From: a virus | Virus genome (UHGV): UHGV-1558343 | Reading direction: 5' to 3' (one strand) | Length of the DNA stretch: 30,962 nt | Part shown: one piece after another, positions 1-30,962 of the stretch | Position numbering within the stretch: the stretch's first letter is position 1 | Layout: each line of letters opens with the position of its first letter | The notes under the pieces: model-generated | The model's input: only the letters and a program-made list of their open reading frames with translations | Told to the model about the DNA's origin: nothing | Databases searched by the model: none | Position numbers and translations under genes: made by a program

Positions 1-160
1 TAAGAGCTTTGATGGCTGCTTTCTTTTCATCCTTTCCAGATTCTAGATAGAACCACTCTAGCACAGACTGCTCAATAAGAATTTCATCATTATTGGTGTC
101 TGTGCAGAGGATTCTTACTCTATCAAGAGGGTTATTGGCTGGGGGGCCCGTATAACACAT
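1..160 (-). CDS. hypothetical protein, N-terminal part only (runs off window start); possibly a head-completion gene downstream of the capsid gene
   Basis: ATG at 158-160 with AAGGAGG-like SD just upstream on minus strand; frame open to position 1; absent from ORF track because truncated. Confidence 0.35.
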   Translation of the reverse strand, partial: MCYTGPPANNPLDRVRILCTDTNNDEILIEQSVLEWFYLESGKDEKKAAIKAL

Positions 161-181
161 TTATAACCCTCCTTAAGAATA

Positions 182-1285
182 TTAGCCTCTAGCGTCAGCG
201 CGAACATCTACCAGCAACTGAGGACGAGTGCAGTATGGCAGCATGTAAGAGTGAGCTTCGAAGTCAATACCTTCGTCACGGTCTTTTTCGTATTCAAATA
301 CGTACAGTTCCTGACCAAGTGTATTTGCATAACCCATCTTAGGACATGGGCCATATGCCACTTCGAAGATGTTGTTAGCTTCACCCAGCATAGATACGTT
401 AGGGAAAGCATGACCAACACCAACAGTGTCTGCTACGCTGTCAATGCTCACCAGAGTATGAACCTTACCACGCTTGTCTTTGAACTTACCGTTGTACTGG
501 ACAAACTTAACACCACCGTAGTAGAAAGTATTCATATGAGCCTGAACGCCGTCAGTACCACCAGTTCTCAGAGAACCAGTAATCTGTTGCCAAGCCAGCG
601 GAGTCTGCTGTGCAAGATAAGCGTCACGAATCTTAGGATGCTTAACCAGTTTGCTGAAGAATACACGGTCAACAACTACGTGAATTTCTTCGCCGTTGAT
701 TACAGTGCCAGTCTTAGCTTCGTCTTCCATGTGCATACGCAGTTCTTCGATAGAAGCGTCGATGTCAGCATTAGGGTTGGCAAGGTCGAAGTAAACAGTC
801 TTCTTCTCAACGTCGAACTGCTTGTACAGGTCAGCGTATAGAGTACCACGAGCATCAACAACTTTACCCTTCAGGGCTTGCATAAACAGGAACTCACGAG
901 TAATATCGAACTTGGTACGAATCTTCATCAGCTTCTTAGCACGTACTACAGCTTCAGTAGTCAGTTCGTTTGCAGTGCCTGGCTGACGTACACCCTGAAT
1001 CTCATCAGGAGTAATGCTTTCAACTTCTTTGAAGTACATCATTGGGAAGCTGATTTGACGAACACGCTCAGGTGCGCTAGTCTCTGCTTTACGGCTATCA
1101 CGGTCTACCGCATCAAGCAAGCTAACATCCCAATCAGTCAAGTCCATAAGGAAAGTGGTTTGGGTGATTGGTGCTGAACGGAACAGACCTAAGTTGGAAA
1201 TATACCCATAAGTATTTGGGATAGACTGGACTTCACCAGTCAGGTCAGCAAGGAAAAATCTGCTTTTTTCAGAATTAGTCAACAT
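182..1285 (-). CDS. major capsid protein (lambda gpE-like)
   Basis: 367 aa ORF, ATG with GGAG SD; last gene of terminase-portal-protease-decoration-capsid order; size and position fit a gpE-type capsid protein. Confidence 0.7.
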   Translation of the reverse strand: MLTNSEKSRFFLADLTGEVQSIPNTYGYISNLGLFRSAPITQTTFLMDLTDWDVSLLDAVDRDSRKAETSAPERVRQISFPMMYFKEVESITPDEIQGVRQPGTANELTTEAVVRAKKLMKIRTKFDITREFLFMQALKGKVVDARGTLYADLYKQFDVEKKTVYFDLANPNADIDASIEELRMHMEDEAKTGTVINGEEIHVVVDRVFFSKLVKHPKIRDAYLAQQTPLAWQQITGSLRTGGTDGVQAHMNTFYYGGVKFVQYNGKFKDKRGKVHTLVSIDSVADTVGVGHAFPNVSMLGEANNIFEVAYGPCPKMGYANTLGQELYVFEYEKDRDEGIDFEAHSYMLPYCTRPQLLVDVRADARG

Positions 1286-1318
1286 TGTAAAATTCTCCAG
1301 AATGTCTTATTATTGTTA

Positions 1319-1696
1319 TTACAGGCCAGTTGGTACGAAATCAATACCTTTAGCAGCCAGAGCCTTCTTGACTTCATCAGCATTGACGCTTGATTCAAGT
1401 TTAAGCATGTCTTTTAGTTCTGCGTCGCGGTAAATACCAACAACTTTCAACTGACCGTGGTAAGACAGTTGCAGGTCTGCGTAGAAATTAACGATACATA
1501 CCGAATCAGCCTGAGCTTCTTGCCCTGCTGTAACCTTAGTACCATCTGCTTTCAGAACTTCACCTACACGGTATTCTGTTGAAGCAACCGGAGTGTACTC
1601 TTTACGAGAGTGGCCTGTTGGGGTAATCTGTTCCCAAAGAATGATATCATTCAGAGGTTCTCTGTTACCTAACTTAGTAAAACCTTGATATGCCAT
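1319..1696 (-). CDS. head decoration protein (gpD-like), putative
   Basis: 125 aa ORF between protease/scaffold and capsid genes, the position of lambda gpD; assignment by synteny and size only. Confidence 0.5.
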   Translation of the reverse strand: MAYQGFTKLGNREPLNDIILWEQITPTGHSRKEYTPVASTEYRVGEVLKADGTKVTAGQEAQADSVCIVNFYADLQLSYHGQLKVVGIYRDAELKDMLKLESSVNADEVKKALAAKGIDFVPTGL

Positions 1697-1707
1697 TATT
1701 GTGTTCC

Positions 1708-3054
1708 TTATTTGATAAGAGATTTTAGAGCATTCTGGAGAGCCAGTTTGCGTTGTTCAGCGGTGTCTTCGGAAGCATTCTTAGCTGGTTCTTTTTCTTC
1801 TTCAACCAAATCAGCTTCGCCGTCATTACCCACTTCTTCCATAGCGTTGGAATGTTCAAGAACAGCACCAGCAGTTTCTTTCAGCTTGGTAATTTCTGAT
1901 TCTTTTTCTTCCATTGCAGAAGCATGGGACGCGATAGTTTCATTAAGTTTCTGGTTAGCACCTTCCATAGCATTCATAAACAGAACACTCAGAGGGTTGT
2001 CAAGACCAGCACCTAAAATAGTCGTTGCAGCTTCTTTTGCATCAAATCCAAAAGCTTCAGCAGAAGCAGAAATCTTATTAGTCAAATCTGACAAAGCAGC
2101 TTCCTGTTCTTTAGCTTTCATTTGAGCAACCTGAAGACGCAAAGCTTCTAGTTCTTGCTTTTCTTGTTCAGTCATTTCTTCACCTGAATTGTTAACGTTT
2201 AAACTTACAGGAGCCTCTTCAGAACCTTGTAAGTAATTTAAGAAATCATCTTGAGACATGATTGAGTTAATTAAACCAAGTTCAAGAGCTTCCTGAGCAG
2301 AATAAACATTCGCCTCAGTATTCTTTACAGCTTCTTCAGAGAGATTACGAGATTCGGCTACAAAACCTGTAAAGGTTGCGTAGGTATCATTAATTCTCTT
2401 TTGAAGTCTTTCTTTGCTTTCTTCTGAAAGTACTTGGAATGGTGAACCCATACCTTTAAACTCACCAGCTTTGATGACATTAATTGTTACGCCATCCTTT
2501 TCAAATGCCTTAGTTAATTCCTGATGAATCATAATCACACCAATAGAACCAACCTCTGCATCTGGTGATGCAATAATTTCTTCAGCAGAAGATGCAAGAG
2601 CGTATGCAGCGGAACAAGCGAACTCATCTACATAAGCAATAATTTTCTTTTGGCCTCTTGAAGCCATAATGTGACGTGCTAATTCAAAGCAACCTGAAGC
2701 TTCACCACCACCAGAATCAATGTGCAGAACAATAGTCTTAATTGACTCATCTGCTAAAGCTTCGTCAAAGCCTCTACGCAAACCTTCATAAGAGCTTAAT
2801 CCACCTGTACACATTGCATCAATGAATGTCATACGATGGGTTAAACCGCCCATAATAGGGATAATAGCAATGTCATCTTTTACTTTTAAAAGACTTCTTG
2901 CATCACCTTTGGGTTTATCAAAGTTTACTGCTGCTTGGACATCACCCAGTAATCTGTTATTTACATAAGTTGCTGCTGAGTGAGCTAATGATTCAGTGGC
3001 TAGTAAAGGTTGGTTGAATAATCTATCAGCAAGTCTGAAGATATTCGAACTCAT
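1708..3054 (-). CDS. prohead protease (S49/ClpP-like) fused to scaffold-like C-terminal domain
   Basis: 448 aa; N-terminal half has an SppA/ClpP-like segment (IDSGGGEASG ... AYVDEFACSAAYALASSAEEIIASPDAEVGSIGVIM); C-terminal half is E/K/A-rich and coiled-coil-like. Confidence 0.8.
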   Translation of the reverse strand: MSSNIFRLADRLFNQPLLATESLAHSAATYVNNRLLGDVQAAVNFDKPKGDARSLLKVKDDIAIIPIMGGLTHRMTFIDAMCTGGLSSYEGLRRGFDEALADESIKTIVLHIDSGGGEASGCFELARHIMASRGQKKIIAYVDEFACSAAYALASSAEEIIASPDAEVGSIGVIMIHQELTKAFEKDGVTINVIKAGEFKGMGSPFQVLSEESKERLQKRINDTYATFTGFVAESRNLSEEAVKNTEANVYSAQEALELGLINSIMSQDDFLNYLQGSEEAPVSLNVNNSGEEMTEQEKQELEALRLQVAQMKAKEQEAALSDLTNKISASAEAFGFDAKEAATTILGAGLDNPLSVLFMNAMEGANQKLNETIASHASAMEEKESEITKLKETAGAVLEHSNAMEEVGNDGEADLVEEEKEPAKNASEDTAEQRKLALQNALKSLIK

Positions 3055-3065
3055 TTTTACTCACC

Positions 3066-3398
3066 CTATTTGTTTAAATCTACAGAGACTGAAGAGATAA
3101 CATAGATACCTTCTTCAGCAAAGAATTGAGGTTTACTAAGAGCACCAGTTGCCACGCATTTATCGTTAGCATCCCACAAGCTATAGTGTGAGACCGTTGC
3201 AGAAGCTGGAACAGTAATATTAACTGTATCTTCTGAGGCAATTAAGCCATTATCCGGTTCAGAAAAATAAATAGCCACTGGCTTAGTAACCTTATTTGCT
3301 GTAGGGTCTGCCGTTGGGTCTACATTGTGTAAAATAATAGTCTTTGGGGTTAGCGTGGCGAGGATTTTATTCTTACCATCAATAGTTAATGTTCCCAT
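3066..3398 (-). CDS. hypothetical protein
   Basis: 110 aa ORF; stop/start overlap (TAATG) with upstream gene indicates translational coupling. Confidence 0.5.
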   Translation of the reverse strand: MGTLTIDGKNKILATLTPKTIILHNVDPTADPTANKVTKPVAIYFSEPDNGLIASEDTVNITVPASATVSHYSLWDANDKCVATGALSKPQFFAEEGIYVISSVSVDLNK

Positions 3399-3898
3399 TA
3401 ATTAAACCTTACTTTTTGTTTAAGGACTGTTGAATGGTTACCAGATTCATCTACCACATTTACAATCATATCATATACTTTACCTTTGACAAGTACTTTG
3501 TAATCATTTTGTGAAAAAATGTATTCAAGTCTGTTTGTTTCTTTATTAACTGTCATTGGAGATTGAAATGCAGTGTCGAGGGTAATGAAAGCGGCTTCAA
3601 TGCTCTTAACATTGATACGTTTATTCTCGCAGTTATATAACTTTACACCCAAAAGGCATGAACTGTCAAATGGAATTTTAACAATTTCACTACAATTTCC
3701 TGAAATAAACGGTTTTCCACTCATTGGTGCATCAAGTAACCTACAAATAGTGAAAACGTCAGAGGTTCCACCATCACTTACATAACCTGAAAGGCTGACC
3801 CTTGAGCCAGCCTCTACAGATAATTTGTCAGTAATGATAAGAACACCTCTATACGAATGCACTCGTGTAGCATTTGGAATAGAGATAACTTCAGCCAT
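3398..3898 (-). CDS. hypothetical protein
   Basis: 166 aa ORF; its ATG overlaps the portal stop (TAATG). Confidence 0.5.
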   Translation of the reverse strand: MAEVISIPNATRVHSYRGVLIITDKLSVEAGSRVSLSGYVSDGGTSDVFTICRLLDAPMSGKPFISGNCSEIVKIPFDSSCLLGVKLYNCENKRINVKSIEAAFITLDTAFQSPMTVNKETNRLEYIFSQNDYKVLVKGKVYDMIVNVVDESGNHSTVLKQKVRFN

Positions 3899-5364
3899 TA
3901 TTTATTTGCCTTGTTTGCTGTGCTTGGGTCTTTCGCTGAAGGTGTCTTTGCAGTACCTTCTCCAGCGGTCTTATAACCATCTCCTGAACGGCTTTGGCTA
4001 TTTGGAGAAAGCTTTTCAGATACTGGCTGAGACTCATCAGCAGGAGGAAGACCAATATGCTCTCTAAGCTTGTTAGATAGCTCTTTGTCAACTTCCAAAG
4101 CACCTACTGCAACAGTCTTCTGGATATAAGAACCAATTGCTTCAAGGTCTGGAGTTTCGATATCATCATAAGTGATTTGTACATGTTCTTCATCGTCCCA
4201 CATATTAAGAGCATAAGTCTGTGCAACTAAATCACGGTTAATTACGTTCTTAATTTGCTTCAGCAGGATGTCTACCGACATCGCTAGTAAGCTTGTCTTA
4301 GAATCTGCAAGAGAGAATGAACCATATTTTGACTGACCCATAGCAAGAATATCTGACATAAATGCCATCATAATCTGCTTGGAATATCTGTCAATAATAG
4401 AGCCTGTATCGTATGCTTTAGCACCCTGTCTAGAAACTAATGAGAACTCGAAAATATCCTCTTTAGTGTCTGGGTCGATATATCTAGGCCAGATTAAACC
4501 TGCTCTGTCATTAGCAATCATATCGTTAACAACAGTTTTGCAGTATTGTACGAAAGCTTTCTTTTCAGGTTCTGCATTTTCATCCAGATAATCTGGTGGT
4601 AAACCAATTTTTGGCATACCTACCAAGTCTCTTGAAACACCGACTGCTTCGTACTCTTCAATCTGAACTTTATACTTCCACGGCACATAGGCATTAAGTA
4701 ATGGTGAACGACCTTCTGGGTTTCCATATTCATCGTCATACTTAAACAGCATGAATTTAGCTCGTGGGAGTTTTCTTGTTAGTGGTCTTTCTCCAAGATT
4801 AATTGCTCCAGCAATATGTGAAACATTTCTCAGATTCTGTCTGACACCAGTAACTTTTCTAAAGTCTTCGTCAAAATACCACTTATCAAGTGTTGATTGG
4901 TTTCTGATTGGTAATTTAGCCCATCCAATTAGACCATCATCAAATTTAGACTGGTACTTTCCTTTTTTACCCTGACGTTTTTTATAAACCTTCTCATTAA
5001 CACAGAACCCATAAGTGCAGAATGACATTACAGAGTTAATAAAATCTGCCCAATCATGCTCCATGTCATCCATTAAAGAATTAAAGAAGTCTGCTCTTTC
5101 AAGCATTTTAGGGTCTTGCTCTTTTCCCTTTGGAGGTACGAATCTCCAGTTGACTTTTCTGACAAACATCTTAATAATATTTACAGATGCTGCTACAGCA
5201 GGGTCACGCATCATTAATTGGAAAGTTTTAATACTTTCAGGGAACCTTAGTGCCTGACGAGGTTCTTCATAGATTCTTCCATTCTTAACCTTCAGACCCA
5301 AAGAACCTACTTCACCCATTCTAAATGGTGGTAAGCTTTCTTGTGTTTCTGTAATATCTGCCAT
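3898..5364 (-). CDS. portal protein
   Basis: about 488 aa ORF directly downstream of terminase large subunit; ORF track starts at a GTG (5373), ATG at 5362-5364 with AGGTGA SD is the likelier start. Confidence 0.7.
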   Translation of the reverse strand: MADITETQESLPPFRMGEVGSLGLKVKNGRIYEEPRQALRFPESIKTFQLMMRDPAVAASVNIIKMFVRKVNWRFVPPKGKEQDPKMLERADFFNSLMDDMEHDWADFINSVMSFCTYGFCVNEKVYKKRQGKKGKYQSKFDDGLIGWAKLPIRNQSTLDKWYFDEDFRKVTGVRQNLRNVSHIAGAINLGERPLTRKLPRAKFMLFKYDDEYGNPEGRSPLLNAYVPWKYKVQIEEYEAVGVSRDLVGMPKIGLPPDYLDENAEPEKKAFVQYCKTVVNDMIANDRAGLIWPRYIDPDTKEDIFEFSLVSRQGAKAYDTGSIIDRYSKQIMMAFMSDILAMGQSKYGSFSLADSKTSLLAMSVDILLKQIKNVINRDLVAQTYALNMWDDEEHVQITYDDIETPDLEAIGSYIQKTVAVGALEVDKELSNKLREHIGLPPADESQPVSEKLSPNSQSRSGDGYKTAGEGTAKTPSAKDPSTANKANK

Positions 5365-5380
5365 TCTTCTCACCTAGCTA

Positions 5381-6982
5381 TCAACGTCTAAGCCCCTCAT
5401 ATGGGTTTCCTCTCACTAAGTCTGTGTGAGCACCCATTGATGGTGGCTTGAATAATTTAACTTCGTTAAGACTGTTGAAAGCATCACTGGTAGCATCCAC
5501 TTGGTCATCTTTAGTTTTGCCATCACCACAAAAGCCTTCAAGCTCTTGAAAGTAAGCTTCATTCCAACTACCTCTCAAGACTTTTACAAGTCCAGCTTCA
5601 GAAGCAGCAGAAAATCCCGCAAAGCGGGTAACTTTATCTTTATTTGTTGGTTTAGCTCTTGCACGATAGCCTTTCTCGGCAAGTTTCCTGATGAGGGATG
5701 TTGCGTAGGATTTACCAGCAGCGCCTGGGTCTTGAGGGATAAAAATACCAGTTCGCTTACCGTCACTTTCAGCAGTCAAATTAATTTGTGTTTCGACTCC
5801 AGAGGGTCTATCTCTAAATCTTACTACATCAATGATATAATAGCAACCGTCTTTTTTAGATTTACCCATCTTAACACCTGCTGTCCAGTCTGGATTAGGG
5901 TTAACCTCAGATGGTAAAGTTGCTGCTAAGTCCCATGCTCTAACATCAAATACATCTTCTGGGAGTGAATCAACAATTTCACACCATTGTCTTTGCCAAT
6001 AGTTTGAACCTTCTGCACGAGCCTTCCAGTTACCGAAACGAAGTCTTGCAACGTTTACAGGAGTGTTGTTTTCAAGCTTACCGCGATACTTTGGCTCTAA
6101 GAAGTCAAGAATTGGGTTATCATCAATCGTACCAGAGATGAAGGTGTATGTTTGAGGAATCTCAAGAGGGAACATTTCAAGAATCTTGTCTCTCTCCCAA
6201 TCAGAAACCATCACACCATCATTCATTACATACCAACGAATACGACCACACTTTTCAGGGTCTGGGTAACCTTCTTCATCTAAGAATGGTTCTACCCAAT
6301 CGTAAATAAAGTGGTCTCTGTCTGGGTTCATGGAAATCTTCATGTATGAATCACCTTCAGCACCAGAACGTAGACGGGTTTGTAGGTATGAAATCTGTGA
6401 AGCAGAGAAGTGTGTACCTTCGTCAAAGTAAATAGCTGAGTATTCAATACCCTGATGACCTTCAGCGTGCTTTTCAAGCTCTAGGTAGGTAAACTTGATA
6501 GTTGCCCCAGAAGGGAATGTGATAGTCATTTTCTGCTCGTGAGGAATCCCACCAAACTTACCAAATAGTTTCTTTGCAGCAGGCCATAAACCACCTTGTA
6601 ACTGTGTTGTATTTCGACGGAAATATACAGCATTATAGTTAGGGTCTTCAATAAATCTTAAAGAGTCCATTAACAATGCAGCAGTTTTACCAGCACCAGC
6701 AGCACCACCATAAAGAACCAAGTCAGCATTAGTATTTAAAAAGACCTCTTGAGAACCCGGCTGAGGGGCTACATAGTTCTTATCAGTCATCAATTTAAAG
6801 ATGAGGCGAACTTGGTCTGGTGTGTATCTTAATAAAGTCAGAATTTGAGTTGGAAGGAATTTAGAGGGGTCTTTACCGAATGATTTAATAATTTCTTTTA
6901 CTTCATCAGAAAGCCCCAACTCTCCAGCTAGGACTTTCCTAACATCTTCCACTCGCTTCTGCTTAACAGCATTTAAGTCCAT
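5381..6982 (-). CDS. terminase large subunit
   Basis: Walker A motif GGAAGAGKT in N-terminal ATPase region; about 533 aa; ORF track starts at TTG (6997), ATG at 6980-6982 with GGAGG SD is the likelier start. Confidence 0.85.
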   Translation of the reverse strand: MDLNAVKQKRVEDVRKVLAGELGLSDEVKEIIKSFGKDPSKFLPTQILTLLRYTPDQVRLIFKLMTDKNYVAPQPGSQEVFLNTNADLVLYGGAAGAGKTAALLMDSLRFIEDPNYNAVYFRRNTTQLQGGLWPAAKKLFGKFGGIPHEQKMTITFPSGATIKFTYLELEKHAEGHQGIEYSAIYFDEGTHFSASQISYLQTRLRSGAEGDSYMKISMNPDRDHFIYDWVEPFLDEEGYPDPEKCGRIRWYVMNDGVMVSDWERDKILEMFPLEIPQTYTFISGTIDDNPILDFLEPKYRGKLENNTPVNVARLRFGNWKARAEGSNYWQRQWCEIVDSLPEDVFDVRAWDLAATLPSEVNPNPDWTAGVKMGKSKKDGCYYIIDVVRFRDRPSGVETQINLTAESDGKRTGIFIPQDPGAAGKSYATSLIRKLAEKGYRARAKPTNKDKVTRFAGFSAASEAGLVKVLRGSWNEAYFQELEGFCGDGKTKDDQVDATSDAFNSLNEVKLFKPPSMGAHTDLVRGNPYEGLRR

Positions 6983-7003
6983 TAAGCGCCTCCGCAAATA
7001 GAA

Positions 7004-7204
7004 TTATTCAGAGTCTGTAGCAGTCTCTTCTTTCTTAACTTCGAACTTTGCATCAACAGCATCAAGAAGTGCATCCATAGATGCTTCTTTAATATCAATA
7101 CCTGTTGCTACAGATAATCTATCTGCAATTGCCATGATAGTATTCTGCATAAACTCTAACTTCTTGTTAGCTTCATAAAGTTCTTTATAAACGTTCTCGC
7201 TCAT
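7004..7204 (-). CDS. hypothetical small protein upstream of terminase (packaging accessory or small terminase candidate)
   Basis: 66 aa ORF immediately upstream of the terminase large subunit gene; no recognisable motif. Confidence 0.4.
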   Translation of the reverse strand: MSENVYKELYEANKKLEFMQNTIMAIADRLSVATGIDIKEASMDALLDAVDAKFEVKKEETATDSE

Positions 7205-7320
7205 TATGTTTTCTCCAAATAATTAATCTTGTTTCTCCCTTAAAAAAGACGGCACAGAGACCGTCAAGGAGAAACCACAATGTACGTCAGAGACATACTG
7301 TATAAGTCTTCCTATAAAGT

Positions 7321-7390
7321 ATAACTCTGTAAAAAAGCCCTGTCTAAAAATACTCTTCGGTAGCGAAAGGAAGAATACTTATAGCAGGGC
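7321..7390 (-). terminator. long imperfect hairpin followed by U-run on minus strand, downstream of the tRNA array
   Basis: GCCCTG ... CAGGGC arms (7337-7390) enclosing further pairing; minus-strand transcript continues TTTTTTACAG. Confidence 0.5.
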
Positions 7391-7427
7391 ATTATTATTA
7401 TTTTAATTGAGAGAGAGTAAAATAACT

Positions 7428-7503
7428 TGGAGAATCCGAAGGGACTCGAACCCTTATAAACCTGTTTTGCAGACAGGTACATATCCATTTCTGTCACGGA
7501 TTC
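7428..7503 (-). tRNA. tRNA-Cys(GCA)
   Basis: cloverleaf folded by hand; T-loop TTCGAGT, anticodon loop CUGCAAA, 7-bp acceptor stem, CCA encoded. Confidence 0.8.
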
Positions 7504-7507
7504 AAAT

Positions 7508-7600
7508 TGGAGGAAGATACCAGACTTGAACTGGTACACCGATTTCTCAGCTACTGGCAGTTTAGCAAACTGCTCCCTTACCTTTTAGGGTTAATCTTCC
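7508..7600 (-). tRNA. tRNA-Ser(GCU), class II
   Basis: 93 nt; perfect 7-bp acceptor stem GGAAGAT/ATCTTCC; anticodon loop UUGCUAA; long variable arm; CCA encoded. Confidence 0.8.
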
Positions 7601-7601
7601 A

Positions 7602-8336
7602 TTATTTCTGTAATGCGCTCTTCATTTCTGGTGTTGCAATAGTGTCAATCACACCAGTTTTACAAGCATCATCAAACCAGTCTGGTAAGATACCTGCTAA
7701 GAACCCATTGATATTCGTTTTAAGGTACTCTGCAATAAGGGCAGCTTCTTCTTCAATCATCTGCACAACTTCATCTGCATAAGCTGTAATCTTCGAAATA
7801 CCTTCATTAATCTTACTAACAGCTTGGTTAGCTAAATCAGAAATAGTATCAAGACCTTTGTCAATAGCATCTTGTAAGTCACTTAATACATCATTAACAC
7901 CATCTAGTGCGCTGTTAATCGTATCCATAGCTTTTTGACCATACTCTGTAGCAACACCCATAATACCACTAAATGGTGTACAGCCAACTTGCTCCCCTGC
8001 TGCACCCATAACATTAGAATAGCCTTTTGCTACCTGCATACGTGAGGAAAACTCATCAATGGACTTTTGACCATAATCTGTCAGTGTCTTAGTAGTTGAT
8101 GTAGTGCTTGTCAGACTCGTTGTAAAGCTGTTAAGCAGAACTGTTGTAAGTCCAGCAGCAACAAGTTTATCTTTTATTGTAGGGTCTGTTACAGAACTAA
8201 TAGAGCTTACAAGTGATGTAGAGGCAGATACGGTTCCACCGAGAACTGCTGCACCAGTAATAAGTGGGTTAGAAAACCCTTTACCGGTTTTTAAGAGATT
8301 AAAAATCTCCTTACCTTGTTCTGTCATCTCTTTCAT
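7602..8336 (-). CDS. hypothetical Ser/Thr-rich protein embedded in tRNA array
   Basis: ORF 7602..8399 in track; first about 20 codons overlap tRNA-Phe on the same strand, so an internal Met start is likelier; exact start uncertain. Confidence 0.45.
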   Translation of the reverse strand: MKEMTEQGKEIFNLLKTGKGFSNPLITGAAVLGGTVSASTSLVSSISSVTDPTIKDKLVAAGLTTVLLNSFTTSLTSTTSTTKTLTDYGQKSIDEFSSRMQVAKGYSNVMGAAGEQVGCTPFSGIMGVATEYGQKAMDTINSALDGVNDVLSDLQDAIDKGLDTISDLANQAVSKINEGISKITAYADEVVQMIEEEAALIAEYLKTNINGFLAGILPDWFDDACKTGVIDTIATPEMKSALQK

Positions 8337-8352
8337 TAAGCACCTTTGAAAT

Positions 8353-8429
8353 TGGTAGTCCAGTGGGATTTGAACCCTCTTCTCATGTTTTTCAGACACG
8401 CGCTTTAACCATATAAGCTACTTGGACTA
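8353..8429 (-). tRNA. tRNA-Phe(GAA)
   Basis: T-loop TTCAAAT, anticodon loop CUGAAAA; acceptor pairing TAGTCCA/TGGACTA; exact 3' end ambiguous. Confidence 0.7.
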
Positions 8430-8434
8430 TAAAT

Positions 8435-8510
8435 TGGGGTGACCTACGGGATTTGAACCCGTATAGACCATGTTCACAGCATGGGTCATTACCGTTTATG
8501 ATAAGGCCAC
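8435..8510 (-). tRNA. tRNA-His(GUG)
   Basis: anticodon stem CCATG/CATGG, loop CUGUGAA; T-loop TTCAAAT; CCA encoded. Confidence 0.8.
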
Positions 8511-8541
8511 ATTTAAGGACTCTCGTAAGAACCCTTAGAAG

Positions 8542-8617
8542 TGGCAGCGGCATAAGGATTTGAACCTTAATAGGACAGCTTCAGAGACTGTTGCATTGCC
8601 AGTTATGCTATACCGCT
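8542..8617 (-). tRNA. tRNA-Gln(CUG)
   Basis: D-stem GCAT/ATGC, anticodon loop CUCUGAA, T-loop TTCAAAT, CCA encoded. Confidence 0.7.
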
Positions 8618-8622
8618 AAATT

Positions 8623-8701
8623 TGGTACTCCATATCGGATTCGAACCGATACATAACACAGATTTTAAGTCTGGCCTCTCTGCCAATTGGAGTAATGGAG
8701 C
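8623..8701 (-). tRNA. tRNA with anticodon UAA (Leu-type anticodon; short variable arm)
   Basis: T-arm ATCGG/TTCGAAT/CCGAT; anticodon loop CUUAAAA; acceptor GCTCCAT/ATGGAGT; A73; no long variable arm. Confidence 0.6.
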
Positions 8702-8703
8702 AT

Positions 8704-8779
8704 TGGCGGGGGATGTTGGAATTGAACCAACTTCTTCGATTTCAAAGACCGAGGTTTTAACCTTGTAAACTAATCCCCT
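8704..8779 (-). tRNA. tRNA-Gln(UUG)
   Basis: anticodon stem TCGGT/ATCGA, loop CUUUGAA; T-loop TTCAATT; CCA encoded; 1:72 mismatch. Confidence 0.65.
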
Positions 8780-8787
8780 TTAAATCT

Positions 8788-9345
8788 TTACTTTCTCAGT
8801 GGATGAATAAAGAATGCCAACATAACTCTTTCCCTTGAGAATGCTCTTTCTTCTGGGACAACACTTTTAAGTTTCCATCCAACATAAATTCTCCAGTAAA
8901 ACTGTTTACCAAAGACTTTAATTGATGGGATAAAAGCGAATAACCCCCAAGCATTACTGTTCCACATTAGGAGATAACCAGTCTGATTATCTTCAGGGTT
9001 AGAGCTTACGTTGATATTACCTTTCCACTTAGTAACATCTTTTACATCTCTTCCTAATACATGGTAAGAGAAGTTATAAGCTTTGTTTCTCCAGAGCCAT
9101 CCAACTCTCTGCATGTAGACACCCAGCTTACCAATCTTTCTAATCTTAGCCCATCTTTTAACGTGGCCTTCATCACCATCAATTGGGTTGTCATAGGTCT
9201 CCATCCATCTGAATCCAAAAGGTAGATGTCCTTTCTTCTCACTGTAGAATGGAACTACGAAAGGTGCTAAGATAACTGCTAGGGTTGCTGCAAATGGTTC
9301 TAACAAAGCTAAGAAAATCCATGAAACATATTTTAAGTATCTCAT
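8788..9345 (-). CDS. hypothetical protein with N-terminal hydrophobic segment, embedded in tRNA array
   Basis: 185 aa ORF with ATG and AAGAGG SD; N-terminus WIFLALLEPFAATLAVILAPFVVPF is hydrophobic; Trp-rich. Confidence 0.5.
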   Translation of the reverse strand: MRYLKYVSWIFLALLEPFAATLAVILAPFVVPFYSEKKGHLPFGFRWMETYDNPIDGDEGHVKRWAKIRKIGKLGVYMQRVGWLWRNKAYNFSYHVLGRDVKDVTKWKGNINVSSNPEDNQTGYLLMWNSNAWGLFAFIPSIKVFGKQFYWRIYVGWKLKSVVPEERAFSRERVMLAFFIHPLRK

Positions 9346-9365
9346 CTAAATAGCCTCTTAAAAAA

Positions 9366-9441
9366 TTGGTGCAGGATAAGGGATTCGAACCCCTATTAAC
9401 AGCTTCGTAGACTGTTGCTCTATCCATTTGAACTAATCCTG
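9366..9441 (-). tRNA. tRNA-Arg(ACG)
   Basis: acceptor GCAGGAT/ATCCTGC; anticodon loop CUACGAA; T-loop TTCGAAT; CCA encoded. Confidence 0.8.
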
Positions 9442-9540
9442 CTTACCTACGAGAACACCATACAGTTTTTCACAAACTTTGTTTTTACGTCTGTTTAGAT
9501 ATGAAGCTCTAAACTTTTTTGCGATGGACTTATTACTCAT
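9432..9540 (-). CDS. possible small basic protein (35 aa)
   Basis: ATG at 9538-9540 with AGGAG SD; translates MSNKSIAKKFRASYLNRRKNKVCEKLYGVLVGKQD; 3' end overlaps tRNA-Arg by about 10 nt. Confidence 0.3.
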
Positions 9541-9556
9541 AGTGCTCTCCTAAAAT

Positions 9557-9634
9557 TGGTGTTCCAAGACGGATTCGAACCGTCACTAATACAAGGTTTG
9601 AGCTTGCATCCTCTGCCAATTGGGATACTGGAAC
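9557..9634 (-). tRNA. tRNA with anticodon CAA (Leu-type anticodon; short variable arm)
   Basis: acceptor GTTCCAG/TTGGAAC; anticodon stem GCAAG/CTTGT, loop CUCAAAC; T-loop TTCGAAT; A73; CCA encoded. Confidence 0.6.
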
Positions 9635-9635
9635 A

Positions 9636-9710
9636 TGGTACTCACTAAAGGACTTGAACCTTTTTCTTCATCTTGTAAGGGTGATGTTTTACCATATAAA
9701 CTAAGCGAGT
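9636..9710 (-). tRNA. tRNA-Val(UAC), tentative
   Basis: acceptor ACTCGCT/AGTGAGT; anticodon loop CUUACAA with one C-A mismatch in the stem; T-loop TTCAAGT. Confidence 0.6.
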
Positions 9711-9805
9711 GTGAAAGAGGTCTGAAGTTGTGCCGCTAACTCAACTCCGTGGAATTTGTTACGGTCTTCAGTTGACACCAGCGGTCTTTCACTTGACCTC
9801 TGAAT

Positions 9806-9882
9806 TGGTGCTGCTCACAGGACTCGAACCTGCATTTCCATCCTTACAAGGGATGTGTAATAGCCAATTATACGAAAGCAGC
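9806..9882 (-). tRNA. tRNA-Thr(UGU)
   Basis: anticodon stem CATCC/GGATG perfect, loop CUUGUAA; T-loop TTCGAGT; CCA encoded. Confidence 0.8.
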
Positions 9883-9888
9883 ATTATT

Positions 9889-9963
9889 TGGAACATCCAG
9901 AGGGAATCGAACCCTCAACCTCAGTTTGGAAGACTGTAATTTTCCCGTTTAAACTATGGATGC
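9889..9963 (-). tRNA. tRNA-Gly(UCC)
   Basis: anticodon loop CUUCCAA; T-arm GAGGG/TTCGATT/CCCTC; CCA encoded. Confidence 0.75.
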
Positions 9964-9969
9964 ACTAAT

Positions 9970-10045
9970 TGGTGGAGAAGCAGGGAATTGAACCCTGTAC
10001 TTAAGTTTGCAAAACTTATGTTTTAACCATGTAAACTACATCCCC
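9970..10045 (-). tRNA. tRNA-Ala(UGC)
   Basis: D-stem GTTT/AAAC; anticodon stem TAAGT/ACTTA, loop UUUGCAA; T-loop TTCAATT; CCA encoded. Confidence 0.75.
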
Positions 10046-10051
10046 AATGTT

Positions 10052-10127
10052 TGGTACAGGTGGAGGGAATTGAACCCGTCGTCTTACTGATTAAGAGTCA
10101 GCCGCATAACCATTTTGCTACACCTGC
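10052..10127 (-). tRNA. tRNA-Lys(CUU), tentative
   Basis: anticodon stem GCTGA/TCAGT (one GU), loop CUCUUAA; T-loop TTCAATT; CCA encoded. Confidence 0.6.
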
Positions 10128-10134
10128 ATTAATT

Positions 10135-10212
10135 TGGTAGGAGACAAGGGATTCGAACCCTCAAACATCTCGTTCTAAGCGAGATAGGTTTACCAATTAC
10201 CGTCAATCTCCC
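10135..10212 (-). tRNA. tRNA with anticodon UAG (Leu-type anticodon; short variable arm)
   Basis: anticodon stem TCTCG/CGAGA perfect, loop CUUAGAA; T-loop TTCGAAT; A73; CCA encoded; variable region only 5 nt. Confidence 0.6.
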
Positions 10213-10293
10213 ATTAAATCTTTTTAGAGAACTTCTAAGAACCTAAGCAACAAGGTTCCACAACAAGCTGTAATAACCTTAGAAGCCCTCTAA

Positions 10294-10313
10294 AAAGACC
10301 TAAAAAGGTCTTT
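10294..10313. other. AT-rich hairpin inside a 258-nt tRNA-free spacer
   Basis: AAAGACC-TAAAAA-GGTCTTT palindrome; spacer 10213-10470 has no T-loop motif but several other inverted repeats. Confidence 0.4.
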
Positions 10314-10470
10314 GCATAGTCTTGTTTAATCCGGTGACTAGAACCTTTGGAGAGCTTGATACTATCTCTTCTCCGTGACACCTACTAGGTGCTTTATAGT
10401 CGTGCCGTGTACGCCAATACACGAGTAAAAACCGAGCTTGTTAGACGAGCGCGGGAATTAAATCTTATTA

Positions 10471-10560
10471 GGCGGTAAGTAAAGGAGTCGAACCCTCACC
10501 GTATCTCTACAGTGGCAACTGTTTTCAAGACAGTTTGGCTACCATTAGCCGCTACCTACC
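10471..10560 (-). tRNA. tRNA-Ser(UGA), class II
   Basis: 90 nt; anticodon stem ACTGT/ACAGT, loop CUUGAAA; long variable arm; acceptor GGTAGGT/ACTTACC. Confidence 0.75.
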
Positions 10561-10573
10561 CCTAATAAGACTT

Positions 10574-10656
10574 TGGCATGGGACGGAGGAGTTGAACCCC
10601 TTTGAAACGGTGTTGGAAGCCGTTGCTCATGCCTTAGAGTCTTAACATCGTCCCAT
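10574..10656 (-). tRNA. tRNA-Trp(CCA) with enlarged D region
   Basis: perfect acceptor ATGGGAC/GTCCCAT; anticodon loop UUCCAAC; T-loop TTCAACT; about 27 nt between anticodon stem and acceptor where about 20 are expected. Confidence 0.6.
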
Positions 10657-10799
10657 ACTATAATTCGAAGCTTACTGTATTATCTCAACACTGTAAAGCC
10701 CCTTCTCAGATTATTTACATGTTCTGGAAAACATGAGATACAGACCACCTCCCTACAGGAAGACCCGCTAAGGTCGTCTAAGTAATCTGCTAACTAAAT

Positions 10800-10881
10800 T
10801 GGTCGAGGCGGCAGGACTCGAACCCGCATACTCCACTTACTCGGTTAACGGCTGTTTAGAAGACAGCTGAGATACGCCCCG
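10800..10881 (-). tRNA. atypical tRNA-like gene, anticodon UCU (Arg-type); no recognisable D-arm
   Basis: T-arm GCGGG/TTCGAGT/CCTGC; acceptor CGGGGCG/CGCCTCG; anticodon arm GCTGT-CUUCUAA-ACAGC; only 7 nt between acceptor and anticodon stem; 23 nt between anticodon stem and T-stem. Confidence 0.5.
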
Positions 10882-11128
10882 TAATTATCTTTAAAGACTC
10901 TCTTAGAAAGCCCTTAAAGATGCCCACCTTATTAATCATACCGTGGGCTAGTACGCCAAATTCTTTGATGAGGGATTGGAAGACCTCACTGGTGTTTAGC
11001 CTATCAAGCTACTGCCAGAAAAACATTGTCGTTTGCATTTATTTTAAATTTGCAAAATAGACGCTACGCAACGAAAACTAAGGTTACTATAAAGTAGTCA
11101 CATCTCAATGTCAACAACTTTTTGAAAT

Positions 11129-11204
11129 TGGTACTGTGAGAAGGATTTGAACCTTCTGCCTTTCGGTTATCAGCCGAATGCACATCCATATGTGCTTTCA
11201 CAGC
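11129..11204 (-). tRNA. tRNA-Ile(GAU)
   Basis: anticodon stem TTCGG/CCGAA perfect, loop CUGAUAA; T-loop TTCAAAT; CCA encoded. Confidence 0.8.
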
Positions 11205-11683
11205 ATTGTTACCCCTTCGTGTACTTCTCTGTGGCAATTTGCACAAAGCAAGACACACTTATCAACTTCAGACTGCATTGTAGCCAGTGAGTAGTGTTTT
11301 TTACTTACTGTGAAGTCTTTTGTCTTAGGGTCTAAGTGGTGAAACTCTAGAGCCTTTGTGCACCTATTGTAACCACAAATTGAACAACAACCACCCTTGT
11401 AATCAACTAAAGCCTTCTTCAGTCTGTCACGAGACTTTTTAACGTGCAGTGATTTGGCTTTGCTTTTTTCATGATGGGTCTTATGTTTTTTCATGACTCC
11501 ACCTGCAATACATTCGTCACAGTATTTTCTCGCTTTTGGCGTTACCTTTCCGCATGAATGGCAAGAGCCTTCCTGACTTCTCTTTGGGTGTTTCTTGTTG
11601 TTCACTTTTGCAGAACAAGAGCGTGAGCAAAATTTTCCACCTTTAACGGCTTCATTTCCGCAACCTTTGTTAGCACAAATCAT
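11198..11683 (-). CDS. HNH homing endonuclease
   Basis: multiple CxxC pairs plus FHHLDP and CANCHREVH motifs near C-terminus; ATG at 11681-11683 with AGGTGA SD; lies between tRNA genes. Confidence 0.85.
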   Translation of the reverse strand: MICANKGCGNEAVKGGKFCSRSCSAKVNNKKHPKRSQEGSCHSCGKVTPKARKYCDECIAGGVMKKHKTHHEKSKAKSLHVKKSRDRLKKALVDYKGGCCSICGYNRCTKALEFHHLDPKTKDFTVSKKHYSLATMQSEVDKCVLLCANCHREVHEGVTML

Positions 11684-11700
11684 AAGTATCACCTATAAAT

Positions 11701-11777
11701 TGGAGGTTCAGATGGGAATCGAACCCACATTCATAGGGCTTATGAGACCCTTGCATTACCTTATCTGCGACTGAACC
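11701..11777 (-). tRNA. tRNA-Met(CAU) (elongator Met, fMet or Ile-lysidine not distinguishable)
   Basis: acceptor GGTTCAG/CTGAACC perfect; anticodon loop CUCAUAA; T-loop TTCGATT; CCA encoded. Confidence 0.75.
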
Positions 11778-11781
11778 ATAT

Positions 11782-11857
11782 TGGTAGAAGTGGAGGGATT
11801 CGAACCCATCGCCTGTCAGATTAAAAGTCTGCCGCATCACCATTCTGCTACACTTCC
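11782..11857 (-). tRNA. tRNA-Lys(UUU)
   Basis: anticodon loop CUUUUAA; T-arm ATGGG/TTCGAAT/CCCTC; CCA encoded. Confidence 0.7.
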
Positions 11858-11863
11858 ATTAAA

Positions 11864-12001
11864 TTATCTTTGTAGATAAGCTACCCAGACTTGCTTAAGG
11901 TCTGTAGCGATGTGTCTTTTCGGGTTAAATCTAGAATCTACCCTTCCACCTTTGTGGTCGCATACTCACAGGTAAGCTTAATAACTTATCTACAAAGATA
12001 A
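11864..12001. repeat. perfect 17-bp inverted repeat flanking about 100 nt of hairpin-rich spacer
   Basis: TTATCTTTGTAGATAAG at 11864-11880 and its exact reverse complement CTTATCTACAAAGATAA at 11985-12001; each arm is itself palindromic. Confidence 0.7.
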
Positions 12002-12052
12002 TTACCAGACCGTTGTTTATCATCTTAAGTGCTACCATTACACCAACTCGAC

Positions 12053-12101
12053 ATCTGCCGAGTGAAGGAATCGAACCTTCGCCTTTTCTTTACCGGAGAA
12101 A
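12053..12101 (-). pseudogene. tRNA 3' fragment (T-arm plus anticodon arm, anticodon GGU Thr-type); 5' half missing
   Basis: T-arm GAAGG/TTCGATT/CCTTC and anticodon arm TTTCT-CCGGUAA-AGAAA present; no sequence downstream pairs with acceptor 3' strand ACTCGGC; no CCA. Confidence 0.45.
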
Positions 12102-12116
12102 TAGATTGTTTAAGTT

Positions 12117-12143
12117 TTGCTGTAAACGGTCTTCTGTAAATTT
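12117..12143. repeat. tRNA-spacer repeat copy 1 (TTGCTGTAAACGGTCTTCTGTAAATTT)
   Basis: 27-bp element identical to copy at 13048-13074; sits where the 5' half of the tRNA fragment would be. Confidence 0.75.
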
Positions 12144-12202
12144 GTTGAGCCAGACCAAGTTTTAAATTTTTCAAAATTAAATTGGCTTGAAATTTTAAGT
12201 AA

Positions 12203-12227
12203 CTTGCTGTATTTGGTCTTCTGCTCC
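12203..12227. repeat. tRNA-spacer repeat, degenerate copy
   Basis: CTTGCTGTATTTGGTCTTCTGCTCC shares the TTGCTGTA..GGTCTTCTG core. Confidence 0.55.
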
Positions 12228-12284
12228 TTTAAAGGATACTCGTAAGAACCCTTTAATGGAGGGGCTAAATAGCCCTCTCAAAAT

Positions 12285-12360
12285 TGGCGAGGTATGCGAG
12301 AATCGAACTCGCGGCTCAGGAGAGACAATCCCGTATTTTACCCGTCTAAACTAATACCCC
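12285..12360 (-). tRNA. tRNA-Asp(GUC)
   Basis: anticodon loop UUGUCUC; T-arm GCGAG/TTCGATT/CTCGC; acceptor GGGGTAT/ATACCTC; CCA encoded. Confidence 0.7.
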
Positions 12361-12364
12361 AAAT

Positions 12365-12793
12365 TCATGTACCATTTCTTAGATACTTCTTCCTACGTCT
12401 TTCTGGACTATAGTTTCTTCTACTCTCAGCATTCTTAGCCAGCCTACACTCATCGCATCTACAGCCTTTAAAATAGCTATACGCAGTTCCGTGTTTAATT
12501 GTTTTATGTTTTCTTTCACTTATCTGTGCTGGTCTTGCTGCTTTCATGTTACATTTAAGATGACTATAAGAAATATTATCTAGTGAAAAGAAAAGCTCTT
12601 TTGCATTCTCACTATGTCTCCACGGAATCTTATGCTCGATAGAGAAATCATCCCTAGTCATTTCTTTTCCGCACTGAAAACATCTATTTTGATTTGTCTT
12701 ACATATAAAATCGAATAGCAAATCTTTTACTAGTCTGTTTTGTGCAGTTCCCAAACTCATACCAAGTTGTGATTTGTATACTTCATCTCTCAT
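12365..12793 (-). CDS. HNH homing endonuclease
   Basis: CFQCG ... EHKIPW ... HLKCN motif set; C-terminal Cys/Arg-rich segment GCRCDECR; ORF track start overlaps tRNA-Tyr so internal ATG at 12791-12793 is proposed. Confidence 0.8.
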   Translation of the reverse strand: MRDEVYKSQLGMSLGTAQNRLVKDLLFDFICKTNQNRCFQCGKEMTRDDFSIEHKIPWRHSENAKELFFSLDNISYSHLKCNMKAARPAQISERKHKTIKHGTAYSYFKGCRCDECRLAKNAESRRNYSPERRRKKYLRNGT

Positions 12794-12815
12794 AACTAAG
12801 TATCTCGCTAAGTGT

Positions 12816-12903
12816 TGGTGTGCCGTGTAGGAGTCGAACCTACCGAGTCTCAATGACAAGGGATTTACAGTCCCCACCGCTACCATCTACGGGATAACGA
12901 CAC
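12816..12903 (-). tRNA. tRNA-Tyr(GUA), class II
   Basis: 88 nt; anticodon loop CUGUAAA; long variable region; acceptor GTGTCGT/ACGGCAC; CCA encoded. Confidence 0.75.
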
Positions 12904-12915
12904 ATTTCAATTTTG

Positions 12916-12989
12916 CGGTTAGTCAGGGATTCGAACCCTGTGCCATTCGCTTAACAGGCGACCGCACATACCTTATGTGCTTCCTAACC
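12916..12989 (-). tRNA. tRNA-Asn(GUU)
   Basis: D-arm GCAC-9nt-GTGC; anticodon loop CUGUUAA; T-loop TTCGAAT; CCA not encoded. Confidence 0.75.
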
Positions 12990-13047
12990 ATGTTTAGTAT
13001 TACCAGACCGTATCTTTCAATTTTTTCCGCTAAAAATTTAATAAATA

Positions 13048-13074
13048 TTGCTGTAAACGGTCTTCTGTAAATTT
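13048..13074. repeat. tRNA-spacer repeat copy 2 (TTGCTGTAAACGGTCTTCTGTAAATTT)
   Basis: exact 27-bp duplicate of 12117-12143; abuts the 3' end of the tRNA at 13074. Confidence 0.75.
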
Positions 13075-13150
13075 GGAGGCGGGTGCAGGAGTCGAACCTG
13101 CCGATACCATGCTAATGAGACATGTGAGACGCCCTTTCTCTATACCCGCA
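13074..13150 (-). tRNA. tRNA with anticodon CAU (Met or Ile-lysidine), tentative
   Basis: anticodon loop CUCAUUA; D-arm GAGA-7nt-TCTC; acceptor with 1:72 mismatch; CCA encoded. Confidence 0.6.
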
Positions 13151-13213
13151 ATTCTTAATGACCAGACCAAATCTCTTCTTTGTCCGATTTACCTTCAGAT
13201 GAATAAGATTAAG

Positions 13214-13240
13214 TTTGCTGTAATTGGTCTTCTGTCAAAA
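13214..13240. repeat. tRNA-spacer repeat, degenerate copy
   Basis: TTTGCTGTAATTGGTCTTCTGTCAAAA directly beside the 3' end of tRNA-Glu. Confidence 0.6.
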
Positions 13241-13241
13241 C

Positions 13242-13319
13242 TGGCGTTCCAGAAGGGATTTGAACCCTCAGATATCCACTTTGAAAGAGTGGTGACTATA
13301 CCATTTTGTCTACTGGAAC
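13242..13319 (-). tRNA. tRNA-Glu(UUC)
   Basis: perfect acceptor GTTCCAG/CTGGAAC; anticodon stem CCACT/AGTGG perfect, loop CUUUCAA; CCA encoded. Confidence 0.8.
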
Positions 13320-13326
13320 ATTAATT

Positions 13327-13403
13327 TGGTCTCTGTTGGAGGACTTGAACCTCCGGCCTTACCGCCCCAAACGGAACGCTCTACCAAGCTGAGCTAAACA
13401 GAG
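13327..13403 (-). tRNA. tRNA-Pro(UGG)
   Basis: classic D-arm GCTCAGCTTGGTAGAGC; anticodon loop UUUGGGG; T-loop TTCAAGT; perfect acceptor; CCA encoded. Confidence 0.8.
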
Positions 13404-13527
13404 ATAAACTTTTCAAACTCTATGTAACCACTTTAACATTATTTTTTAGTGGTTGTCAAGAACTTTTTTAAAATATTTTTCAGTATCTTAGAAAAGCTCT
13501 CATTTCGTTTCTATGTAGAACATATTA

Positions 13528-13557
13528 AAGGGTATCAAACACATTGTCAATACCCTT
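13528..13557 (-). terminator. hairpin just downstream of the vWA gene stop
   Basis: AAGGGTAT - 14 nt loop - ATACCCTT inverted repeat, 12 nt past the stop codon at 13569. Confidence 0.5.
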
Positions 13558-13568
13558 TTTAAAACTTT

Positions 13569-14984
13569 TTACCAGATGTAACGGTCAATCATTACTGCTT
13601 TGAGCATTACGCTGATTGGGTCAAACTTCTCACCACCAAGCAGAGCTTTTAAAGTGGCTGGAGAGAAACCAGATACCATTGCTACACCGTTATCCTTAAC
13701 AGATACTTCGCAAGTTCCATTACGGTTTGCTAAGTACCAAAATACTAGTTGTGGCATATCATATCCAGCTTTTTTGTACTTACTCTGAATTGCTTCAAAG
13801 TTTGTACGACCGTTAGCCCCATCAACCTGATTGAACTCCATATCGGAGAAGATGATAAGCTTACTTGGCATATCTTTCTGAGTCAAGTTGTTTCTTTTAC
13901 CTGTCTCAAGAATACGGTCAAAAGCCACTTGTAAGTTAGTTGAGCCATATTCAACGTTTCGCATCACCTGACGATGACGGTTTCGTAAATCACCACTCAG
14001 TTCGATGAAGTGAGGGTTTGTTGAATAAACCATCAACTCATTCTTAAAGCAACCTGTATTGCGTTCTGCTACATACAAGGCAAGTGATACACCAATATCA
14101 AGGGCGGTGATTGAGCCAAGATTCACCCAAGACATTGAGCTTGAAACATCAGTCATACACAAGATGTTTTCACCTTCTGCCATCCAGTTTGGTAGTGCTT
14201 TCCACTGCTCATTGGCAACATCTGCATTACCATGCTTAACAGATTTAATCACATCGTATGGGTAAACAGCACCAGCATTAATCTTAGCCTCACCCTTTGA
14301 TAAGGACTCAATGTAAGCTTTGTAGCGTTCTCCATCTTTACGGTTAAACAGTTTTTGGTAACGTGCAGCAGCAAGTGAAGGAATCTTACTGTAGTCAATC
14401 TTACCAAACTCATTAGCAGAGATTTTTTGCTCAACTGTATCAGATAGTGCAGACAACAGTGTGCGGTACTCTTTCTCGCTTAAGTTTGCAAACTTACAGA
14501 AACGTTTTACAAACTGTTTGTGGCGTGGTTTTACTCGTGGCAACCACTTAGCTGCTAAACCTGCTGTTGCAGGGTCTAGTAATGCTGCTTCTAAATGTTT
14601 GAAGGCATCTGTCTCGAAACGAGTACCTACGAAGATTTTGAAGTCATCAAAACGACCAAGTTCTGCAATCTTATCCATAATGCGAAGAACCTGTGTAGGC
14701 TCTAAAACTTTATCTTCAATCGCTTGAAGTAAAACAGTTCTGAAAGCTTTACGCTCACCCATACCTTCTCGTACATCTCGCATGTGAAGCAAAATACGAA
14801 CTGCAACATCAACATCCTCACGCAAAGCTTTGTAGAACAAGTCTGGTAAGATTTCTACATTGCTACGGCTGGAACCAGCAGCTTTGTAAAAGTCCACAAG
14901 AGCAGACATTGATGAAGTATGGTTTACAGCACCATTTTCAGTTCGACCTGCATGAAGGTGCGCATGTTTAAATAATTCGCTCAT
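13569..14984 (-). CDS. von Willebrand factor A (vWA) domain protein with MIDAS motif, DUF2828-like
   Basis: 471 aa; DVSSS (DxSxS) MIDAS motif in C-terminal half; N-terminal GRTENGA motif; largely helical N-terminal region; family assignment from memory. Confidence 0.65.
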   Translation of the reverse strand: MSELFKHAHLHAGRTENGAVNHTSSMSALVDFYKAAGSSRSNVEILPDLFYKALREDVDVAVRILLHMRDVREGMGERKAFRTVLLQAIEDKVLEPTQVLRIMDKIAELGRFDDFKIFVGTRFETDAFKHLEAALLDPATAGLAAKWLPRVKPRHKQFVKRFCKFANLSEKEYRTLLSALSDTVEQKISANEFGKIDYSKIPSLAAARYQKLFNRKDGERYKAYIESLSKGEAKINAGAVYPYDVIKSVKHGNADVANEQWKALPNWMAEGENILCMTDVSSSMSWVNLGSITALDIGVSLALYVAERNTGCFKNELMVYSTNPHFIELSGDLRNRHRQVMRNVEYGSTNLQVAFDRILETGKRNNLTQKDMPSKLIIFSDMEFNQVDGANGRTNFEAIQSKYKKAGYDMPQLVFWYLANRNGTCEVSVKDNGVAMVSGFSPATLKALLGGEKFDPISVMLKAVMIDRYIW

Positions 14985-15066
14985 ATTTTACTCTCTTCTC
15001 TCATTTTGTTTGTTGATGTGACAGACTTTAGAGCAACTTTGTAGAGTCTGTCAACACCTTTTAAAA

Positions 15067-15438
15067 TTATTTTTTGAGGGTTGCAACAGCAGAGAACGTT
15101 GGTTTGTTATCTGTCTGAGACTGACCCCCGTTATCAGGAGTCTTCTTAGTGTCTGCTGCAATTGCTTTCATCTCACCTGCTGAGTGGGTCATGATAGTTT
15201 TACCAGCTTCCATCATCGCCTTCAGGTTTACATCATCAGTCGTCAAACCGAACTCTGCAAGCTTAGCAGCGTCCCTTGTAACAATCGCTTCAAACAACTT
15301 TGCAGCAAACTCAGCAGAATTATCAATGGTCAGTTGAGCTTTTACGAGTGAGCTTTTGTTACGAGAGCCTTTTGGTCTTCCAGATGGGTTTCCAGATTGG
15401 CCTTTTTTAAACTGGCCTTTGTTTGTTCTGTTTTTCAT
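15067..15438 (-). CDS. hypothetical protein with N-terminal GNPSGRPKG basic motif (possible DNA-binding)
   Basis: 123 aa; N-terminus KGQFKKGQSGNPSGRPKGSRN; C-terminus Ala/Lys-rich. Confidence 0.5.
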   Translation of the reverse strand: MKNRTNKGQFKKGQSGNPSGRPKGSRNKSSLVKAQLTIDNSAEFAAKLFEAIVTRDAAKLAEFGLTTDDVNLKAMMEAGKTIMTHSAGEMKAIAADTKKTPDNGGQSQTDNKPTFSAVATLKK

Positions 15439-15486
15439 TGGTATGCCTCTTATAAGACCTCTTAAAAGGCTTTTAAGATAAAAGAT

Positions 15487-15506
15487 AGATATCCAGAAAG
15501 ATATCT
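15487..15506. promoter_or_regulatory. operator-like palindrome in divergent intergenic region
   Basis: AGATATC-CAGAAA-GATATCT, 7-bp arms with 6-bp spacer, between divergent minus and plus gene blocks. Confidence 0.35.
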
Positions 15507-15613
15507 GTTTAAATAGCCTTTTTAGAGGAACCTTTTAAGTTATCTTCTAAGTAGATATAAGCCTACACCTTGTCAAGTACTTTGTCAACAACTTTTTTAA
15601 CTTGCAATAGTTC

Positions 15614-15642
15614 TTGACTTGTTGTATGGATTACTGTACCAT
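15614..15642 (+). promoter_or_regulatory. candidate sigma70-like promoter for the plus-strand operon
   Basis: TTGACT - 17 bp - TACCAT upstream of the first plus-strand gene. Confidence 0.4.
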
Positions 15643-15687
15643 CTTACTTAAAGCTGTAGGTCTGCCTTGTTCTACAAAGGAGACTTA

Positions 15688-15849
15688 ATGAGAAAATCAA
15701 ATAAACCGAAGAAAGGTAAGAATACCAATCACTGTAAGGAATCAAAAAGGGTAGAGTTAATCTACTATTCATCCTCTGAAATTGGTCTGTACCTGTTCTT
15801 TCAAAATTACAGAAGACAAGAGGATTATCTATGTGTAGTTCCCAATTAG
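15688..15849 (+). CDS. hypothetical small basic protein
   Basis: ORF track 15667..15849; internal ATG at 15688 has AAGGAG SD so is the likelier start. Confidence 0.35.
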   Translation: MRKSNKPKKGKNTNHCKESKRVELIYYSSSEIGLYLFFQNYRRQEDYLCVVPN

Positions 15850-16064
15850 AAATCGCAGATATTATAGATTTATATCAAACTGCAAAGAGTCATGGCTATA
15901 TAACCTCAATTGGAAAGAATAGTCACTATGATGCTTTGACTGGAATGTATTTCAGGGCAATGGCTCAATCTAGTGAACAACACTTAATGGTTTCTTCCAG
16001 TGAGTTTACTTCGTTTCTCTATTGCAGCAAAATTATAAATCGCAGGAGAACTGAAAAATGTTAA
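15831..16064 (+). CDS. hypothetical protein
   Basis: 77 aa ORF, AGAGGA SD; overlaps next gene start. Confidence 0.5.
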   Translation: MCSSQLEIADIIDLYQTAKSHGYITSIGKNSHYDALTGMYFRAMAQSSEQHLMVSSSEFTSFLYCSKIINRRRTEKC

Positions 16065-16648
16065 CAGTAAGTTTTAATTACAATAGTGATGGCTCTGTAT
16101 CAATTAACTCACCATATGCAAATGACCTATTGAAAGAATTAGTTAATCAGTGTGATAGAGGTCTTCACTATGTCCCAAATTCTTTTAAACAGAAGACTAT
16201 TGCTAATAACTTGATGCGTGTAACAGTAACGGCATCGAATCCAAATTATGACTTTGATAGTGAAAGTCCGTACTCATTAGTTGCGCTTGGAGAGAGCAGC
16301 CAATTCAAACTTGTTTGCCACGACTCAGAAATATTTCTTAAGGTATTTTCCAACCTTACCCATAATAATAAGTACAGCTACGTTGATGGTAGTGTAAACT
16401 TCTATCCAGCAAACTATACATGTTTGTTGGTTGATAATATGAGAAAAAGTAAGCAAGAGCCTACAGAAATTTCATTTGATGTGAACTCTAGTCCAGATGC
16501 AGAAACAAGTAAGAACTTTGATATGAGTTACGCATTGTCACTCAGTAAGAAATCCGAGTTCATTGATTATGTCAATGGATTTGGTTTTAAGTTTGATGAG
16601 AGTATGAATCTTAAAAAACTTAAGAACCTACTTAAGACCAAAGCTTAA
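16058..16648 (+). CDS. hypothetical protein
   Basis: 196 aa ORF with AGGAGA SD. Confidence 0.6.
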   Translation: MLTVSFNYNSDGSVSINSPYANDLLKELVNQCDRGLHYVPNSFKQKTIANNLMRVTVTASNPNYDFDSESPYSLVALGESSQFKLVCHDSEIFLKVFSNLTHNNKYSYVDGSVNFYPANYTCLLVDNMRKSKQEPTEISFDVNSSPDAETSKNFDMSYALSLSKKSEFIDYVNGFGFKFDESMNLKKLKNLLKTKA

Positions 16649-16695
16649 GTGTGAATAGGGGCTGATGCCCCTTTAACTATTTATAAGGATATTTA

Positions 16696-17067
16696 ATGAA
16701 GGCTAAGAGTGCAAAAGACTTTTATTGCTTCCTACAATCCTATATCAATTCCGTGCAAAATGGTGAAAGGTACAACCTTAATGATGTTATCCCAACACCT
16801 TTGACATGGAGACTCAGTAAATGGCCTGAAGAAGATATTACACCAACAAGCGAACAACGCACCTACAAACCTGAAATCAATATTCCAGATTCTGAGAATC
16901 TATTATATCCAATGTTCCGTATTGTTGGTCTTGGAAGATTCCTTATGGATATCCAGTATGTAATCGGTAAAGGTTATAAGGTTAAAGGTATTGTTGTTGG
17001 TGATGTATCTCCGCATCACAAAGGTTATTTTAGACTAAACGCACATTTAGAGGCTAAAAAGAAATGA
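16696..17067 (+). CDS. hypothetical protein, paralog of the N-terminal domain of the next gene
   Basis: 123 aa; shares an alignable domain with 17064..17696 (KAK..DF..F...I..V..G.RY ... LLY ... F.MD.QY.I..G). Confidence 0.6.
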   Translation: MKAKSAKDFYCFLQSYINSVQNGERYNLNDVIPTPLTWRLSKWPEEDITPTSEQRTYKPEINIPDSENLLYPMFRIVGLGRFLMDIQYVIGKGYKVKGIVVGDVSPHHKGYFRLNAHLEAKKK

Positions 17068-17696
17068 TTAAAGCAAAGACTTACCCAGACTTCAAAGAGT
17101 TTGTGAAGGGCTTCATTGCAAATGTAAAGGCTGGTAAGAGATATGATTTTAGAACATATCAAGAGGCTATTTTACCACTTACCTATAGTTCATATTGGCC
17201 TGAAGCTGATATTGCAGAAGTTGAGAAGTTTGACTACAAACCAGACTATAAAGTCCCATTTAGTAATGAGTTGCTTTACAGTGTTGGTGCACAGATGAGA
17301 ACTGCTGATTTCTTCATGGATTTGCAGTATGCAATTATCAATGGTAAAGACGTTGATACAGTTTATTGTGAATGGTTGGCAAGAGTTAAGCCCTTCTCAA
17401 TGCTGAATGCTAAGCTGAAGGATGCTATCAAGCCACCATCAATCACTCAGCAACCAACCAATCAAACAGTCAATGAGGGTGGCACACTTACTCTAAGCAT
17501 TCTAGCAACTAACGCCACTGGATATCAGTGGAAAAAGGATGGTGAGGACATCCCTAGTGCCAATTCTGCAACTTACACAAAACAGTCAGTAGCACCTTCT
17601 GACGCTGGTTCATACACTTGTGTTGTAACAGGTGCAGGTGGCTCTGTAACATCTAATGCAGCAACAGTTACAGTTAACCCAGTAGGAGGGGTATAA
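17064..17696 (+). CDS. hypothetical protein with C-terminal Ig-like domain
   Basis: 210 aa; C-terminal segment PSITQQPTNQTVNEGGTLTLS ... GYQWKKDGEDI ... DAGSYTCVV ... TVTVNP matches Ig-like strand pattern; overlaps flanking genes. Confidence 0.65.
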   Translation: MIKAKTYPDFKEFVKGFIANVKAGKRYDFRTYQEAILPLTYSSYWPEADIAEVEKFDYKPDYKVPFSNELLYSVGAQMRTADFFMDLQYAIINGKDVDTVYCEWLARVKPFSMLNAKLKDAIKPPSITQQPTNQTVNEGGTLTLSILATNATGYQWKKDGEDIPSANSATYTKQSVAPSDAGSYTCVVTGAGGSVTSNAATVTVNPVGGV

Positions 17697-18160
17697 TGCA
17701 ACTCTCAAGAAAAGGTTTAGAAGCTATTAAGTTCTTTGAAGGTCTTAAGCTGGAGGCTTACGAAGATTCTGCTGGAATCCCCACAATTGGGTATGGGACT
17801 ATCCGTATTGCTGGTAAACCTGTTAAGATGGGTATGAAAATTACTGCTGAACAAGCTGAACAGTATCTTCTTGCAGATGTTGAAAAGTTCGTTGCAGCAG
17901 TTAACAAAGCCATCAAGGTTCCAACTTCTCAGAATGAGTTTGATGCACTTGTAAGTGAAACATACAACATTGGTATCACGGCTATGCAGGACTCTACATT
18001 TATCAAGCGCCACAACGATGGTAATAAGGTAGGTTGTGCAGAAGCTATGCAGTGGTGGAACAAGGTTACAGTCAAAGGTAAGAAGGTCACTTCAAACGGA
18101 CTGAAAAACAGACGTAGAATGGAAGCTGACATTTATCTTGACAGTGTATATCCAAAGTAA
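17696..18160 (+). CDS. lysozyme / endolysin (T4 lysozyme-like, GH24)
   Basis: 154 aa; N-terminal EGLKLEAYEDSAGIPTIGYGT matches the T4-lysozyme catalytic Glu/Asp/Thr region; AGGAGG SD. Confidence 0.85.
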   Translation: MQLSRKGLEAIKFFEGLKLEAYEDSAGIPTIGYGTIRIAGKPVKMGMKITAEQAEQYLLADVEKFVAAVNKAIKVPTSQNEFDALVSETYNIGITAMQDSTFIKRHNDGNKVGCAEAMQWWNKVTVKGKKVTSNGLKNRRRMEADIYLDSVYPK

Positions 18161-18169
18161 TATCTTCAT

Positions 18170-18196
18170 AGGCTCCTTCGGGAGCCTTTTTATTTT
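18170..18196 (+). terminator. rho-independent terminator after lysozyme gene
   Basis: AGGCTCC-TTCG-GGAGCCT stem-loop followed by TTTTTATTTT. Confidence 0.85.
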
Positions 18197-18210
18197 CTAA
18201 GGAGAAAACT

Positions 18211-18609
18211 ATGAAACTTTGGGCTAGTGACTTTGGAACTTTTAAGTACACTCGTAATGGTTCTCTTGTACGCATTGTTGGAAGCAATGTAGTTTCAAGA
18301 GGTGACAAGGTGTATACACGGTTTACTGTAGAACTTGTTAAACTCTCACCTATTGAATCTGCTAACAACGGCCTGTTCAAGTTTGAGACTTACCATGTAA
18401 ATGAACACGGGCAGTTTAACACTTTAGGTGAAAGTGGCCTTGATATTATTTCAGAACACCCATTGACAAGAGAGCAGCTTGCGAGTTACTATAAAACAGT
18501 TCTTGAAAGAACTTTGGCAATACATGAGAATGAGGCCAGATATCACATAGAACGCTGTGAAGTTTTAAGAGCAAAAATCGAACAAGCAGAGAGAGGTTTT
18601 TATGAATAA
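18211..18609 (+). CDS. hypothetical protein
   Basis: 132 aa ORF, AAGGAGA SD. Confidence 0.55.
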   Translation: MKLWASDFGTFKYTRNGSLVRIVGSNVVSRGDKVYTRFTVELVKLSPIESANNGLFKFETYHVNEHGQFNTLGESGLDIISEHPLTREQLASYYKTVLERTLAIHENEARYHIERCEVLRAKIEQAERGFYE

Positions 18610-18988
18610 GATTCAAGTAAAAGTTGATGTCAGTCGTTACAGCGAAAATGAAGAATTAGACCTGAAAGATGCTCTTCTCTTTGAGAAGAATGGTAATCTC
18701 CATTTGCATTTTGAAGGTACAAACACATATCTCCACAGATGTCGAGATGATGCAGATGGTTGCCCTGTTTTTGCTTGGTATAATTTAGAGTTCCCTCTTT
18801 ATGCCATCCACTACCCAGATGGTGGTGAAGACTGGACAACTCAATCAATCTTTGATGAGCTTAATGGCATTCCAGTTGAGCAAGAAGAGCAAGAGCCTGT
18901 TGAACTCACCTTCACTTTTATCAAAGAAGAGAAAGTGGGTGATTTGTCAGTAACTGAAGCAATTCAAGTCTCACAGGTTATTCGTTAA
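18602..18988 (+). CDS. hypothetical protein
   Basis: 128 aa ORF overlapping upstream gene end. Confidence 0.55.
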   Translation: MNKIQVKVDVSRYSENEELDLKDALLFEKNGNLHLHFEGTNTYLHRCRDDADGCPVFAWYNLEFPLYAIHYPDGGEDWTTQSIFDELNGIPVEQEEQEPVELTFTFIKEEKVGDLSVTEAIQVSQVIR

Positions 18989-19281
18989 TGAGTAAAGTAC
19001 AGGTTGTTTTCCCTATTTGTGACTTCTCACTAGAGCGTGAACTTGACCTGTACGAAGAAATTACTGATGAAATTATCTGGTCTGTTGTAGAAGAGGCTAT
19101 CAAGAAACTATATGGTGGCCTCTTAAACCCATCAAGTAAGAAGTTAAGTACTAAGCAAGTATCTGACCCATACGTTTCATATGATGCCTACAACAAACCT
19201 TTTGAGAATACCTGCTTTGACCTTATGGTAGGTAATAATAAAGTCAACTATTTCTTCGTCAGAGAGTTTAACGATGAGTAA
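18988..19281 (+). CDS. hypothetical protein
   Basis: 97 aa ORF, TAATG overlap with upstream gene. Confidence 0.5.
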   Translation: MSKVQVVFPICDFSLERELDLYEEITDEIIWSVVEEAIKKLYGGLLNPSSKKLSTKQVSDPYVSYDAYNKPFENTCFDLMVGNNKVNYFFVREFNDE

Positions 19282-19618
19282 GCTCCATGTCACAGTGTAC
19301 AAAAACTTCTCAGATATCAAAGAGTCTTTAACAAATAAGCTTGACTTACAACGTAAAAGACTCTTTTTAATGTACGACATAGACAACTACGACCATCCTA
19401 AAGAGTTTAACTACAAAGATGGTACAAAGGTTGTTGAGTTTGAAGATTCTGTGACGGTATATGTCAAGCATGACTTACCAGCAAAGTATATAGGAATGTT
19501 AGAGTACTACATATTCAAACATACTGGTATGCGTGGTGAATCTGTTAAGATATCTTCTATAGAAGTTTTTGAGAAACCTAACACACAACTTAAAAAGTAT
19601 TTAATGAGGAAACTGTAA
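19274..19618 (+). CDS. hypothetical protein
   Basis: 114 aa ORF overlapping neighbours. Confidence 0.5.
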   Translation: MSKLHVTVYKNFSDIKESLTNKLDLQRKRLFLMYDIDNYDHPKEFNYKDGTKVVEFEDSVTVYVKHDLPAKYIGMLEYYIFKHTGMRGESVKISSIEVFEKPNTQLKKYLMRKL

Positions 19619-20199
19619 TGTCCGAAGAGCAACAGAATATCACTCCACAAGTAACACTAGTCCAACATTTTGGAAACATTGAAGGGTGTATTGCACTTTT
19701 TCAACCAAGTATCAACTCTCCTGCAAAAGTTTGCAAGTTGACTATGAATGTCAACAATATCGGTGTTTGCCTTATTGAAGAAGTTCAATATTTCAAGTTC
19801 AATGACAGAGAGGTTGATGCCGCACTATTGAAGTATCGAGCAAACCTCGAAAAAGATATTGACCACAAAGAACTTGTAACATTGTTTGGTGACCTTCACA
19901 AGCTTCTTGAAAAGGTTATGAAGCGCACATATTACATGAACAATGGTTCAATCATCACCACTTTGATTTCACCATGTATTTCAGAGCCGATTTTAACTGA
20001 TGACGGTGGATACTACGTGGTAGCATCAGCAGATTCTGATTGGTGGATGAAGAACACAGCACTTAAGACGGTTATCGAGGCTATCCGTGAACATATTCCT
20101 TCATTCAGCCCGTGGAAAGGTAAAAGTGATGATTTCATTGCACTATTGAGTGAAGAGAGTAACAAGCGCAGTGCATTGCTGCCTAAAAAATACTCTTGA
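19618..20199 (+). CDS. hypothetical protein
   Basis: 193 aa ORF, GAGGA SD. Confidence 0.55.
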   Translation: MSEEQQNITPQVTLVQHFGNIEGCIALFQPSINSPAKVCKLTMNVNNIGVCLIEEVQYFKFNDREVDAALLKYRANLEKDIDHKELVTLFGDLHKLLEKVMKRTYYMNNGSIITTLISPCISEPILTDDGGYYVVASADSDWWMKNTALKTVIEAIREHIPSFSPWKGKSDDFIALLSEESNKRSALLPKKYS

Positions 20200-20271
20200 C
20201 CGAGTATACAACACTGACTATGATGGGAGCTATCGAGAGGTAGTTCCCTTTTTAGTTTCTGGAGAATAGAT

Positions 20272-20817
20272 ATGGCTAAAGTGAAAGAACACGATAAAAT
20301 TATTTTGTATGTTAAACAGAATCCTTCAAAGAGTGTTGAGGCTGTTGTAACACACGTCTCACACAATGGTACAGTTTATTTCCGACCACTGAAGAATTTA
20401 GACTTTGACACAACACCAAACCACACATTCAGTACTTCTGCAAGACTGTGTGCAGGGACTGTATACTCAACTGCTGAGATTGATTCCTTATCTTTCACAG
20501 GTGCTTACAAAAACTTTATAGGGATTGCTCTAAAGGACTCTGAAGAATCTTTTAAATTTTTCATGGAGACTAATAAAGGTTGCTACGCACATGTTATGCC
20601 AGTCTATAAGAAAGTTGATACAGAACTTACCAGTAAGTGCGAAGAGATTAGTAGTGACCTGAAGGAGCGTAAAACAGCTATTCAGAATGCTATTTACATC
20701 ATTGAGAGGAACCATTTAGAGGTTCTTTTCAGAGATATGCTAAAAGCAGGGTTTACCCCAAACGAAATTACAAGAGAAACACAACGCCAGTTCAGAAATG
20801 CTATGGTGAAAGAATGA
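20272..20817 (+). CDS. hypothetical protein
   Basis: 181 aa ORF, GGAGA SD. Confidence 0.55.
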   Translation: MAKVKEHDKIILYVKQNPSKSVEAVVTHVSHNGTVYFRPLKNLDFDTTPNHTFSTSARLCAGTVYSTAEIDSLSFTGAYKNFIGIALKDSEESFKFFMETNKGCYAHVMPVYKKVDTELTSKCEEISSDLKERKTAIQNAIYIIERNHLEVLFRDMLKAGFTPNEITRETQRQFRNAMVKE

Positions 20818-21032
20818 AAAAGTTAACTACAGTTGAAGATTACTACAAACTATCCCTGTTAGAGCAGTATCGTAGGAGCCAGAATATCAGAAAATGCTAT
20901 GGTAAACACGCTGAAGGTGACTTTTACCGTTGTTACGATGCAGATTTAAAAGGTGTGACACCTAGAGGGAAAGTCCTGCAAAGACTTGTTGACCTTGAGT
21001 GGAACAAACGATTGAGAGGGGTTGGAAAATGA
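20814..21032 (+). CDS. hypothetical protein
   Basis: 72 aa ORF, ATGA overlap with upstream gene. Confidence 0.5.
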   Translation: MKKLTTVEDYYKLSLLEQYRRSQNIRKCYGKHAEGDFYRCYDADLKGVTPRGKVLQRLVDLEWNKRLRGVGK

Positions 21033-21532
21033 TTTACGAAGAAAGATATAAGATAGATTTTCAGGATACTTGCCATCATACTTCTTTAAGAGTAACCAAA
21101 CCAAATGGAGATACCGGTATCATAGCACATTTTGGTGGTGATTATTGGTACGGTACAGGTTGCTTTGAAGGCTACAATCAAGAATACTTGAAAGCCTTCT
21201 ACAGAGACTTTGCAAACGACTACAACAGGGTTGTTGATGAAAAGAACAAGTGCATTAAGCATGAACACCATGCCAGAGGCTGCCTAAGTATTGTTATGGT
21301 ACTGGCGTTCTTCTTAGTAATGTTACTGGCAGTATCAGCAATCAGTTGTATAGCTCAAGACTTGACCATTACACAGATTACTGCAAAGGTACATGATATC
21401 TGGTACTTGTATACTGTTCCTTTAGCTGGTATCATCATCTCACTAATGAGATTCAGAGTTCATAAGAAACGACTTAAGGATTCTGAGGTTAAACTTGAAG
21501 AGGTAAGTAAAGAATGCAACCTACAATTATAG
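21029..21532 (+). CDS. hypothetical membrane protein
   Basis: hydrophobic segments LSIVMVLAFFLVMLLAVSAISCIA and WYLYTVPLAGIIISLM; ATG at 21029 overlaps upstream stop (ATGA), preferred over track start 20999. Confidence 0.5.
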   Translation: MIYEERYKIDFQDTCHHTSLRVTKPNGDTGIIAHFGGDYWYGTGCFEGYNQEYLKAFYRDFANDYNRVVDEKNKCIKHEHHARGCLSIVMVLAFFLVMLLAVSAISCIAQDLTITQITAKVHDIWYLYTVPLAGIIISLMRFRVHKKRLKDSEVKLEEVSKECNLQL

Positions 21533-21608
21533 CTGTATGTGTTCGTTTTGCAATCGCTGAAATGATTAATAAGGCAATCTTAAAAGATGCCTATGGAGAA
21601 ACTAAGTA

Positions 21609-21836
21609 ATGATTAAGACACCTATCCAGCCATTCGGCTTTAGCTCTCTGAACGAACTGAAAGAGCACCTTGACAAGAACTACTACAATGAACAACCTGT
21701 AACGGTTCTTAAAGCTGACCTTTCAAAACTTCTGGACATTGCTATTGAAGCTACTGTAGAATCAAAACCAGAAGTTGAGAAGAAAGCTGAAAAGAAAACG
21801 AAGAAGACTGAAAAGAAATCTGAGGATTCTGAGTAA
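21609..21836 (+). CDS. hypothetical protein with Lys/Glu-rich C-terminus
   Basis: 75 aa ORF, GGAGA SD. Confidence 0.5.
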   Translation: MIKTPIQPFGFSSLNELKEHLDKNYYNEQPVTVLKADLSKLLDIAIEATVESKPEVEKKAEKKTKKTEKKSEDSE

Positions 21837-22001
21837 AATCTTGAAGGGGTTACTTGATAGCCCCTCTTAACCAAACAAGGTAGTGAAAATGAAACTTAAA
21901 GAGATTGTTCGTAAAGCAATACTGGATAACTCTACTAAAGAAGATTTAGCTATGTCATCTGGAAATAAAACTTACTCTATACCACACTATGAAATTGTAC
22001 G

Positions 22002-22682
22002 ATGAAGAATCTTACGGGACACCTTCGCAGGATGAATTGGATGAACTTGAAAGATATGGTTCTCCTTCGGAAGAAGAAAAAGATTCATTTTGCTGAGTTG
22101 TCAAAAATCACTAAGAAGTATTTTCAGGATTTGATAGATATGGAAAAACAGTTTGAATTAGAGAGAAAGTACTTGGTACTTGACTGGAATGATGTTCAAG
22201 AAGCATTATCCAAAGAAAGCCTTAACAGACTAGAGCAGCTTATCTTATCAGTACGGCATATCAGAGAAGTTAAGAATGGTAAAGAGCCACTAAAAGGTAT
22301 CTTTGTTAAGGAGTCTTATCCGTTCTATAAAGATACTTTGCAGAAACTTGAAATGTATGTTAAACAGCAGAACCGTAAAGTGGTCACTATGGTATCTCTT
22401 GGTGGACAGAGTATGTCTGTGATGGAAGATATCAACCCTAAGAGACCGAGTAAAGGCGTTTGTATAAAAATCACAGGACATGAAGAGTATATCTCAGTTG
22501 ATGACTTTAGAGCATTCTGTAGTGGTTCTTGTGTCTTTAATGGTTTTCACTATGATATCCGAGTGTACCCAATCAAGGGAGATGATATCATGATGCAGGT
22601 ATTTGATAACAACAATGGCTTTACTCATTTTTATCAGACAACCAAGTCATCACTAAAAACAGTTCTGGAAACACTGATTTAA
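22002..22682 (+). CDS. hypothetical protein
   Basis: 226 aa ORF, last gene of the plus-strand operon. Confidence 0.55.
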   Translation: MKNLTGHLRRMNWMNLKDMVLLRKKKKIHFAELSKITKKYFQDLIDMEKQFELERKYLVLDWNDVQEALSKESLNRLEQLILSVRHIREVKNGKEPLKGIFVKESYPFYKDTLQKLEMYVKQQNRKVVTMVSLGGQSMSVMEDINPKRPSKGVCIKITGHEEYISVDDFRAFCSGSCVFNGFHYDIRVYPIKGDDIMMQVFDNNNGFTHFYQTTKSSLKTVLETLI

Positions 22683-22692
22683 AATATCTTAA

Positions 22693-22721
22693 GAGCCTCC
22701 TTAATTGGGGGGCTTTTTATT
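22693..22721 (+). terminator. rho-independent terminator ending the plus-strand operon
   Basis: GAGCCTCC ... GGGGGGCT stem followed by TTTTTATT. Confidence 0.7.
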
Positions 22722-23354
22722 GAGTAAAATTTACGAAATTTATATTTTTTTATAAAATTTTATCGGTTGTCCCAACCTCTGGGTCACCATCATATGTGAA
22801 CAAAATATCTATCCTTCTTAACAACCTTCTTAATCTTACTCTCTATATATAGTTATATAGTACTATATAGTATCTTAGTAACTATCTAGTGGTCTTAATA
22901 GCCCCTCTGTATAACCCTTCTAACTAGCCCTCTAACAAGCCTTCTAAACACTCTTCTAACAAGCCTTCTTAACAACCTATACAATCACCTTAACCATCCC
23001 TCTACACCCTCTTAGAAGCTCCTATACATCTCTTAATCTCTAGGTTACCTATGATACCCTCTATAGGTGTTCACTAGGTATTACTAAACCTCTATATAGA
23101 CTGTTTTAACAAACTTAACAGGGATATCTTTACAGACCTTATTTCACAAGGTCTAACACGGTACTAACAAGGTATCTTATAAGCCTGTTTCTACCTGTAT
23201 TTTTAAAAGACTGTATAGGTAATTATTCAGAATCTTAAAATTTTTATAAAATAGGACTATCAAGTCATTTTTTAGGGTCTTTGAAGGAACTGAAAAATAT
23301 CTGTCTAGTTGATTCGGTAGAATCTACCTCATGATGTATATCTGCTTGGTAGCC

Positions 23355-23632
23355 CTTAACAGCCCCTTAACACCCCCTTTGCAAAATTTTAAAATATCCT
23401 TAACAATCTCTTAACAGTTCTCACATCTTCTTAACAACTCTTCAAAGGTCTTAACAGATTCTTAACAGAACTAACAAGGCTGTAACAGTTTCTTAACAGT
23501 TGATACATAGTCTTTACAGATGCTTAACAGATGACTAACAAGAGCTAACAAGTTAATTTTTAAGAGTTATTTTGTTAAGATAATTAACAAGTTTCTAACA
23601 AGTGTTTAATCTTTTTAACAAGCTATTAACAT
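23355..23632. repeat. periodic array of at least 17 degenerate TCTTAACAG / CTAACAAG units spaced 10-11 bp
   Basis: runs such as tcttaacagat tcttaacagaa ctaacaaggc tgtaacagtt tcttaacagt; spacing equals one helical turn. Confidence 0.8.
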
Positions 23633-23882
23633 GGTCACTACTTCTTTCTTATCGTTCCCTTTCCTTTCTTAATTGGTATTGTTATGAGGATGCTTCATCC
23701 GAATCATCTACCAATCCCTAGTGATTCTCTAAATAGCCCTCTTAAAAGCTCTCTATAGCTCTTTATAGTCTCTTTTAAGCCTCTTCCTAGTATCTACCCC
23801 CAACTGTACAGATAGCTCTTTATAGGGCTTTACAGGAGCTTTTAAGGCTATGTCAAAGGTTCTTACAAGGCTTTTACGTGGT

Positions 23883-23990
23883 CTTAACAGAGGTTTAACA
23901 AGGGGCTAACAAGTTGCTAACAAGTGCCTTAAAAGCATAACTGTGTAGGGTTTGTTAAGAAATTGTTAAGAAAATGTTAAGGGGGCTAGA
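23883..23990. repeat. second TTAACA(A/G) cluster with inverted-orientation copies
   Basis: cttaacagaggtttaacaaggggctaacaagttgctaacaag followed by gttaagaaattgttaagaaaatgttaag (reverse orientation). Confidence 0.7.
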
Positions 23991-24360
23991 ATTTACGTAA
24001 CTTTTAAGCTACTTTTACGTAACTTTGAAGTAACTTTATAGCCCCTATAACATGCTTTTTAGTGACTAGCAAGGGGGTTGTTTAACCATTCACAAGATAC
24101 TAACCAGCCTATAAGCTTACACCCTTATAAGATTCTTTTAAGTCTCTATAAAGCCCTGTAAAGAGCTTTTTAAGATAGGTTAATGCAATCCCTTAAGTTA
24201 GGTTGATAAGGCTGTTATAGAGCGTTATAGAGCGTTTTAGGGGTTGCCCTTCCCTTTCGGGTTATGGGCTTATATTTAAGTTGATTTGATAAGAGGTTAT
24301 AGAGTAAGCTATAGAGTTATTGCTCTAAATGTCTGGTAAGAGCCTAGAAAGGGATTGTAT

Positions 24361-24390
24361 AGACGTTAAAAAGCCCCATTGAAGGGGCTT
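24361..24390 (-). terminator. hairpin followed by short U-run downstream of the last small minus-strand gene
   Basis: AAGCCCC-ATTGAA-GGGGCTT stem-loop; minus-strand transcript continues TTTAACG. Confidence 0.5.
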
Positions 24391-24443
24391 GTATAGGTTC
24401 TGGGGCTATTTGCCCGTTGCGGCGTCTTGTTAATCAAATAACT

Positions 24444-24620
24444 TTCTTGTAAGACTTGCCGGAAATGATGTAGTTAGTAACTGAATGATTTAACAAGTCT
24501 GTACCAGTGATGACTACCATTTCTTCATTTTTCTTTTCTTCATGCTCTTTTTTCATTTCTTCCCAACGTTTAGCACCAAATTTTGCAACCATACGCTGTT
24601 CAAAATTCATCTTTCAAGTC
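24444..24620 (-). CDS. hypothetical small protein (58 aa)
   Basis: ATG at 24618-24620 right after a type A cassette; translates MNFEQRMVAKFGAKRWEEMKKEHEEKKNEE...; below ORF-track size cutoff. Confidence 0.5.
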
Positions 24621-24726
24621 TCCAGTTTAGGAAGTAGTTTAAGGGCTTTATTTAGTGGGGAAGGTCATTCCCTCCCCGTTGATTAGTAATTTACTTGTTT
24701 TGATAGCTGATTGCAAGTAATTTTTT
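24621..24726 (-). promoter_or_regulatory. type A promoter/stem-loop/RBS cassette
   Basis: minus strand: TTGCAA -35 (24721-24726), 17 bp, TAAATT -10 (24698-24703), GC-rich hairpin GGGGAGGGAATGACCTTCCCC, GGAG SD, ATG. Confidence 0.7.
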
Positions 24727-24845
24727 GAGCTTATCTATAAAGAATCTTTTAAGTGAATCCCTTTTAGATAAACCCCCTCGAACAAAGTTACCAATGTCAA
24801 GGGGTATTGTCAACACTTTTTTAAAAGTTTTTTGTAAGTTATTGA

Positions 24846-25187
24846 TTAACTGATGAATATTTTTTCAGGCTTTACATAGCTGATACGCTGACTTTTTAGC
24901 AGGTCATCCCAGATTAGAGCGGCAATATGAGAGTAACCGGATTCACGTAAGAGCTTCATTGTTCTACTTCTTGTTTCAAATCGGTTTACGTAGTACTCAC
25001 TATTTAAGGTCGTTTTATTCCCTTCGTTATCTGTATGGATAATCTGCATCACTTGAAAGGGGCTTGTATCCTCACCTCTATTCCACTGTTCAAAGTATTT
25101 TAGGCACTGCATAGGTGACATCTTGTCACTAACCTGAGTTGACCAAGATGAATTCTCTTTATCGGTAATTACGGTTACATAAGCCAT
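24846..25187 (-). CDS. hypothetical protein
   Basis: 113 aa ORF with ATG and GGAG SD inside a conserved upstream cassette. Confidence 0.6.
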   Translation of the reverse strand: MAYVTVITDKENSSWSTQVSDKMSPMQCLKYFEQWNRGEDTSPFQVMQIIHTDNEGNKTTLNSEYYVNRFETRSRTMKLLRESGYSHIAALIWDDLLKSQRISYVKPEKIFIS

Positions 25188-25260
25188 TTTAGAATCTCCA
25201 GTTTAGGAAGTGAGATTGCTAGATACTTTATCTTTACTTAAAACGGTTTACAATAGATTT
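25188..25260 (-). promoter_or_regulatory. short cassette variant (promoter plus RBS, no strong hairpin)
   Basis: minus strand: TTGTAA - about 18 bp - TAAAGT then CCTAAACTGGAGATTCTAAA ATG. Confidence 0.5.
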
Positions 25261-25380
25261 TTTCTTTAAATGCAGTTTTTCTGCTTTTTTCATGGTTTTT
25301 ACTAGTAACATCATGACAAATGAGAAAATCATCTCTGAGAATACAGGGTTGTTAAAAACTGTCTCAATAGTATGCGTCAT
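25234..25380 (-). CDS. hypothetical small hydrophobic protein (48 aa)
   Basis: ATG at 25378-25380 after a type A cassette; translates MTHTIETVFNNPVFSEMIFSFVMMLLVKTMKK...; hand-translated, below ORF-track cutoff. Confidence 0.4.
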   Translation of the reverse strand: MTHTIETVFNNPVFSEMIFSFVMMLLVKTMKKAEKLHLKKKSIVNRFK

Positions 25381-25475
25381 CTTTTTGAATCTCCTAGTTT
25401 AAGGACTTTATTTAGTGGGAAGGTCATCACCTCCCCGTTGATTAGTAATTTACAGACTTTTATCAGGTTTGTCTA
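25381..25475 (-). promoter_or_regulatory. type A promoter/stem-loop/RBS cassette
   Basis: minus strand: TAGACA -35 (25470-25475), 17 bp, TAAATT -10 (25447-25452), hairpin GGGGAGGTGATGACCTTCCC, GGAG SD. Confidence 0.7.
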
Positions 25476-25706
25476 GTCTTTTTCAATGATAATTTCATAT
25501 TGACCATCAACACTGTCGAAATAGATTCCGTCGTCATCTTCTGTCTTAAAGTAGCATTGAATATCATCACTGGCGGGATAGTCTTGTCTTGCTATCTGGC
25601 AAACTTGAACAGCATTCTCTTTACTCCCTGTAAACTCCTCAAGCCCTTTAAAATCGCATGAATGACCATTACAAATAGAAAGGATGAGATAAACGGTTGT
25701 AAGCAT
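25473..25706 (-). CDS. hypothetical small Cys-containing protein with hydrophobic N-terminus (possible secreted or membrane protein)
   Basis: 77 aa; MLTTVYLILSICNGHSC N-terminus; AGGAGG SD; acidic C-terminal half. Confidence 0.55.
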   Translation of the reverse strand: MLTTVYLILSICNGHSCDFKGLEEFTGSKENAVQVCQIARQDYPASDDIQCYFKTEDDDGIYFDSVDGQYEIIIEKD

Positions 25707-25749
25707 GATTTAGGCCTCCTAAAAGCCCCTACAAGGGGCTGATTAGTGT

Positions 25750-26313
25750 TTATAAGGTGATTGTATAGGTTTTAAAAAAGCTCTTTAAATCTTTCTCTGT
25801 GATGTTTCCTGCCAGTGTATCCATGATGTCACAAAAAACCTTAATACTGTCTGATTGCTGAATACTTTTAGCGAGAAGCTCCAGAGACTCATCAAGATAG
25901 TTTAAATTTGGGTTATCCAATGAAGGAAGACAAAAAGGTGAATACATAGCGTTAAACTCTGTTGTATAGACCTTTTTAATCCAATTTACATCAAAGTACT
26001 CTGTAAAACTTGCCAGATTTGACATATTATCACAAGAATAATCATCATTTAAGTCATCCTCTGGAATATCAAGTTCCAATATAACAATATTTTGAGTTTT
26101 CATCTGAAAAGCTGCGGTGATAGTGGCATTGCCTAGAGCTTGTTGGATACCTTCGGCTGTTATCTCTTCCTCATCGTCGCCATAGATTTTATTTTCTGGA
26201 TAAACGTAAAAATTGCCGTCCATATCCGAACAATTCCATGCGCCTGATGGTTTATCACCGTTATTAATCAGGTTGATAAAGTTTTCTTGAGTAGTACCAT
26301 GAAAGCATTTCAT
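25750..26313 (-). CDS. hypothetical acidic protein
   Basis: 187 aa with many D/E runs (DDEEEITAEG, DIPEDDLNDDY); preceded by a type B cassette. Confidence 0.6.
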   Translation of the reverse strand: MKCFHGTTQENFINLINNGDKPSGAWNCSDMDGNFYVYPENKIYGDDEEEITAEGIQQALGNATITAAFQMKTQNIVILELDIPEDDLNDDYSCDNMSNLASFTEYFDVNWIKKVYTTEFNAMYSPFCLPSLDNPNLNYLDESLELLAKSIQQSDSIKVFCDIMDTLAGNITEKDLKSFFKTYTITL

Positions 26314-26398
26314 TTTTGAATCTCCAGTTTAGGATTTAGTGGTAAAGCTCTTTATCTGGGGCTTAAGATACCAACTTTTAAGCCCCTTGTAAAGTACT
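26314..26398 (-). promoter_or_regulatory. type B cassette (hairpin overlapping promoter, plus RBS)
   Basis: GGGGCTTAA - loop - TTAAGCCCC hairpin; minus strand TTTACA - 17 bp - TAAAGT; CCTAAACTGGAGATTCAAAA ATG. Confidence 0.65.
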
Positions 26399-26602
26399 TT
26401 ATTTGTTATTTTTGACAACTTTTAAAACTGCACGGTAACCTAAGCAATAGGAATCACCGAAGAGCGACCGGCCCATGAAGGAGTCTTCTGTAATATCTTT
26501 CGCCGTGACGGTTTTTTCTACGCCGTGAAAGAGAACTATATCACCAACTTTAATATCTTTGATGTGAGTTGTTTCAATGTGTAAGCCGTTGATAATAGCC
26601 AT
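26399..26602 (-). CDS. hypothetical small protein
   Basis: 67 aa, ATG directly after a type A cassette. Confidence 0.55.
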   Translation of the reverse strand: MAIINGLHIETTHIKDIKVGDIVLFHGVEKTVTAKDITEDSFMGRSLFGDSYCLGYRAVLKVVKNNK

Positions 26603-26694
26603 TTTTAGAATCTCCAGTTTAGGACTTTATTTAGTGGGGAGGTTATCGCCTCCCCGTTGATGTGTAATTTAACCTATCTAAAAATCAGTGTCAA
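26603..26694 (-). promoter_or_regulatory. type A promoter/stem-loop/RBS cassette
   Basis: minus strand: TTGACA -35 (26689-26694), 17 bp, TAAATT -10 (26666-26671), hairpin GGGGAGGCGATAACCTCCCC, GGAG SD. Confidence 0.75.
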
Positions 26695-26703
26695 CAAAAT
26701 TTT

Positions 26704-27108
26704 TTAGAGTTCTGCATAAATTGCATCACAGACATCACGAAAATCGTGATTTGTCAAATTACGTTGTAACCAAGTGGCAAAGAAATCAGCGATTGCAAAA
26801 TTAGCGTCATACTCGACGGATAGCCATACTTTAACAGCAAATCTAAACATTTTCAAATCTAACTCCCTATTCATTACCTTAGATTTGCCTAGCATATCAA
26901 TCATTTCATATTGCGCACCGTCTAGCGTGATACCTGCTGCAACGTCAGCCAATGAACTTTTTACGTTTTCAACGTCTAAAATAATACTTTGAATCTTCCC
27001 AATAATGCTGTGCAATGTTTCATCTGGTGCTGATGACGTAATAACATTAATCCGGTTAACGGTCAAACGTGCTTTTAAAATTGATAATTCACGGTTATTA
27101 ATAGCCAT
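26704..27108 (-). CDS. hypothetical protein
   Basis: ORF track start is a TTG at 27123; ATG at 27106-27108 (MAINNRELSIL...) has GGAGA SD from the cassette and is preferred. Confidence 0.6.
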   Translation of the reverse strand: MAINNRELSILKARLTVNRINVITSSAPDETLHSIIGKIQSIILDVENVKSSLADVAAGITLDGAQYEMIDMLGKSKVMNRELDLKMFRFAVKVWLSVEYDANFAIADFFATWLQRNLTNHDFRDVCDAIYAEL

Positions 27109-27194
27109 TTTTAAGTTCTCCAATTTAGGATTAAGTGGTAAAGCTCTTTATCTGGGGCTTACTTTATCGAACTATAAGCCCCTTGTAAAGTACT
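27109..27194 (-). promoter_or_regulatory. type B cassette
   Basis: GGGGCTTA - 13 nt - TAAGCCCC hairpin (27154-27182); minus strand TTTACA (27184-27189) - 17 bp - TAAAGT; GGAGA SD. Confidence 0.65.
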
Positions 27195-27467
27195 TTATGC
27201 TAAATGCAGCTTTTTACCTTTTACCATGATGTAACTTGTTGCGCTATTGCTGTATACATCTTGATAAATTCTGCGCAAACGGCCTTCGTAGTATACTTTC
27301 CAGCTAGTTGGAATCTTTTTCCCGTATCCTGTAACAGTTTTTTGGAGTCCTGCAAGTTGCCAATCCAAGATGTGTTGCTCAGCTTGTAAATCTTCAAAGT
27401 GCATCACACCATTCACATAGTGACGTAGGGTTACGTTTAAAGTGCGACCGTTGTTAGTAGCATACAT
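27195..27467 (-). CDS. hypothetical protein
   Basis: 90 aa, ATG after a type A cassette. Confidence 0.6.
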   Translation of the reverse strand: MYATNNGRTLNVTLRHYVNGVMHFEDLQAEQHILDWQLAGLQKTVTGYGKKIPTSWKVYYEGRLRRIYQDVYSNSATSYIMVKGKKLHLA

Positions 27468-27559
27468 TTTTGAATCTCCAGTTTAGGACTTTATTTAGTG
27501 GGGAAGGTCATTCCCTCCCCGTTGATGTGTAATTTAGCCTATCTAAAAATCAGTGTCAA
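27468..27559 (-). promoter_or_regulatory. type A promoter/stem-loop/RBS cassette
   Basis: minus strand: TTGACA -35 (27554-27559, overlapping upstream stop codon), 17 bp, TAAATT -10, hairpin GGGGAGGGAATGACCTTCCCC, GGAG SD. Confidence 0.75.
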
Positions 27560-27888
27560 ACACTTTGTTTTCGTTTGCTCAACTCTTGAACAATTACAGC
27601 GTAGTAGTCTTTTAAGTCACTGATATTCAAGGCATTTATCAGTGAATTATAACCATCGACTAACTGAAAATCATCTTTGAAGATGTCACTTATCTGATAG
27701 GTTTTCGCTTTATATCTGAAGCTCATTTCTAGCCGCTTTATTTGCTCATCACTTAGGCGTCCTAGAAAGCTCTCTACCAAGTTATTGTTAACCTGCTGTG
27801 TGATTGCCTTATTTGCTAGATTATAGGCCTTATACGCCTTATAAAGTGCTATAATGGCAATGATTGCAGTGATACCCATCATTAACAT
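27556..27888 (-). CDS. hypothetical protein with N-terminal transmembrane segment
   Basis: 110 aa; MLMMGITAIIAIIALYKAY hydrophobic N-terminus; AGAGG SD; start overlaps upstream gene end. Confidence 0.55.
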   Translation of the reverse strand: MLMMGITAIIAIIALYKAYKAYNLANKAITQQVNNNLVESFLGRLSDEQIKRLEMSFRYKAKTYQISDIFKDDFQLVDGYNSLINALNISDLKDYYAVIVQELSKRKQSV

Positions 27889-28178
27889 GGTATTACCTCT
27901 TTACGTGATACCTTGCCATTTACAGTTATCTCATAAGATTCTAATAAATCGCTTTTAGACTTTACAGGGCTTTTAAAAGTATCATCGTAGATATTGACTT
28001 GCAATACAGGTTTTTTATATTCCCTACAACTATTCCATAAGCAAACCACTACACGACGGCCTTTGATTTTTCCGTGTAACCATTCCATAACATCATGACT
28101 ATTCCTTGATGTTTCAATGAAATCAATTTTGTTGAGTAACTTGCTTAGATTTTCACGGACTTTATTTGATAGTTTCAT
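27882..28178 (-). CDS. hypothetical protein
   Basis: 98 aa, ATG after a type B cassette. Confidence 0.55.
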   Translation of the reverse strand: MKLSNKVRENLSKLLNKIDFIETSRNSHDVMEWLHGKIKGRRVVVCLWNSCREYKKPVLQVNIYDDTFKSPVKSKSDLLESYEITVNGKVSRKEVIPC

Positions 28179-28266
28179 TTTTGAAACTCCAGTTTAGGAT
28201 TGAGTGGTAAAGCTCTTTATCTGGGGCTATCTTATCAGCTTGATAACCCCCTGTAAAGAAATCTAT
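28179..28266 (-). promoter_or_regulatory. type B cassette
   Basis: same conserved element (CCAGTTTAGGATTGAGTGGTAAAGCTCTTTATCTGGGGCT...) with hairpin and GGAG SD. Confidence 0.6.
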
Positions 28267-28779
28267 TTAGTTCTTAAAGATATTCATCACTGAGTCTTTT
28301 AATGATTCCAAACGCTCTAATACTTCAGATTCTGCGTCTGAGTTGTTCACTTCTTCTTTTAGTCTGTCATCTAAGTCATCGCCGTCACTATAGCACCAAT
28401 CAAAAGCGTAACCAATATAAAAACTGTCTAAAATTGTTTGACCATTTGCATCGACAACTTTCGCGGCAAGGTTGTATTCTGAAGCCTCTAAATCTCTTTC
28501 CAATTCTTTCTGTAAGCTAATGTAAGCCTCTTTTGATGGATTTTCCCGGCCCTGTTTTGCATAGTCACTTGAAAGCTGTTTAAGGCTGTAATGCAAAGGG
28601 ATTGCATATTTAAAATCGTTACGCTGACAGTTAGGGTTTTTAACAGTCACGCCGCCTTGATGGTTATCTGTAAACTTCCAATTATCAAGATTATGGCTTG
28701 CTTCGTAGCAATTCACAGCTTCATAAATAATAGTGAATTTTTCTTTTACAACTTCAAAGGTAGCGTCTACAGTTTTCAT
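28267..28779 (-). CDS. hypothetical acidic protein
   Basis: 170 aa with Asp/Glu-rich C-terminus (DGDDLDDRLKEEVNNSDAESEVLERLE); preceded by a type B cassette. Confidence 0.6.
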   Translation of the reverse strand: MKTVDATFEVVKEKFTIIYEAVNCYEASHNLDNWKFTDNHQGGVTVKNPNCQRNDFKYAIPLHYSLKQLSSDYAKQGRENPSKEAYISLQKELERDLEASEYNLAAKVVDANGQTILDSFYIGYAFDWCYSDGDDLDDRLKEEVNNSDAESEVLERLESLKDSVMNIFKN

Positions 28780-28869
28780 TTTTTGAATCTCCTAGTTTAA
28801 GGTTAGTTAGTAAAGCTCTTTATCTGGGGCTTACTTTATCGAACTATAAGCCCCTTGTAAAGTACTTTA
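28780..28869 (-). promoter_or_regulatory. type B cassette
   Basis: GGGGCTTA - 13 nt - TAAGCCCC hairpin plus conserved RBS segment. Confidence 0.65.
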
Positions 28870-29127
28870 TCAGATTAAATTGCCAGTTAATGATAAGTGC
28901 ATTTTGTAACCTTGTTTAGTGAATACATTCACTTTACCGAGTGTTTTTACACCTTTGAAAAGGTTATTTGGACTACGTTTTAAGGTTAAATGTTTATCAG
29001 CCTTTACGCCCCATCTTACAGCAGACTGTTTCCCGTTGTCAACCACTTTCCCGCCTAACTTTTTCGCCATGATGCGAGCGTCGTCACGAGTCTTTGCAGT
29101 AATTACAACGTTTTTGATAATAGCCAT
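28870..29127 (-). CDS. hypothetical small basic protein
   Basis: 85 aa, Lys-rich, ATG after a type B cassette. Confidence 0.55.
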   Translation of the reverse strand: MAIIKNVVITAKTRDDARIMAKKLGGKVVDNGKQSAVRWGVKADKHLTLKRSPNNLFKGVKTLGKVNVFTKQGYKMHLSLTGNLI

Positions 29128-29212
29128 TTTAGAATCTCCAATTTAGGATTGAGTAGTAAAGCTCTTTATCTGAGGCTTACTTTATCGAACTATAAGCCCC
29201 TTGTAAAGTACT
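29128..29212 (-). promoter_or_regulatory. type B cassette
   Basis: near-identical to 27109-27194 and 28780-28869. Confidence 0.65.
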
Positions 29213-29593
29213 TTATTTAATTTTGAAGATTGTTACATAACCATCGCTCCCGATGATTTGCGATACCCCAGCTTTTTCTACTTTATAGCCCATATTTTCA
29301 AGATGATAAACAGTATCATCATAACCATATGCGCCACCCTGATAACGTCTCTTATCGCATTTTATCAGGTTTTTACCACGTCCAGCAAGTGCATGTAAAA
29401 TGGCTTTTTCACTTGAAAGAGTACCATCTAACATGGTTGCCGTGTAATGGTTGATTCTATTTCCGTTTACATCATACTTAAAATTGAATGCGTGAACAAC
29501 AATAATGTTACCTTTAAAATTTTCATCAAGTGACTTCTCCAGTGCGTTGCGAAAGTTGTCTTTGTTGATGAATTTAGGTGCACGATAAGCCAT
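29213..29593 (-). CDS. hypothetical protein
   Basis: 126 aa, ATG after a type B cassette. Confidence 0.6.
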   Translation of the reverse strand: MAYRAPKFINKDNFRNALEKSLDENFKGNIIVVHAFNFKYDVNGNRINHYTATMLDGTLSSEKAILHALAGRGKNLIKCDKRRYQGGAYGYDDTVYHLENMGYKVEKAGVSQIIGSDGYVTIFKIK

Positions 29594-29682
29594 TTTTGAA
29601 TCTCCTAGTTTAAGGTTAATGTGGTAAAGCTCTTTATCTGGGGCTTAAGATATCAACTTTTAAGCCCCTTGTAAAGTACTTT
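29594..29682 (-). promoter_or_regulatory. type B cassette
   Basis: GGGGCTTAA - loop - TTAAGCCCC hairpin, near-identical to 26314-26398. Confidence 0.65.
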
Positions 29683-29889
29683 TTATTTATCGTAATAGTA
29701 AATTGCTGTCTGTTTTATAAGTCTCTTTGTATTCTTTGTAAGGTAACAATTCGAGTTGATTGCCGTTTCTACATAGTTGCAATAGTCAGCTTCTGATATT
29801 CTACGCCATGCGCCGCAGACTTGCATGTAAAAACGTTTTGCCTTTGTGTTGACGTTAGTTGTAACCATCAATTCGCGACTGTACATCAT
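29683..29889 (-). CDS. hypothetical small protein
   Basis: 68 aa, double ATG start, GGAG SD. Confidence 0.55.
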   Translation of the reverse strand: MMYSRELMVTTNVNTKAKRFYMQVCGAWRRISEADYCNYVETAINSNCYLTKNTKRLIKQTAIYYYDK

Positions 29890-29967
29890 TTTGGATTCTC
29901 CAGTTTAGGAAGTGGGCTTGCTTGCCCGTCTGATGCAAATATTAGATAACCATACTCAAAGAGTCAA
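29890..29967 (-). promoter_or_regulatory. promoter/hairpin/RBS cassette variant with near-consensus promoter
   Basis: minus strand: TTGACT (29962-29967) - 17 bp - TAATAT (29939-29944), then GGGCAAGCAAGCCC hairpin, CCTAAACTGGAGAATCCAAA ATG. Confidence 0.7.
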
Positions 29968-30139
29968 TAGGAATTTTAAAAATATTTTTGCAAAAAACTG
30001 TAATGAAACGGGCGCACGCGATTACCACAAAACAGAACTACAATCAAGAATTATTTTTCAATCCGCTACAAATTTTTCTGTTGACTTTTATTTCCAGATG
30101 TGGTAGCCTTGTGAGAAATGGCGACATTCCCACCTGCAC

Positions 30140-30330
30140 CCACCTACCTGCACAATTCTAAAATGATTTTTCTTGCCCGACCTGATTTTTCTCTGCACGT
30201 TTTGAAAATGAAAAAGCTCTTTGGAGATTACCTGCACAGTTTGAAAATGAATTTTCTCTTTGGAGTTCAAAATTCTCTCTACAGATTTCTCTACAGAACT
30301 CTACCTGCACAATTCTAAAATGAAAAAGCC
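30140..30330. repeat. cluster of interspersed direct repeats in a 430-bp non-coding gap
   Basis: TACCTGCACA three times, CAATTCTAAAATGA twice, TTGAAAATGAA twice, CTCTTTGGAG twice, TTCTCTACAGA twice. Confidence 0.7.
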
Positions 30331-30395
30331 CTCCTTACCTGAAAATTTACCAGATAAGAAAGGCTTAGTCTATTGTGAATATTCTACAGAGTTTC

Positions 30396-30962
30396 TTAGT
30401 TCTTTGCGTCTAAGAAGGTAACTTCCGGTGAAGAGAAAATTTCCTCAACATCCTCATCATTTCTTGCATAGATATATGTATCTGCATCACTGCCAAATGT
30501 TACTGCAATTCTGTGATTGCTCTTCGACAGGTGGGTAACTAGAGCGTTACTTAGAGACATCTTTTCAACCGGAGGGTTACTTTGATGTATCTTACCTTTT
30601 CTTCGTCTGAAGAGGGTAACTGTATCGTCTGTGAACACTACTACGCCTGCAAAGTATTCTGGCTCACAGTAGTTCTTCCAATCTGAGTGTAACTCGTTGT
30701 ACATCTCTGTCTCGTAGACATATAGGTAAACATCTACGCTCTTCATCACCTGATTAATGATAACTGTGACGGCTTGAGGGTCAAGTCCACCGATACCTGC
30801 ACCAATCATAGGTAAACCAACTTTCTTCAACTGATTAACTTCACAGTATCTGTTAAGTTGTTTCAAAGATGACTCTAAAGCACTGTATCGGGCATCTTTA
30901 CCAGTCTTAAGCTGAGTGTAAAGGTTAGCTATACGGCCTTGTTCTAAACGTGCTACAGAGAA
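30396..30962 (-). CDS. macro-domain (ADP-ribose binding/processing) protein, C-terminal part; N-terminus lies beyond window end
   Basis: frame is open from 30962 with no stop; motif KKVGLPMIGAGIGGLDP resembles the macro-domain C-terminal Gly-rich loop; ORF track lists only 30396..30866 from a TTG. Confidence 0.55.
   Translation of the reverse strand, partial: FSVARLEQGRIANLYTQLKTGKDARYSALESSLKQLNRYCEVNQLKKVGLPMIGAGIGGLDPQAVTVIINQVMKSVDVYLYVYETEMYNELHSDWKNYCEPEYFAGVVVFTDDTVTLFRRRKGKIHQSNPPVEKMSLSNALVTHLSKSNHRIAVTFGSDADTYIYARNDEDVEEIFSSPEVTFLDAKN

What the first reader, a model, noticed from the sequence alone, without database searches (positions are those of the whole stretch)
7428..13403. 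Array of about 27 tRNA genes covering nearly all 20 amino acids, with embedded HNH endonucleases
Hand-folding gives anticodons for Cys, Ser (two), Phe, His, Gln (two), Arg, Val, Thr, Gly, Ala, Lys (two), Trp, Ile, Met/CAU (two), Asp, Tyr, Asn, Glu and Pro, plus three Leu-type anticodons and an Arg-type tRNA-like gene. All are on the minus strand and most encode CCA. Two HNH homing endonuclease genes and two or three other ORFs sit between tRNAs, a layout known from T5-like tRNA regions. A near-complete set implies substantial translational autonomy from the host.
Basis: partly seen in the sequence, partly recalled or inferred. Interest (0 to 1): 0.55.

Follow-up and report, generated by a model that had tools for sequence, protein, structure and literature searches.

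The report
Felix O1 tRNA array with hidden RNAs
The tRNA gene array is real but is the already published tRNA region of Felix O1-like phages; the news is that its unannotated gaps hold four small RNAs that look like partners of the Ro60-like protein encoded next door, plus two odd tRNA-like genes and a tmRNA-like tag element.

Summary
Observation confirmed. ARAGORN finds 25 tRNA genes, all on the minus strand, at 7428-13403. Two HNH genes are confirmed.

The window is a Felixounavirus, 97.5% identical to Escherichia phage L27, not a T5-like phage. Its tRNA cluster was published in 2010, so the finding as stated is already known.

The new part lies in the unannotated gaps. Four elements (13160-13232, 13001-13065, 12148-12221, 12003-12134) share a 7-bp terminal helix, an invariant ACAGCAA two bases after its 5' strand, and an invariant G after its 3' strand. 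One of them encloses a permuted tRNA-like module, as YrlA does.

A covariance model built almost entirely from distant phages finds only these four in the window. In 75 uncultured viral loci it gives 50 hits, all on the strand of a DUF2828 gene and 41 within 500 nt of it. The window's DUF2828 protein (13569-14984) has a predicted Ro60 fold.

The same architecture and motif define Dictyostelium Class I RNAs.

Also present is a tmRNA-like tag element that reads ANDNVFLAVA**.

The RNA-protein binding and every function proposed here are inferred, not shown.

The parts
13569..14984 (-). Ro60-like protein gene (Pfam DUF2828 + DUF7788; PHROG 850 'RNA-binding protein'), directly upstream of the array
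   Evidence: Pfam; PHROGs. AF2 model has pLDDT 88 and pTM 0.88. Foldseek matches full-length Ro60 structures (9kop, 9l5y, 2i91, 1yvp, 9nep, 2nvo) at E 3e-8 to 4e-6. The MIDAS residues D279, S281, S283, T349 and D381 are invariant.
13430..13550 (-). Two sigma70-like promoters (TTGACA-17-TAATAT at 13550-13522; TTGACA-18-TAAAGT at 13459-13430) ahead of tRNA-Pro
   Evidence: Consensus scan. This is a pattern match only.
13327..13403 (-). tRNA-Pro(UGG)
13242..13319 (-). tRNA-Glu(UUC)
13160..13232 (-). Y1: short ACAGCAA-type Y-RNA-like gene
   Evidence: Model R2 gives 35.7 bits, E 1.4e-5. Helix and motif geometry.
13074..13150 (-). tRNA(CAU), atypical: U1-C72 mismatch, one extra base before the D stem, U37
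   Evidence: Found by ARAGORN but not by Rfam. Sequence. Cove score 28.9 in Felix O1 (PMC3185647).
13001..13065 (-). Y2: short ACAGCAA-type Y-RNA-like gene
   Evidence: R2 gives 42.3 bits, E 4.6e-7. It is the top window hit of R1, which contains no Ounavirinae sequence (17.9 bits).
12915..12989 (-). tRNA-Asn(GUU), no encoded CCA
12816..12903 (-). tRNA-Tyr(GUA), long variable arm
   Evidence: ARAGORN. About 85-87% identical to tRNA-Tyr of T4-like and T5-like phages.
12365..12793 (-). HNH endonuclease gene (the ORF can be read up to 12886); absent at this site in Felix O1 and garuso
   Evidence: Pfam HNH; phrog_23251 at E 9.9e-80; synteny.
12285..12360 (-). tRNA-Asp(GUC)
12148..12221 (-). Y3: short ACAGCAA-type Y-RNA-like gene
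   Evidence: R2 gives 33.2 bits, E 4.9e-5.
12003..12134 (-). Y4: long form. Inside the terminal helix lie a V hairpin, a T arm (GAAGG-UUCGAUU-CCUUC), an acceptor-like hairpin and a D arm, the YrlA topology.
   Evidence: R2 gives 27.6 bits, E 8.9e-4. MFE folds. The acceptor-like hairpin is replaced but kept in Suspvirus and Mooglevirus. Rfam tRNA partial hit of 22 bits.
11860..12005 (-). Structured RNA of unknown kind (22-bp closing stem)
   Evidence: Fold z-score -6.0; inverted repeat I2.
11782..11857 (-). tRNA-Lys(UUU)
11701..11777 (-). tRNA(CAU), second copy (elongator Met or Ile2, unresolved)
11198..11692 (-). HNH endonuclease gene; overlaps tRNA-Ile by 7 nt
   Evidence: phrog_2255 at E 1.9e-36. 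Homolog of Felix O1 ORF44.
11129..11204 (-). tRNA-Ile(GAU)
11086..11114 (-). sigma70-like promoter TTGACA-17-TATAGT
   Evidence: 11 of 12 matches; pattern only
10915..11050 (-). tmRNA-like element: tag frame ANDNVFLAVA** (11036-11001), a hairpin holding the stop codons, and a pseudoknot
   Evidence: Rfam tmRNA hit is weak (15.4 bits, E 0.004).
10800..10881 (-). D-armless Arg(UCU) tRNA-like gene, ends ACCA
   Evidence: Alignment with Felix O1, Justusliebigvirus and a Streptomyces phage shows covariation in three stems and an invariant loop CUUCUAA. Rfam tRNA-Sec hit of 23.3 bits.
10666..10797 (-). Conserved structured spacer of unknown kind
   Evidence: 92-99% conserved across genera; fold z-score -3.4.
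10574..10656 (-). Non-canonical Trp(CCA) tRNA-like gene: A1-U72, G73, CCA end, 10-nt connector before a 3-bp D stem
   Evidence: Covariation in the anticodon, T and D stems; fold z-score -2.9.
10471..10560 (-). tRNA-Ser(UGA), no encoded CCA
10213..10310 (-). Long hairpin RNA of unknown kind
   Evidence: Fold z-score -5.8; inverted repeat I1.
9806..10212 (-). tRNA-Leu(UAG) 10135-10212, Lys(CUU) 10052-10127, Ala(UGC) 9970-10045, Gly(UCC) 9889-9963, Thr(UGU) 9806-9882
9711..9805 (-). Conserved structured spacer of unknown kind
   Evidence: 96-100% conserved across genera; fold z-score -3.0.
9367..9710 (-). tRNA-Val(UAC) 9636-9710, Leu(CAA) 9557-9634, a 35-codon ORF 9433-9540 (phrog_13848), Arg(ACG) 9367-9442
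   Evidence: The 114-nt segment holding the ORF is absent in garuso.
8788..9345 (-). ORF, DUF7338, function unknown
8353..8779 (-). tRNA-Gln(UUG) 8704-8779, Leu(UAA) 8623-8701, Gln(CUG) 8542-8617, His(GUG) 8435-8510, Phe(GAA) 8353-8428
7602..8336 (-). ORF, DUF7217, function unknown
7428..7600 (-). tRNA-Ser(GCU) 7508-7600 and tRNA-Cys(GCA) 7428-7503, the end of the array

Best explanation
This is the tRNA gene region of a Felix O1-like myovirus (Felixounavirus). It holds 25 canonical tRNA genes and two conserved non-canonical ones, a Trp-CCA gene with an aberrant D region and a D-armless Arg-UCU gene. All are read on the minus strand, downstream of a Ro60-like protein gene and from sigma70-like promoters. 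Free-standing HNH endonuclease genes sit at sites that differ between close relatives.

Shown:
- the genes, their conservation and the covariation in their stems;
- the mobility of the HNH genes.

Inferred:
- The tRNAs top up decoding of the phage's AT-rich codons. AGA, for example, makes up 46% of Arg codons in the window's ORFs.
- They keep translation going when host tRNAs are depleted or cut.

The array is more than tRNAs. Four gaps encode small RNAs of one family. Each has a 7-bp helix joining its ends, a single-stranded ACAGCAA two bases after the 5' strand of the helix, and a G after the 3' strand. Three are about 60-70 nt. The fourth carries a permuted tRNA-like module (V, T, acceptor-like and D arms), as bacterial YrlA Y RNAs do.

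I infer that cleavage of the flanking tRNAs releases these RNAs from the polycistronic transcript. I also infer that they bind the adjacent Ro60-like protein through the helix-ACAGCAA module, forming a phage Ro-Y RNP. That RNP would act on RNA quality control or counter-defence; the orthologous protein of phage Bas63 was reported to counter the ppl defence system. The binding and the function are both inferred, not shown.
For: Identity of the region:
- 315 phage records match and 141 cover at least 80% of the query. The best is Escherichia phage L27 at 97.5%.
- Felix O1 and garuso carry the same 25 tRNAs.
- The Felix O1 tRNA cluster is published (PMC3185647).

tRNAs. Non-canonical Trp. Non-canonical Arg. 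Codon usage. HNH genes. HNH positions differ between the window, Felix O1, garuso, mistaenkt and Sf18.

Ro60-like fold.

RNA family:
- In 31 elements from 10 phage lineages the helix is paired in 217 of 217 cells. 93 cells show changes on both sides, against 22 in shuffles. Slid registers pair at only 28-41%.
- ACAGCAA and the 3' G are invariant.
- Model R1, built without any Ounavirinae sequence, ranks Y2 first in the window.
- Model R2 finds only Y1-Y4 in 31 kb, at 27.6-42.3 bits; the next best hit scores 16.4.
- In 75 independent IMG/VR loci R2 gives 50 hits at E <= 0.1. All 50 are on the DUF2828 gene's strand, in 39 loci, and 41 lie within 500 nt of the gene.
- The long forms fold to the YrlA topology. 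Relatives of the long form score 34-45 bits against Rfam YrlA.

Bas63 gp130 is Ro60-like and counters ppl (PMC11482910).
Against: - There are no expression, processing or binding data for any of the new RNAs.
- The window's Y4 does not reach any Rfam YrlA score, and the YrlA 5' motif GNCGAAN0-1G is absent.
- The elements used for the covariation count were collected with a scanner that demanded a helix, and the 3' register was chosen to maximise pairing. The 100% pairing is therefore partly built in; the fixed offset and the invariant G were not imposed.
- One DUF2828 phage (Vibrio, L007) and 36 of the 75 IMG/VR loci gave no hit within the flanks searched.
- tRNA function of the Trp-like and Arg-like genes is untested, and both have abnormal D regions.
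- The promoters are consensus matches that are not enriched over shuffled sequence.
Confidence: 0.8

Rival explanations
1. The array is only a codon-usage patch of tRNAs, as originally described for Felix O1. The conserved gaps would be processing spacers, terminators or decayed tRNA pseudogenes with no function of their own.
For: Whichard et al. linked 7 tRNAs to codons the phage favours. Phage GC3 is 33%. Y4 contains tRNA-like arms that could be read as two decayed tRNA halves. Fold z-scores of Y1-Y3 taken alone are weak, -0.6 to -1.6.
Against: The same helix-ACAGCAA-G module recurs next to DUF2828 genes in phages of Proteobacteria, Campylobacter, Actinobacteria and Firmicutes. The helix sequences differ but always pair. 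In unrelated viral contigs 50 of 50 hits lie on the gene's strand. Spacers and pseudogenes would not keep an invariant single-stranded heptamer at a fixed offset across phyla. The gaps are 86-99% conserved between genera whose Ro60-like proteins are only 84-88% identical.
Confidence: 0.12
2. The main role of the tRNA set is counter-defence. The phage tRNAs would replace, or resist, host tRNAs that are cut by anticodon nucleases, retron effectors or PARIS-type systems. The Ro60-like RNP and the tmRNA-like element would belong to the same RNA-damage response.
For: DUF2828 genes sit beside tRNA clusters and RNA ligase genes (RtcB, Rnl2) in several phages. Bas63 gp130 counters a defence system, and the Bas63 tRNAs look conditionally useful. 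tRNA-Tyr is shared at about 85% identity across unrelated phage families, which suggests selection for that particular tRNA. The set has two Lys and two Gln isoacceptors.
Against: Nothing in the sequence shows nuclease resistance. Anticodon-loop differences from host tRNAs were not analysed here. ppl is proposed to be a DNA-degrading system, not a tRNA nuclease. This reading is compatible with the best explanation rather than exclusive of it.
Confidence: 0.35
3. The ACAGCAA elements are DNA-level signals, such as homing-endonuclease targets, recombination sites or promoter/operator repeats, and not RNAs.
For: They are repeated, lie in a region rich in mobile HNH genes, and the HNH insertion sites vary between relatives.
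Against: The strand bias is absolute (50 of 50). Compensatory changes preserve an RNA helix that includes two G-U cells. One copy per genome often encloses a tRNA-like fold. HNH genes are absent next to many copies in other phages.
Confidence: 0.03

Closest known systems
tRNA gene cluster of Salmonella phage Felix O1 and other Ounavirinae (Whichard et al. 2010, PMC3185647)
   Same: Same genes in the same order between the Ro60-like gene and the terminase gene, at 92-98% nucleotide identity.
   Different: The published count was 22 tRNAs. ARAGORN gives 25 in Felix O1 as well. The window lacks Felix O1 HNH ORF45 and ORF47 and has an HNH gene between Asp and Tyr instead. The Y-like RNAs, the Trp-like and Arg-like genes and the tmRNA-like element are not annotated in the records examined.
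T4 and T5 tRNA clusters with homing endonucleases
   Same: tRNA genes are clustered with free-standing homing endonuclease genes, for example SegB between the T4 clusters (as cited in PMC5587285). Other small stable RNAs lie in the T4 cluster (own knowledge).
   Different: There is no sequence relationship apart from tRNA-Tyr at about 85%. The phage family is different.
Bacterial and phage Ro60-Y RNA systems: YrlA/YrlB (Chen et al. 2014, PMC4201824) and Thermus phage phiLo Ro60 with Yrl1 and Yrl2 (PMC12135203)
   Same: A Ro60-fold protein is encoded next to several small RNAs on the same strand. The ends of each RNA pair into a helix. One RNA carries a permuted tRNA-like domain in the order V-T-AS-D, and shorter paralogs lack it.
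   Different: The protein matches Pfam DUF2828/DUF7788, not TROVE, and is only 11-16% identical to solved Ro60 structures. The RNA motif is ACAGCAA rather than GNCGAAN0-1G or CGAA. Rfam YrlA scores stay below the gathering threshold. The RNAs are embedded in a tRNA array.
Dictyostelid Class I RNAs (Rfam RF01414; Kjellin et al. 2021, PMC7919456)
   Same: Both are about 60 nt long, with a short helix joining the 5' and 3' ends. CCUUACAGCAA directly follows the 5' strand, so ACAGCAA starts 9 nt after the outermost pair, as in the phage RNAs. The middle is variable, the 3' end reads C-U-G(U), and there are many paralogs. RF01414 is the only Rfam family that hits the phage RNAs as a whole.
   Different: Scores are 12.8-29.8 bits against a gathering score of 41.5. 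The helix is 6 bp rather than 7, and one extra base precedes the 3' G. These are eukaryotic genes with their own promoter element. The known partner protein is the RRM protein Rnp1A, and no Ro60-like partner is known. Convergence or chance is not excluded.
tmRNA (SsrA)
   Same: The element at 10915-11050 has a tag-like frame ANDNVFLAVA with a double stop, preceded by AAUAAAU. The stops sit in a hairpin and are followed by a pseudoknot supported by compensatory changes. The E. coli tag is ANDENYALAA (own knowledge).
   Different: No tRNA-like domain with G3-U70 was found around it. ARAGORN at default settings and Rfam at gathering scores do not call a tmRNA. The predicted promoter leaves only about 42 nt before the resume-like codon.

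Membership tests
Bacterial-type tRNA genes (Rfam RF00005 / ARAGORN) | Cloverleaf scoring above the curated threshold | tested here: met
   25 by ARAGORN and 23 by RF00005 at 33-63 bits. The Trp-like and Arg-like genes fail both tools.
Bacterial-type tRNA genes (Rfam RF00005 / ARAGORN) | Mature, aminoacylated tRNA present in infected cells | not testable with these tools
   Needs small-RNA sequencing and acid-gel Northern blots.
Felix O1-type (Ounavirinae) tRNA region | Nucleotide identity and gene order between the Ro60-like gene and the terminase gene | tested here: met
T5-like tRNA region | Sequence or synteny relationship to T5-like phages | tested here: not met
   The matches covering most of the region are Ounavirinae (Escherichia, Salmonella, Shigella and Citrobacter phages). 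T5-like phages match only tRNA-Tyr and tRNA-Ser segments.
Ro60 / TROVE proteins | HEAT-repeat ring plus a vWA domain with a MIDAS motif | tested here: met
   Foldseek matches over the full length to Ro60 structures, TM 0.5-0.65. The DxSxS, T and D residues are invariant.
Ro60 / TROVE proteins | Sequence-level match to TROVE or to solved Ro60 chains | tested here: not met
   Pfam gives DUF2828 + DUF7788 only. phmmer against PDB sequences finds no Ro60.
YrlA Y RNA (RF02553) | Encoded within 4 kb of the Ro60 gene on the same strand | tested here: met
   Y1-Y4 lie 0.3-1.6 kb downstream of 13569-14984 on the same strand.
YrlA Y RNA (RF02553) | tRNA-like domain (V, T, AS, D) enclosed by a helix formed by the RNA ends | tested here: met
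   Y4 fold. The AS hairpin covaries between genera.
YrlA Y RNA (RF02553) | GNCGAAN0-1G motif near the 5' end | tested here: not met
   The 5' region reads GAAGACCGUUUACAGCAA. The motif is defined in PMC4201824.
YrlA Y RNA (RF02553) | Rfam gathering score of 69 bits | tested here: not met
   No YrlA hit to Y4 at E <= 10. Relatives in other phages score 28-45 bits.
Dictyostelid Class I RNA (RF01414) | Short terminal helix, the adjacent CCUUACAGCAA motif and a 3' CUGU | tested here: inconclusive
   The helix and (U)UACAGCAA are present at the same 9-nt offset. The 3' end reads CUGG in the window and CUGU in Aeromonas and Listeria phages. The CC of the motif is absent.
Dictyostelid Class I RNA (RF01414) | Rfam gathering score of 41.5 bits | tested here: not met
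   12.8-20.5 bits in the window and 25.7-29.8 bits in Aeromonas phage LAh_8.
tmRNA | Tag reading frame with a resume codon and stop, ending in a hydrophobic degron-like tail | tested here: met
   ANDNVFLAVA** is conserved as a peptide in four phage lineages through synonymous and conservative changes.
tmRNA | Alanine-accepting tRNA-like domain (G3-U70, T arm, CCA) joined to the tag domain | tested here: not met
   None found. ARAGORN at default settings calls no tmRNA. Rfam scores of 15-23 bits are below the gathering score of 47.

The most novel reading that the evidence does not exclude
The helix-ACAGCAA-G RNAs are the dedicated Y-RNA-like partners of a separate DUF2828 branch of Ro60-like proteins that is widespread in tRNA-rich phages. 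Dictyostelid Class I RNAs share the terminal helix, the UUACAGCAA motif at the same offset, the C-U-G 3' end, the size and the multicopy nature. Their function has been open since 2004 and they are described as unique to Dictyostelia. On this reading they belong to the same kind of RNP, which predicts a DUF2828/Ro60-like binding protein in amoebae, and perhaps in plants, which do have DUF2828 genes.
Probability: 0.3. Interest if true: 0.85.

Novelty: new variant of a known kind. Interest (0 to 1): 0.6.

Why it matters
The tRNA array itself adds nothing new; it is the published Felix O1 cluster.

What matters is what its unannotated gaps contain.

1. Candidate partner RNAs for the Ro60-like protein. 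In a close relative this protein was recently reported to counter a bacterial defence system, and the authors could only guess that some 'tRNAs' might be Y RNAs. The four elements found here turn that guess into a testable RNP.

2. A recognisable RNA signature. The helix, ACAGCAA and the 3' G mark DUF2828 genes across phages of four bacterial phyla. This gives a handle on a large protein family of unknown function.

3. A possible link to Dictyostelium Class I RNAs, which share the same signature. This suggests a concrete hypothesis for their protein partner.

4. Gaps in standard annotation. Two conserved non-canonical tRNA-like genes and a tmRNA-like tag element show that standard tRNA finders under-report what these arrays encode.

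Tried and rejected
- T5-like origin: rejected by similarity searches.
- Rfam YrlA membership for Y4: no hit even in a 161-nt search.
- MAFFT on full-length elements put the 3' strands out of register. I used equal-length trimmed sequences instead and then rebuilt the model from Infernal's own alignment.
- R1, built from the trimmed alignment, penalised the natural middle lengths and scored only Y2 well.
- The Foldseek AFDB50 library was unavailable, so I could not ask whether Dictyostelium or plants have structural homologs of this protein.
- The Chen 2014 supplementary phage table, the Avesson 2011 paper and the Sim 2020 review were not held. I therefore cannot say whether Felix O1 was among Chen's 22 phages, or what the other three Class I-binding proteins are.
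- I looked for a tRNA-like domain for the tmRNA-like element and found none. The Arg-like RNA has G3-U70 and A73 in Felixounavirus but G3-C70 in Justusliebigvirus, so I do not propose it as that domain. ARAGORN's relaxed 'permuted tmRNA' calls borrow neighbouring tRNA arms and are not convincing.
- The identity of the two CAU tRNAs (initiator, elongator Met or Ile2) could not be settled from sequence.
- A weak R2 hit at 27222-27264 (15.6 bits, E 0.42) was not counted.

Full report
**Observation**

ARAGORN reports 25 tRNA genes between 7428 and 13403, all on the minus strand. Their anticodons are Cys, Ser x2, Phe, His, Gln x2, Leu x3, Arg(ACG), Val, Thr, Gly, Ala, Lys x2, Ile, CAU x2, Asp, Tyr, Asn, Glu and Pro.

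Rfam's tRNA model passes 23 of them at 33-63 bits. It misses the type-II Tyr and the CAU tRNA at 13074-13150. Twenty-three of the 25 encode the 3' CCA.

*Trp-like gene, 10574-10656.* It has a perfect 7-bp acceptor stem with A1-U72, discriminator G73, an encoded CCA, a T arm and an anticodon loop that presents CCA. Across Felixounavirus, Suspvirus and Mooglevirus copies several stems covary:
- the anticodon stem changes from AACGG/CCGUU to GUAAG/CUUAC;
- the T stem changes G-C to U-A;
- a 3-bp D-like stem changes CUC/GAG to CAC/GUG.

Its oddity is a 10-nt connector between the acceptor stem and the D stem.

*Arg(UCU)-like gene, 10800-10881.* It has acceptor and T arms and an anticodon hairpin with the invariant loop CUUCUAA, but no D arm. 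Homologs sit inside the tRNA arrays of Felix O1, a Justusliebigvirus and a Streptomyces phage. In these homologs:
- the acceptor, anticodon and T stems all covary;
- a short helix flanking the anticodon arm changes from CUC/GAG to CGC/GCG.

In Mooglevirus and Suspvirus the same slot holds an unrelated, canonical tRNA-Arg(UCU). AGA is the commonest Arg codon in the window's ORFs, at 127 of 279.

The count of 27 and coverage of all 20 amino acids therefore stand.

The two HNH genes are confirmed. So are the other ORFs: DUF7217, DUF7338 and a 35-codon ORF.

**What the region is**

The 6.3-kb segment matches 315 phage records. The best is Escherichia phage L27 at 97.5%, and Felix O1 matches at 96%. 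The neighbours are the same as in Felix O1, with the large terminase subunit on one side and an 'RNA-binding protein' gene on the other. Felix O1 and garuso carry the same 25 ARAGORN tRNAs.

The cluster was described in 2010 with 22 tRNAs, together with a codon-usage argument (PMC3185647). It is therefore not T5-like. Only tRNA-Tyr resembles T5-like and T4-like phage tRNAs, at about 85%.

HNH genes occupy different slots in different relatives, as expected for mobile endonucleases.

Promoter-like sites with a perfect TTGACA lie at 15054, 13550, 13459 and 11114 on the minus strand. These are pattern matches only and are not enriched over shuffled sequence.

**The gaps are conserved**

BLAST of each inter-tRNA gap against Suspvirus and Mooglevirus loci gives 86-99% identity. 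The Ro60-like proteins of those phages are only 84-88% identical to the window's. Several gaps fold far better than shuffled sequence, with z-scores of -6.0, -5.8, -3.4 and -3.0.

**A repeated RNA**

Four gaps share the pattern GAAGACC-NN(N)-UACAGCAA ... NN-GGUCUGG. The fourth, at 12003-12134, folds into a closing helix that contains, in order:
- a small hairpin;
- a T arm, GAAGG-UUCGAUU-CCUUC;
- an abutting hairpin;
- a D arm with a GG loop.

This is the V-T-AS-D order that defines YrlA Y RNAs (PMC4201824).

**The neighbouring protein**

The ORF at 13569-14984 matches Pfam DUF2828 and DUF7788. It has no sequence-level hit to any solved Ro60 chain.

An AlphaFold2 model built from 31 homologs has pLDDT 88 and pTM 0.88. 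By Foldseek it matches full-length Ro60 from Xenopus, human, Deinococcus and Thermus phage phiLo, at E 3e-8 to 4e-6 and TM 0.5-0.65. The MIDAS residues of the vWA domain are invariant.

A 2024 preprint found the ortholog in the Felixounavirus Bas63 (gp130) to be Ro60-like and to counter the ppl defence system. Its authors speculated that some downstream 'tRNAs' might be Y RNAs (PMC11482910). They identified none.

**The RNA travels with the protein**

tblastn finds the protein in 710 phage genomes from many host phyla, often beside tRNA clusters and RNA ligase genes.

In the following phages, tandem copies of helix-ACAGCAA-variable-helix-G lie directly next to the gene on its strand:
- Aeromonas LAh_8
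- Campylobacter CJLB-7
- Mycobacterium phage Nicholas
- Listeria vB_Liva_VAfA18
- Sinorhizobium phiM7
- Bacillus Nate
- Enterococcus phiSHEF13
- Staphylococcus S-CoN_Ph5

In several of these, one copy carries the tRNA-like module. Those long copies hit Rfam YrlA below threshold, at 28-45 bits against a gathering score of 69.

I aligned 31 elements on the motif. This showed:
- base pairs at offsets -3 to -9 in all 31;
- no pairing beyond chance at offsets -1, -2, -10 and -11;
- G as the base after the 3' strand in all 31.

The pair-counting tool gave 217 of 217 cells paired. Ninety-three cells had changes on both sides, against 22.4 +/- 5.4 in shuffles. Slid registers paired at only 28-41%.

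One caveat applies. The elements were collected with a helix filter and the register was chosen for best pairing. The constant offset and the invariant G were not imposed.

**Independent tests with covariance models**

Model R1 was built from 20 elements of distant phages and no Ounavirinae sequence. It ranks Y2 first in the window and finds the Suspvirus and Mooglevirus Y2 copies at E 0.005 and 0.04.

Model R2 was rebuilt from Infernal's alignment of 22 hits, 21 of them from distant phages. In the 31-kb window it gives exactly four significant hits:

| Element | Bits | E-value |
|---|---|---|
| Y2 | 42.3 | 4.6e-7 |
| Y1 | 35.7 | 1.4e-5 |
| Y3 | 33.2 | 4.9e-5 |
| Y4 | 27.6 | 8.9e-4 |
| next best hit | 16.4 | 0.28 |

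I then fetched 75 uncultured viral loci that encode a 38-47% identical protein. In these, R2 gives 50 hits at E <= 0.1. All 50 are on the gene's strand, they fall in 39 loci, and 41 lie within 500 nt of the gene.

**Likely mechanism (inferred)**

Y1 and Y2 are each bracketed by tRNAs at distances of 8-11 nt. RNase P and the 3' processing of the neighbouring tRNAs would therefore free them. By analogy with Ro60-Y RNA systems, the helix plus ACAGCAA plus G would be the protein-binding module. The tRNA-like domain of Y4 would then recruit a tRNA-recognising or RNA-decay enzyme.

Known phage Y RNAs use a CGAA-type motif. This one is different, in step with the divergent protein.

**Link to Dictyostelium**

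The only Rfam family that hits these RNAs as a whole is Dicty_Class_I_RNA. It scores 12.8-20.5 bits in the window and 25.7-29.8 bits in the Aeromonas phage, against a gathering score of 41.5.

Published Class I RNAs share the following features. An example is DdR-21, GUUGACCUUACAGCAA...GUCAACUG.
- A 6-bp terminal helix.
- ACAGCAA starting 9 nt after the outermost pair, the same offset as in the phage RNAs.
- A variable middle.
- A 3' end reading C-U-G(U).
- A length of about 60 nt.
- Many paralogs.

They are reported as unique to Dictyostelia and their mechanism is unknown. I could not test whether Dictyostelium encodes a DUF2828 protein. Shared ancestry, convergence on a similar protein, or coincidence all remain open.

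**The tmRNA-like element**

The segment at 10915-11050 reads GCA AAC GAC AAU GUU UUU CUG GCA GUA GCU UGA UAG, which translates to ANDNVFLAVA**.

The peptide is kept through synonymous and conservative changes in Suspvirus, Mooglevirus, a Kuttervirus (ANDNTFLAVA*) and a Klebsiella siphovirus (ANEEMYLAVA*).

The RNA structure around it is also conserved:
- the stop codons lie in a hairpin;
- the next hairpin covaries;
- the loop of that hairpin pairs with a downstream tetramer, CCAA/UUGG. This pairing is compensated as CCGA/UCGG and as CCAG/CUGG in the two distant phages.

No tRNA-like domain was found. Standard tmRNA detectors do not call it, and no paper on it turned up.

**Verdict**

The finding as written is correct in observation and ordinary in kind. 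The region nevertheless holds unannotated RNA genes. They form a new variant of the Ro60-Y RNA system with good comparative support and an unexpected resemblance to an unexplained eukaryotic RNA class.

Noticed in passing
window 10915-11050 (-); L003 about 10990-11120; L004 about 10655-10790; L097 1150-1340 (-); L098 1150-1360 (-): A tmRNA-like tag element. The frame ANDNVFLAVA** has its stops in a hairpin, followed by a covarying hairpin and a pseudoknot. It is conserved in Ounavirinae, a Kuttervirus and a Klebsiella siphovirus. No tRNA-like domain was found, and standard tools do not call it.
   Followed up: partly
window 10800-10881 (-); L015 about 1501-1584; L016 about 1501-1563: A D-armless tRNA-like RNA with the invariant loop CUUCUAA (anticodon UCU) is shared by Felixounavirus, Justusliebigvirus and a Streptomyces phage, always inside a tRNA array. 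The Felixounavirus copy has G3-U70 and A73, which are alanine identity elements (own knowledge).
   Followed up: partly
window 11860-12005 (-), 10213-10310 (-), 9711-9805 (-), 10666-10797 (-): Four further inter-tRNA segments are highly conserved across genera or fold much better than shuffles (z-scores -6.0, -5.8, -3.0, -3.4). None matches an Rfam family. Their nature is unknown.
   Followed up: no
window 13074-13150 (-): This tRNA(CAU) has a U1-C72 mismatch, an extra base before the D stem and a pyrimidine (U) at position 37. Rfam misses it. It is unclear whether it is an initiator-like tRNA, an elongator or a decayed gene.
   Followed up: partly
L006 2949-3065 (Aeromonas phage LAh_8): A tRNA scoring 49 bits against Rfam carries an insertion of about 45 nt in its anticodon region, and the insertion contains UUACAGCAA. 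This looks like an unpermuted fusion of a tRNA and the Y-like motif.
   Followed up: no
L010 3427-3978 (Listeria phage); L013 1-227 (Enterococcus phage): A ROOL-like RNA (89.8 bits, gathering score 99.1) lies just upstream of the Listeria phage's Y-like RNAs and DUF2828 gene. A bona fide tmRNA (60.2 bits) lies upstream of the Enterococcus phage's tRNA and Y-RNA region.
   Followed up: no
window 12816-12903 (-): tRNA-Tyr is 83-87% identical to tRNA-Tyr genes of T4-like, T5-like and rV5-like phages. This suggests that this tRNA is exchanged or selected across phage families.
   Followed up: no
window 9443-9556 (-): A 114-nt segment between tRNA-Leu(CAA) and tRNA-Arg(ACG) holds a 35-codon ORF (phrog_13848) whose end overlaps the tRNA. 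It is present in the window and in Felix O1 but absent in garuso.
   Followed up: partly
Supplement of PMC7919456, file 56: The Class I RNA authors' own outgroup scan lists an Arabidopsis candidate scoring 40 bits, UGUUUUCAUUACAGCAA...GAAAACUG. Papers found here report DUF2828 genes in several plants. This was not pursued.
   Followed up: no

Follow-up and report, generated by a model that had tools for sequence, protein, structure and literature searches.

Three tRNAs with leucine anticodons and no long variable arm in a Felix O1-like phage are best read as type I leucine tRNAs

A long variable arm is treated in textbooks and in the synthetase literature as a fixed feature of bacterial tRNA-Leu. 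The DNA analysed here (the window, 30,962 nucleotides of UHGV virus genome UHGV-1558343) carries three tRNA genes with leucine anticodons and no such arm, which raises the question of what these molecules are. The original prediction, made from a hand-fold, offered three answers: unconventional leucine tRNAs, tRNAs charged with another amino acid that recode leucine codons, or a wrong fold. The source phage is Felix O1-like, and the array that holds the three genes is syntenic with the Felix O1 array. The features of the locus are the following.

7428..13403, minus strand: tRNA array of 25 genes, including the three Leu genes (ARAGORN)
8623..8701, minus strand: tRNA-Leu(UAA), short-arm (type I) (ARAGORN, Rfam alignment and position parse)
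9557..9634, minus strand: tRNA-Leu(CAA), short-arm (type I) (ARAGORN, Rfam alignment and position parse)
10135..10212, minus strand: tRNA-Leu(UAG), short-arm (type I) (ARAGORN, Rfam in a shifted register, and position parse)
7508..7600, minus strand: tRNA-Ser(GCU), ordinary long-arm, variable region of 21 nt, 93 nt in all, internal comparator
10471..10560, minus strand: tRNA-Ser(UGA), ordinary long-arm, variable region of 20 nt, 90 nt in all, internal comparator
12816..12903, minus strand: tRNA-Tyr(GUA), ordinary long-arm, variable region of 15 nt, 88 nt in all, internal comparator
7602-8399: DUF7217 ORF within the array
8788-9345: DUF7338 ORF within the array
12365-12886: ORF within the array with a weak HNH match

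The coordinates, anticodons, A73 and variable regions of 5-7 nt first proposed for the three genes were borne out by ARAGORN, Rfam and a position parse, and the suspicion that the hand-fold was wrong can be dismissed, since ARAGORN and Rfam confirm the fold. Including the encoded CCA, ARAGORN gives gene lengths of 79 nt (UAA), 78 nt (CAA) and 78 nt (UAG), and the scores against Rfam RF00005 (47.5, 44.0 and 44.5 bits, respectively) all exceed the gathering score of 29, with E-values of 2e-7 to 2e-6 for the whole window. No other class I-length tRNA of the array scores as low. The anticodons stand in the same register in both programs, and all belong to the Leu class (NAG or YAA), in 7-nt loops that keep U33 (CUUAAAA in the UAA tRNA, CUCAAAC in the CAA tRNA and CUUAGAA in the UAG tRNA). 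A73 and an encoded CCA are found in all three. The good stems described earlier were recovered as acceptor stems of 7 bp, T stems of 5 bp and anticodon stems of 5 bp, except that the anticodon stem of the UAA tRNA holds a single C27.U43 mismatch; G1.U72 occurs in the UAA and UAG tRNAs, and C2-G71 in the UAA tRNA. The D loop AAUUGGCAGA is common to the UAA and CAA tRNAs, and that of the UAG tRNA is AAUUGGUAAA. The UAG tRNA has A37, not G37, and an irregular 5' half that is 1 nucleotide longer than usual between acceptor stem and A14, because of which the generic Rfam model takes a shifted acceptor register; the register that yields A73-CCA is that of ARAGORN, not that of Rfam. By position parse the variable regions are GUUAUGU (7 nt, UAA), AUUAGU (6 nt, CAA) and UGUUU (5 nt, UAG). 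They fall short of class II, which is defined by a variable region of >10 nt forming a stem-loop, and the three molecules belong to type I as defined by a Leu anticodon and a short (~5-nt) variable loop.

As predicted for the array, a permissive Rfam scan of the whole window (E <= 1) found no long-arm tRNA-Leu, and the published Felix O1 tRNA list contains these three Leu genes only; the same whole-window scan at E <= 1 found no further tRNA-Leu of any kind. Neither the window, from which five array ORFs were compared with Pfam, nor the displayed Felix O1 region gave evidence of an aminoacyl-tRNA synthetase gene. The phage has a G+C content of 39%, and leucine codon use in the window includes UUA at 26.5%, UUG at 15.3% and CUA at 11.8%.

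The elements reported to be read by E. coli LeuRS are A73, U8-A14, A15-U48, G18G19, A20a and U54-A58 (PMC9976931, PMC6614811). At the sequence level, A73, U8-A14, the A15-U48 Levitt pair, G18G19 and A20a are present in 3/3 of the tRNAs, as are the bases of the elbow contacts G18:U55, G19:C56 and U54:A58, the T loop being UUCGAAU. With no arm there is no direct counterpart of the unpaired base 47n, the variable regions consisting of 5-7 unpaired nt. Within the window, the D-loop motif AAYUGGYANA sets all three Leu tRNAs apart from the other 22, which lack it, and among non-Leu viral tRNAs it occurs in only 46 of 1431 (3%). For the near-identical tRNAs of Mooglevirus Sf14, published tRNAscan-SE isotype models rank Leu top (60.2, 49.1 and 67.4), with the Leu score of the UAG tRNA (67.4) barely above those for Ile2 (65.7) and Lys (63.4). 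The best reading of the three is as genuine "type I" leucine tRNAs, and it is the unconventional leucine tRNA, among the answers first offered, that the identity elements, the D arm and conservation support. A separate nearest-neighbour test over 57 core positions returned 26-31 Leu tRNAs among the top 50 against ~23% of the pool; the signal is weak and the pool biased towards Leu, and it was not relied on.

If the three were charged with a non-leucine amino acid, they would recode UUA, UUG and CUA in phage proteins, and their class I shape is indeed common to tRNAs of 17 other amino acids, just as the Sf14 UAG tRNA scores for Lys and Ile2 nearly as well as for Leu. The meaning of these codons could be read from the terminase, aligned with homologues of 40-46% identity. 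The mean Leu fraction was 0.44 at UUA/UUG/CUA sites vs 0.47 at CUU/CUC sites, with a background of 0.05 (Mann-Whitney p = 0.70, in a small sample of 19 vs 14 sites), and Leu was the commonest residue at each of the three codons (UUA 0.52, UUG 0.23, CUA 0.55). Nor do the tRNAs carry the identity set of any other synthetase. Their 3:70 pairs are U-A, U-A and G-C, which leaves them without the AlaRS determinant G3:U70; the SerRS features, a long variable arm and G73, are absent, all three having a short variable region and A73; and A35 with A36 or G36 and with U34 or C34 matches no anticodon-reading synthetase under the identity rules in PMC9976931. Furthermore, recoding would be ambiguous, because the same codons are already read by host Leu tRNAs. 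Recoding thus finds no support in the terminase, whose codons align with Leu in distant homologues in this small sample, and we regard it as very improbable.

Our results are better explained, at a probability of about 0.8, if the three are working short-arm leucine tRNAs that are charged by the host LeuRS and supplement the Leu pool. The LeuRS of the host (E. coli or Salmonella) would read neither the anticodon nor the long arm, and would recognise A73 together with the D/T elbow and the shape of the core (U8-A14, A15-U48, G18G19, A20a, G18:U55, G19:C56 and U54:A58). Charging of the three with leucine by this enzyme is most likely, because all of these recognition elements are present in them. 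In decoding, the UAA tRNA would serve UUA and UUG, the CAA tRNA UUG, and the UAG tRNA CUA and its wobble partners; since UUA, UUG and CUA are common in the phage, we infer that the three, used on the ribosome, would add to the Leu-tRNA pool of the host as infection proceeds. The 13-15-nt hairpin of a normal arm gives way to 5-7 unpaired nt ending in U48, with a re-tuned tertiary core. The arm may be dispensable in Leu tRNAs because LeuRS does not need it, and phage Ser and Tyr tRNAs may keep theirs because SerRS and TyrRS do. The UAG tRNA counts against this explanation, with its irregular D arm, an A37 where the host has a G37-type residue, and the narrow lead of Leu among its Sf14 isotype scores. 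So do the published results on E. coli LeuRS and the S. coelicolor type I tRNA, described below.

Whether the three genes act in translation at all can be judged from how their sequences have changed. Of 264 phage records, 216 match the UAA gene at 100% identity, within a surrounding 2.3 kb that is 90-99% identical, and of 303 phage records, 160 match the CAA gene at 99% or more. For the UAG gene, related phages have a second allele whose anticodon stem is exchanged through three double-compensatory changes. These patterns indicate purifying selection. For 161 distinct viral short-arm Leu tRNAs, a Python count over cores defined by position gave standard pairs in 92% of cloverleaf cells; in the controls the figure was 44% with the partner slid and 53% with the partner shuffled. 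Every cloverleaf pair shows 3-6 pair types. A73 is present in 154/162 viral short-arm Leu tRNAs (95%) and U48 in 95%, both positions lying outside the search pattern used to collect them, and the core across phage examples tends towards a purine:purine 26:44, A9, C13 and U45.

Molecules of tRNA shape might also act outside translation, as uncharged decoys or regulators, or be decaying pseudogenes. Near-perfect sequence conservation over hundreds of genomes argues against this, as do the compensatory changes with strong covariation, the joint retention of A73, the encoded CCA, U33, the 7-nt anticodon loop and the Leu anticodons, and the recurrence of the UAG/CAA/UAA trio in three unrelated phage groups. 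On the other side stand the tRNA-OTHER label that some GenBank records give to two of the trio, the low Rfam scores within the array, and a report that E. coli LeuRS does not charge a type I tRNA-Leu (PMC6614811). In phage FG1m, moreover, the UAA gene has been lost and a CAA/UAA chimera is present, so that not all three are indispensable. On balance a role outside translation seems to us quite improbable.

Short-arm tRNA-Leu is common in the tRNA clusters of phages and rare in bacterial genomes. With a DNA pattern that required a Leu-type D loop, an NAR anticodon and GUUCGA, short-arm tRNAs made up 52/140 (37%) of the matches listed in IMG/VR viral contigs vs 4/121 (3%) of those listed in bacterial genomes (Fisher p = 2e-12), a like-for-like comparison within one pattern, covering 120 stretches in each scan, and no census. 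Their share of Leu tRNAs was 43% in loci with at least five tRNAs vs 3/42 in loci with two or fewer. Other carriers are the T5-like coliphage SP15, an Aeromonas phage and a Lactobacillus phage. Gordonia and Herbiconiux have short-arm Leu(UAA) genes on the chromosome, and with the type I tRNA-Leu of Streptomyces coelicolor (PMC6614811) they show that the long arm, earlier called universal in bacterial tRNA-Leu, is not so. The Ser and Tyr tRNAs of phages retain long arms. In the searchable literature (open-access papers), no description of a phage short-arm tRNA-Leu was found.

This distribution bears on why the arm is missing. The short arm could be an adaptation and not a neutral loss: without the long arm, the phage Leu tRNAs would evade a host factor that grasps it, for example a defence nuclease or toxin aimed at tRNAs, or mis-serylation by SerRS, while the host's own long-arm Leu tRNAs would stay exposed. 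This idea is about why the architecture arose and does not conflict with leucine charging. The viral excess among the matches listed, the concentration in tRNA arrays and the recurrence in unrelated phage families are in its favour, and escape from anticodon nucleases via sequence changes is known for phage tRNAs (PMC10264068). Human Schlafens are reported to select type II tRNAs. However, phage Ser and Tyr tRNAs keep the arm and would not have escaped such a pressure, and a deletion bias with no constraint from LeuRS fits the pattern equally well. We know of no bacterial nuclease that selects long-arm tRNAs. The sole bacterial Schlafen studied was considered as a long-arm-specific nuclease and gave no support, its main targets being tRNA-Lys, Met and Ala, not type II tRNAs. 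Adaptation of this kind is an unlikely reason for the loss. A broader proposal, which we advance tentatively and with considerable doubt, is that short-arm tRNA-Leu forms a coherent, mainly phage subclass (R26:R44, A9, C13, U45, U48, A73) that spreads among the arrays of unrelated phages with Gram-negative, Gram-positive and actinobacterial hosts, is kept for a viral advantage, for example escape from an arm-gripping host factor, and is still charged in vivo by ordinary bacterial LeuRS, including the "type II-only" E. coli enzyme.

As of 2019, the only LeuRS reported to charge a short-arm tRNA-Leu were those of human mitochondria and S. coelicolor (PMC6614811). Should the phage trio be charged in vivo, type I tRNAs are substrates of enterobacterial LeuRS after all, and the 161 distinct natural sequences would define what LeuRS really needs. 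Phage arrays, which drop the arm for Leu and not for Ser or Tyr, provide a natural experiment on the retention of the class II arm. Annotation pipelines sometimes apply the tRNA-OTHER label, with the result that Leu tRNAs can be undercounted in analyses of phage codon supply. Short-arm Leu tRNAs are also possible compact scaffolds for engineered suppressors.

Among known systems, the class II leucine tRNAs of E. coli with the same anticodons, leuZ (UAA), leuX (CAA) and leuW (UAG), share with the phage trio A73, U8-A14 and A15-U48, a D loop of the form AAU(U/C)GG(U/C)AGA with G18G19 and A20a identically placed, and a 3-bp D stem in which 13:22 is unpaired. G1.U72 in the UAA species and a T loop of UUCGAAU/UUCAAGU are likewise found on both sides. 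The E. coli tRNAs are 85-87 nt long, and alignment places a phage gap of 8-10 nt exactly at the variable arm, where E. coli has a 13-15-nt hairpin and the phage tRNAs have 5-7 unpaired nt instead. The phage UAA and CAA tRNAs also differ from E. coli in following the short-arm pattern at 9, 13, 26:44 and 45 (A9, C13, U45), and the anticodon loops differ in C32 for the phage vs U32 for E. coli and in A37 of the phage UAG tRNA vs G37. In host tRNA-Leu species that read CUN, G37 is of the m1G37 type.

The type I tRNA-Leu(CAA) of S. coelicolor described by Fan et al. in 2019 is natural and coexists with long-arm Leu tRNAs (PMC6614811). Its variable loop of 5 nt is of the minimum length, which the phage UAG tRNA shares, and its U8-A14, which matters for charging, is present in the phage trio too. 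The LeuRS that charges it has a specialised leucine-specific domain, and A73 is not used (PMC6614811). The variable loop of this tRNA, ACAGC, ends in C48, whereas U48 and A73 are found in the phage tRNAs, which must function with an enterobacterial LeuRS. In vitro, E. coli LeuRS failed to charge the S. coelicolor tRNA and has been described as charging type II only (PMC6614811); the same group reported that the leucine-specific domain of the E. coli enzyme favours tRNAs with a large variable loop. It is possible that C48 in place of U48 may be the cause of that failure.

Animal mitochondrial tRNA-Leu(UUR) resembles the phage trio in its short variable region and in having A73 and A14 as identity elements (PMC9976931). 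It is floppy and rich in mismatches, whereas the trio has a canonical elbow (G18G19, UUCGAAU), and the dedicated mitochondrial LeuRS that recognises it touches the anticodon stem as well. Phage T5 tRNA-Leu(UAG) likewise comes from a large coliphage array and has A73 and a D loop of the same type, AACUGGUAGA, but it keeps a 13-nt variable arm and is 85 nt long, unlike the trio. Its relative, the Tequintavirus SP15, carries short-arm Leu(UAG) and Leu(UAA) of 77 nt, and the Leu(UAG) genes of T5 and SP15 occupy the same Ala-Leu position. A simple deletion from a T5-type long-arm gene was considered and set aside, the two UAG genes being too divergent to show it.

A further parallel was made in the laboratory. 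Arm-less variants of E. coli tRNA-Leu remain active according to the account of Larkin 2002 in PMC9976931, and in the minimal tRNA-Leu, as summarised there, E. coli LeuRS leucylates and edits without the long arm if A73 and the D/T tertiary contacts are intact. The element set needed in that molecule is exactly the one kept by the phage trio. The Larkin tRNAs are laboratory deletions of a host tRNA, whereas those of the phage are natural and conserved, with a re-tuned core.

The three leucine tRNA genes belong to an array of 25 tRNA genes (7428-13403) that ARAGORN places on the minus strand throughout, and each also scores above the 29-bit threshold of the Rfam tRNA model.

Leucine tRNA genes of the window (ARAGORN lengths, including the encoded CCA; Rfam tRNA model scores)
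8623-8701, minus strand, tRNA-Leu(UAA), 79 nt, 47.5 bits
9557-9634, minus strand, tRNA-Leu(CAA), 78 nt, 44.0 bits
10135-10212, minus strand, tRNA-Leu(UAG), 78 nt, 44.5 bits

The original prediction had proposed these coordinates and anticodons, with A73 and a variable region of 5-7 nt, but allowed that its fold, made by hand, could be wrong; that possibility falls away, since ARAGORN and Rfam give the same anticodon register. A73 is present in all three tRNAs, and the variable regions, counted from the anticodon as well as from the 3' end, measure 7 nt (GUUAUGU, UAA species), 6 nt (AUUAGU, CAA) and 5 nt (UGUUU, UAG), while two serine tRNAs (21 and 20 nt) and a tyrosine tRNA (15 nt) of the same array carry a normal long arm. 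The array had also been said to lack a class II tRNA-Leu, and a permissive Rfam scan of the full window found no further leucine candidate. Both gene callers, the position counts and the scan therefore bear the observation out in every particular, and the three tRNAs lack the long arm that defines class II tRNA-Leu. The sole irregularity concerns tRNA-Leu(UAG), in which one additional nucleotide separates the acceptor stem from A14; the D stem is left bulged or mismatched, and the generic Rfam model slips one base at the 5' end as a result. This species also has A37 and C32, whereas host CUN-reading leucine tRNAs have G37 (the m1G37 site) and U32.

Small ORFs are interspersed in the array, among them the following.

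7602-8399, minus strand, conserved DUF7217 ORF of unknown function (E = 2.5e-90)
8788-9345, minus strand, conserved DUF7338 ORF of unknown function (E = 3e-61)
12365-12886, minus strand, ORF of 173 aa, weakly matching HNH endonuclease (PF01844, E = 3.5e-4, just below the cut-off)

The last, probably a homing-endonuclease insertion, separates tRNA-Asp from tRNA-Tyr, genes that in Felix O1 are just 5 nt apart, and its listed start falls inside the tRNA-Tyr gene (12816-12903). The stretch 10561-11128 (~570 nt) is free of tRNAs and of ORFs that reach 80 aa; its sole match, weakly tmRNA-like (10883-11072, 15 bits, E = 0.019), is probably due to chance. Comparable array gaps of phage T5 hold stable RNAs of unknown function.

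Over the 2.3 kb that surround the leucine genes, the window matches more than 200 Felix O1-like phages at 94-97% identity (genus Felixounavirus, subfamily Ounavirinae; hosts E. coli, Salmonella, Shigella and Citrobacter). Annotation of the genes goes back two decades: the Felix O1 reference record labels the same three tRNA-Leu, some other phage records label two of them tRNA-OTHER, and the original Felix O1 genome paper gave Cove scores of 52.2, 46.2 and 57.9 while passing over their shape. In the searchable literature we found no description of the short-arm architecture, of its core signature or of how widespread it is in phage arrays. In 216 of 264 phage records the copy of the UAA gene is 100% identical, and in 160 of 303 the CAA gene reaches at least 99% identity; the sequence around them is mostly 90-99% identical. 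The UAG gene occurs as two alleles, ~89% identical to each other. In Salmonella phage FG1m the UAG gene has an exchanged anticodon stem, in which three pairs differ by double-compensatory changes and one mismatch occurs. FG1m also carries a chimeric leucine tRNA (locus L004, 5999-6076), derived from the CAA gene in its 5' part and from the UAA gene in its 3' part, with the junction in the T loop GGUUCGAAUCCG that the two genes share. The join removes tRNA-Arg, the DUF7338 ORF, tRNA-Gln(UUG) and the greater part of tRNA-Leu(UAA), and the hybrid has one mismatch each in the T and acceptor stems.

Identity studies have indicated that E. coli LeuRS uses neither the anticodon nor the long arm, and all of its listed identity nucleotides (A73, U8-A14, A15-U48, G18G19, A20a and the elbow contacts G18:U55, G19:C56 and U54:A58) are found in all three window tRNAs, which by their sequence would thus qualify as substrates of an E. 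coli-type LeuRS. Aligned with E. coli leuZ, leuX and leuW, which have the same anticodons, they show one gap, of 8-10 nt, precisely at the host variable hairpin. The D arm is common to both sets (AAUUGGCAGA or AAUUGGUAAA in the phage, AAU(U/C)GGUAGA in the host), and the D stem likewise pairs 10:25, 11:24 and 12:23 and leaves 13:22 unpaired. The D-loop motif AAYUGGYANA occurs in all three but in none of the 22 other tRNAs of the window, and in just 46 of 1431 non-leucine tRNAs from the collected viral loci. The UAA species further shares G1.U72 and C2-G71 with leuZ.

The isotype models of tRNAscan-SE, named with the original prediction as a way to check it, have been published for a close relative, Mooglevirus Sf14, whose anticodon loops match those of the window save for one base in the UAA species. 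Leucine ranks first for all three (60.2, 49.1 and 67.4), by a thin margin for the UAG species (Ile2 65.7, Lys 63.4). The UAA gene is 98.7% identical in the sister phages Sf13, Sf16 and Sf17, and the CAA gene 100% identical in Mooglevirus Sf19. As for other synthetases, AlaRS is ruled out by the absence of G3:U70, SerRS, which reads the long arm (PMC9976931), by the absence of that arm and of G73, and the U/C34-A35-A/G36 anticodons fit none of the anticodon-reading enzymes. Under established identity rules, summarized in PMC9976931, elimination would leave LeuRS as the only synthetase that fits.

It had alternatively been suggested that these tRNAs are charged with something else and recode leucine codons. 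Leucine codons in window ORFs are UUA (26.5%), CUU (26.4%), UUG (15.3%), CUG (13.7%), CUA (11.8%) and CUC (6.3%), so the three tRNAs would directly read 54% of them. When the terminase large subunit was aligned with 70 homologues of 40-46% identity, mean leucine frequency was 0.44 at UUA/UUG/CUA sites (n = 19) and 0.47 at CUU/CUC sites (n = 14; Mann-Whitney p = 0.70), against a background of 0.05 in columns with a non-leucine query residue. The single CTG, first codon of the ORF, was left out, and leucine was the most frequent homologue residue for each tested codon. Recoding is therefore unsupported.

Short-arm tRNA-Leu is not a peculiarity of Felix O1. BLAST with the three tRNAs reached other cultured phages, namely Aeromonas phage AhP_Mru1 (Demerecviridae; UAG, CAA and UAA, 77 nt each), Lactobacillus phage LpeD (Herelleviridae; UAG, UAA and CAA, 74-77 nt) and coliphage SP15 (Tequintavirus; UAA and UAG, 77 nt), the last T5-like, although T5 itself retains a 13-nt arm. 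IMG/VR was scanned with a Leu-type D loop, an NAR anticodon and GUUCGA, at a spacing that fits either arm length; among the matches listed (120 stretches), 52 were short (5-7 nt), 88 long (10-18 nt) and none intermediate. With one bacterial genome per species there were 4 short and 117 long among the matches listed (Fisher p = 2e-12 against the viral counts listed), the short ones being one chromosomal Leu(UAA) gene each in the actinomycetes Gordonia and Herbiconiux, three genes in tandem in a Planctomycetota bin and a match that is not a tRNA. That tandem (locus L285, 3550-3912; MAG JBCCHQ010000007.1, contig binned as bacterial) reads CAG, UAA, GAG and then a 100-nt tRNA-Tyr, and may be a viral or prophage segment. 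By ARAGORN, leucine tRNAs of the viral loci comprise 66 short-arm and 124 long-arm forms, the short-arm share being 43% in loci with at least five tRNAs and 3/42 in loci with at most two, while short forms make up 2/120 serine and 2/52 tyrosine tRNAs.

Short-arm leucine tRNAs form a class that is coherent and under constraint. Standard pairs fill 92% of cloverleaf cells in 161 distinct viral short-arm leucine tRNAs (controls: 44% with partners slid, 53% with partners shuffled), nearly all non-standard cells fall at 13:22, unpaired as in tRNA-Leu, and every cloverleaf pair shows 3-6 pair types. A73 (95%), U48 (95%), U8 (96%) and a predominant C2-G71, which the search pattern did not include, follow the same pattern as in long-arm viral leucine tRNAs. 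The core differs systematically: 26:44 is purine:purine (GA, AG, AA) rather than G:U or A:C, A9 reaches 49% (against G9 at 92% in long-arm forms), C13 48% (against 0%) and U45 48% (against G45 at 84%). These are therefore not long-arm genes with a fresh deletion; their core has taken on a class I-like arrangement, with the leucine elbow and discriminator retained.

Other unusual tRNAs occur in the collected viral loci. A tRNA of AhP_Mru1 (L002, 796-869) has the anticodon UCA and carries a suppressor annotation, and to one of LpeD (L003, 5574-5645) ARAGORN assigns the 4-base anticodon uuug. A recurrent tRNA with anticodon UAU (Ile, AUA codon; 90-94 nt, A73, perfect acceptor stem), absent from the window and not described in the literature searched, has a variable region of 21-25 nt with an apparent 5-6-bp stem and a 7-nt loop (CAGAUAA, CAGAUUA, UAGAUGA or UAGAUAG). 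Except at position 33, this loop mimics the anticodon loop of ordinary tRNA-Ile(GAU) (CUGAUAA in the window), and it might be a handle for charging by IleRS. Genes for tRNA-Asn(GUU) with G73 have variable regions of 11-17 nt, and cysteine and threonine tRNAs with similarly long ones also occur; phages thus show gain of an arm in class I tRNAs besides its loss in leucine tRNAs.

Viral tRNAs with anticodon UAU
L003, 4296-4387
L014, 4469-4560
L036, 264-354
L072, 4722-4815
L076, 2342-2432
L118, 4675-4766
L166, 11311-11401
L193, 4684-4773
L029, 4203-4294, minus strand
L063, 582-674, minus strand
L088, 8274-8365, minus strand
L171, 7547-7637, minus strand

Viral tRNA-Asn(GUU) with a long variable region
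L014, 1175-1258
L065, 3766-3851
L094, 896-981
L133, 1523-1610
L045, 10445-10525, minus strand
L063, 2449-2535, minus strand

The best-supported reading is that host LeuRS, recognizing A73 together with the elements of the elbow and core, would attach leucine to the three tRNAs, which would then supply decoding of UUA/UUG, UUG and CUA(+), respectively, in an AT-rich phage. The arm would be dispensable in leucine tRNAs because LeuRS need not read it, and retained in serine and tyrosine tRNAs because SerRS and bacterial TyrRS do read theirs. The short form could reflect neutral loss under a deletion bias, or it could benefit the phage, for instance through evasion of a host factor; the literature searched yielded no bacterial nuclease that selects long arms. 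The chief evidence against charging by host LeuRS is that a type I tRNA-Leu(CAA) of S. coelicolor was not charged by the E. coli enzyme, which was described as type II-only. However, the variable loop of that tRNA, ACAGC, carries C48, whereas in the phage tRNAs A15 has as its partner U48, which E. coli LeuRS reportedly requires, and this difference may account for the negative result. In shape the phage tRNAs are like the type I tRNA-Leu found in Streptomyces and in mitochondria, but they differ from it in the enzyme required.

What the first reader, a model, noticed from the sequence alone, without database searches (positions are those of the whole stretch)
10800..10881. tRNA-like gene with Arg-type anticodon UCU but no D-arm and a 23-nt insertion before the T-arm
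Acceptor stem (CGGGGCG/CGCCTCG), T-arm and a perfect 5-bp anticodon stem with loop CUUCUAA are all present, yet only 7 nt separate acceptor and anticodon stems, and 23 nt lie between the anticodon stem and the T-stem. This is not a standard type I or type II cloverleaf. It could be a D-armless tRNA, a tRNA-derived regulatory RNA, or a decaying gene.
Basis: seen in the sequence. Interest (0 to 1): 0.55.

Follow-up and report, generated by a model that had tools for sequence, protein, structure and literature searches.

The report
Phage arginine tRNA with rewired core
This is not a decaying gene but a conserved phage arginine tRNA whose D region is wired in a different order from the universal cloverleaf, one member of a large and apparently undescribed family of such tRNAs (arginine and isoleucine) found almost only in phages.

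Summary
On the minus strand, 10881->10800 has a 7-bp acceptor stem, a T arm, a 5-bp anticodon stem with loop CUUCUAA, 7 nt before the anticodon arm and 23 nt after it, plus ACCA. "No D-arm" is only half right. Covariation in more than 100 distinct homologues shows that C11-U12-C13 of the 7-nt segment pairs with G40-A41-G42 of the 23-nt segment. This D-like stem encloses the anticodon arm. An invariant D-loop-like strand (UAAgUGGAGUAU) then runs straight into the T stem.

The element occurs in 263 GenBank phage records from unrelated groups and in hundreds of viral contigs. It is absent from 5,426 E. coli genomes. In some Felixounaviruses a canonical tRNA-Arg(UCU) occupies the same slot.

Of 181 parsed members, 134 carry arginine anticodons, 133 of them with A at the position-20 equivalent. 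Another 44 carry isoleucine anticodons, 43 with U there and all with A73. AGA is 46% of the window's arginine codons, and no canonical tRNA-Arg(UCU) is present.

Best reading: a working non-cloverleaf tRNA-Arg(UCU). Expression, charging and 3D shape are untested. I found no prior description.

The parts
10800..10881 (-). Whole gene for the rewired-core tRNA-Arg(UCU), 82 nt including the encoded discriminator A and CCA
   Evidence: Sequence; family covariance model R1 scores 99.7 bits; Rfam tRNA 31.2 bits with the D arm deleted
10875..10881 (-). Acceptor stem, 5' strand (CGGGGCG, element positions 1-7)
   Evidence: All 7 pairs show changes on both sides; 99.4% of cells paired
10872..10874 (-). 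Invariant linker U8-A9-U10 between the acceptor stem and the D-like stem
   Evidence: Invariant in 49 of 49 sequences. The retrieval pattern did not constrain this segment
10869..10871 (-). D-like stem, 5' strand (C11-U12-C13)
   Evidence: Pairs with positions 42-40. 11-42 is CG in 49/49; 12-41 is UA 35, AU 8, GC 6; 13-40 is CG 41, GC 5, UA 3; none unpaired. Confirmed in an independent set
10868..10868 (-). Single spacer nucleotide (A14) between the D-like stem and the anticodon stem, opposite C39; the position-26-like site
   Evidence: The spacer is exactly 1 nt in 178 of 181 members. Spacer and opposite base are C.A in 88 and A.C in 41
10851..10867 (-). Anticodon arm: stem GCUGU/ACAGC, loop CUUCUAA (10862-10856), anticodon UCU at 10860-10858
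   Evidence: All 5 stem pairs covary. The loop is CUUCUAA in 41 of 49 sequences
10843..10850 (-). 3'-side bulge CGUUAACC (positions 32-39) between the anticodon stem and the 3' strand of the D-like stem; it sits where a variable loop would
   Evidence: CGUUAA is invariant in the strict subfamily, where the retrieval pattern imposed it. The bulge is 3-9 nt long and differs in sequence in divergent members
10840..10842 (-). D-like stem, 3' strand (G40-A41-G42)
   Evidence: Covaries with positions 13-11
10828..10839 (-). D-loop-like single strand UAAGUGGAGUAU (positions 43-54), with the GG and the following A (equivalents of G18, G19, A20), running directly into the T stem
   Evidence: UAAnUGGA is kept even in divergent members found by the covariance model alone. 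The base after GG is A in 133 of 134 Arg-anticodon members and U in 43 of 44 Ile-anticodon members
10811..10827 (-). T arm: stem GCGGG/CCUGC, loop UUCGAGU
   Evidence: 98.8% of cells paired, 4 of 5 pairs with changes on both sides. T loop is UUCGAGU or UUCGAAU in 42 of 49
10800..10810 (-). Acceptor stem 3' strand CGCCUCG (10810-10804), discriminator A (10803), encoded CCA (10802-10800)
   Evidence: Discriminator is G in 30, A in 18, C in 1; CCA is encoded in 38 of 49
11086..11114 (-). Sigma-70-like promoter TTGACA-17-TATAGT, the nearest upstream promoter-like site on the same strand. It probably drives the tmRNA-like RNA and this tRNA as one transcript (inferred)
   Evidence: 11 of 12 consensus matches; no terminator-like site between it and the tRNA

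Best explanation
The element is a gene for a translationally active tRNA-Arg(UCU) whose core is wired differently from the cloverleaf.

Shown:
- The RNA has four helices arranged as a three-way junction. These are the acceptor stem, the T arm, and one long arm in which a 3-bp D-like stem (C11-U12-C13 with G40-A41-G42) encloses the anticodon arm.
- Exactly one nucleotide lies between the D-like 5' strand and the anticodon stem.
- A bulge lies on the 3' side.
- A D-loop-like strand (UAAgUGGAG...) leads from the D-like stem straight into the T stem.

Inferred:
- The long arm stacks as 5 (anticodon stem) + 1 (A.C) + 3 (plus perhaps U10.U43) layers, close to the 10 layers of a normal D-plus-anticodon arm.
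- The GG of the D-loop-like strand docks on the T loop, giving an L-like shape.
- The following A is presented to arginyl-tRNA synthetase as A20.
- In effect, blocks [10-21] and [22-48] of a normal tRNA are in swapped order.
- The RNA is transcribed with the tRNA array, trimmed by RNase P, charged with arginine and used to read AGA. AGA is the phage's commonest arginine codon.
- The selective reason for the rewiring is unknown. The likeliest guess is escape from a host nuclease or surveillance pathway that recognises the normal tRNA core.
For: Structure:
- 94.8% of cells are paired, against 33-47% when partners are slid; 0 of 500 shuffles reach the observed values; 19 of 21 pairs change on both sides.
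- An independent set of 62 distinct sequences repeats this at 93.8%.
- The highest mutual-information column pairs are exactly these helices.

Not a pseudogene:
- 263 GenBank phage records from Felixounavirus, Justusliebigvirus, Asteriusvirus, Mydovirus, T5-like Klebsiella phages, Kolesnikvirus and Streptomyces phages carry it.
- More than 120 viral contigs were returned by each relaxed scan.

Same job as tRNA-Arg(UCU):
- In MET-P1-301, Henu12 and KMM4 a canonical 77-nt tRNA-Arg(UCU) sits in the same slot between near-identical flanks.
- None of 24 arrays with 9 or more tRNAs that carry the element has a canonical-length tRNA-Arg(UCU).
- The window has Arg(ACG) but no Arg(UCU), while AGA is 46% of its Arg codons at 19.6 per 1000.

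Identity signals:
- Of 181 unique members, 134 have Arg anticodons (UCU, ACG, CCU, CCG, GCG, UCG, all with C35), and 133 of these have A after GG.
- 44 have Ile anticodons, 43 with U after GG and 44 of 44 with A73.
- These match the published rules: A20, C35 and A/G73 for Arg; A73 and A35 for Ile (PMC9976931).
- The anticodon loops keep U33 and A37. CCA is encoded, as in neighbouring tRNAs.

Feasibility: E. coli HisRS, EF-Tu and the ribosome accept a D-arm-less tRNA without adaptation (PMC11551756).
Against: - There are no expression, processing, aminoacylation or decoding data.
- The L-shape and the position-by-position mapping are geometric inference.
- The minimum-free-energy fold does not give the covariation structure: -24.0 against -21.0 kcal/mol, z-score -0.14.
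- One contig (L046) has a canonical tRNA-Arg(UCU) next to the rewired one, so the two are not strictly exclusive.
- 26 of 134 Arg-class members have U73 rather than A/G73.
- In the ACG subclass the third D-like pair is often C.A, leaving only two Watson-Crick pairs.
- Bas63 tRNA genes were scored mostly non-essential on laboratory hosts (PMC11482910).
- The retrieval patterns fixed several conserved motifs, so the apparent invariance of those motifs is partly imposed.
Confidence: 0.65

Rival explanations
1. It is a tRNA-shaped RNA that is not used for decoding. It could be a decoy or sponge for a host enzyme that attacks or binds tRNA-Arg and tRNA-Ile, or a partner RNA (Y-RNA-like) for the phage's Ro60-like RNA-binding protein encoded upstream of the array.
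For: - The Ro60-like gene (13569-14984, minus strand; Pfam DUF2828 + DUF7788; phrog_850 'RNA-binding protein') lies 2.7 kb upstream on the same strand.
- PhageMaP suggests that some Bas63 'tRNAs' may be Y RNAs (PMC11482910).
- Homologues at 32-43% identity lie within 0.3-5.5 kb of rewired tRNAs in 11 contigs outside the close Felix O1-like group.
- Bacterial Y RNAs are known tRNA mimics with altered topology (PMC4201824).
- Phage tRNAs are known to counter tRNA-targeting defences (PMC10264068, PMC11464382).
Against: - Only 20 of 289 loci (7%) have the protein in the fetched flanks.
- The element has no GNCGAA(N)G Ro-binding motif. Its termini form a 7-bp acceptor stem with NCCA rather than a Ro-binding stem.
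- A decoy would not need the position-20 base and the discriminator to switch together with the anticodon's amino acid.
- It would not be expected to fill the empty AGA-decoder slot of the arrays.
Confidence: 0.2
2. The gene is a precursor that RNA processing (cutting and re-ligation, for example by phage RNA repair enzymes) rearranges into a canonical cloverleaf tRNA, as happens for the permuted tRNA genes of algae and archaea.
For: The block order equals a normal tRNA with two adjacent blocks swapped (inference). Permuted tRNA genes that mature into normal tRNAs exist (PMC3978253, PMC3218864).
Against: - The acceptor strands are in normal order at the two ends of the gene.
- No bulge-helix-bulge motif was identified.
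- Restoring the canonical order would need two cuts and two ligations inside a folded core.
- The D-like stem, the 1-nt spacer and the A.C/C.A site are conserved as a structure in the unprocessed order.
Confidence: 0.05
3. It is the alanine-accepting tRNA-like domain of a phage tmRNA, working together with the tag-encoding tmRNA-like RNA immediately upstream.
For: - The window's copy has G3.U70, G2-C71 and A73.
- Rfam tmRNA and permuted-tmRNA models give sub-threshold hits upstream, and a tag frame ANDNVFLAVA* lies at 11036-11004.
- ARAGORN reported a tmRNA in the relative Moogle (PMC4319497).
Against: - G3.U70 occurs in only 9 of 49 family members.
- The element has a full anticodon arm with arginine anticodons.
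- The same tag module is followed by an ordinary tRNA-Arg in MET-P1-301 and Henu12 and by tRNA-Leu in phiEa21-4.
- In outra, SP27, Riker and KB57 the element's annotated neighbours are ordinary tRNA and protein genes, not the Felix arrangement; the flanks were not scanned for the tag module.
- ARAGORN finds no tmRNA here even at relaxed thresholds.
Confidence: 0.03
4. It is a decaying or rearranged tRNA pseudogene with no function.
For: Standard tRNA finders reject it. One truncated copy exists (L081:1458-1536).
Against: - Compensatory substitutions occur in all four helices across unrelated phage groups.
- The anticodon loop and D-loop-like strand are invariant.
- Isotype-specific identity positions are kept.
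- Tandem sets of two or three rewired Arg tRNAs occur in single phages (L112, L125, L103, L104).
Confidence: 0.02

Closest known systems
Canonical bacterial and phage tRNA-Arg(UCU) (for example the allele in Escherichia phage MET-P1-301, or E. coli argU)
   Same: Same genomic slot in Felixounaviruses. Same anticodon loop CUUCUAA, 7-bp acceptor stem, T arm, encoded CCA and A/G discriminator. The D-loop sequence is similar: AAUUGGAUA against AAGUGGAGUA.
   Different: The canonical form has its D hairpin between the acceptor and anticodon arms, and a 5-nt variable loop. Here the D-like stem encloses the anticodon arm and the D-loop-like strand lies after it, giving a three-way rather than a four-way junction. 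The family model scores canonical tRNA-Arg(UCU) at only 15-23 bits.
D-arm-less tRNAs: metazoan mitochondrial tRNA-Ser(AGY) and the engineered E. coli 'mini HisT' (PMC11551756, PMC7609411)
   Same: Only a few nucleotides lie between the acceptor and anticodon stems. These tRNAs show that a tRNA lacking a normal D hairpin can be charged and can decode.
   Different: Those tRNAs lack both the D stem and the D-loop/T-loop contact. This family keeps a covarying D-like stem and the GG-containing D-loop-like strand. It is found in phages of bacteria, not in mitochondria.
Topologically altered tRNA mimics: bacterial Y RNAs YrlA and Yrn1 (PMC4201824), and plant-virus tRNA-like structures (from general knowledge)
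   Same: Recognisable T-arm and D-loop features are joined in a non-tRNA strand order. There is a phage association, and in this window a Ro60-like gene lies nearby.
   Different: Y RNAs have their ends in a Ro-binding stem with a GNCGAA motif, a closed 'acceptor' hairpin and no functional anticodon. This family has an open acceptor stem with NCCA and an isotype-consistent anticodon loop.
Circularly permuted tRNA genes of red algae and archaea (PMC3978253, PMC3218864)
   Same: Parts of the tRNA are encoded in a non-standard order.
   Different: There the 3' half precedes the 5' half and processing restores a normal cloverleaf. Here the ends are in normal order and only internal blocks are swapped, with structure conserved in that order.
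tmRNA tRNA-like domain
   Same: An acceptor/T-arm unit with a degenerate D region. The window copy happens to have G3.U70, and a tmRNA-like tag RNA lies next door.
   Different: G3.U70 is not conserved (9 of 49). A full anticodon arm is present, and no mRNA-like domain is inserted.

Membership tests
Canonical elongator tRNA (cloverleaf; Rfam RF00005) | 7-bp acceptor stem with discriminator and CCA end | tested here: met
   CGGGGCG/CGCCUCG + A + CCA; 99.4% of cells paired with covariation in all 7 pairs
Canonical elongator tRNA (cloverleaf; Rfam RF00005) | T arm (5 bp, 7-nt loop UUCRANY) and anticodon arm (5 bp, 7-nt loop with U33 and purine 37) | tested here: met
   T loop UUCGAGU; anticodon loop CUUCUAA
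Canonical elongator tRNA (cloverleaf; Rfam RF00005) | [quoted passage not shown] | tested here: not met
   Only UAUCUCA lies there. Rfam aligns the element only by deleting the D arm. The D-like stem pairs across the anticodon arm
Canonical elongator tRNA (cloverleaf; Rfam RF00005) | Variable region that is either 4-5 nt or a self-contained hairpin (type II) | tested here: not met
   23 nt. Its variable columns covary with positions 12 and 13, not within the segment
Canonical elongator tRNA (cloverleaf; Rfam RF00005) | Detection by standard tools at curated thresholds | tested here: inconclusive
   Not listed in the gathering-threshold scan. Scores 31.2 bits against a cut-off of 29 in a local E-value scan. 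ARAGORN is negative. GenBank records carry either 'tRNA-OTHER' or no annotation
Canonical elongator tRNA (cloverleaf; Rfam RF00005) | Aminoacylation and codon reading on the ribosome | not testable with these tools
   Only indirect support: identity positions track the anticodon, and the element fills the empty AGA-decoder slot
D-arm-less (mitochondrial-type) tRNA | No D stem and no D-loop/T-loop GG contact; a short replacement loop only | tested here: not met
   A covarying D-like stem and an invariant UGG(A/U) strand are present
tmRNA tRNA-like domain | Conserved G3.U70 alanine identity pair, no anticodon arm, mRNA-like domain inserted between the two halves | tested here: not met
   G3.U70 in 9 of 49. 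A full anticodon arm is present. ARAGORN tmRNA search is negative
YrlA-type bacterial Y RNA | 5' GNCGAA(N)G Ro-binding motif; termini in the Ro-binding stem; closed acceptor-like hairpin between the T and D arms | tested here: not met
   Motif absent; termini form an acceptor stem with NCCA (definition from PMC4201824). No Rfam Y-RNA hit
YrlA-type bacterial Y RNA | Encoded within about 4 kb of a Ro60 orthologue on the same strand | tested here: inconclusive
   True in this window, at 2.7 kb. Across the family it holds for only 20 of 289 loci
Circularly permuted tRNA gene (algal or archaeal type) | 3' half encoded upstream of the 5' half, with a bulge-helix-bulge processing motif | tested here: not met
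   Acceptor 5' and 3' strands are at the gene's 5' and 3' ends. No such motif was noticed; this was not searched formally
Rewired-core phage tRNA family (defined here; model R1) | G-UAU-C(NN) ... one spacer nucleotide ... anticodon arm ... 3-9 nt bulge ... (NN)G-UAAYUGG(A/U) ... T arm, with positions 11-13 pairing with 40-42 | tested here: met
   99.7 bits; family members score 45-103 bits, other tRNAs 35 or less; structure by covariation

The most novel reading that the evidence does not exclude
Phages of many lineages use a family of translationally active elongator tRNAs, for arginine and isoleucine, that do not have the cloverleaf topology. The D-stem strands and D loop are re-ordered around the anticodon arm, while the tertiary-contact and identity nucleotides (U8, GG, A20 or U20, and the 26.44-like mismatch) are kept. 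These would be the first natural non-cloverleaf tRNAs working in bacterial cytoplasmic translation. They would probably be maintained because the rewired core escapes a host tRNA-directed nuclease or decay pathway.
Probability: 0.5. Interest if true: 0.92.

Novelty: new variant of a known kind. Interest (0 to 1): 0.85.

Why it matters
Reviews and recent experimental papers state that all known bacterial (cytosolic) tRNAs are cloverleaves and that armless tRNAs occur only in mitochondria (PMC11551756, PMC7609411).

If these RNAs are charged and decode, several things follow:
- The cloverleaf connectivity is not obligatory for ArgRS, IleRS, EF-Tu, RNase P and the bacterial ribosome. Only the spatial arrangement of a few elements would be.
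- This would be a natural experiment in tRNA topology with hundreds of sequence variants.
- It would mean a blind spot in tRNAscan-SE and ARAGORN annotation of phage genomes, where AGA and AUA decoders are being missed. That skews analyses of phage tRNA complements and codon usage.
- It would give a new candidate route by which phages evade tRNA-targeting immunity.
- It would offer a possible scaffold for orthogonal tRNAs.

Even if the RNAs do not decode, this is a large, strongly conserved, previously unannotated class of structured phage RNA.

Tried and rejected
1. **tmRNA tRNA-like domain charged with alanine.** Suggested by G3.U70 in the window copy and the tmRNA-like tag RNA upstream. Rejected because G3.U70 is present in only 9 of 49 members, and the tag module also occurs upstream of ordinary tRNAs.
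2. **Type II tRNA with a long variable arm.** The 23-nt segment has no internally covarying hairpin.
3. **A shifted register giving a normal cloverleaf.** Neither Rfam, nor ARAGORN at default and relaxed settings or with introns allowed, finds one.
4. **Thermodynamic folding.** The MFE pairs CUC with the invariant GAG of UGGAG, which covariation contradicts. The z-score of -0.14 is uninformative.
5. **Y RNA.** The motif and the position of the termini do not fit, and the Ro60-like gene is near only 7% of loci.
6. **Protein-coding explanation.** Only ORFs of 64 aa or less overlap the locus.
7. **Host origin.** No match in 5,426 complete E. coli genomes. Only 4 MAG contigs among 185,579 species representatives.
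8. **Extra tertiary covariation among unpaired columns.** None found.
9. **Rewired Ile(UAU) form in cultured phages.** No match for the one sequence tried.
10. **Nine literature searches** (the eight bearing on this element are) and the non-canonical-tRNA review gave no description of this topology. Subscription-only literature was not searchable.
Full report
**1. The observation**

The window is a Felix O1-like phage, 92-99% identical to Felixounavirus genomes. It carries a minus-strand array of 25 ARAGORN-detectable tRNAs. On the minus strand, 10881->10800 reads:

CGGGGCG UAUCUCA GCUGU CUUCUAA ACAGC CGUUAACCGAGUAAGUGGAGUAU GCGGG UUCGAGU CCUGC CGCCUCG A CCA.

- ARAGORN misses the element, even at relaxed thresholds.
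- Rfam's gathering-threshold scan does not list it.
- A local E-value scan gives tRNA at 31.2 bits, but only by deleting the D arm (4 nt where the model has 15) and inserting 20 nt before the T arm.
- Only ORFs of 64 aa or less overlap the locus.

**2. It is conserved, widespread and phage-specific**

The 82-nt element occurs at 85-100% identity in 263 GenBank phage records. These span unrelated groups:

- Felixounavirus
- Justusliebigvirus (outra)
- the 350-kb Asteriusvirus (SP27)
- Mydovirus (KB57)
- T5-like Klebsiella phages (Riker)
- Kolesnikvirus (Ep030)
- 131-kb Streptomyces phages (Genie2)

Where it is annotated at all, it is labelled 'tRNA-OTHER'.

An exact-pattern scan found 65 viral contigs. 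Only 4 contigs, all from MAGs, matched among representatives of 185,579 bacterial and archaeal species. None of 5,426 complete E. coli genomes has a match.

**3. The secondary structure**

An ungapped alignment of 49 distinct sequences (A3) supports four helices. Overall 94.8% of cells are paired, against 33-47% when the partners are slid by 1-3 columns. No shuffle out of 500 reaches the observed values, and 19 of 21 pairs change on both sides.

| Pair | Pair types in 49 sequences | Unpaired |
|---|---|---|
| C11-G42 | CG 49 | 0 |
| 12-41 | UA 35, AU 8, GC 6 | 0 |
| 13-40 | CG 41, GC 5, UA 3 | 0 |

The retrieval pattern left columns 38-41 free, so it did not impose this result. The highest mutual-information column pairs are exactly the four helices.

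The MFE fold differs: it pairs CUC with the invariant GAG of UGGAG. It is only 3 kcal/mol better, which is uninformative for a tRNA core.

So the RNA is a three-way junction:

- the acceptor stem;
- a long arm in which a D-like stem encloses the anticodon arm;
- the T arm.

The strand UAAgUGGAGUAU runs from the D-like stem directly into the T stem.

**4. The family is much larger, and it tracks amino-acid identity**

A covariance model of A3 (R1) scores family members at 84-103 bits and ordinary tRNAs at 35 bits or less. Canonical tRNA-Arg(UCU) scores 15-23 bits.

Divergent members found by the model include forms with anticodon CCU, forms with shorter or different bulges, and one with anticodon ACG.

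A relaxed scan kept only GUAUC...GUAANUGGA...GUUCGA. The 67 model-aligned members have these anticodons:

| Anticodon | Count |
|---|---|
| UCU | 32 |
| ACG | 25 |
| CCU | 7 |
| CCG | 1 |
| GCG | 1 |
| GAU | 1 |

The D-like stem again covaries: 12-45 is CG 59, AU 2, UA 1; 13-44 is CG 26, GC 25, UA 8, AU 3.

That pattern fixed the A after GG, which could bias it toward arginine.

After filtering for paired acceptor, T and anticodon stems, 181 unique members from 177 loci remain:

| Class | n | Base after GG | Discriminator |
|---|---|---|---|
| Arg anticodons | 134 | A in 133 | G 57, A 50, U 26, C 1 |
| Ile anticodons (UAU 37, GAU 7) | 44 | U in 43 | A in 44 |
| CAU, UAC, GAA | 1 each | | |

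These are the published identity rules. A20, C35 and A/G73 define arginine, with A20 the main E. coli ArgRS determinant. A73 and A35 are determinants shared by isoleucine, valine and methionine (PMC9976931).

Further regularities:

- Exactly one nucleotide separates the D-like 5' strand from the anticodon stem in 178 of 181 members.
- That nucleotide and the base opposite it are C.A in 88 and A.C in 41.
- The 3'-side bulge varies from about 3 to 9 nt. In the Ile class it is usually 5 nt, AGAAA or UGAAA.
- Some phages carry two or three rewired Arg tRNAs in tandem (L112: CCG, CCU, UCU).

**5. Evidence that it does the job of tRNA-Arg(UCU)**

In MET-P1-301, Henu12 and the Mooglevirus KMM4, the same slot holds a canonical 77-nt tRNA-Arg(UCU). 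The slot lies between the near-invariant upstream tmRNA-like RNA and the downstream flank. The replacement is precise to within a few nucleotides of the gene ends.

Records at 95% identity or more number about 117 for the rewired allele and about 56 for the canonical one. The two alleles have different stems but the same anticodon loop, so the rewired cassette was imported rather than derived in place.

Among 24 arrays with 9 or more tRNAs that carry the rewired gene, none has a canonical-length tRNA-Arg(UCU), although most have Arg(ACG). One short contig (L046) has both.

In this window's ORFs of 100 codons or more, AGA is the commonest arginine codon: 46% of Arg codons, 19.6 per 1000. The window has no canonical tRNA-Arg(UCU).

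**6. How it probably works**

*Shown:* the helices, the one-nucleotide spacer, the conserved strand and the identity correlations.

*Inferred:*

- The anticodon stem (5 bp), the A.C/C.A site, the three D-like pairs and perhaps U10.U43 stack into an arm of about 9-10 layers. This is like the D stem + 26.44 + anticodon stem of a normal tRNA.
- The GG of UAAYUGG contacts the T loop, as G18 and G19 do.
- The next base is read as position 20.
- The final A-U before the T stem may stand for A21 and U48, the latter pairing with A15.
- U8-A9-U10 bridges from the acceptor stem to the elbow end of the D-like stem.

In canonical numbering the order is 8-9 / [22-25] / 26 / [27-43] / [44-48-like bulge] / [10-13] / [14-21] / [49-65]. 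That is, blocks [10-21] and [22-48] are swapped. A partial tandem duplication followed by two deletions could produce this.

An alternative position-by-position mapping (U8 A9 U10 C11... as canonical 8-13) fits the sequence equally well. It gives the same secondary structure, so the 3D assignment remains a hypothesis.

Feasibility is supported by the finding that E. coli HisRS, EF-Tu and the ribosome accept a D-arm-less tRNA as is, with PNPase-mediated decay the only barrier (PMC11551756).

Why the rewiring is maintained is unknown. Phage tRNAs are known to counter tRNA-targeting defences (PMC10264068, PMC11464382). P2 OLD cuts out the anticodon arm of several tRNAs, Arg among them (PMC12445682). 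Escape from such an enzyme, or from a decay pathway, is a reasonable guess but is untested.

**7. Rivals**

- **Non-decoding tRNA mimic (about 0.2).** This would be a decoy, or a partner of the Ro60-like RNA-binding protein at 13569-14984. It is not excluded. But that protein is near only 20 of 289 loci. The Y-RNA defining features are absent. A mimic would not need co-switching identity positions.
- **Processing back to a cloverleaf (about 0.05).** This would need two cuts and two ligations, and the structure is conserved in the unprocessed order.
- **tmRNA tRNA-like domain (about 0.03).** It fails on G3.U70, present in 9 of 49.
- **Pseudogene (about 0.02).** Refuted by covariation.

**8. Comparison with what is known**

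The element works like a tRNA-Arg. It meets the acceptor, T-arm, anticodon-arm and identity-nucleotide criteria. It fails two defining cloverleaf features: the position of the D hairpin and the nature of the variable region.

It is not a mitochondrial-type D-arm-less tRNA, because the D-like stem and GG are present. It is not type II, not a tmRNA domain, not a Y RNA and not an algal-type permuted gene.

A review of naturally non-canonical tRNAs mentions neither phages nor this topology (PMC7609411). A 2024 paper states that all known bacterial tRNAs are cloverleaves and that natural armless tRNAs are exclusively mitochondrial (PMC11551756). My literature searches found no description, and Rfam 15 has no matching family. 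Subscription-only literature could not be searched, so prior description cannot be fully excluded.

**9. Verdict**

- The structure claim is very secure.
- The functional claim (a working AGA-reading tRNA) is well supported indirectly but is untested.
- Novelty: a new variant of a known kind, namely a tRNA with a new core topology.
- Interest is high.

Noticed in passing
window 10883-11078 (minus strand); tag frame 11036-11004; promoter-like site 11114-11086: A tmRNA-like RNA lies directly upstream of the finding. Rfam tmRNA gives a sub-threshold hit (15.4 bits). There is a 10-codon tag frame, ANDNVFLAVA*, preceded by AAAAUAAAU as in E. coli ssrA.

The frame is conserved as AN[DE]xx[FY]LAVA* in Mooglevirus KMM4, Erwinia phage phiEa21-4, HK620 (between qut and the late terminator) and Kuttervirus Det7. 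Changes are synonymous at third positions, and the downstream helix and pseudoknot show compensatory changes (CCAA/UUGG, CCAG/CUGG, CCGA/UCGG).

Homologues occur in 626 phage records. I could not find a tRNA-like domain for it. This is probably what ARAGORN reported as 'ssrA' in Moogle, by borrowing the upstream tRNA-Ile 3' half.
   Followed up: partly
window 10574-10656 (minus strand): A second unannotated tRNA-like gene, about 83 nt. It has a 7-bp acceptor stem (AUGGGAC/GUCCCAU), discriminator G, encoded CCA, a T arm with one A.C mismatch and the anticodon loop UUCCAAC (CCA, Trp). About 26 nt lie between the acceptor and anticodon stems, so the D region is oversized.

ARAGORN and Rfam's tRNA model miss it. 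Trp is the only amino acid missing from the 25 detected tRNAs, so this element plus the rewired Arg would complete the set. wV8 has a different, 71-nt tRNA-Trp in the same slot.
   Followed up: partly
window 13569-14984 (minus strand): A 471-aa protein is encoded directly upstream of the tRNA array. It matches Pfam DUF2828 + DUF7788 and phrog_850 'RNA-binding protein', and has no sequence-level PDB match. It probably corresponds to Bas63 gp130, which a preprint reports as structurally Ro60-like and as a counter to the Ppl defence system (PMC11482910); the correspondence rests on position and was not checked by sequence. Homologues at 32-43% identity lie near rewired tRNAs in 11 contigs outside the close Felix O1-like group.
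   Followed up: partly
L040:4163-4256, L071:2516-2609, L057:6269-6364, L061:1612-1702; also L029:4627-4711, L028:7568-7652, L072:6269-6355, L057:6372-6457, L061:1255-1341: The same viral contigs carry tRNAs with a normal D arm plus an extra long variable arm, in isotypes that are never type II in bacteria: Ile(UAU) at 91-96 nt, and Lys(UUU), Asn(GUU), Trp(CCA) and Gln(UUG) at 85-87 nt.
   Followed up: no
L007:560-622 (Salmonella phage Det7): About 180 nt upstream of Det7's tmRNA-like tag module lies a compact tRNA-like piece, with no anticodon arm that I could identify. It has a 7-bp acceptor stem GGUGAGG/CCUCGCC (U3.G70, not G3.U70), a T arm GUGUGG-UUCGAUU-CCACAC and no encoded CCA. It could be the acceptor piece of a two-piece tmRNA-like RNA.
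   Followed up: no
L005:522-596, L055:2806-2882, L018:928-997 and 2598-2672, L020:262-337, L064:5383-5457: ARAGORN reports tRNAs with 4-base anticodons (gata, gtca) or 2-base anticodons (ga, gt) in relatives' arrays. That means 8-nt or 6-nt anticodon loops, in positions where close relatives have normal tRNA-Ile or tRNA-Asp.
   Followed up: no
L081:1458-1536; L095:2425-2504: L081 has a truncated copy of the rewired Arg tRNA (the T arm is replaced by unrelated sequence) next to an intact divergent copy at 2103-2182. L095 has a rewired member with anticodon GAU, UGGUU in place of UGGA, and a T-stem mismatch.
   Followed up: partly
window 12365-12886 (minus strand); L011:798-1307: HNH homing-endonuclease genes are interspersed in the tRNA array. 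One is a weak Pfam HNH hit in the window. Another lies immediately downstream of the rewired tRNA in Klebsiella phage Riker. They are a possible vehicle for the cassette-like exchange of tRNA alleles.
   Followed up: no

What the first reader, a model, noticed from the sequence alone, without database searches (positions are those of the whole stretch)
11864..12001. Perfect 17-bp inverted repeat enclosing about 100 nt of structured spacer
TTATCTTTGTAGATAAG at 11864-11880 and its exact reverse complement at 11985-12001 can form a long stem around a segment that itself contains hairpins (CAGAC-TTGCTTAAG-GTCTG). Candidates are a small structured RNA, a homing-endonuclease recognition site, or the footprint of a mobile insertion.
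Basis: seen in the sequence. Interest (0 to 1): 0.45.

Follow-up and report, generated by a model that had tools for sequence, protein, structure and literature searches.

The report
Unannotated structured RNA beside phage Y RNAs
The inverted repeat is the closing stem of a conserved, unannotated ~142-nt structured RNA on the minus strand of a FelixO1-like phage's tRNA cluster, lying directly after four previously unmapped Y-RNA-like genes and 1.6 kb downstream of the phage's Ro60-like anti-defence protein, so it is probably one more RNA partner of that protein.

Summary
The perfect arms are 19 nt (11862-11880 / 11985-12003), and no dinucleotide shuffle exceeded 16. The window is a Felixounavirus tRNA cluster with all tRNAs on the minus strand.

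The repeat is helix P1 of an RNA I call E3 (12003->11862). E3 sits between a YrlA-type tRNA-mimic Y RNA and tRNA-Lys.

E3 occurs in about 243 phage genomes of three genera (Felixounavirus, Mooglevirus, Suspvirus). Its helices keep pairing through compensatory changes, one paired indel and 28 G.U cells, and those G.U cells are legal pairs only on the minus strand. It matches no Rfam family.

Two inner hairpins are conserved:
- P3 carries the invariant sequence GAUUCUAGAUU.
- P4 is a shortened copy of the motif shared by four Y-like modules in the same cluster.

The ORF upstream (13569-14984, minus strand) folds like Ro60. A preprint on the close relative Bas63 reports that its Ro60-like gp130 counters the Ppl defence and only speculates about Y RNAs.

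Best reading: E3 is a structured RNA released by tRNA-punctuated processing and probably associated with the Ro60-like protein. The RNA and its strand are shown; the protein link is inferred. A pure RNase III processing stalk is the main rival. The homing-site, mobile-footprint and terminator readings are not supported.

The parts
11862..12003 (-). E3: the whole structured RNA module. It is closed by helix P1, starts directly after Y-like module Yd, and ends 4 nt before tRNA-Lys(UUU) at 11857.
   Evidence: The covariance model built from 25 unique homologues scores 149 bits on the minus strand.
11985..12003 (-). P1 5' strand (RNA AAUUAUCUUUGUAGAUAAG).
   Evidence: Of 19 pairs, 3 have double-sided changes and 4 have G.U variants; there is one paired indel between type A and type B.
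11862..11880 (-). P1 3' strand (RNA CUUAUCUACAAAGAUAAUU).
11944..11984 (-). Variable 5' domain of E3. It is type A in this window. A different type B occurs in pSJ21, bumzen, DaR-2019b and all Mooglevirus and Suspvirus sequences.
   Evidence: The E3 interior is only 53% identical between types, whereas the upstream 284 nt are 95-97% identical to the two type-B felixounaviruses (pSJ21, bumzen).
11922..11943 (-). P3: hairpin GGGU-AGAUU-CUA-GAUUU-A-ACCC carrying the island AUUCUAGAUU, invariant in all 25 sequences (GAUUCUAGAUU in this window; palindrome UCUAGA).
   Evidence: The sequence is invariant in all 25 unique sequences. The closing helices are non-homologous between types, and the stem varies only by A-U <-> G.U.
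11881..11907 (-). It is a shortened copy of the Y-module motif (stem AGACC followed by UU.AGCAA ... GGUCUG-GU).
   Evidence: G-C <-> A-U compensatory pair; alignment to minimal Yb/Yd gives p about 0.005 for type A and about 0.0005 for type B.
11858..11861 (-). 4-nt spacer UAAU between P1 and the RNase P site of tRNA-Lys. It would be the 3' overhang of E3 after RNase P cleavage.
   Evidence: invariant. The processing step is inferred.
12002..12139 (-). Yd: YrlA-type Y-like RNA. Basal stem UUAC-AGA-AGACCGUU / AACGGUCU-G-GUAA encloses V, T, closed acceptor-like (7 bp) and D stem-loops, i.e. a circularly permuted tRNA mimic.
   Evidence: (partial tRNA hit, 22 bits); the acceptor-like helix is 99% paired with 3 compensatory pairs. 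The topology is as described in PMC4201824 and 10.1101/312249.
12147..12226 (-). Yc: Y-like hairpin module (GAGC-AGA-AGACCAA ... UUGGUCU-G-GCUC).
13000..13070 (-). Yb: Y-like module between tRNA-Met and tRNA-Asn.
13159..13237 (-). Ya: Y-like module between tRNA-Glu and tRNA-Met.
13569..14984 (-). Ro60-like protein gene (DUF2828 + DUF7788; TROVE-like ring plus vWA domain). It is a close homologue of Bas63 gp130.
10214..10303 (-). E3': shorter paralogue with a 26-bp closing stem of related sequence (UCUUUUUAGAG / CUCUAAAAAGA), ending 1 nt before tRNA-Leu(UAG).
   Evidence: third-best hit of the E3 model, 19.8 bits, E about 0.016.

Best explanation
The inverted repeat is the 19-22 bp closing helix (P1) of E3, a roughly 142-nt non-coding RNA encoded on the minus strand. 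E3 is most likely transcribed as part of the polycistronic tRNA cluster that follows the phage's Ro60-like gene. It would be cut out by 'tRNA punctuation': RNase P cleavage at tRNA-Lys, 4 nt downstream, makes its 3' end, and maturation of the preceding Y-like RNA (or RNase III cleavage within P1) makes its 5' end. P1 would then protect the ends. Inside, two hairpins are kept in all relatives. P3 displays the invariant GAUUCUAGAUU. P4 is a minimal copy of the stem-plus-AGCAA motif shared by the four Y-like RNAs Ya-Yd in the same cluster. I infer that P4 docks E3 on the same partner as those Y-like RNAs, the Ro60-like protein. I further infer that the fast-evolving 5' domain and P3 form the effector or adaptor part, as the loops of Y RNAs tether Ro60 to other factors such as PNPase. 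Shown here: the structure, the strand, the conservation, the genomic context and the Ro60-like fold of the neighbouring protein. Inferred: transcription, the processing route, protein binding and any role in counter-defence.
For: (1) The tRNA cluster is entirely on the minus strand and E3 fills the gap between Yd and tRNA-Lys. (2) E3 is found in 243 phage records of Felixounavirus, Mooglevirus and Suspvirus. (3) On 25 unique sequences, 97.1% of cells are paired in P1+P3+P4, against 25-49% when the partners are slid. Four pairs have changes on both sides, there is one paired indel, and there are 28 G.U cells on the minus strand against 1 C.A. (4) In type B the inner 7-bp helix has 3 compensatory pairs. 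(5) GAUUCUAGAUU and P4 are kept, although the interior is only 53% identical between types while the flanks are 95-97% identical. (6) CAGAAGACC occurs four times, all on the minus strand inside the cluster, against 0.32 expected. These four sites define Y-like modules, one of which has YrlA topology with a covarying closed acceptor stem. (7) P4 aligns to the minimal Y motif. The same stem-plus-UUCAGCAA hallmark recurs in a relative whose protein is 47% identical. (8) The upstream ORF folds like Ro60 over its full length: pLDDT 85.8, and the top 11 PDB matches are all Ro60/TROVE at E about 1e-8. It is homologous to the mycobacteriophage 'Ro-like RNA binding protein'. E3 lies 1.6 kb downstream on the same strand, inside the 4-kb same-strand rule of Chen et al. 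2014. (9) T-AS-D tRNA-mimic modules sit beside DUF2828 genes on the same strand in distant phage contigs, with 0 hits in the reversed control. (10) In a Bas63 preprint, gp130 is Ro60-like and counters the Ppl defence, and Y RNAs were only guessed at.
Against: There are no expression data, so transcript ends and stability are unknown. P1 itself does not carry the Y-module motif (no AGA/G internal loop, no AGACC). The Y-like motif in P4 lacks the AGA bulge and the C of CAGCAA. For the type A sequence in this window the similarity is modest (p about 0.005), and unrelated 29-mers in the window score as well. E3 has no tRNA-like domain. The sequences come from one phage subfamily, and most double-sided changes separate just two lineages (type A and type B), so there are few independent events. 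The E3 type is uncoupled from the Ro60-like allele, which is 97-99% identical across types. That shows no co-evolution between the variable domain and the protein. No E3 homologue was found next to DUF2828 genes in 75 distant phage loci. A natural deletion mutant (ESCO49) keeps E3 while losing Yc and most of Yd, so E3 does not depend on them.
Confidence: 0.5

Rival explanations
1. E3 is only a processing and insulation element. Its long duplex P1 is an RNase III site, like the stalks that flank 16S and 23S rRNA or the T7 R sites. It would separate the Y-RNA part of the transcript from tRNA-Lys and block exonucleases. The interior would have no function of its own.
For: P1 is a 19-22 bp, nearly perfect duplex, the size RNase III accepts. 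The paralogue E3' has a 26-bp stem and also abuts the 5' end of a tRNA. The two P1 stems share sequence (UCUUUNUAGA / UCUANAAAGA). The interior diverges much faster than the neighbouring Y modules.
Against: Interior helices are maintained by compensatory changes: 3 of 7 pairs in P2b and 1 in P4. An 11-nt loop sequence is invariant across both types. Neither is expected if only the stalk mattered. This rival is compatible with the main explanation, because a stalk can release a functional core.
Confidence: 0.25
2. E3 is a decaying remnant of duplicated Y-like or tRNA genes. It is carried along in a conserved operon and looks structured only because its ancestors were.
For: P4 looks like a truncated Y module. 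Phage tRNA clusters evolve by duplication and decay. The type A interior shows homopolymer indels among close relatives.
Against: E3 is kept at full length in three genera and about 243 genomes. Changes are compensatory and G.U-restricted rather than random. A paired indel preserves P1. The element is retained in ESCO49 despite large neighbouring deletions.
Confidence: 0.1
3. E3 is a DNA-level element: a cruciform or recognition site for the neighbouring HNH homing endonucleases, the terminal inverted repeats of a small mobile insertion, or an invertible segment.
For: There are perfect inverted repeats and two HNH genes within 1 kb. The central palindrome TCTAGA is invariant.
Against: Twenty-eight substitutions give G.U on the minus strand, which would be A.C mismatches in a DNA cruciform or on the plus strand. 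Bumzen lacks both HNH genes yet has E3. No target-site duplication, empty site or inverted interior was seen in 26 unique sequences. A loose inverted-repeat pattern scan of IMG/VR found no dispersed copies.
Confidence: 0.05
4. E3 is an intrinsic terminator or attenuator that controls read-through into the downstream tRNAs.
For: It is a very stable stem-loop followed by UUUAAU.
Against: The scan finds no terminator-like site here on the minus strand. The stem is A/U-rich and 19+ bp, with a 100-nt interior and no U-tract. Eighteen more tRNA genes follow on the same strand.
Confidence: 0.03

Closest known systems
Bacterial and phage Y RNAs, YrlA/YrlB class (Chen et al. 2014, PMC4201824; Wang et al. 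2018, 10.1101/312249; Thermus phage phiLo Yrl1/Yrl2, PMC12135203)
   Same: E3 is encoded within 4 kb of a Ro60-type protein gene and on the same strand. Its 5' and 3' ends pair into a long stem. Its build is modular, with a conserved protein-site-like helix plus a variable effector part. Several different RNAs occur per locus. The immediate neighbour Yd has the full YrlA architecture (V, T, closed acceptor and D stem-loops).
   Different: E3 has no tRNA-like domain. The terminal stem is a plain duplex without the bulged Ro-binding helix, and the Y-like motif sits in an internal hairpin and is truncated. The clade motif (AGA-AGACC ... UACAGCAA) differs from GNCGAAN0-1G. E3 matches no Rfam family. 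Binding to the protein is untested.
T4 species 1 and species 2 RNAs (rnaC, rnaD): small stable RNAs of unknown function inside a phage tRNA cluster
   Same: Similar size (139 and 119 nt against about 142 nt). Located between tRNA genes on the tRNA strand, next to a homing-endonuclease gene. Presumably released by tRNA processing.
   Different: No sequence or structure similarity: the E3 model does not hit rnaC or rnaD. rnaC ends in a T-arm-like hairpin and lacks a long closing duplex. T4 has no Ro60-like gene in that region.
RNase III processing stalks of rRNA operons and T7 early-transcript R sites
   Same: Flanking complementary sequences form a duplex of about 20 bp or more around an RNA to be released from a polycistronic transcript.
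   Different: Cleavage has not been shown. The enclosed RNA is small, and the stalk sequence is partly shared with a paralogue, which suggests sequence-specific recognition.

Membership tests
Y RNA (Ro60-associated RNA, YrlA/YrlB class) | Encoded within about 4 kb of a Ro60 orthologue and on the same strand | tested here: met
   The E3 5' end (12003) lies 1.57 kb downstream of the stop of ORF 13569-14984, on the same strand. The ORF's AlphaFold model matches Ro60/TROVE structures over its full length and is homologous to mycobacteriophage Ro-like proteins.
Y RNA (Ro60-associated RNA, YrlA/YrlB class) | The 5' and 3' ends base-pair into a long terminal stem | tested here: met
   P1 has 19 perfect pairs (22 with one mismatch) and is maintained across 25 unique sequences.
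Y RNA (Ro60-associated RNA, YrlA/YrlB class) | Ro60-binding motif on the 5' strand of the terminal stem (GNCGAAN0-1G; in this phage clade NNNC-AGA-AGACC followed by UACAGCAA) | tested here: not met
   P1 carries neither motif. A truncated copy (AGACC-UUAAGCAA-GUCUGG) is present only in the internal hairpin P4, with modest similarity.
Y RNA (Ro60-associated RNA, YrlA/YrlB class) | tRNA-like T / closed-acceptor / D domain (YrlA subclass only) | tested here: not met
   There is no T- or D-arm in E3. The neighbouring Yd (12002-12139) does meet this feature.
Y RNA (Ro60-associated RNA, YrlA/YrlB class) | Physical association with the Ro60 protein and dependence on it for stability | not testable with these tools
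   Needs RIP/CLIP or EMSA with the gp130-like protein.
Any curated RNA family (Rfam 15) | Covariance-model match | tested here: not met
   No family reaches its gathering score in 11858-12284 other than the flanking tRNAs. At E <= 10 there is only a partial tRNA hit in Yd plus chance-level hits.
RNase III processing stalk | Continuous duplex of about 20 bp or more formed by sequences that flank the released RNA | tested here: met
   P1 has 19-22 bp and the E3' stem 26 bp.
RNase III processing stalk | Staggered cleavage in vivo that depends on rnc | not testable with these tools
   Needs end mapping in wild-type and rnc hosts.
Miniature mobile element or insertion footprint | Terminal inverted repeats with target-site duplication, dispersed copies and empty sites in relatives | tested here: not met
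   The inverted repeats are present. However, the flanks (..CCATTA | ACCAGA..) are not duplicated, every inspected relative has the element at the same place, and there is one weak paralogue only.
Rho-independent terminator | Short G+C-rich hairpin followed by a U-tract | tested here: not met
   No terminator-like site on the minus strand within 11858-12010.
T4 rnaC/rnaD-type stable RNAs of phage tRNA clusters | Homology to rnaC or rnaD | tested here: not met
   The E3 model gives no hit at rnaC or rnaD. Only position and size are analogous.

The most novel reading that the evidence does not exclude
E3 and its paralogue E3' could be a new class of long-stem adaptor RNAs that work with the Y-like RNAs and the Ro60-like protein in phage counter-defence. 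Bas63 gp130 is reported to counter the Ppl system. In this reading the conserved parts (P1, the P3 loop, the P4 mini-Y hairpin) dock on common partners. The cassette-like, fast-diverging 5' domain exists in two allelic types, within genomes whose flanks are 95-97% identical and whose Ro60-like proteins are 97-99% identical. It would set which host RNA, nuclease or defence component is engaged or decoyed, making it an RNA-level arms-race module inside a tRNA operon.
Probability: 0.15. Interest if true: 0.8.

Novelty: new variant of a known kind. Interest (0 to 1): 0.55.

Why it matters
Ro60-Y RNA particles are a conserved RNA-surveillance system whose role in phages is only now emerging. Examples are the Thermus phage phiLo RNP (PMC12135203) and Bas63 gp130, reported as a counter to the Ppl defence (preprint 10.1101/2024.10.10.617714). 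For FelixO1-like phages, which are widely used in typing and therapy, the RNA partners had only been guessed to hide among the annotated tRNAs.

This analysis places them in the unannotated spacers of the tRNA cluster. There are four Y-like modules, one of which is a full YrlA-type tRNA mimic.

That yields concrete probes and deletion targets for testing what the Ro60-like protein binds and how it defeats a host defence. It also shows that about 240 deposited genomes carry these RNA genes unannotated, or overlaid with spurious 'hypothetical protein' calls.

Tried and rejected
- **Rfam.** Searches at gathering score and at E <= 10 found nothing for E3.
- **E3 model in distant phages.** The covariance model found no homologue in 75 distant phage loci that encode DUF2828/Ro60-like proteins.
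- **E3 model in T4.** It gave no hit at T4 rnaC or rnaD.
- **Loose pattern scan.** TCTTTGYAG-N95-125-CTRCAAAGA in IMG/VR returned about 110 loci, almost all chance. Only one new true E3 was among them.
- **Literature.** Searches for FelixO1 or Felixounavirus with Ro60, TROVE, DUF2828 or transcriptome found nothing beyond the PhageMaP preprint. Two Y-RNA reviews were not held. The supplement of Chen et al. 2014 listing phages was not held.
- **Sequence search of the Ro60-like ORF against PDB.** It gave no match; only the fold comparison did.
- **Coding reading.** Rejected. The small ORFs at 11891-12001(+) and 11931-12038(-) are not preserved, because types A and B differ by many indels.
- **Plus-strand RNA.** Rejected because of the G.U against A.C asymmetry.
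- **A Y-motif-like hit at about 3296-3309.** It lies inside an ORF and is chance.
- **Co-variation of E3 type with the Ro60-like allele.** None was found.
- **Extended P1 (UUAU/GUAG) against the base of P4 (CUAC/GUAG).** These could not be resolved because all the columns are invariant.

Full report
**1. The observation**

They are part of a longer perfect inverted repeat of 19 nt (11862-11880 / 11985-12003), which extends to 22 nt with one mismatch. It is the longest inverted repeat with a loop of 200 nt or less in the window. In 200 dinucleotide-preserving shuffles the longest arm was 10-16 nt, most often 11. The 153-nt segment folds far better than shuffles on either strand (z about -5.5). 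The inner hairpin CAGAC-TTGCTTAAG-GTCTG is at 11886-11904.

**2. Where it is**

The window is the tRNA region of a FelixO1-like phage (Ounavirinae, Felixounavirus). There are 25 tRNA genes, all on the minus strand. The 211 nt around the repeat are 100% identical to Escherichia phage JohannRWettstein (Bas63) and 95-99% identical to about 180 other felixounaviruses.

The repeat lies in the 427-nt spacer between tRNA-Asp (12360->12285) and tRNA-Lys (11857->11782). That spacer keeps its length (424-450 nt). Apart from the repeat-enclosed segment, it is nearly invariant across Felixounavirus, Mooglevirus and Suspvirus.

In almost all deposited genomes the spacer carries no annotation, or only spurious 'hypothetical protein' calls.

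**3. What fills the spacer**

Read on the minus strand, the spacer is a row of structured modules.

- After two small hairpins come two RNAs with the same base: a 4-bp helix, an AGA/G internal loop, an 8-bp helix AGACCNNN/NNNGGUCU, and then UACAGCAA.
- Two more copies of this design lie between tRNA-Glu and tRNA-Met and between tRNA-Met and tRNA-Asn.
- CAGAAGACC occurs four times, all on the minus strand in the cluster, against 0.32 expected.
- I call these modules Ya (13237->13159), Yb (13070->13000), Yc (12226->12147) and Yd (12139->12002).

Yd encloses, in order, a V-like hairpin, a T arm (GAAGG-UUCGAUU-CCUUC), a closed 7-bp acceptor-like hairpin and a D arm (GUGU-AAUGGUA-GCAC).

- This is the circularly permuted tRNA mimic that defines YrlA-type bacterial Y RNAs (PMC4201824; 10.1101/312249).
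- The acceptor-like helix is 99% paired with three compensatory pairs. In two contigs it is replaced wholesale by a different complementary pair of strands.
- Rfam sees only a partial tRNA here (22 bits).

**4. The neighbouring protein**

The 471-aa ORF at 13569-14984 (minus strand) matches Pfam DUF2828 and DUF7788 and PHROG 850 'RNA-binding protein'.

- Its AlphaFold model (pLDDT 85.8, pTM 0.86) matches Ro60/TROVE structures over its full length. These include Xenopus and human Ro60, Deinococcus Rsr and Thermus phage phiLo Ro60. The top 11 PDB hits are all Ro60/TROVE, with E about 1e-8 and TM 0.41-0.63.
- It is homologous (33% identity, E 7e-76) to the mycobacteriophage 'Ro-like RNA binding protein', and the family is present in 710 phage records.
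- A strict scan finds T / closed-acceptor / D modules beside DUF2828 genes, on the same strand, in about nine of 75 distant phage contigs. The reversed control gave none, and most hits do not overlap predicted tRNAs.
- In a contig whose protein is 47% identical, a 22-tRNA cluster follows the gene. Its spacers hold modules built as a stem plus UUCAGCAA.
- A preprint on Bas63 reports that gp130 is Ro60-like and counters the Ppl defence. It only suggests that 'some tRNA genes are possibly Y RNAs' (10.1101/2024.10.10.617714).

The Y-like modules mapped here are therefore, as far as the held literature shows, not described.

**5. The element itself (E3, 12003->11862)**

E3 begins where Yd ends and stops 4 nt before tRNA-Lys. 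I collected 26 unique homologues. The 25 used for the alignment fall into two interior types.

- Type A (12 sequences) occurs in this window, FelixO1 and most felixounaviruses.
- Type B (13 sequences) occurs in pSJ21, bumzen, DaR-2019b and all Mooglevirus and Suspvirus sequences.

On the joint alignment, helices P1, P3 and P4 are 97.1% paired, against 25-49% when the partners are slid.

- P1 shows three pairs changed on both sides: U-A <-> C-G with a U.G intermediate, C-G <-> U-A, and C-G <-> G-C.
- P1 also shows one base pair gained or lost on both arms at once, and G.U variants at four further pairs.
- Over the whole structure there are 28 G.U cells on the minus strand against a single C.A. 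The selection therefore acts on the minus-strand RNA, not on the plus strand or on a DNA cruciform.

Within type B a 7-bp inner helix has three compensatory pairs.

Two hairpins are common to both types.

- P3 (11943->11922) presents the invariant GAUUCUAGAUU inside closing helices that are not homologous between types.

The caveat is that all sequences belong to one subfamily. Most double changes separate type A from type B, so there are few independent events.

**6. Link to the Y-like modules**

P4 reads CUAC-AGACC-(C)UU(U/A)AGCAA-(G)GUCUG-G/C-GUAG. Yb and Yd read UUAC-AGA-AGACCG-UUUACAGCAA ... ACGGUCUG-GUAA.

- Aligned to the Y motif with its interior removed, type B scores p about 0.0005 and the window's type A about 0.005.
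- Unrelated 29-mers in the window reach similar scores.
- P4 lacks the AGA bulge and the C of CAGCAA.

I read P4 as a minimal, probably derived Y module. This is an inference, not a demonstration.

**7. A paralogue and a peculiarity**

The third-best hit of the E3 covariance model in the window is a second long-stem element. It lies at 10303->10214, 1 nt before tRNA-Leu(UAG), and scores 19.8 bits with E about 0.016. Its stem shares UCUUUNUAGA / UCUANAAAGA with P1 and covaries in relatives.

The E3 interior is only 53% identical between the window and pSJ21 or bumzen. The 284 nt just upstream are 95-97% identical, and the Ro60-like proteins are 97-99% identical. The 5' domain has therefore been replaced, or has diverged very fast, independently of the protein.

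**8. Alternatives**

- **Terminator.** No terminator-like site lies here, and 18 more tRNA genes follow.
- **Homing-endonuclease site.** The two HNH genes sit at other junctions and are absent from bumzen, which keeps E3.
- **Mobile insertion.** No target duplication, empty site, inverted interior or dispersed copies were seen.
- **RNase III stalk.** A 19-22 bp duplex is a plausible RNase III substrate, so P1 may double as a processing stalk. That alone does not explain the conserved, covarying interior.
- **T4 rnaC and rnaD.** These are positional analogues: stable RNAs of unknown role in a tRNA cluster. They are not homologues.

**9. Verdict**

The finding is real. It is the closing helix of an unannotated, conserved structured RNA on the minus strand.

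The best-supported mechanism is a tRNA-punctuated, stem-protected small RNA that belongs functionally to the phage's Ro60-like / Y-RNA system. I put about 0.9 on 'structured minus-strand RNA element' and about 0.5 on the full statement, including association with the Ro60-like protein.

It fails the defining motif and domain tests for Y RNA membership. I therefore class it as a new variant related to a known kind, not as a member.

Noticed in passing
window 13159-13237, 13000-13070, 12147-12226, 12002-12139 (all minus strand): Four unannotated Y-RNA-like modules share the design NNNC-AGA-AGACCNNN-UACAGCAA ... NNNGGUCU-G-GNNN and are interleaved with the tRNA genes. CAGAAGACC occurs 4 times against 0.32 expected, on the minus strand only.
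   Followed up: yes
window 12002-12139 (minus): Yd is a YrlA-type circularly permuted tRNA mimic (V, T, closed acceptor-like and D stem-loops). Its closed acceptor stem has 7 bp, the length at which M. smegmatis YrlA becomes an RNase P substrate. The stem covaries and is replaced wholesale in two IMG/VR contigs (L096, L115).
   Followed up: yes
window 13569-14984 (minus): This DUF2828/DUF7788 protein has a predicted full-length Ro60 (TROVE + vWA) fold. It is 97-99% identical to the 'vWFA protein' of other felixounaviruses and 33% identical to mycobacteriophage Ro-like proteins. The family is present in 710 phage records of many host genera.
   Followed up: yes
window 10214-10303 (minus), plus 10297-10316: A second long-stem element (E3') has 26-nt arms and ends 1 nt before tRNA-Leu(UAG). 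It is conserved with covariation. Its interior carries AAGCAACAA on the plus strand, i.e. a P4-like hairpin in the opposite orientation. It is preceded by a small AAGACC-UUUUUA-GGUCUU hairpin that overlaps its 5' arm.
   Followed up: partly
window 12229-12279 (minus): Two conserved hairpins lie between tRNA-Asp and Yc: GAG-AGGGCU-AUUU-AGCCC-CUC and UUAAAGG-(14 nt)-CCUUUAA. The second shows a G-C <-> A-U compensatory change among relatives. They may belong to a larger Yc-containing RNA closed by UUGAG/CUCAA.
   Followed up: partly
window 11198-11692 and 12365-12886 (minus): Two HNH-type ORFs are inserted between tRNA genes. Only the second matches Pfam HNH, and only just below its cutoff; the first matches no Pfam family, and FO1a annotates an 'HNH endonuclease' (gp43) at the corresponding place. 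Both are absent from phage bumzen, where the flanking tRNAs are adjacent, so they are mobile and polymorphic. The first ATG of the second ORF lies inside tRNA-Tyr.
   Followed up: partly
L009 (Escherichia phage ESCO49, OM386663.1): A natural deletion of about 790 bp removes the HNH gene, tRNA-Asp, Yc and most of Yd but leaves E3 intact. tRNA-Glu also has an internal deletion in this phage.
   Followed up: partly
L034:5872, L053:7445 and 7563, L075:5722, L083:7843, L088:308, L089:1451, L028:2641, L035:10411: T-arm / closed 7-bp hairpin / D-arm modules that ARAGORN does not call as tRNAs lie next to DUF2828 genes, on the same strand, in distant uncultured phage contigs. This suggests that YrlA-type RNAs accompany this divergent Ro60 family widely.
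   Followed up: partly
L016 (IMGVR_UViG_3300045988_063805): 8451-8535, 9095-9230, about 7700-7756, about 9800-9863: An 88-kb relative (protein 47% identical) has a 22-tRNA cluster after the Ro60-like gene. Its spacer modules are built as a stem plus UUCAGCAA, and one has a T arm. The shared hallmark with this window is therefore stem-(A/U)U.CAGCAA, not the YrlA motif GNCGAAN0-1G.
   Followed up: partly
window 9711-9805 and 9443-9556 (minus): Two further inter-tRNA spacers fold significantly better than shuffles (z about -3.7). The first contains GAAGACCG but no full Y motif.
   Followed up: no
window 13430-13459, 13522-13550 and 15025-15054 (minus): Sigma-70-like promoter matches (TTGACA with a 17-18 nt spacer) lie just upstream of tRNA-Pro and of the Ro60-like gene. 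They are candidates for the promoters of the tRNA/Y-RNA transcript.
   Followed up: no
window 7200-7427 (minus): Very stable hairpins with U-tracts (z = -6.1) lie downstream of the last tRNA (tRNA-Cys). This is probably the end of the tRNA operon.
   Followed up: no

What the first reader, a model, noticed from the sequence alone, without database searches (positions are those of the whole stretch)
13569..14984. vWA/MIDAS protein (DUF2828-like) encoded immediately beside the tRNA array
The 471-aa protein has a DxSxS MIDAS motif and a helical N-terminal region. Ro60/TROVE proteins have a similar helical-repeat plus vWA layout and bind tRNA-like Y RNAs, so adjacency to the tRNA array is suggestive of RNA binding or RNA quality control. 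This link is speculative and rests only on architecture and position.
Basis: inference. Interest (0 to 1): 0.55.

Follow-up and report, generated by a model that had tools for sequence, protein, structure and literature searches.

The report
Phage Ro60-like protein with Y-RNA-like partners
The gene encodes a ring-shaped Ro60-like protein, already reported to help a near-identical phage overcome a bacterial defence system, and I find that it is accompanied here and in many unrelated phages by previously unannotated small RNAs, one of which mimics a tRNA, that are its likely binding partners.

Summary

It is 98% identical to Bas63 gp130. A 2024 preprint already describes gp130 as Ro60-like, as lying upstream of the tRNAs, and as a counter to the Ppl defence system.

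What I add:
- The tRNA array holds four unannotated RNA elements with a shared covarying bulged helix followed by UACAGCAA.
- One of them (12002-12139) encloses a circularly permuted tRNA-like domain (T arm, closed acceptor hairpin, D arm), as in bacterial YrlA Y RNAs.
- This RNA family flanks DUF2828 genes on the same strand in unrelated phages and bacterial assemblies. 48/80 genome loci have one within 700 nt, against 4/80 on the opposite strand. Cross-phage covariation is strong.
- The elements are absent from a relative that lacks the gene.

RNA binding and the mechanism against Ppl remain untested.

The parts
13569..14984 (-). Gene for the 471-aa Ro60-like protein (DUF2828 + DUF7788/vWA), the ortholog of Bas63 gp130. 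Helical ring domain is about res 1-265, vWA with MIDAS (D279,S281,S283,T349,D381) about res 270-450, and a C-terminal helix at 456-464.
15025..15054 (-). Sigma-70-like promoter candidate (TTGACA-18-TAAAGT) in the 82-nt gap upstream of the gene. This is a consensus match only.
13404..13568 (-). Gap between the gene and tRNA-Pro. It holds two promoter-like sites (13522-13550 and 13430-13459), each overlapped by an inverted repeat (e.g. AAAGGGTAT...ATACCCTTT, 13527-13558). No Y-RNA-like element was found in this gap.
13159..13237 (-). Short stem+UACAGCAA RNA element 'a'. Outer helix UGAC/GUCA, internal loop, inner helix AGACCAA/UUGGUCU. It lies between tRNA-Glu and tRNA-Met.
13000..13070 (-). Short stem+UACAGCAA RNA element 'b'. 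Helices UUAC/GUAA and AGACCGU/ACGGUCU. It lies between tRNA-Met and tRNA-Asn. Model R1 scores it 55.6 bits.
12147..12226 (-). Short stem+AUACAGCAA RNA element 'd'. Helices GAGC/GCUC and AGACCAA/UUGGUCU.
12002..12139 (-). Long element 'c', the candidate YrlA-like Y RNA. It has the same basal bulged helix and UUUACAGCAA motif. These enclose a hairpin UUUCU-CCGGUAA-AGAAA, a T arm GAAGG-UUCGAUU-CCUUC, a closed acceptor-like hairpin ACUCGGC-AGAU-GUCGAGU and a D arm GUGU-AAUGGUA-GCAC, which together form a circularly permuted tRNA-like domain.
7428..13403 (-). Array of 25 tRNA genes, interrupted by HNH-endonuclease ORFs, co-oriented with the gene. The RNA elements above lie in its first 1.4 kb.
15067..15438 (-). 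123-aa upstream gene. It is a conserved neighbour only within the Ounavirinae group. It is retained in phiEa21-4, where the Ro60-like gene and the RNA elements are absent. It is probably not part of the system.

Best explanation
The ORF encodes a compact, divergent member of the Ro60 structural family. An alpha-helical repeat ring is closed by a vWA domain with an intact metal-binding MIDAS site. It is the ortholog of Bas63 gp130.

I propose that it works as a ribonucleoprotein, like Ro60/Rsr with Y RNAs. In this model it binds small phage-encoded RNAs transcribed from the same strand within the tRNA array. Their common recognition module is a terminal two-part helix followed by the unpaired motif U(A/U)CAGCAA. 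One of these RNAs (12002-12139) additionally carries a permuted tRNA-like domain, as in bacterial YrlA. In known systems that domain recruits tRNA-recognising enzymes or exoribonucleases.

The biological output, taken from the literature on the 98%-identical protein, is counter-defence: it neutralises the Ppl (ATPase+PHP) system.

Shown here: the fold, the orthology, the conserved MIDAS site, the RNA structures with covariation, and their family-wide linkage to the gene. Shown by others: the anti-Ppl phenotype. Inferred: physical binding of the protein to these RNAs, and how the RNP (or the protein alone) blocks Ppl.
For: Fold:
- The AF2 model has pLDDT 90.2 and pTM 0.90.
- The Foldseek top 10 hits are all Ro60 family, full length.
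- 12/59 homologs weakly match Pfam vWA_Ro60.
- The profile search touches 1yvp at the MIDAS region.

Orthology:
- 460/471 residues are identical to bas63_0130, with the same synteny.
- In the preprint, deletion of gene 130 gives tiny plaques on a ppl host and is complemented. gp130 transferred to T7 restores T7 plaquing on the ppl host (PMC11482910).

RNA elements:
- Four paralogous elements are conserved at syntenic sites in Felixouna-, Moogle- and Suspvirus.
- All variation keeps pairing, including a double change UUAC/GUAA->UUGC/GCAA and several G.U transitions.
- For element c, RNAalifold on 12 orthologs gives outer stem + T arm + closed acceptor hairpin + D arm, with 0 of 276 cells broken and three acceptor-stem variants ACUCG/CGAGU, ACACG/CGUGU and ACCCUUC/GAAGGGU.

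Family-wide linkage:
- The descriptor for the permuted module gives 33 hits, all on the gene strand, 0 in shuffles and 0 in T5, phiEa21-4 or the other 50 kb of Bas63.
- Rfam YrlA hits the same sites in other loci at E 4e-5 to 0.8.
- Model R1, built only from the Felixounavirus group, finds full-length matches beside DUF2828 genes in unrelated phages (64.6 to 31 bits; 49/51 on the gene strand).
- On the cross-phage alignment, 18/23 pairs covary and 98.5% of cells pair, against 36-46% when slid.
- The stem+motif scan gives 166 vs 41 hits (gene vs opposite strand), and 24/36 vs 6/36 clusters with an element within 700 nt.
- This is replicated in genome assemblies: 130 vs 23 hits, and 48/80 vs 4/80 loci.

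Natural control and precedents:
- phiEa21-4 keeps the flanking gene and the tRNA array but lacks the protein gene and all RNA elements.
- No protein neighbour is conserved, so RNAs are the only recurrent partners.
- Precedents are Thermus phage Ro60 binding two adjacent Y-like RNAs and host PNPase (PMC12135203), and YrlA RNAs beside Ro60 orthologs in 22 phages (PMC4201824).
Against: - No experiment shows RNA binding by this protein or expression of the RNA elements.
- gp130 alone, from a plasmid or inserted in T7, rescues T7 on the ppl host without any Bas63 RNA. The phage RNAs are therefore not required for that activity, unless host RNAs substitute.
- The Pfam TROVE model never matches.
- The Rfam YrlA model does not score element c even in a 191-nt search, and the YrlA GNCGAA motif is absent.
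- The folding energy of element c alone is unremarkable (z -1.3).
- Within the Felixounavirus group, covariation traces to about three lineages.
- The cross-phage alignment was fitted to the model.
- The negative-control set is small (50 tRNAs).
- The anti-Ppl data come from a preprint, and Ppl's own mechanism is unknown.
Confidence: 0.72

Rival explanations
1. The protein acts without RNA. Its vWA/MIDAS face binds an acidic residue of Ppl or of a host factor and inhibits it directly. The nearby RNA elements are unrelated to the protein's function.
Against: This does not explain why an RNA family with a conserved motif flanks the gene on the same strand in most lineages, or why it is lost together with the gene in phiEa21-4. 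The whole Ro60 ring, not only the vWA domain, is conserved. The two readings are not exclusive, because Ro60 uses both surfaces.
Confidence: 0.15
2. The protein is a chaperone or quality-control factor for the phage's own tRNAs. It would bind pre-tRNAs or damaged tRNAs from the adjacent array, for example to protect them from host anticodon nucleases, rather than dedicated Y-like RNAs.
For: The gene is tightly linked to tRNA/tmRNA arrays on the same strand. Ro60 binds misfolded RNAs through its central cavity (PDB 2i91 and 9nf8 among the hits).
Against: About a third of clusters have no tRNA within 10 kb but still carry stem+motif RNAs next to the gene, for example L012, L013, L018, L023 and L024 at 27-34 nt from the stop codon. 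phiEa21-4 maintains 27 tRNAs without the protein. T7 has no tRNAs, yet benefits from gp130.
Confidence: 0.1
3. The repeated elements are not trans-acting RNAs. They would be cis elements such as phage promoters, RNA-processing sites or terminators for the array, or small mobile inverted-repeat elements, so their linkage to the gene is only positional.
For: The 5' module overlaps weak -35-like hexamers (TTGACA/TTTACA). The elements lie between tRNAs, where processing signals are expected. In Clostridia-type loci they lie just upstream of the gene, which would fit a leader.
Against: G.U-tolerant and compensatory changes indicate an RNA helix rather than a DNA motif. There is no U-tract. The elements occur both upstream and downstream of the gene and in tandem copies. 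A subset carries a complete permuted tRNA-like domain that Rfam's YrlA model recognises. They are absent from the T5 and phiEa21-4 arrays.
Confidence: 0.08

Closest known systems
Bas63 (Escherichia phage JohannRWettstein) gp130, anti-Ppl counter-defence protein (PhageMaP preprint, PMC11482910)
   Same: 98% identical (460/471). Same position: 372-nt gene, then this gene, then tRNA-Pro/Glu/Met. The preprint reports it as structurally Ro60-like and directly upstream of the tRNA stretch, and suggests Y RNAs.
   Different: Nothing material at the protein level. The preprint guessed that some annotated tRNAs might be Y RNAs. The candidates found here are unannotated elements between the tRNAs, and in Bas63 they are overlapped by the spurious opposite-strand CDSs bas63_0137/0138.
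Ro60/Rsr-Y RNA ribonucleoproteins (Xenopus/human Ro60, Deinococcus and Salmonella Rsr with Yrn1/YrlA/YrlB, Thermus phage phiLo Ro60 with Yrl1/Yrl2)
   Same: Ring of helical repeats closed by a vWA domain with MIDAS. Partner-RNA candidates are encoded next to the gene on the same strand. They have a terminal bulged helix, and in one copy a tRNA-like domain with the YrlA permutation.
   Different: About 70 residues shorter, at 11-16% identity. No Pfam TROVE match. The RNA motif is U(A/U)CAGCAA instead of GNCGAA/GGUCCGA, and Rfam YrlA does not reach its gathering score anywhere. No rtcBA or PNPase linkage. The only known phenotype is anti-defence.
Mycobacteriophage 'Ro-like RNA binding protein' (e.g. 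Itos gp54) with the YrlA-like RNAs of Chen et al. 2014
   Same: Same Pfam architecture, DUF7788+DUF2828, at 30-34% identity. Three stem+ACAGCAA elements lie 41-235 nt after the stop codon. One has the permuted tRNA-like domain and is hit by both Rfam YrlA and model R1.
   Different: No tRNA array at that locus. I could not verify which of Chen et al.'s 22 phages carry DUF2828-type rather than TROVE-type proteins, because the supplements are not held.
Dictyostelium Class I RNAs (Rfam RF01414)
   Same: Same design as the short elements: about 60 nt, a 6-7-bp terminal stem conserved in structure but not sequence, a conserved 5' G and 3' CUG(U), and an unpaired motif CCUUACAGCAA next to the 5' stem strand. 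Its universally conserved positions are also conserved in the phage elements.
   Different: Rfam scores are only ~13-20 bits against a gathering score of 41.5. The known binder is the RRM protein Rnp1A. The RNAs are reported as restricted to dictyostelids. I could not determine whether dictyostelids encode a DUF2828 protein.

Membership tests
Ro60/TROVE (Rsr) protein family | Closed ring of alpha-helical (HEAT-like) repeats with a vWA domain inserted before a last helix that returns to the ring | tested here: met
Ro60/TROVE (Rsr) protein family | MIDAS metal site in the vWA domain (DxSxS ... T ... D) | tested here: met
   D279, S281, S283, T349 and D381 are invariant in 59 homologs. Spacing is like phiLo D322/S324/T391/D416.
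Ro60/TROVE (Rsr) protein family | Match to the Pfam TROVE domain model (PF05731) | tested here: not met
   No TROVE hit at E<=1 for the query or at E<=10 for any of 59 homologs. There are only weak vWA_Ro60 hits in 12/59, best E 1.7e-4. The PDB profile search gives 1yvp at E=1.
Ro60/TROVE (Rsr) protein family | Adjacent same-strand Y RNA gene(s) with a terminal helix, at least one with a tRNA-like domain | tested here: met
   Elements a-d in the window. Element c has the permuted tRNA-like domain with covariation. Family-wide linkage is shown. This is computational only.
Ro60/TROVE (Rsr) protein family | Direct binding of Y RNA and misfolded RNA; tethering of an exoribonuclease (PNPase) | not testable with these tools
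   Needs EMSA/CLIP and pull-downs. No PNPase or RtcB gene is linked.
Pfam DUF2828 + DUF7788 / PHROG 850 | Matches above the curated thresholds | tested here: met
   DUF7788 scores 145.6 bits (cut-off 27.1) and DUF2828 scores 104.1 bits (cut-off 29). phrog_850 matches at E 8e-183 over its full length.
Bas63 gp130-type anti-Ppl counter-defence | Orthology to gp130 | tested here: met
   98% identity and identical synteny.
Bas63 gp130-type anti-Ppl counter-defence | Relief of Ppl-mediated restriction | not testable with these tools
   Reported for gp130 in PMC11482910. Not tested for this phage.
YrlA RNA (Rfam RF02553), for element c | Architecture: terminal stem, T arm, closed acceptor-like hairpin, D arm | tested here: met
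   MFE and RNAalifold structures and descriptor hit.
YrlA RNA (Rfam RF02553), for element c | Score at or above Rfam's gathering threshold (69 bits); GNCGAA(N)G motif in the 5' strand | tested here: not met
   No YrlA hit at E<=10 in 8.7-kb and 191-nt searches. The motif is absent. Related elements in other loci reach 21.7-39.2 bits.
Dictyostelium Class I RNA (Rfam RF01414), for elements a, b, d | Gathering score 41.5 bits | tested here: not met
   19.7-20.5 bits (E 4.7-7.7) for a and b, and 12.8 bits for c. The resemblance is in design and motif only.
MoxR-associated vWA co-chaperones | Neighbouring AAA+ MoxR ATPase gene | tested here: not met
   No conserved protein neighbour across 38 clusters.

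The most novel reading that the evidence does not exclude
DUF2828 proteins and 'terminal stem + U(A/U)CAGCAA' RNAs form a second, very widespread Ro60/Y-RNA-like ribonucleoprotein lineage that extends beyond phages. On this reading the abundant Dictyostelium Class I RNAs have the same size, the same terminal stem with a conserved 5' G and 3' CUGU, and the same unpaired CCUUACAGCAA motif. They have no known origin and are thought unique to dictyostelids. They would be the eukaryotic members of this RNA family and the ligands of a eukaryotic DUF2828 protein.
Probability: 0.12. Interest if true: 0.85.

Novelty: new member of a known kind. Interest (0 to 1): 0.6.

Why it matters
The protein itself is already described: Bas63 gp130 is reported as Ro60-like and anti-Ppl. 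What was missing is any concrete RNA partner, and the preprint could only guess that some tRNAs might be Y RNAs.

This analysis names specific, testable RNAs in the window and in Bas63. It also shows that the same RNA family accompanies DUF2828 genes in hundreds of phages of Gram-negative, Gram-positive and actinobacterial hosts. That makes 'DUF2828' a likely Ro60-type RNP and gives it a recognisable RNA signature for annotation. It also makes the mechanism of a counter-defence protein directly testable, by asking whether the RNP or the bare protein blocks Ppl. Finally, it explains part of the unannotated space inside phage tRNA arrays, where current genome records place spurious small ORFs.

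Tried and rejected
1. A single-sequence and a profile search of PDB sequences gave no significant hit. Ro60 appeared only at E=1 in the MIDAS region, so the sequence evidence was insufficient.
2. The 165-nt gap right after the gene, which was my first guess for a Y RNA, contains promoter-like sites with inverted repeats and one near-CGAA motif, but no conserved Y-like structure.
3. Rfam at gathering and at E<=10 found no Y_RNA or YrlA in the window.
4. The idea that annotated or degenerate tRNAs are the Y RNAs was not pursued. An example is the tRNA-like 10803-10882, which is called tRNA-Arg in Bas63. The permuted element gave a better-supported candidate.
5. Eight tRNA-less loci scanned with Rfam gave no YrlA. 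The custom stem+motif scan later found short elements there.
6. The neighbour-gene analysis found no conserved protein partner: no RtcB, RNA ligase, PNPase or MoxR.
7. I looked for PhageMaP data on bas63_0137/0138, which overlap elements c and e. The text has nothing and no supplements are held.
8. The Chen et al. supplements (YrlA alignment and phage list) are not held.
9. The afdb50 fold search, meant to find eukaryotic and Dictyostelium DUF2828 proteins, was unavailable. Avesson 2011 is not held. Literature searches for DUF2828, PF11443 and UCP015417 returned only incidental plant and tardigrade mentions.
10. Reading the repeats as promoters or MITE-like inverted repeats was rejected, mainly because of G.U-tolerant covariation.
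Full report
**1. Observation**

The ORF at 13569-14984 (- strand, ATG start, 471 aa) is real. ARAGORN and Rfam find 25 and 23 tRNA genes respectively, all on the - strand between 7428 and 13403. The first of them, tRNA-Pro, lies 165 nt after the stop codon.

The window is a Felixounavirus genome. Bases 13000-15500 are 97% identical to phages REP8 and LF110P2, and 252 phage records match.

The protein matches Pfam DUF7788 (residues 275-455, E 1.7e-42) and DUF2828 (E 1e-29). It also matches PHROG 850, whose label 'RNA-binding protein' is what many GenBank records carry. The DxSxS motif is D279-S281-S283. Together with T349 and D381 it is invariant in 59 homologs that share 40-88% identity with the query.

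**2. Fold**

Sequence searches against the PDB do not reach Ro60 significantly. A single-sequence search found nothing, and a profile search found 1yvp at E=1, only over the MIDAS region.

An AlphaFold2 model built from the 59-sequence alignment is confident (pLDDT 90.2, pTM 0.90). It shows about 15 helices, then an alpha/beta domain, then a final helix.

- Foldseek against the PDB puts ten Ro60-family chains first: Xenopus and human Ro60, Thermus phage phiLo Ro60 and Deinococcus Rsr. All are aligned over 512-559 columns, with E 3e-8 to 8e-7. The next hits are isolated vWA domains with E>3e-3.
- At the sequence level, 12 of 59 homologs weakly match Pfam 'vWA_Ro60' (best E 1.7e-4), but none matches TROVE.

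The protein is therefore a structural member of the Ro60 family, but it sits outside the curated TROVE sequence family.

**3. What is already known**

The protein is 98% identical (460/471) to bas63_0130 of phage Bas63 and has the same gene order. The PhageMaP preprint (PMC11482910) reports four things about it:

- Deleting gene 130 gives very small plaques on a host carrying the Ppl defence system, and complementation restores them.
- gp130 supplied from a plasmid or inserted into T7 restores T7 plaquing on that host.
- gp130 is structurally similar to Ro60 and sits directly upstream of the tRNAs.
[quoted passage not shown]'

Ppl's own mechanism is still described as unknown in 2026 (PMC13152194).

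Homologs occur in 710 phage records. These include Vibrio and Aeromonas jumbo phages, Campylobacter phages, Listeria P100-like phages, Staphylococcus, Enterococcus and Bacillus myoviruses, and mycobacteriophages. The mycobacteriophage members are annotated 'Ro-like RNA binding protein'. One of them, Itos gp54, has the same DUF7788+DUF2828 architecture.

**4. Linkage to tRNA arrays**

In 80 viral-contig loci (34 clusters at 70% identity), all 402 tRNA/tmRNA genes within the flanks are on the gene's strand. 11 of 34 clusters have a tRNA within 1 kb, and 22 of 34 have one within the <=10 kb flanks. In 80 loci from bacterial genome assemblies, 137 of 139 tRNA/tmRNA genes are on the gene's strand.

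No protein-coding neighbour is conserved beyond single lineages.

**5. Y-RNA-like elements in the window**

Rfam finds no Y_RNA or YrlA in the window, even at E<=10. The 165-nt gap after the gene holds two promoter-like sites overlapped by inverted repeats.

Repeat analysis and direct reading showed four copies of one element in the non-tRNA gaps of the first 1.4 kb of the array, all on the - strand:

| Element | Coordinates |
|---|---|
| a | 13159-13237 |
| b | 13000-13070 |
| d | 12147-12226 |
| c | 12002-12139 |

Each element has, in order:

- an outer 4-bp helix (UGAC/GUCA, UUAC/GUAA or GAGC/GCUC)
- an asymmetric internal loop
- an inner 7-8-bp helix (AGACCGU/ACGGUCU or AGACCAA/UUGGUCU)
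- immediately 3' of the 5' strand, the unpaired motif (U)UACAGCAA

All four are conserved at syntenic positions in Felixounavirus, Mooglevirus and Suspvirus. Every difference preserves pairing. SUSP2 has a double change in copy b (UUAC/GUAA to UUGC/GCAA), and several transitions give G.U pairs. This argues for an RNA helix rather than a DNA motif.

**6. Element c is tRNA-like**

Inside its basal helix, element c contains four parts in this order:

- a hairpin UUUCU-CCGGUAA-AGAAA
- a T arm GAAGG-UUCGAUU-CCUUC
- a closed acceptor-like hairpin
- a D arm GUGU-AAUGGUA-GCAC

This is a circularly permuted tRNA-like domain, the layout that defines bacterial YrlA Y RNAs (Rfam consensus; PMC4201824).

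The element is present in 246 of 252 Felixounavirus-group genomes and is almost never annotated. In an alignment of 12 orthologs from three genera, RNAalifold independently predicts the outer stem, T arm, acceptor-like hairpin and D arm. None of 276 pair cells is broken. The acceptor-like stem has three unrelated but always complementary sequences (ACUCG/CGAGU, ACACG/CGUGU, ACCCUUC/GAAGGGU) with unrelated loops.

In the controls, 100% of cells are paired against 38-47% when partners are slid. The covariation score is 0.187 against <=0.084, and 0 of 500 shuffles reach it. Two limits apply. The changes trace to about three lineages, and the folding energy alone is not exceptional (z -1.3).

**7. 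The RNA family accompanies the gene elsewhere**

*Permuted-module descriptor.* A structural descriptor (T arm, then a hairpin, then a D arm) run on 1.5 Mb of loci gave 33 hits, all on the gene's strand, and none in shuffles. Four of the hits are tandem-tRNA junctions. The rest lie near DUF2828 genes in unrelated phages: 59 and 177 nt after the stop codon in L044, 77 nt upstream in L025, and also in Itos.

*Rfam YrlA.* Rfam's YrlA model hits the same coordinates at sub-threshold but partly significant scores: L025 39.2 bits (E 4e-5), L073 38.9 bits (E 5e-5), L079 36.7 bits (E 2e-4) and Itos 21.7 bits.

*Covariance model R1.* A model built only from the 12 Felixounavirus-group sequences finds full-length matches in unrelated loci: L026 64.6 bits, L073 53.2, Itos 47.9, L020 45.8, L022 44.2, L027 43.9 and L044 43.4. 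Of the 51 hits listed at E<=5, 49 are on the gene's strand. There is nothing in phiEa21-4, and only a wrong-strand hit at E=1.1 in T5.

*Cross-phage alignment.* The basal helices are all different in sequence but always paired, and each is followed by UACAGCAA or UUCAGCAA. 18 of 23 pairs show double changes. 98.5% of cells are paired against 36-46% when slid. The covariation score is 1.08 against <=0.19. This alignment is model-fitted.

*Stem+motif scan.* A simple scan gives 166 hits on the gene's strand, 41 on the opposite strand and 22-29 per strand in shuffles. It reveals short forms of 55-65 nt lying 24-35 nt after the stop codon in loci that have no tRNAs at all. 24 of 36 clusters have a same-strand element within 700 nt, against 6 of 36 on the opposite strand. 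The 51 non-redundant elements split 25 short and 26 long. The consensus is (A)AGG-N4-(N)U[A/U]CAGCAA ... N4-CCU-G(U/A)U.

*Replication.* The result holds in an independent set of 80 bacterial-assembly loci: 130 hits against 23, and 48/80 loci against 4/80.

**8. Controls**

Erwinia phage phiEa21-4 is an Ounavirinae relative. It keeps the homolog of the upstream 123-aa gene (63% identity), followed directly by a 27-tRNA array. It has no DUF2828 homolog anywhere in its genome (best tblastn E 0.26), no stem+motif copies above background, and no permuted module.

T5 has 23 tRNAs and several annotated stable RNAs of unknown function. It has no permuted module and only background stem+motif counts. 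The control set is small, so these results are supportive rather than decisive.

**9. Mechanism**

The best-supported reading is a Ro60-type RNP. In this reading the protein binds the adjacent stem+UACAGCAA RNAs through the conserved helix and motif. The long form presents a tRNA-like domain, which in known systems engages tRNA-recognising enzymes or tethers exoribonucleases (PMC4201824, PMC12135203).

How this counters Ppl is not known. Because gp130 alone works in T7, there are three possibilities: the RNAs are dispensable for that activity, host RNAs can substitute, or the RNAs serve another role. The invariant MIDAS site could mediate a direct protein contact. I rank the RNA-free inhibitor, the tRNA quality-control reading and the cis-element reading as rivals with lower support.

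**10. Comparison and novelty**

The gene is already known as the gp130 ortholog. Phage Ro60-Y RNA systems are also known, from phiLo and from mycobacteriophages.

Three things appear to be new within the searchable literature:

- specific Y-like RNAs identified in Felixounaviruses
- a conserved UACAGCAA-type recognition module shared by short and tRNA-like long forms
- its general linkage to DUF2828 genes

I therefore file the system as a new member of a known kind. The design of the short elements closely parallels Dictyostelium Class I RNAs. I could not test whether dictyostelids encode a DUF2828 protein, so this stays a low-probability, high-interest lead.

Noticed in passing
window 11862-12003 (- strand): A very stable structured element lies directly after element c. 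A long terminal stem of ~25-29 bp encloses a three-way junction, with dG -48.7 kcal/mol and z -6.8 against shuffles. It is present in Felixounavirus but not in Mooglevirus or Suspvirus. In Bas63 it is overlapped by the small opposite-strand CDS bas63_0138. Its function is unknown.
   Followed up: partly
window elements a, b, c, and the short elements in L012, L013, L018, L023 and others: The short stem+UUACAGCAA RNAs resemble Dictyostelium Class I RNAs (RF01414). Both are ~60 nt with a terminal stem of variable sequence, a conserved 5' G and 3' CUG(U), and an unpaired CCUUACAGCAA motif. Rfam scores are weak (13-20 bits against a gathering score of 41.5).
   Followed up: partly
window 10803-10882 (- strand): A degenerate tRNA-like sequence that ARAGORN does not call here and that scores only 23 bits with Rfam's tRNA-Sec model. 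The syntenic position is annotated tRNA-Arg(TCT) in Bas63, Moogle and Sf16, and 'tRNA-OTHER' in REP8.
   Followed up: no
window 11198-11692 and 12365-12886 (- strand): Two HNH-endonuclease-like ORFs lie inside the tRNA array. The second separates tRNA-Tyr from tRNA-Asp, which are only 5 nt apart in Bas63, so it is a strain-specific homing-endonuclease insertion.
   Followed up: no
window 10208-10307 (- strand): A hairpin between tRNA-Leu(TAG) and tRNA-Ser(TGA) gives the strongest non-tRNA Rfam hit in the region (MIR473 model, 32.7 bits, E 6e-4). This is presumably a stable stem-loop and not a microRNA.
   Followed up: no
L027, L032, L034, L039, L054, L056: Phage-encoded tmRNA genes lie 3-7 kb from the DUF2828 gene on the same strand in several unrelated loci. 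The gene therefore tends to sit in a general 'stable RNA' module and not only next to tRNAs.
   Followed up: no
L079:3231-3307, L080:4374-4450, L032:20038-20110, L084:14760-14833: Suppressor tRNAs (anticodon TTA, or CTA which ARAGORN calls 'Pyl') lie close to the DUF2828 gene. This suggests stop-codon-recoding phages among the carriers.
   Followed up: no
L097 (phage T5) 30284-33949: T5's tRNA region carries eight annotated 'stable RNAs with unknown functions', some described as tRNA-like. None matches the permuted-module descriptor or model R1, and T5 lacks DUF2828. Non-tRNA RNAs in phage tRNA arrays are therefore heterogeneous.
   Followed up: partly
L003 (Bas63) 10749-10901 and 10913-11023: The annotated hypothetical CDSs bas63_0137 and bas63_0138, on the strand opposite to the array, coincide with RNA elements c and e. 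They are probably spurious gene calls over structured-RNA genes. Similar small ORFs are annotated in other Felixounavirus records.
   Followed up: partly
L025:15696-15922: A group I intron (Rfam 71.5 bits, above the gathering score) lies about 4 kb downstream of the DUF2828 gene in an unrelated viral contig.
   Followed up: no
PMC11482910, Discussion: [quoted passage not shown] This looks like an internal inconsistency in the source.
   Followed up: no

Follow-up and report, generated by a model that had tools for sequence, protein, structure and literature searches.

The 210-aa protein encoded at 17064..17696 is identified by homology as Hex-Dec, the Hoc-like hexamer decoration protein of Felix O1-like phages, which is already known and whose structure has been solved. 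Taken together, the findings are very probably best explained by a Felix O1-like phage with a Hex-Dec gene, an ordinary endolysin gene tied to it by synteny only, and an anchor-only paralog of Hex-Dec, for which a capsid-directed accessory role is a tentative proposal. The window (the whole stretch of DNA analysed, 30,962 nucleotides) comes from a Felix O1-like myophage: it belongs to Felixounavirus and shares 93-96% nucleotide identity with Felix O1 and EC106.

The three close-packed + strand ORFs of the original prediction are all present (123, 210 and 154 aa; Table 1). They are joined by a 4-nt overlap (ATGA) between the paralog and Hex-Dec genes and, as had been described, a 1-nt overlap (TAATG) between the Hex-Dec stop and the lysozyme start. 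The paralog has a Shine-Dalgarno sequence, AAGGA, at 16685-16689. The terminator predicted after the lysozyme gene was also found: its stem of 7 bp (18170-18187, 5 GC pairs) is followed by TTTTTATTTT, and Table 2 for Felix O1 has a terminator entry, t35, at the corresponding strand. Upstream of the unit lies a GC-rich hairpin (AGGGGC-TGAT-GCCCCT) that mio and Z31 also keep; it may act as a weak terminator or stabilise RNA, and the terminator scan missed it because its T-run is short. A sigma-70 promoter scan scored more sites in shuffled controls than in the actual sequence, with none convincing upstream of 16696, and the ORF38-like gene upstream had no Pfam or NCBIfam match.

Table 1. Features of the three-gene unit and its upstream flank in the window
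Feature	Position	Strand	Basis
GC-rich hairpin between the ORF38-like gene and the paralog	16657..16672	+	read from sequence
CapBD-only paralog of Hex-Dec, 123 aa (Felix O1 ORF37; phrog_4463, "unknown function")	16696..17067	+	
Hex-Dec capsid-binding domain (CapBD), aa 1-120, including Arg79 and Arg107	17064..17423	+	homology to 9NCF_S, 9C2D_S
Hex-Dec single I-set Ig-like display domain, short C-terminal tail and stop	17433..17696	+	Pfam
Soluble GH24 endolysin (Felix O1 p13/ORF35)	17696..18160	+	Pfam, phrog_7, PDB 7M5I
Intrinsic terminator ending the three-gene unit	18170..18197	+	terminator scan

Hex-Dec and its Ig-like domain

The identification rests on orthologues with solved structures. 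Hex-Dec aligns from residue 1 with chain S of PDB 9NCF (E=7e-224) and of 9C2D (E=1.3e-152), and its N-terminal domain matches only these capsid chains. The former is Hex-Dec of the Escherichia phage Bas63 (JohannRWettstein), with a CapBD about 97% identical to that of the window; the latter is gp20 of Shigella phage Sf14 (9C2D/9C3A chain S), and the Sf14-type CapBD is about 89% identical. The gene slot, between a CapBD-only paralog and the endolysin, is the same in these phages, as are Arg79 and Arg107 (Sf14 gp20 numbering; QMR79TAD and LAR107VKP in the window). In cryo-EM of the Bas63 and Sf14 proteins, a CapBD monomer plugs the centres of the edge (pentamer-proximal) hexamers of a T=9 head, with the Ig-like repeats pointing outward (PMC12609058, PMC11821841), and the two arginines anchor the protein through salt bridges to Asp221 of the major capsid protein (PMC11821841). 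By analogy, Hex-Dec of the window would occupy the same edge-hexamer centres. The Felix O1 protein, Gp36, has been detected in virions by mass spectrometry (MS), and the CapBD is under strong constraint (dN/dS ~0.03).

The C-terminal Ig-like domain that had been predicted lies at aa 124-204, where three Pfam models match above their gathering scores (Ig_3, 1.2e-12; Ig_2, 2e-09; I-set, 1.9e-08). The accompanying expectation that such domains sit on virion surface proteins fits capsid decoration, given the cryo-EM homologues and the presence of Gp36 in Felix O1 virions. The database label, a (major) tail protein ("HK97 major tail subunit", "tail protein"), is almost certainly wrong. It draws on GenBank and PHROG labels and on PHROG matches to major tail protein families, but those matches are confined to the Ig region (phrog_158, aa 127-205; phrog_853, 96-205; phrog_3575, 119-204), while the N-terminal domain matches capsid chain S only and the 210-aa protein lacks the N-terminal tail-tube domain of HK97 gpV-like major tail proteins. 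The Bas63 authors explicitly call the tail annotation wrong (PMC12609058).

Hex-Dec resembles T4 Hoc in being a hexamer-centre monomer with an outward string of Ig-like domains and non-essential roles in adhesion or aggregation, as argued in both structural papers, but its capsid-binding domain is N-terminal where that of Hoc is C-terminal, and is unrelated in sequence and distinct in topology (PMC12609058, PMC11821841). Following the analogy drawn by those authors, the Ig domain would mediate weak adhesion or aggregation, a non-essential step (PMC12609058, PMC11821841). Matches to Hoc-like PHROGs (3.5e-14) cover the Ig region only (aa 128-207), and Hex-Dec is not a member of the Hoc family. 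Its Ig domain is also homologous (aa 131-207) to those of the decoration proteins 5LXK (E=2e-13) and 8ZVI (E=4e-13), which we take to be T5 pb10; the capsid-binding domain of pb10 has no similarity to CapBD, and T5 is not known to have an anchor-only paralog. Homologous CapBDs (about 32-36% identity) occur in gp38 of Erwinia phage phiEa21-4 (a "conserved structural protein") and in its counterpart in Hafnia phage SarahDanielle; both are encoded at the same place ahead of the endolysin gene and have a Big_2 display domain (2e-21) in place of I-set.

The number of Ig-like domains varies among these proteins: four in Bas63, three in Sf14, two in Felix O1 and one, the minimum, in the window. Sliding identity against the repeats of ASO1A, Felix O1 and Bas63 showed that the single domain of the window is a chimera, with about 180 nt at the 5' end from repeat 1 and about 70 nt at the 3' end from the last repeat, and a crossover near 17616-17636. 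Unequal recombination involving these two repeats probably gave rise to the domain. The one-Ig alleles of EC6 and mistaenkt have crossover points that differ from that of the window. Recurrent unequal recombination would therefore explain the polymorphism of one to four repeats, one-Ig alleles having apparently been produced at three independent crossover points. This account is a modest addition of the present analysis.

The endolysin gene and its link to Hex-Dec

The third gene is assigned by sequence to an ordinary cytoplasmic GH24 endolysin. It matches Phage_lysozyme (PF00959, 1.6e-40) and phrog_7 (endolysin), is near-identical over 154 aa to 7M5I (GH24, E=9.5e-97), a protein of T4-lysozyme fold from which it shows no notable difference, and contains the catalytic motif E15-x8-D24-x5-T30. 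A hydropathy scan found no transmembrane (TM), SAR or other hydrophobic segment, so the enzyme is probably of the canonical soluble, holin-dependent type and would need a holin encoded elsewhere. That no holin is evident beside the lysozyme was borne out: no small TM ORF adjoins it, in agreement with the lack of a holin-lysin cassette in Felix O1 (Whichard et al., 2010). The wider search for holin-like proteins that had been suggested did turn up three TM proteins, the only ones in the window (8788..9345, 20999..21532 and 27556..27888), but none is adjacent to the lysin and all belong to PHROGs of unknown function. A "D-Ala-D-Ala carboxypeptidase" label on homologues of 18602..18988, which might have hinted at a lysis cluster, was set aside as it had no Pfam support. 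Nothing was found that contradicts the Hex-Dec or endolysin assignments.

It had been suggested that the Ig-like protein may assist lysis or bind the cell wall alongside the lysozyme, or that the lysozyme itself may be virion-associated. The stop/start overlap, the common terminator and an adjacency kept in all Ounavirinae examined speak for such a link, yet it is very unlikely and largely refuted. Cryo-EM places homologues whose CapBDs are 89-97% identical at the centres of capsid hexamers, and the Felix O1 virion proteome holds Gp36 and not the lysin (gp35), which is also absent from the VpaE1 proteome, to judge from the text of that paper, and from the 23 gene products of the Bas63 virion (a text in which "lysozyme" and "endolysin" never appear; PMC12609058). 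The catalytic domain of the endolysin is complete and stand-alone, and was crystallised alone (7M5I). Expression also differs: in Felix O1 RT-PCR the lysin peaks at 25 min, and ORF36 and ORF37 at 60 min. Nor is the overlap kept beyond Felixounavirus, except in one metagenomic relative: in Moogle- and Suspviruses 1-2 nt lie between the two genes, the Hafnia phage has a 49-nt spacer, and in phiEa21-4 an annotated terminator splits the gene pair. The last Hex-Dec codons (..VGG) also encode the lysin's AGGAGG Shine-Dalgarno sequence, and because this ribosome-binding site sits inside them the overlap appears to be mainly compaction. The order ORF38-like gene, Hex-Dec, lysin recurs in phiEa21-4, SarahDanielle, Moogle-, Susp- and Felixounaviruses and an 87-kb metagenomic contig; the adjacency is ancestral synteny across Ounavirinae and implies no shared function or functional fusion.

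The anchor-only paralog

The 123-aa protein and the N-terminus of Hex-Dec are significant paralogs, as had been claimed (BLASTP: 36% identity over 121 aa, E=3e-16); the similarity had been placed in the first 110 aa, an extent that falls short, since it reaches about aa 119-121. Reciprocal PHROG matches between the two families (phrog_3995 at 4e-15, phrog_4463 at 2.8e-16) and a match to 9NCF_S (E=9e-12) agree. The structure prediction that had been proposed was run with AF2, and the paralog is modelled with a CapBD fold (pLDDT 79, pTM 0.79): in the PDB the model matches only 9C2D_S and 9NCF_S (TM 0.72-0.77), the next match being at E=0.59. This fold needed Hex-Dec and distant CapBD sequences in the alignment; the model built from a paralog-only alignment was not usable (pLDDT 46). 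With its end at aa 123 the protein has no Ig-like display domain, nor any Pfam or NCBIfam match; of its 51 homologues (82-124 aa, 104-124 aa in 48 cases), none carries an Ig or other Pfam domain.

As a derived tandem duplicate, the paralog consists of the anchor domain only. It shares 33 core positions with Hex-Dec and has other residues fixed at 35 positions conserved in Hex-Dec; outgroups mostly, though not uniformly, carry the Hex-Dec states at the divergent positions. The anchoring arginines are replaced (Gly78 is invariant, and position 107 is His, Gln or Arg), and the protein is basic (pI 9.3, vs 6.3 for the Hex-Dec CapBD). The 45% identity in the comparison with P0093, as against 31% to a Hex-Dec encoded in the same genome as the ortholog, points to orthology. 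The start/stop overlap with Hex-Dec is always present, and the GAGG Shine-Dalgarno sequence before the Hex-Dec ATG is conserved. Word-indexed searches returned close relatives only, and an exhaustive HMMER scan of 1.84 billion representatives gave 12 clusters, and so no informative distant homologue; the domain contexts are limited to CapBD+Ig, CapBD+Big_2 and, once, a CapBD followed by a tail rich in Lys and Ser.

The paralog is expressed late, as the RT-PCR of Felix O1 ORF37 shows. The Felix O1 virion list lacks it (gp37) and so, as the paper's text implies, does that of VpaE1; it has no MS entry in the Sf14 supplement, and these proteins are missing from the wV8 proteome paper. The two structural papers, which describe Hex-Dec, never mention it and report no extra density at undecorated hexamers (PMC12609058, PMC11821841). 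The lack of virion peptides and of extra density, the replaced arginines, the pseudogene of mio and Z31, and the roughly 19 of 253 Felix-type records without the gene speak against a capsid role. Our tentative preference is for a non-virion or very low-copy late accessory that would still be directed to Hex-Dec or the capsid lattice while heads assemble, helpful but dispensable.

A functionless, decaying duplicate is improbable. The gene is indeed pseudogenised in a Felixounavirus subclade (mio and Z31, with the start codon lost and a deletion of ~220 bp), missing from those 19 or so records, and absent from the Erwinia and Hafnia relatives, but a median dN/dS of ~0.12 at dS ~1 indicates purifying selection, full-length copies keep to 122-124 aa with 68 invariant positions among homologues of 72-98% identity, and an ortholog (45% identity) occupies the same position on a deeply divergent metagenomic contig. 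Programmed -1 frameshifting at T-AAA-AAG before the paralog stop, giving a CapBD-CapBD-Ig fusion, is extremely unlikely: Hex-Dec does lie in the -1 frame, the A-rich run exists in Felixounavirus, and other phages sometimes add Ig domains in this way, yet neither Moogle (GCTAAGAAATG) nor Susp (GCTAATAAAAATG) nor the metagenomic lineage has the motif, Suspvirus shows a +1 frame relation, the conserved GAGG precedes the Hex-Dec ATG, and the solved chains begin at Hex-Dec Met1. The fusion was rejected since the motif is not conserved.

It is unlikely, too, that the paralog is a second, Ig-less decoration protein on the 20 facet-centre (true 3-fold) hexamers left unbound by Hex-Dec, or a competitor that sets the edge-only pattern. 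The modelled full CapBD fold, late co-expression with Hex-Dec and the conserved translational overlap would suit such a role, as would a basic charge facing the acidic, Asp-rich pore of the hexamer centre and changed interface residues that could fit a different Asp221 geometry at 3-fold hexamers (PMC11821841). Icosahedral averaging blurs any monomer placed on a 3-fold axis, and MS easily misses a 14-kDa protein present in 20 copies. Against this, the protein was undetected in the Felix O1 proteome (and, by implication, that of VpaE1), and a viable subclade (mio, Z31) has lost the gene. A wider version, in which the paralog is a third player in head decoration, an anchor without display that binds facet-centre hexamers or, transiently, procapsid hexamers and so limits Hex-Dec to the 60 edge hexamers, is doubtful; if true, phages without the paralog (the mio/Z31 clade, Erwinia phiEa21-4) would differ in Hex-Dec occupancy.

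Meaning for Felix O1-like phages

The main outcome is an annotation correction: in hundreds of Felix O1-like genomes the Hex-Dec gene goes under the label "tail protein" or "HK97 major tail subunit". Salmonella is typed with such phages, which also find use in biocontrol and therapy; for mucus adherence and antigen display, Hoc-like Ig proteins are candidates. The residual novelty lies in a conserved, selected, anchor-only paralog directly upstream of Hex-Dec that both structural papers passed over. Together with its natural knock-outs, this paralog offers a cheap genetic handle on the site-specific occupancy of a T=9 lattice by a decoration protein.

The Hex-Dec and endolysin neighbourhood

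The three consecutive genes form a real but ordinary locus, the published Hex-Dec/endolysin neighbourhood of Felix O1-like phages (Hex-Dec is their Hoc-like hexamer decoration protein). About 3.5 kb around them shares 93–96% identity with at least 229 Felix O1-like myophage genomes, among them EC106, Felix O1 and wV8-type phages, and the remainder of the window runs collinearly with Felix O1 from ORF9 through ORF58 (major capsid protein, portal, terminase, tRNA cluster). The Felix O1 counterparts are ORF37 (the paralog), gene 12/ORF36 "tail protein" (Hex-Dec) and the p13/ORF35 endolysin (the lysozyme). The original prediction of tandem paralogs, the second with an Ig-like C-terminus, holds: the first protein is 36% identical over 121 residues (E=3e-16) to the N-terminal ~120 aa of the second (the capsid-binding domain, CapBD), each matches the other's PHROG family at ~1e-15, and aa 124–204 of the second match Pfam Ig_3, Ig_2 and I-set above gathering scores. 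The third protein is a lysozyme as proposed (Pfam Phage_lysozyme, 1.6e-40). The ORFs meet at ATGA (first/second) and TAATG (second/third), the latter being the predicted overlap with the lysozyme ATG, and the terminator behind the lysozyme is also present. A Felix O1-type region at 93% identity also occurs in GU169904.1, "Staphylococcus phage SA1", presumably a chimeric or contaminated assembly.

Features of the window, with median NG86 dN/dS (nine phages, three genera, dS ~1)
Feature	Coordinates	Strand	Description	dN/dS
Paralog ORF	16696..17067	+	123 aa	0.12
Hex-Dec ORF	17064..17696	+	210 aa
Hex-Dec CapBD				0.03
Ig repeat 1				0.14
Ig-repeat crossover	near 17616-17636
Hex-Dec end with lysin Shine-Dalgarno	17670-17696
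Lysozyme ORF	17696..18160	+	154 aa	0.075
Terminator	18170-18197		hairpin + T-run, 7-bp GC-rich stem, after lysozyme ORF
ORF38-like gene	16058-16648		196 aa	0.095
Carboxypeptidase-labelled ORF	18602-18988		128 aa
Transmembrane gene	20999-21532
Transmembrane gene	8788-9345	-
Transmembrane gene	27556-27888	-
tRNA cluster	7428-13403	-	few ORFs interspersed
Gene-poor region	22683-24433		~1.75 kb
Inverted motif copies	23953-23981		three copies
GC skew sign change	near 23750-23900

The 210-aa protein matches, from residue 1, PDB 9NCF chain S ("Immunoglobulin-like domain protein" of phage Bas63, E=7e-224) and 9C2D/9C3A chain S (phage Sf14 gp20, E=1.3e-152); its "tail protein" PHROG matches are confined to the Ig region. 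The cryo-EM papers on Bas63 and Sf14 name this Hoc-like decoration protein Hex-Dec, anchor it through Arg79 and Arg107 to Asp221 of the major capsid protein, and describe one to four outward-projecting Ig-like domains too mobile to resolve (PMC12609058, PMC11821841). Both arginines are kept in the window's Hex-Dec, and Gp36 was detected in purified Felix O1 virions at 44% coverage (Felix O1 virion proteome). Such close homologues make the mechanism of both Hex-Dec and the lysin known.

Elsewhere in the window, ARAGORN predicts 25 tRNA genes, 23 confirmed by Rfam; Felix O1 is annotated with 22 (Felix O1 genome paper). The gene-poor region, where plus- and minus-strand gene blocks converge, has no ORF of at least 30 aa except one 39-aa GTG ORF, and the matching gap in Felix O1 is also unannotated. 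It is dense in the short motif CTTAACA / TCTAACAAG, with copies often phased by 11 or 31 nt. Of the 39 CTWAACA matches in the window, where 17 +/- 4.6 would be expected across all 31 kb, 18 fall in this region, a candidate for an iteron array, a replication origin or a protein-binding array.

Endolysin and the supposed lysis link

A crystallised endolysin, PDB 7M5I, is a near-identical match to the lysin (E=9.5e-97), which carries the catalytic motif E15-x8-D24-x5-T30; no hydrophobic N-terminus was found in it, and together these features identify a canonical soluble, holin-dependent GH24 endolysin. The observation that no holin lies beside it is correct and already published (Felix O1 literature). 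The window has only three real genes with predicted transmembrane segments, all in PHROGs of unknown function and none adjoining the endolysin: one is Felix O1 ORF27 "membrane protein" (1–2 transmembrane segments, charged C-terminus) and the other two have N-terminal anchors. Homologues of the 128-aa ORF are labelled "D-alanyl-D-alanine carboxypeptidase" in GenBank (mio, mistaenkt, warpig, ST11); its product has no Pfam match and its PHROG family, phrog_4348, is of unknown function, and the label looks like an annotation propagated without support.

The suggestion that the Ig-domain protein serves lysis is not supported: its homologues decorate capsids, the overlap with the lysin is not conserved, and expression peaks differ. 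The order ORF38-like gene, Hex-Dec, lysin is kept across the subfamily (Felixounavirus, Mooglevirus, Suspvirus, Erwinia phage phiEa21-4 of Kolesnikvirus, a Hafnia phage and an 87-kb metagenomic contig), and the last two genes are separated by a 1–2 nt gap in Moogle- and Suspviruses, an annotated terminator in phiEa21-4 and a 49-nt spacer in the Hafnia phage. By Felix O1 RT-PCR, ORF35 peaks at 25 min, and ORF36 and ORF37 at 60 min alongside portal, sheath and fibre genes. Our conclusion is that Hex-Dec and the lysin, two late-ish genes, are neighbours by inherited synteny, with no functional partnership. In most lineages examined, the lysin's own AGGAGG Shine-Dalgarno overlaps the ..VGG codons at the Hex-Dec C-terminus. 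Across the window and nine relatives' loci (L001, L002, L007–L013), the ..(V/A)GG end is mostly encoded by a (G)TAGGAGG or CAGGAGG lysin Shine-Dalgarno, so protein tail and ribosome-binding site constrain each other; the exceptions are Moogle (GGAGC) and the metagenomic L013 (CAGGAG, protein end ..QENE).

The ORF38-like gene (phrog_4034, unknown function; no Pfam or NCBIfam match) lies directly ahead of the Hex-Dec block in all Ounavirinae lineages examined, with or without the paralog. It is under purifying selection and is a conserved, unstudied partner of the Hex-Dec block.

Ig repeat number

Hex-Dec is 210, 294 or 460 aa long in the relatives' loci, 372 aa in the Sf14 chain and 377 aa in a cluster representative; both structure papers left the origin of this Ig copy-number variation open (PMC12609058, PMC11821841). 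The first ~180 nt of the window's single Ig repeat are 94–100% identical in DNA to repeat 1 of phage ASO1A, and the rest resembles the terminal repeat in ASO1A and Felix O1 (100% at nt 199–234, 89–92% in the final segment compared), with the crossover in the conserved GSYTCVV segment. Other one-repeat alleles cross over elsewhere, EC6 at ~nt 90–108 of the repeat and Suspvirus mistaenkt at or before the repeat start, and these differing points indicate recurrent unequal homologous recombination. In Erwinia phages, the same CapBD bears a Big_2 domain (2e-21) in place of the window's Ig: what is conserved is the anchor module, and display domains can be exchanged.

The CapBD-only paralog

The upstream paralog is the only part of the locus without coverage in the searchable literature: "paralog" and "duplication" do not occur in the Bas63 paper (PMC12609058), nor "paralog", "gp21" and "gp19" in the main text of the Sf14 paper (PMC11821841). 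All 51 homologues have 82–124 aa (48 of them 104–124 aa) and none has a Pfam domain. Searching 1.84 billion representatives exhaustively by HMMER with a joint profile yielded only 12 clusters; the CapBD family is essentially confined to Ounavirinae-like phages. An AF2 model of the paralog from the joint alignment (pLDDT 79, pTM 0.79; paralog sequences alone gave a poor model) retrieved only 9C2D_S and 9NCF_S in Foldseek (TM 0.72–0.77, probability 1.0; next PDB match E=0.59).

The two copies arose long ago and have escaped homogenisation: in a deeply divergent metagenomic phage with the same gene order (paralog, Hex-Dec, lysozyme), the paralog and CapBD are 45% and 58% identical to the window's but only 31% identical to each other. 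Only one copy is present in the Erwinia and Hafnia relatives. Single-copy outgroups mostly show the Hex-Dec state at family-distinguishing positions (Pro110 in five of five, Lys/Arg109; Arg at position 79 in two of five), which makes the paralog the derived copy. Both families conserve 33 positions in common; 35 more are conserved within each family and differ between them, clustering at aa 74–80 and 92–112, which span the Hex-Dec anchors. There the paralog replaces Arg79 with an invariant Gly78, and Arg107 by His, Gln or Arg; its pI is 9.3 (basic) versus 6.3 for CapBD. Every lineage shows an overlap of 1, 4 or 8 nt between the paralog's stop and the Hex-Dec ATG, with a conserved GAGG Shine-Dalgarno upstream of that ATG. 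Phages mio and Z31 carry a dead copy of the paralog gene (a common lost ATG and ~220-bp deletion), an intact copy is missing in ~19 of 253 Felix-type records, and mio retains an intact Hex-Dec.

Purified Felix O1 virions yielded neither the lysin gp35 nor gp37 (Felix O1 virion proteome), and the VpaE1 virion proteome adds only three proteins to the Felix O1 list (gp54, gp58, gp68), so both are inferred absent there too. Our tentative reading, which may well be wrong, is that the paralog is a late, beneficial but dispensable accessory, non-virion or at very low copy, whose CapBD fold would make contact, while heads assemble, with the capsid lattice or Hex-Dec. A role as second decoration protein, occupying the 20 facet-centre hexamers, is rather unlikely. 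A functionless relic is improbable, being contradicted by the paralog's dN/dS, and a frameshift fusion with Hex-Dec is scarcely credible because the slippery run is not conserved; the remaining probability goes to some unrelated function.

In Shigella phage Z31 (2498–3070 of the compared locus), Hex-Dec is annotated as two CDS of 405 and 168 nt, reflecting either an inactivating frameshift/nonsense mutation or a sequencing error; if real, the split would leave Z31 naturally null for both genes of the decoration pair. The residual value of the locus lies in the recombinational origin of Ig copy-number variation and in this unreported, anchor-only paralog.
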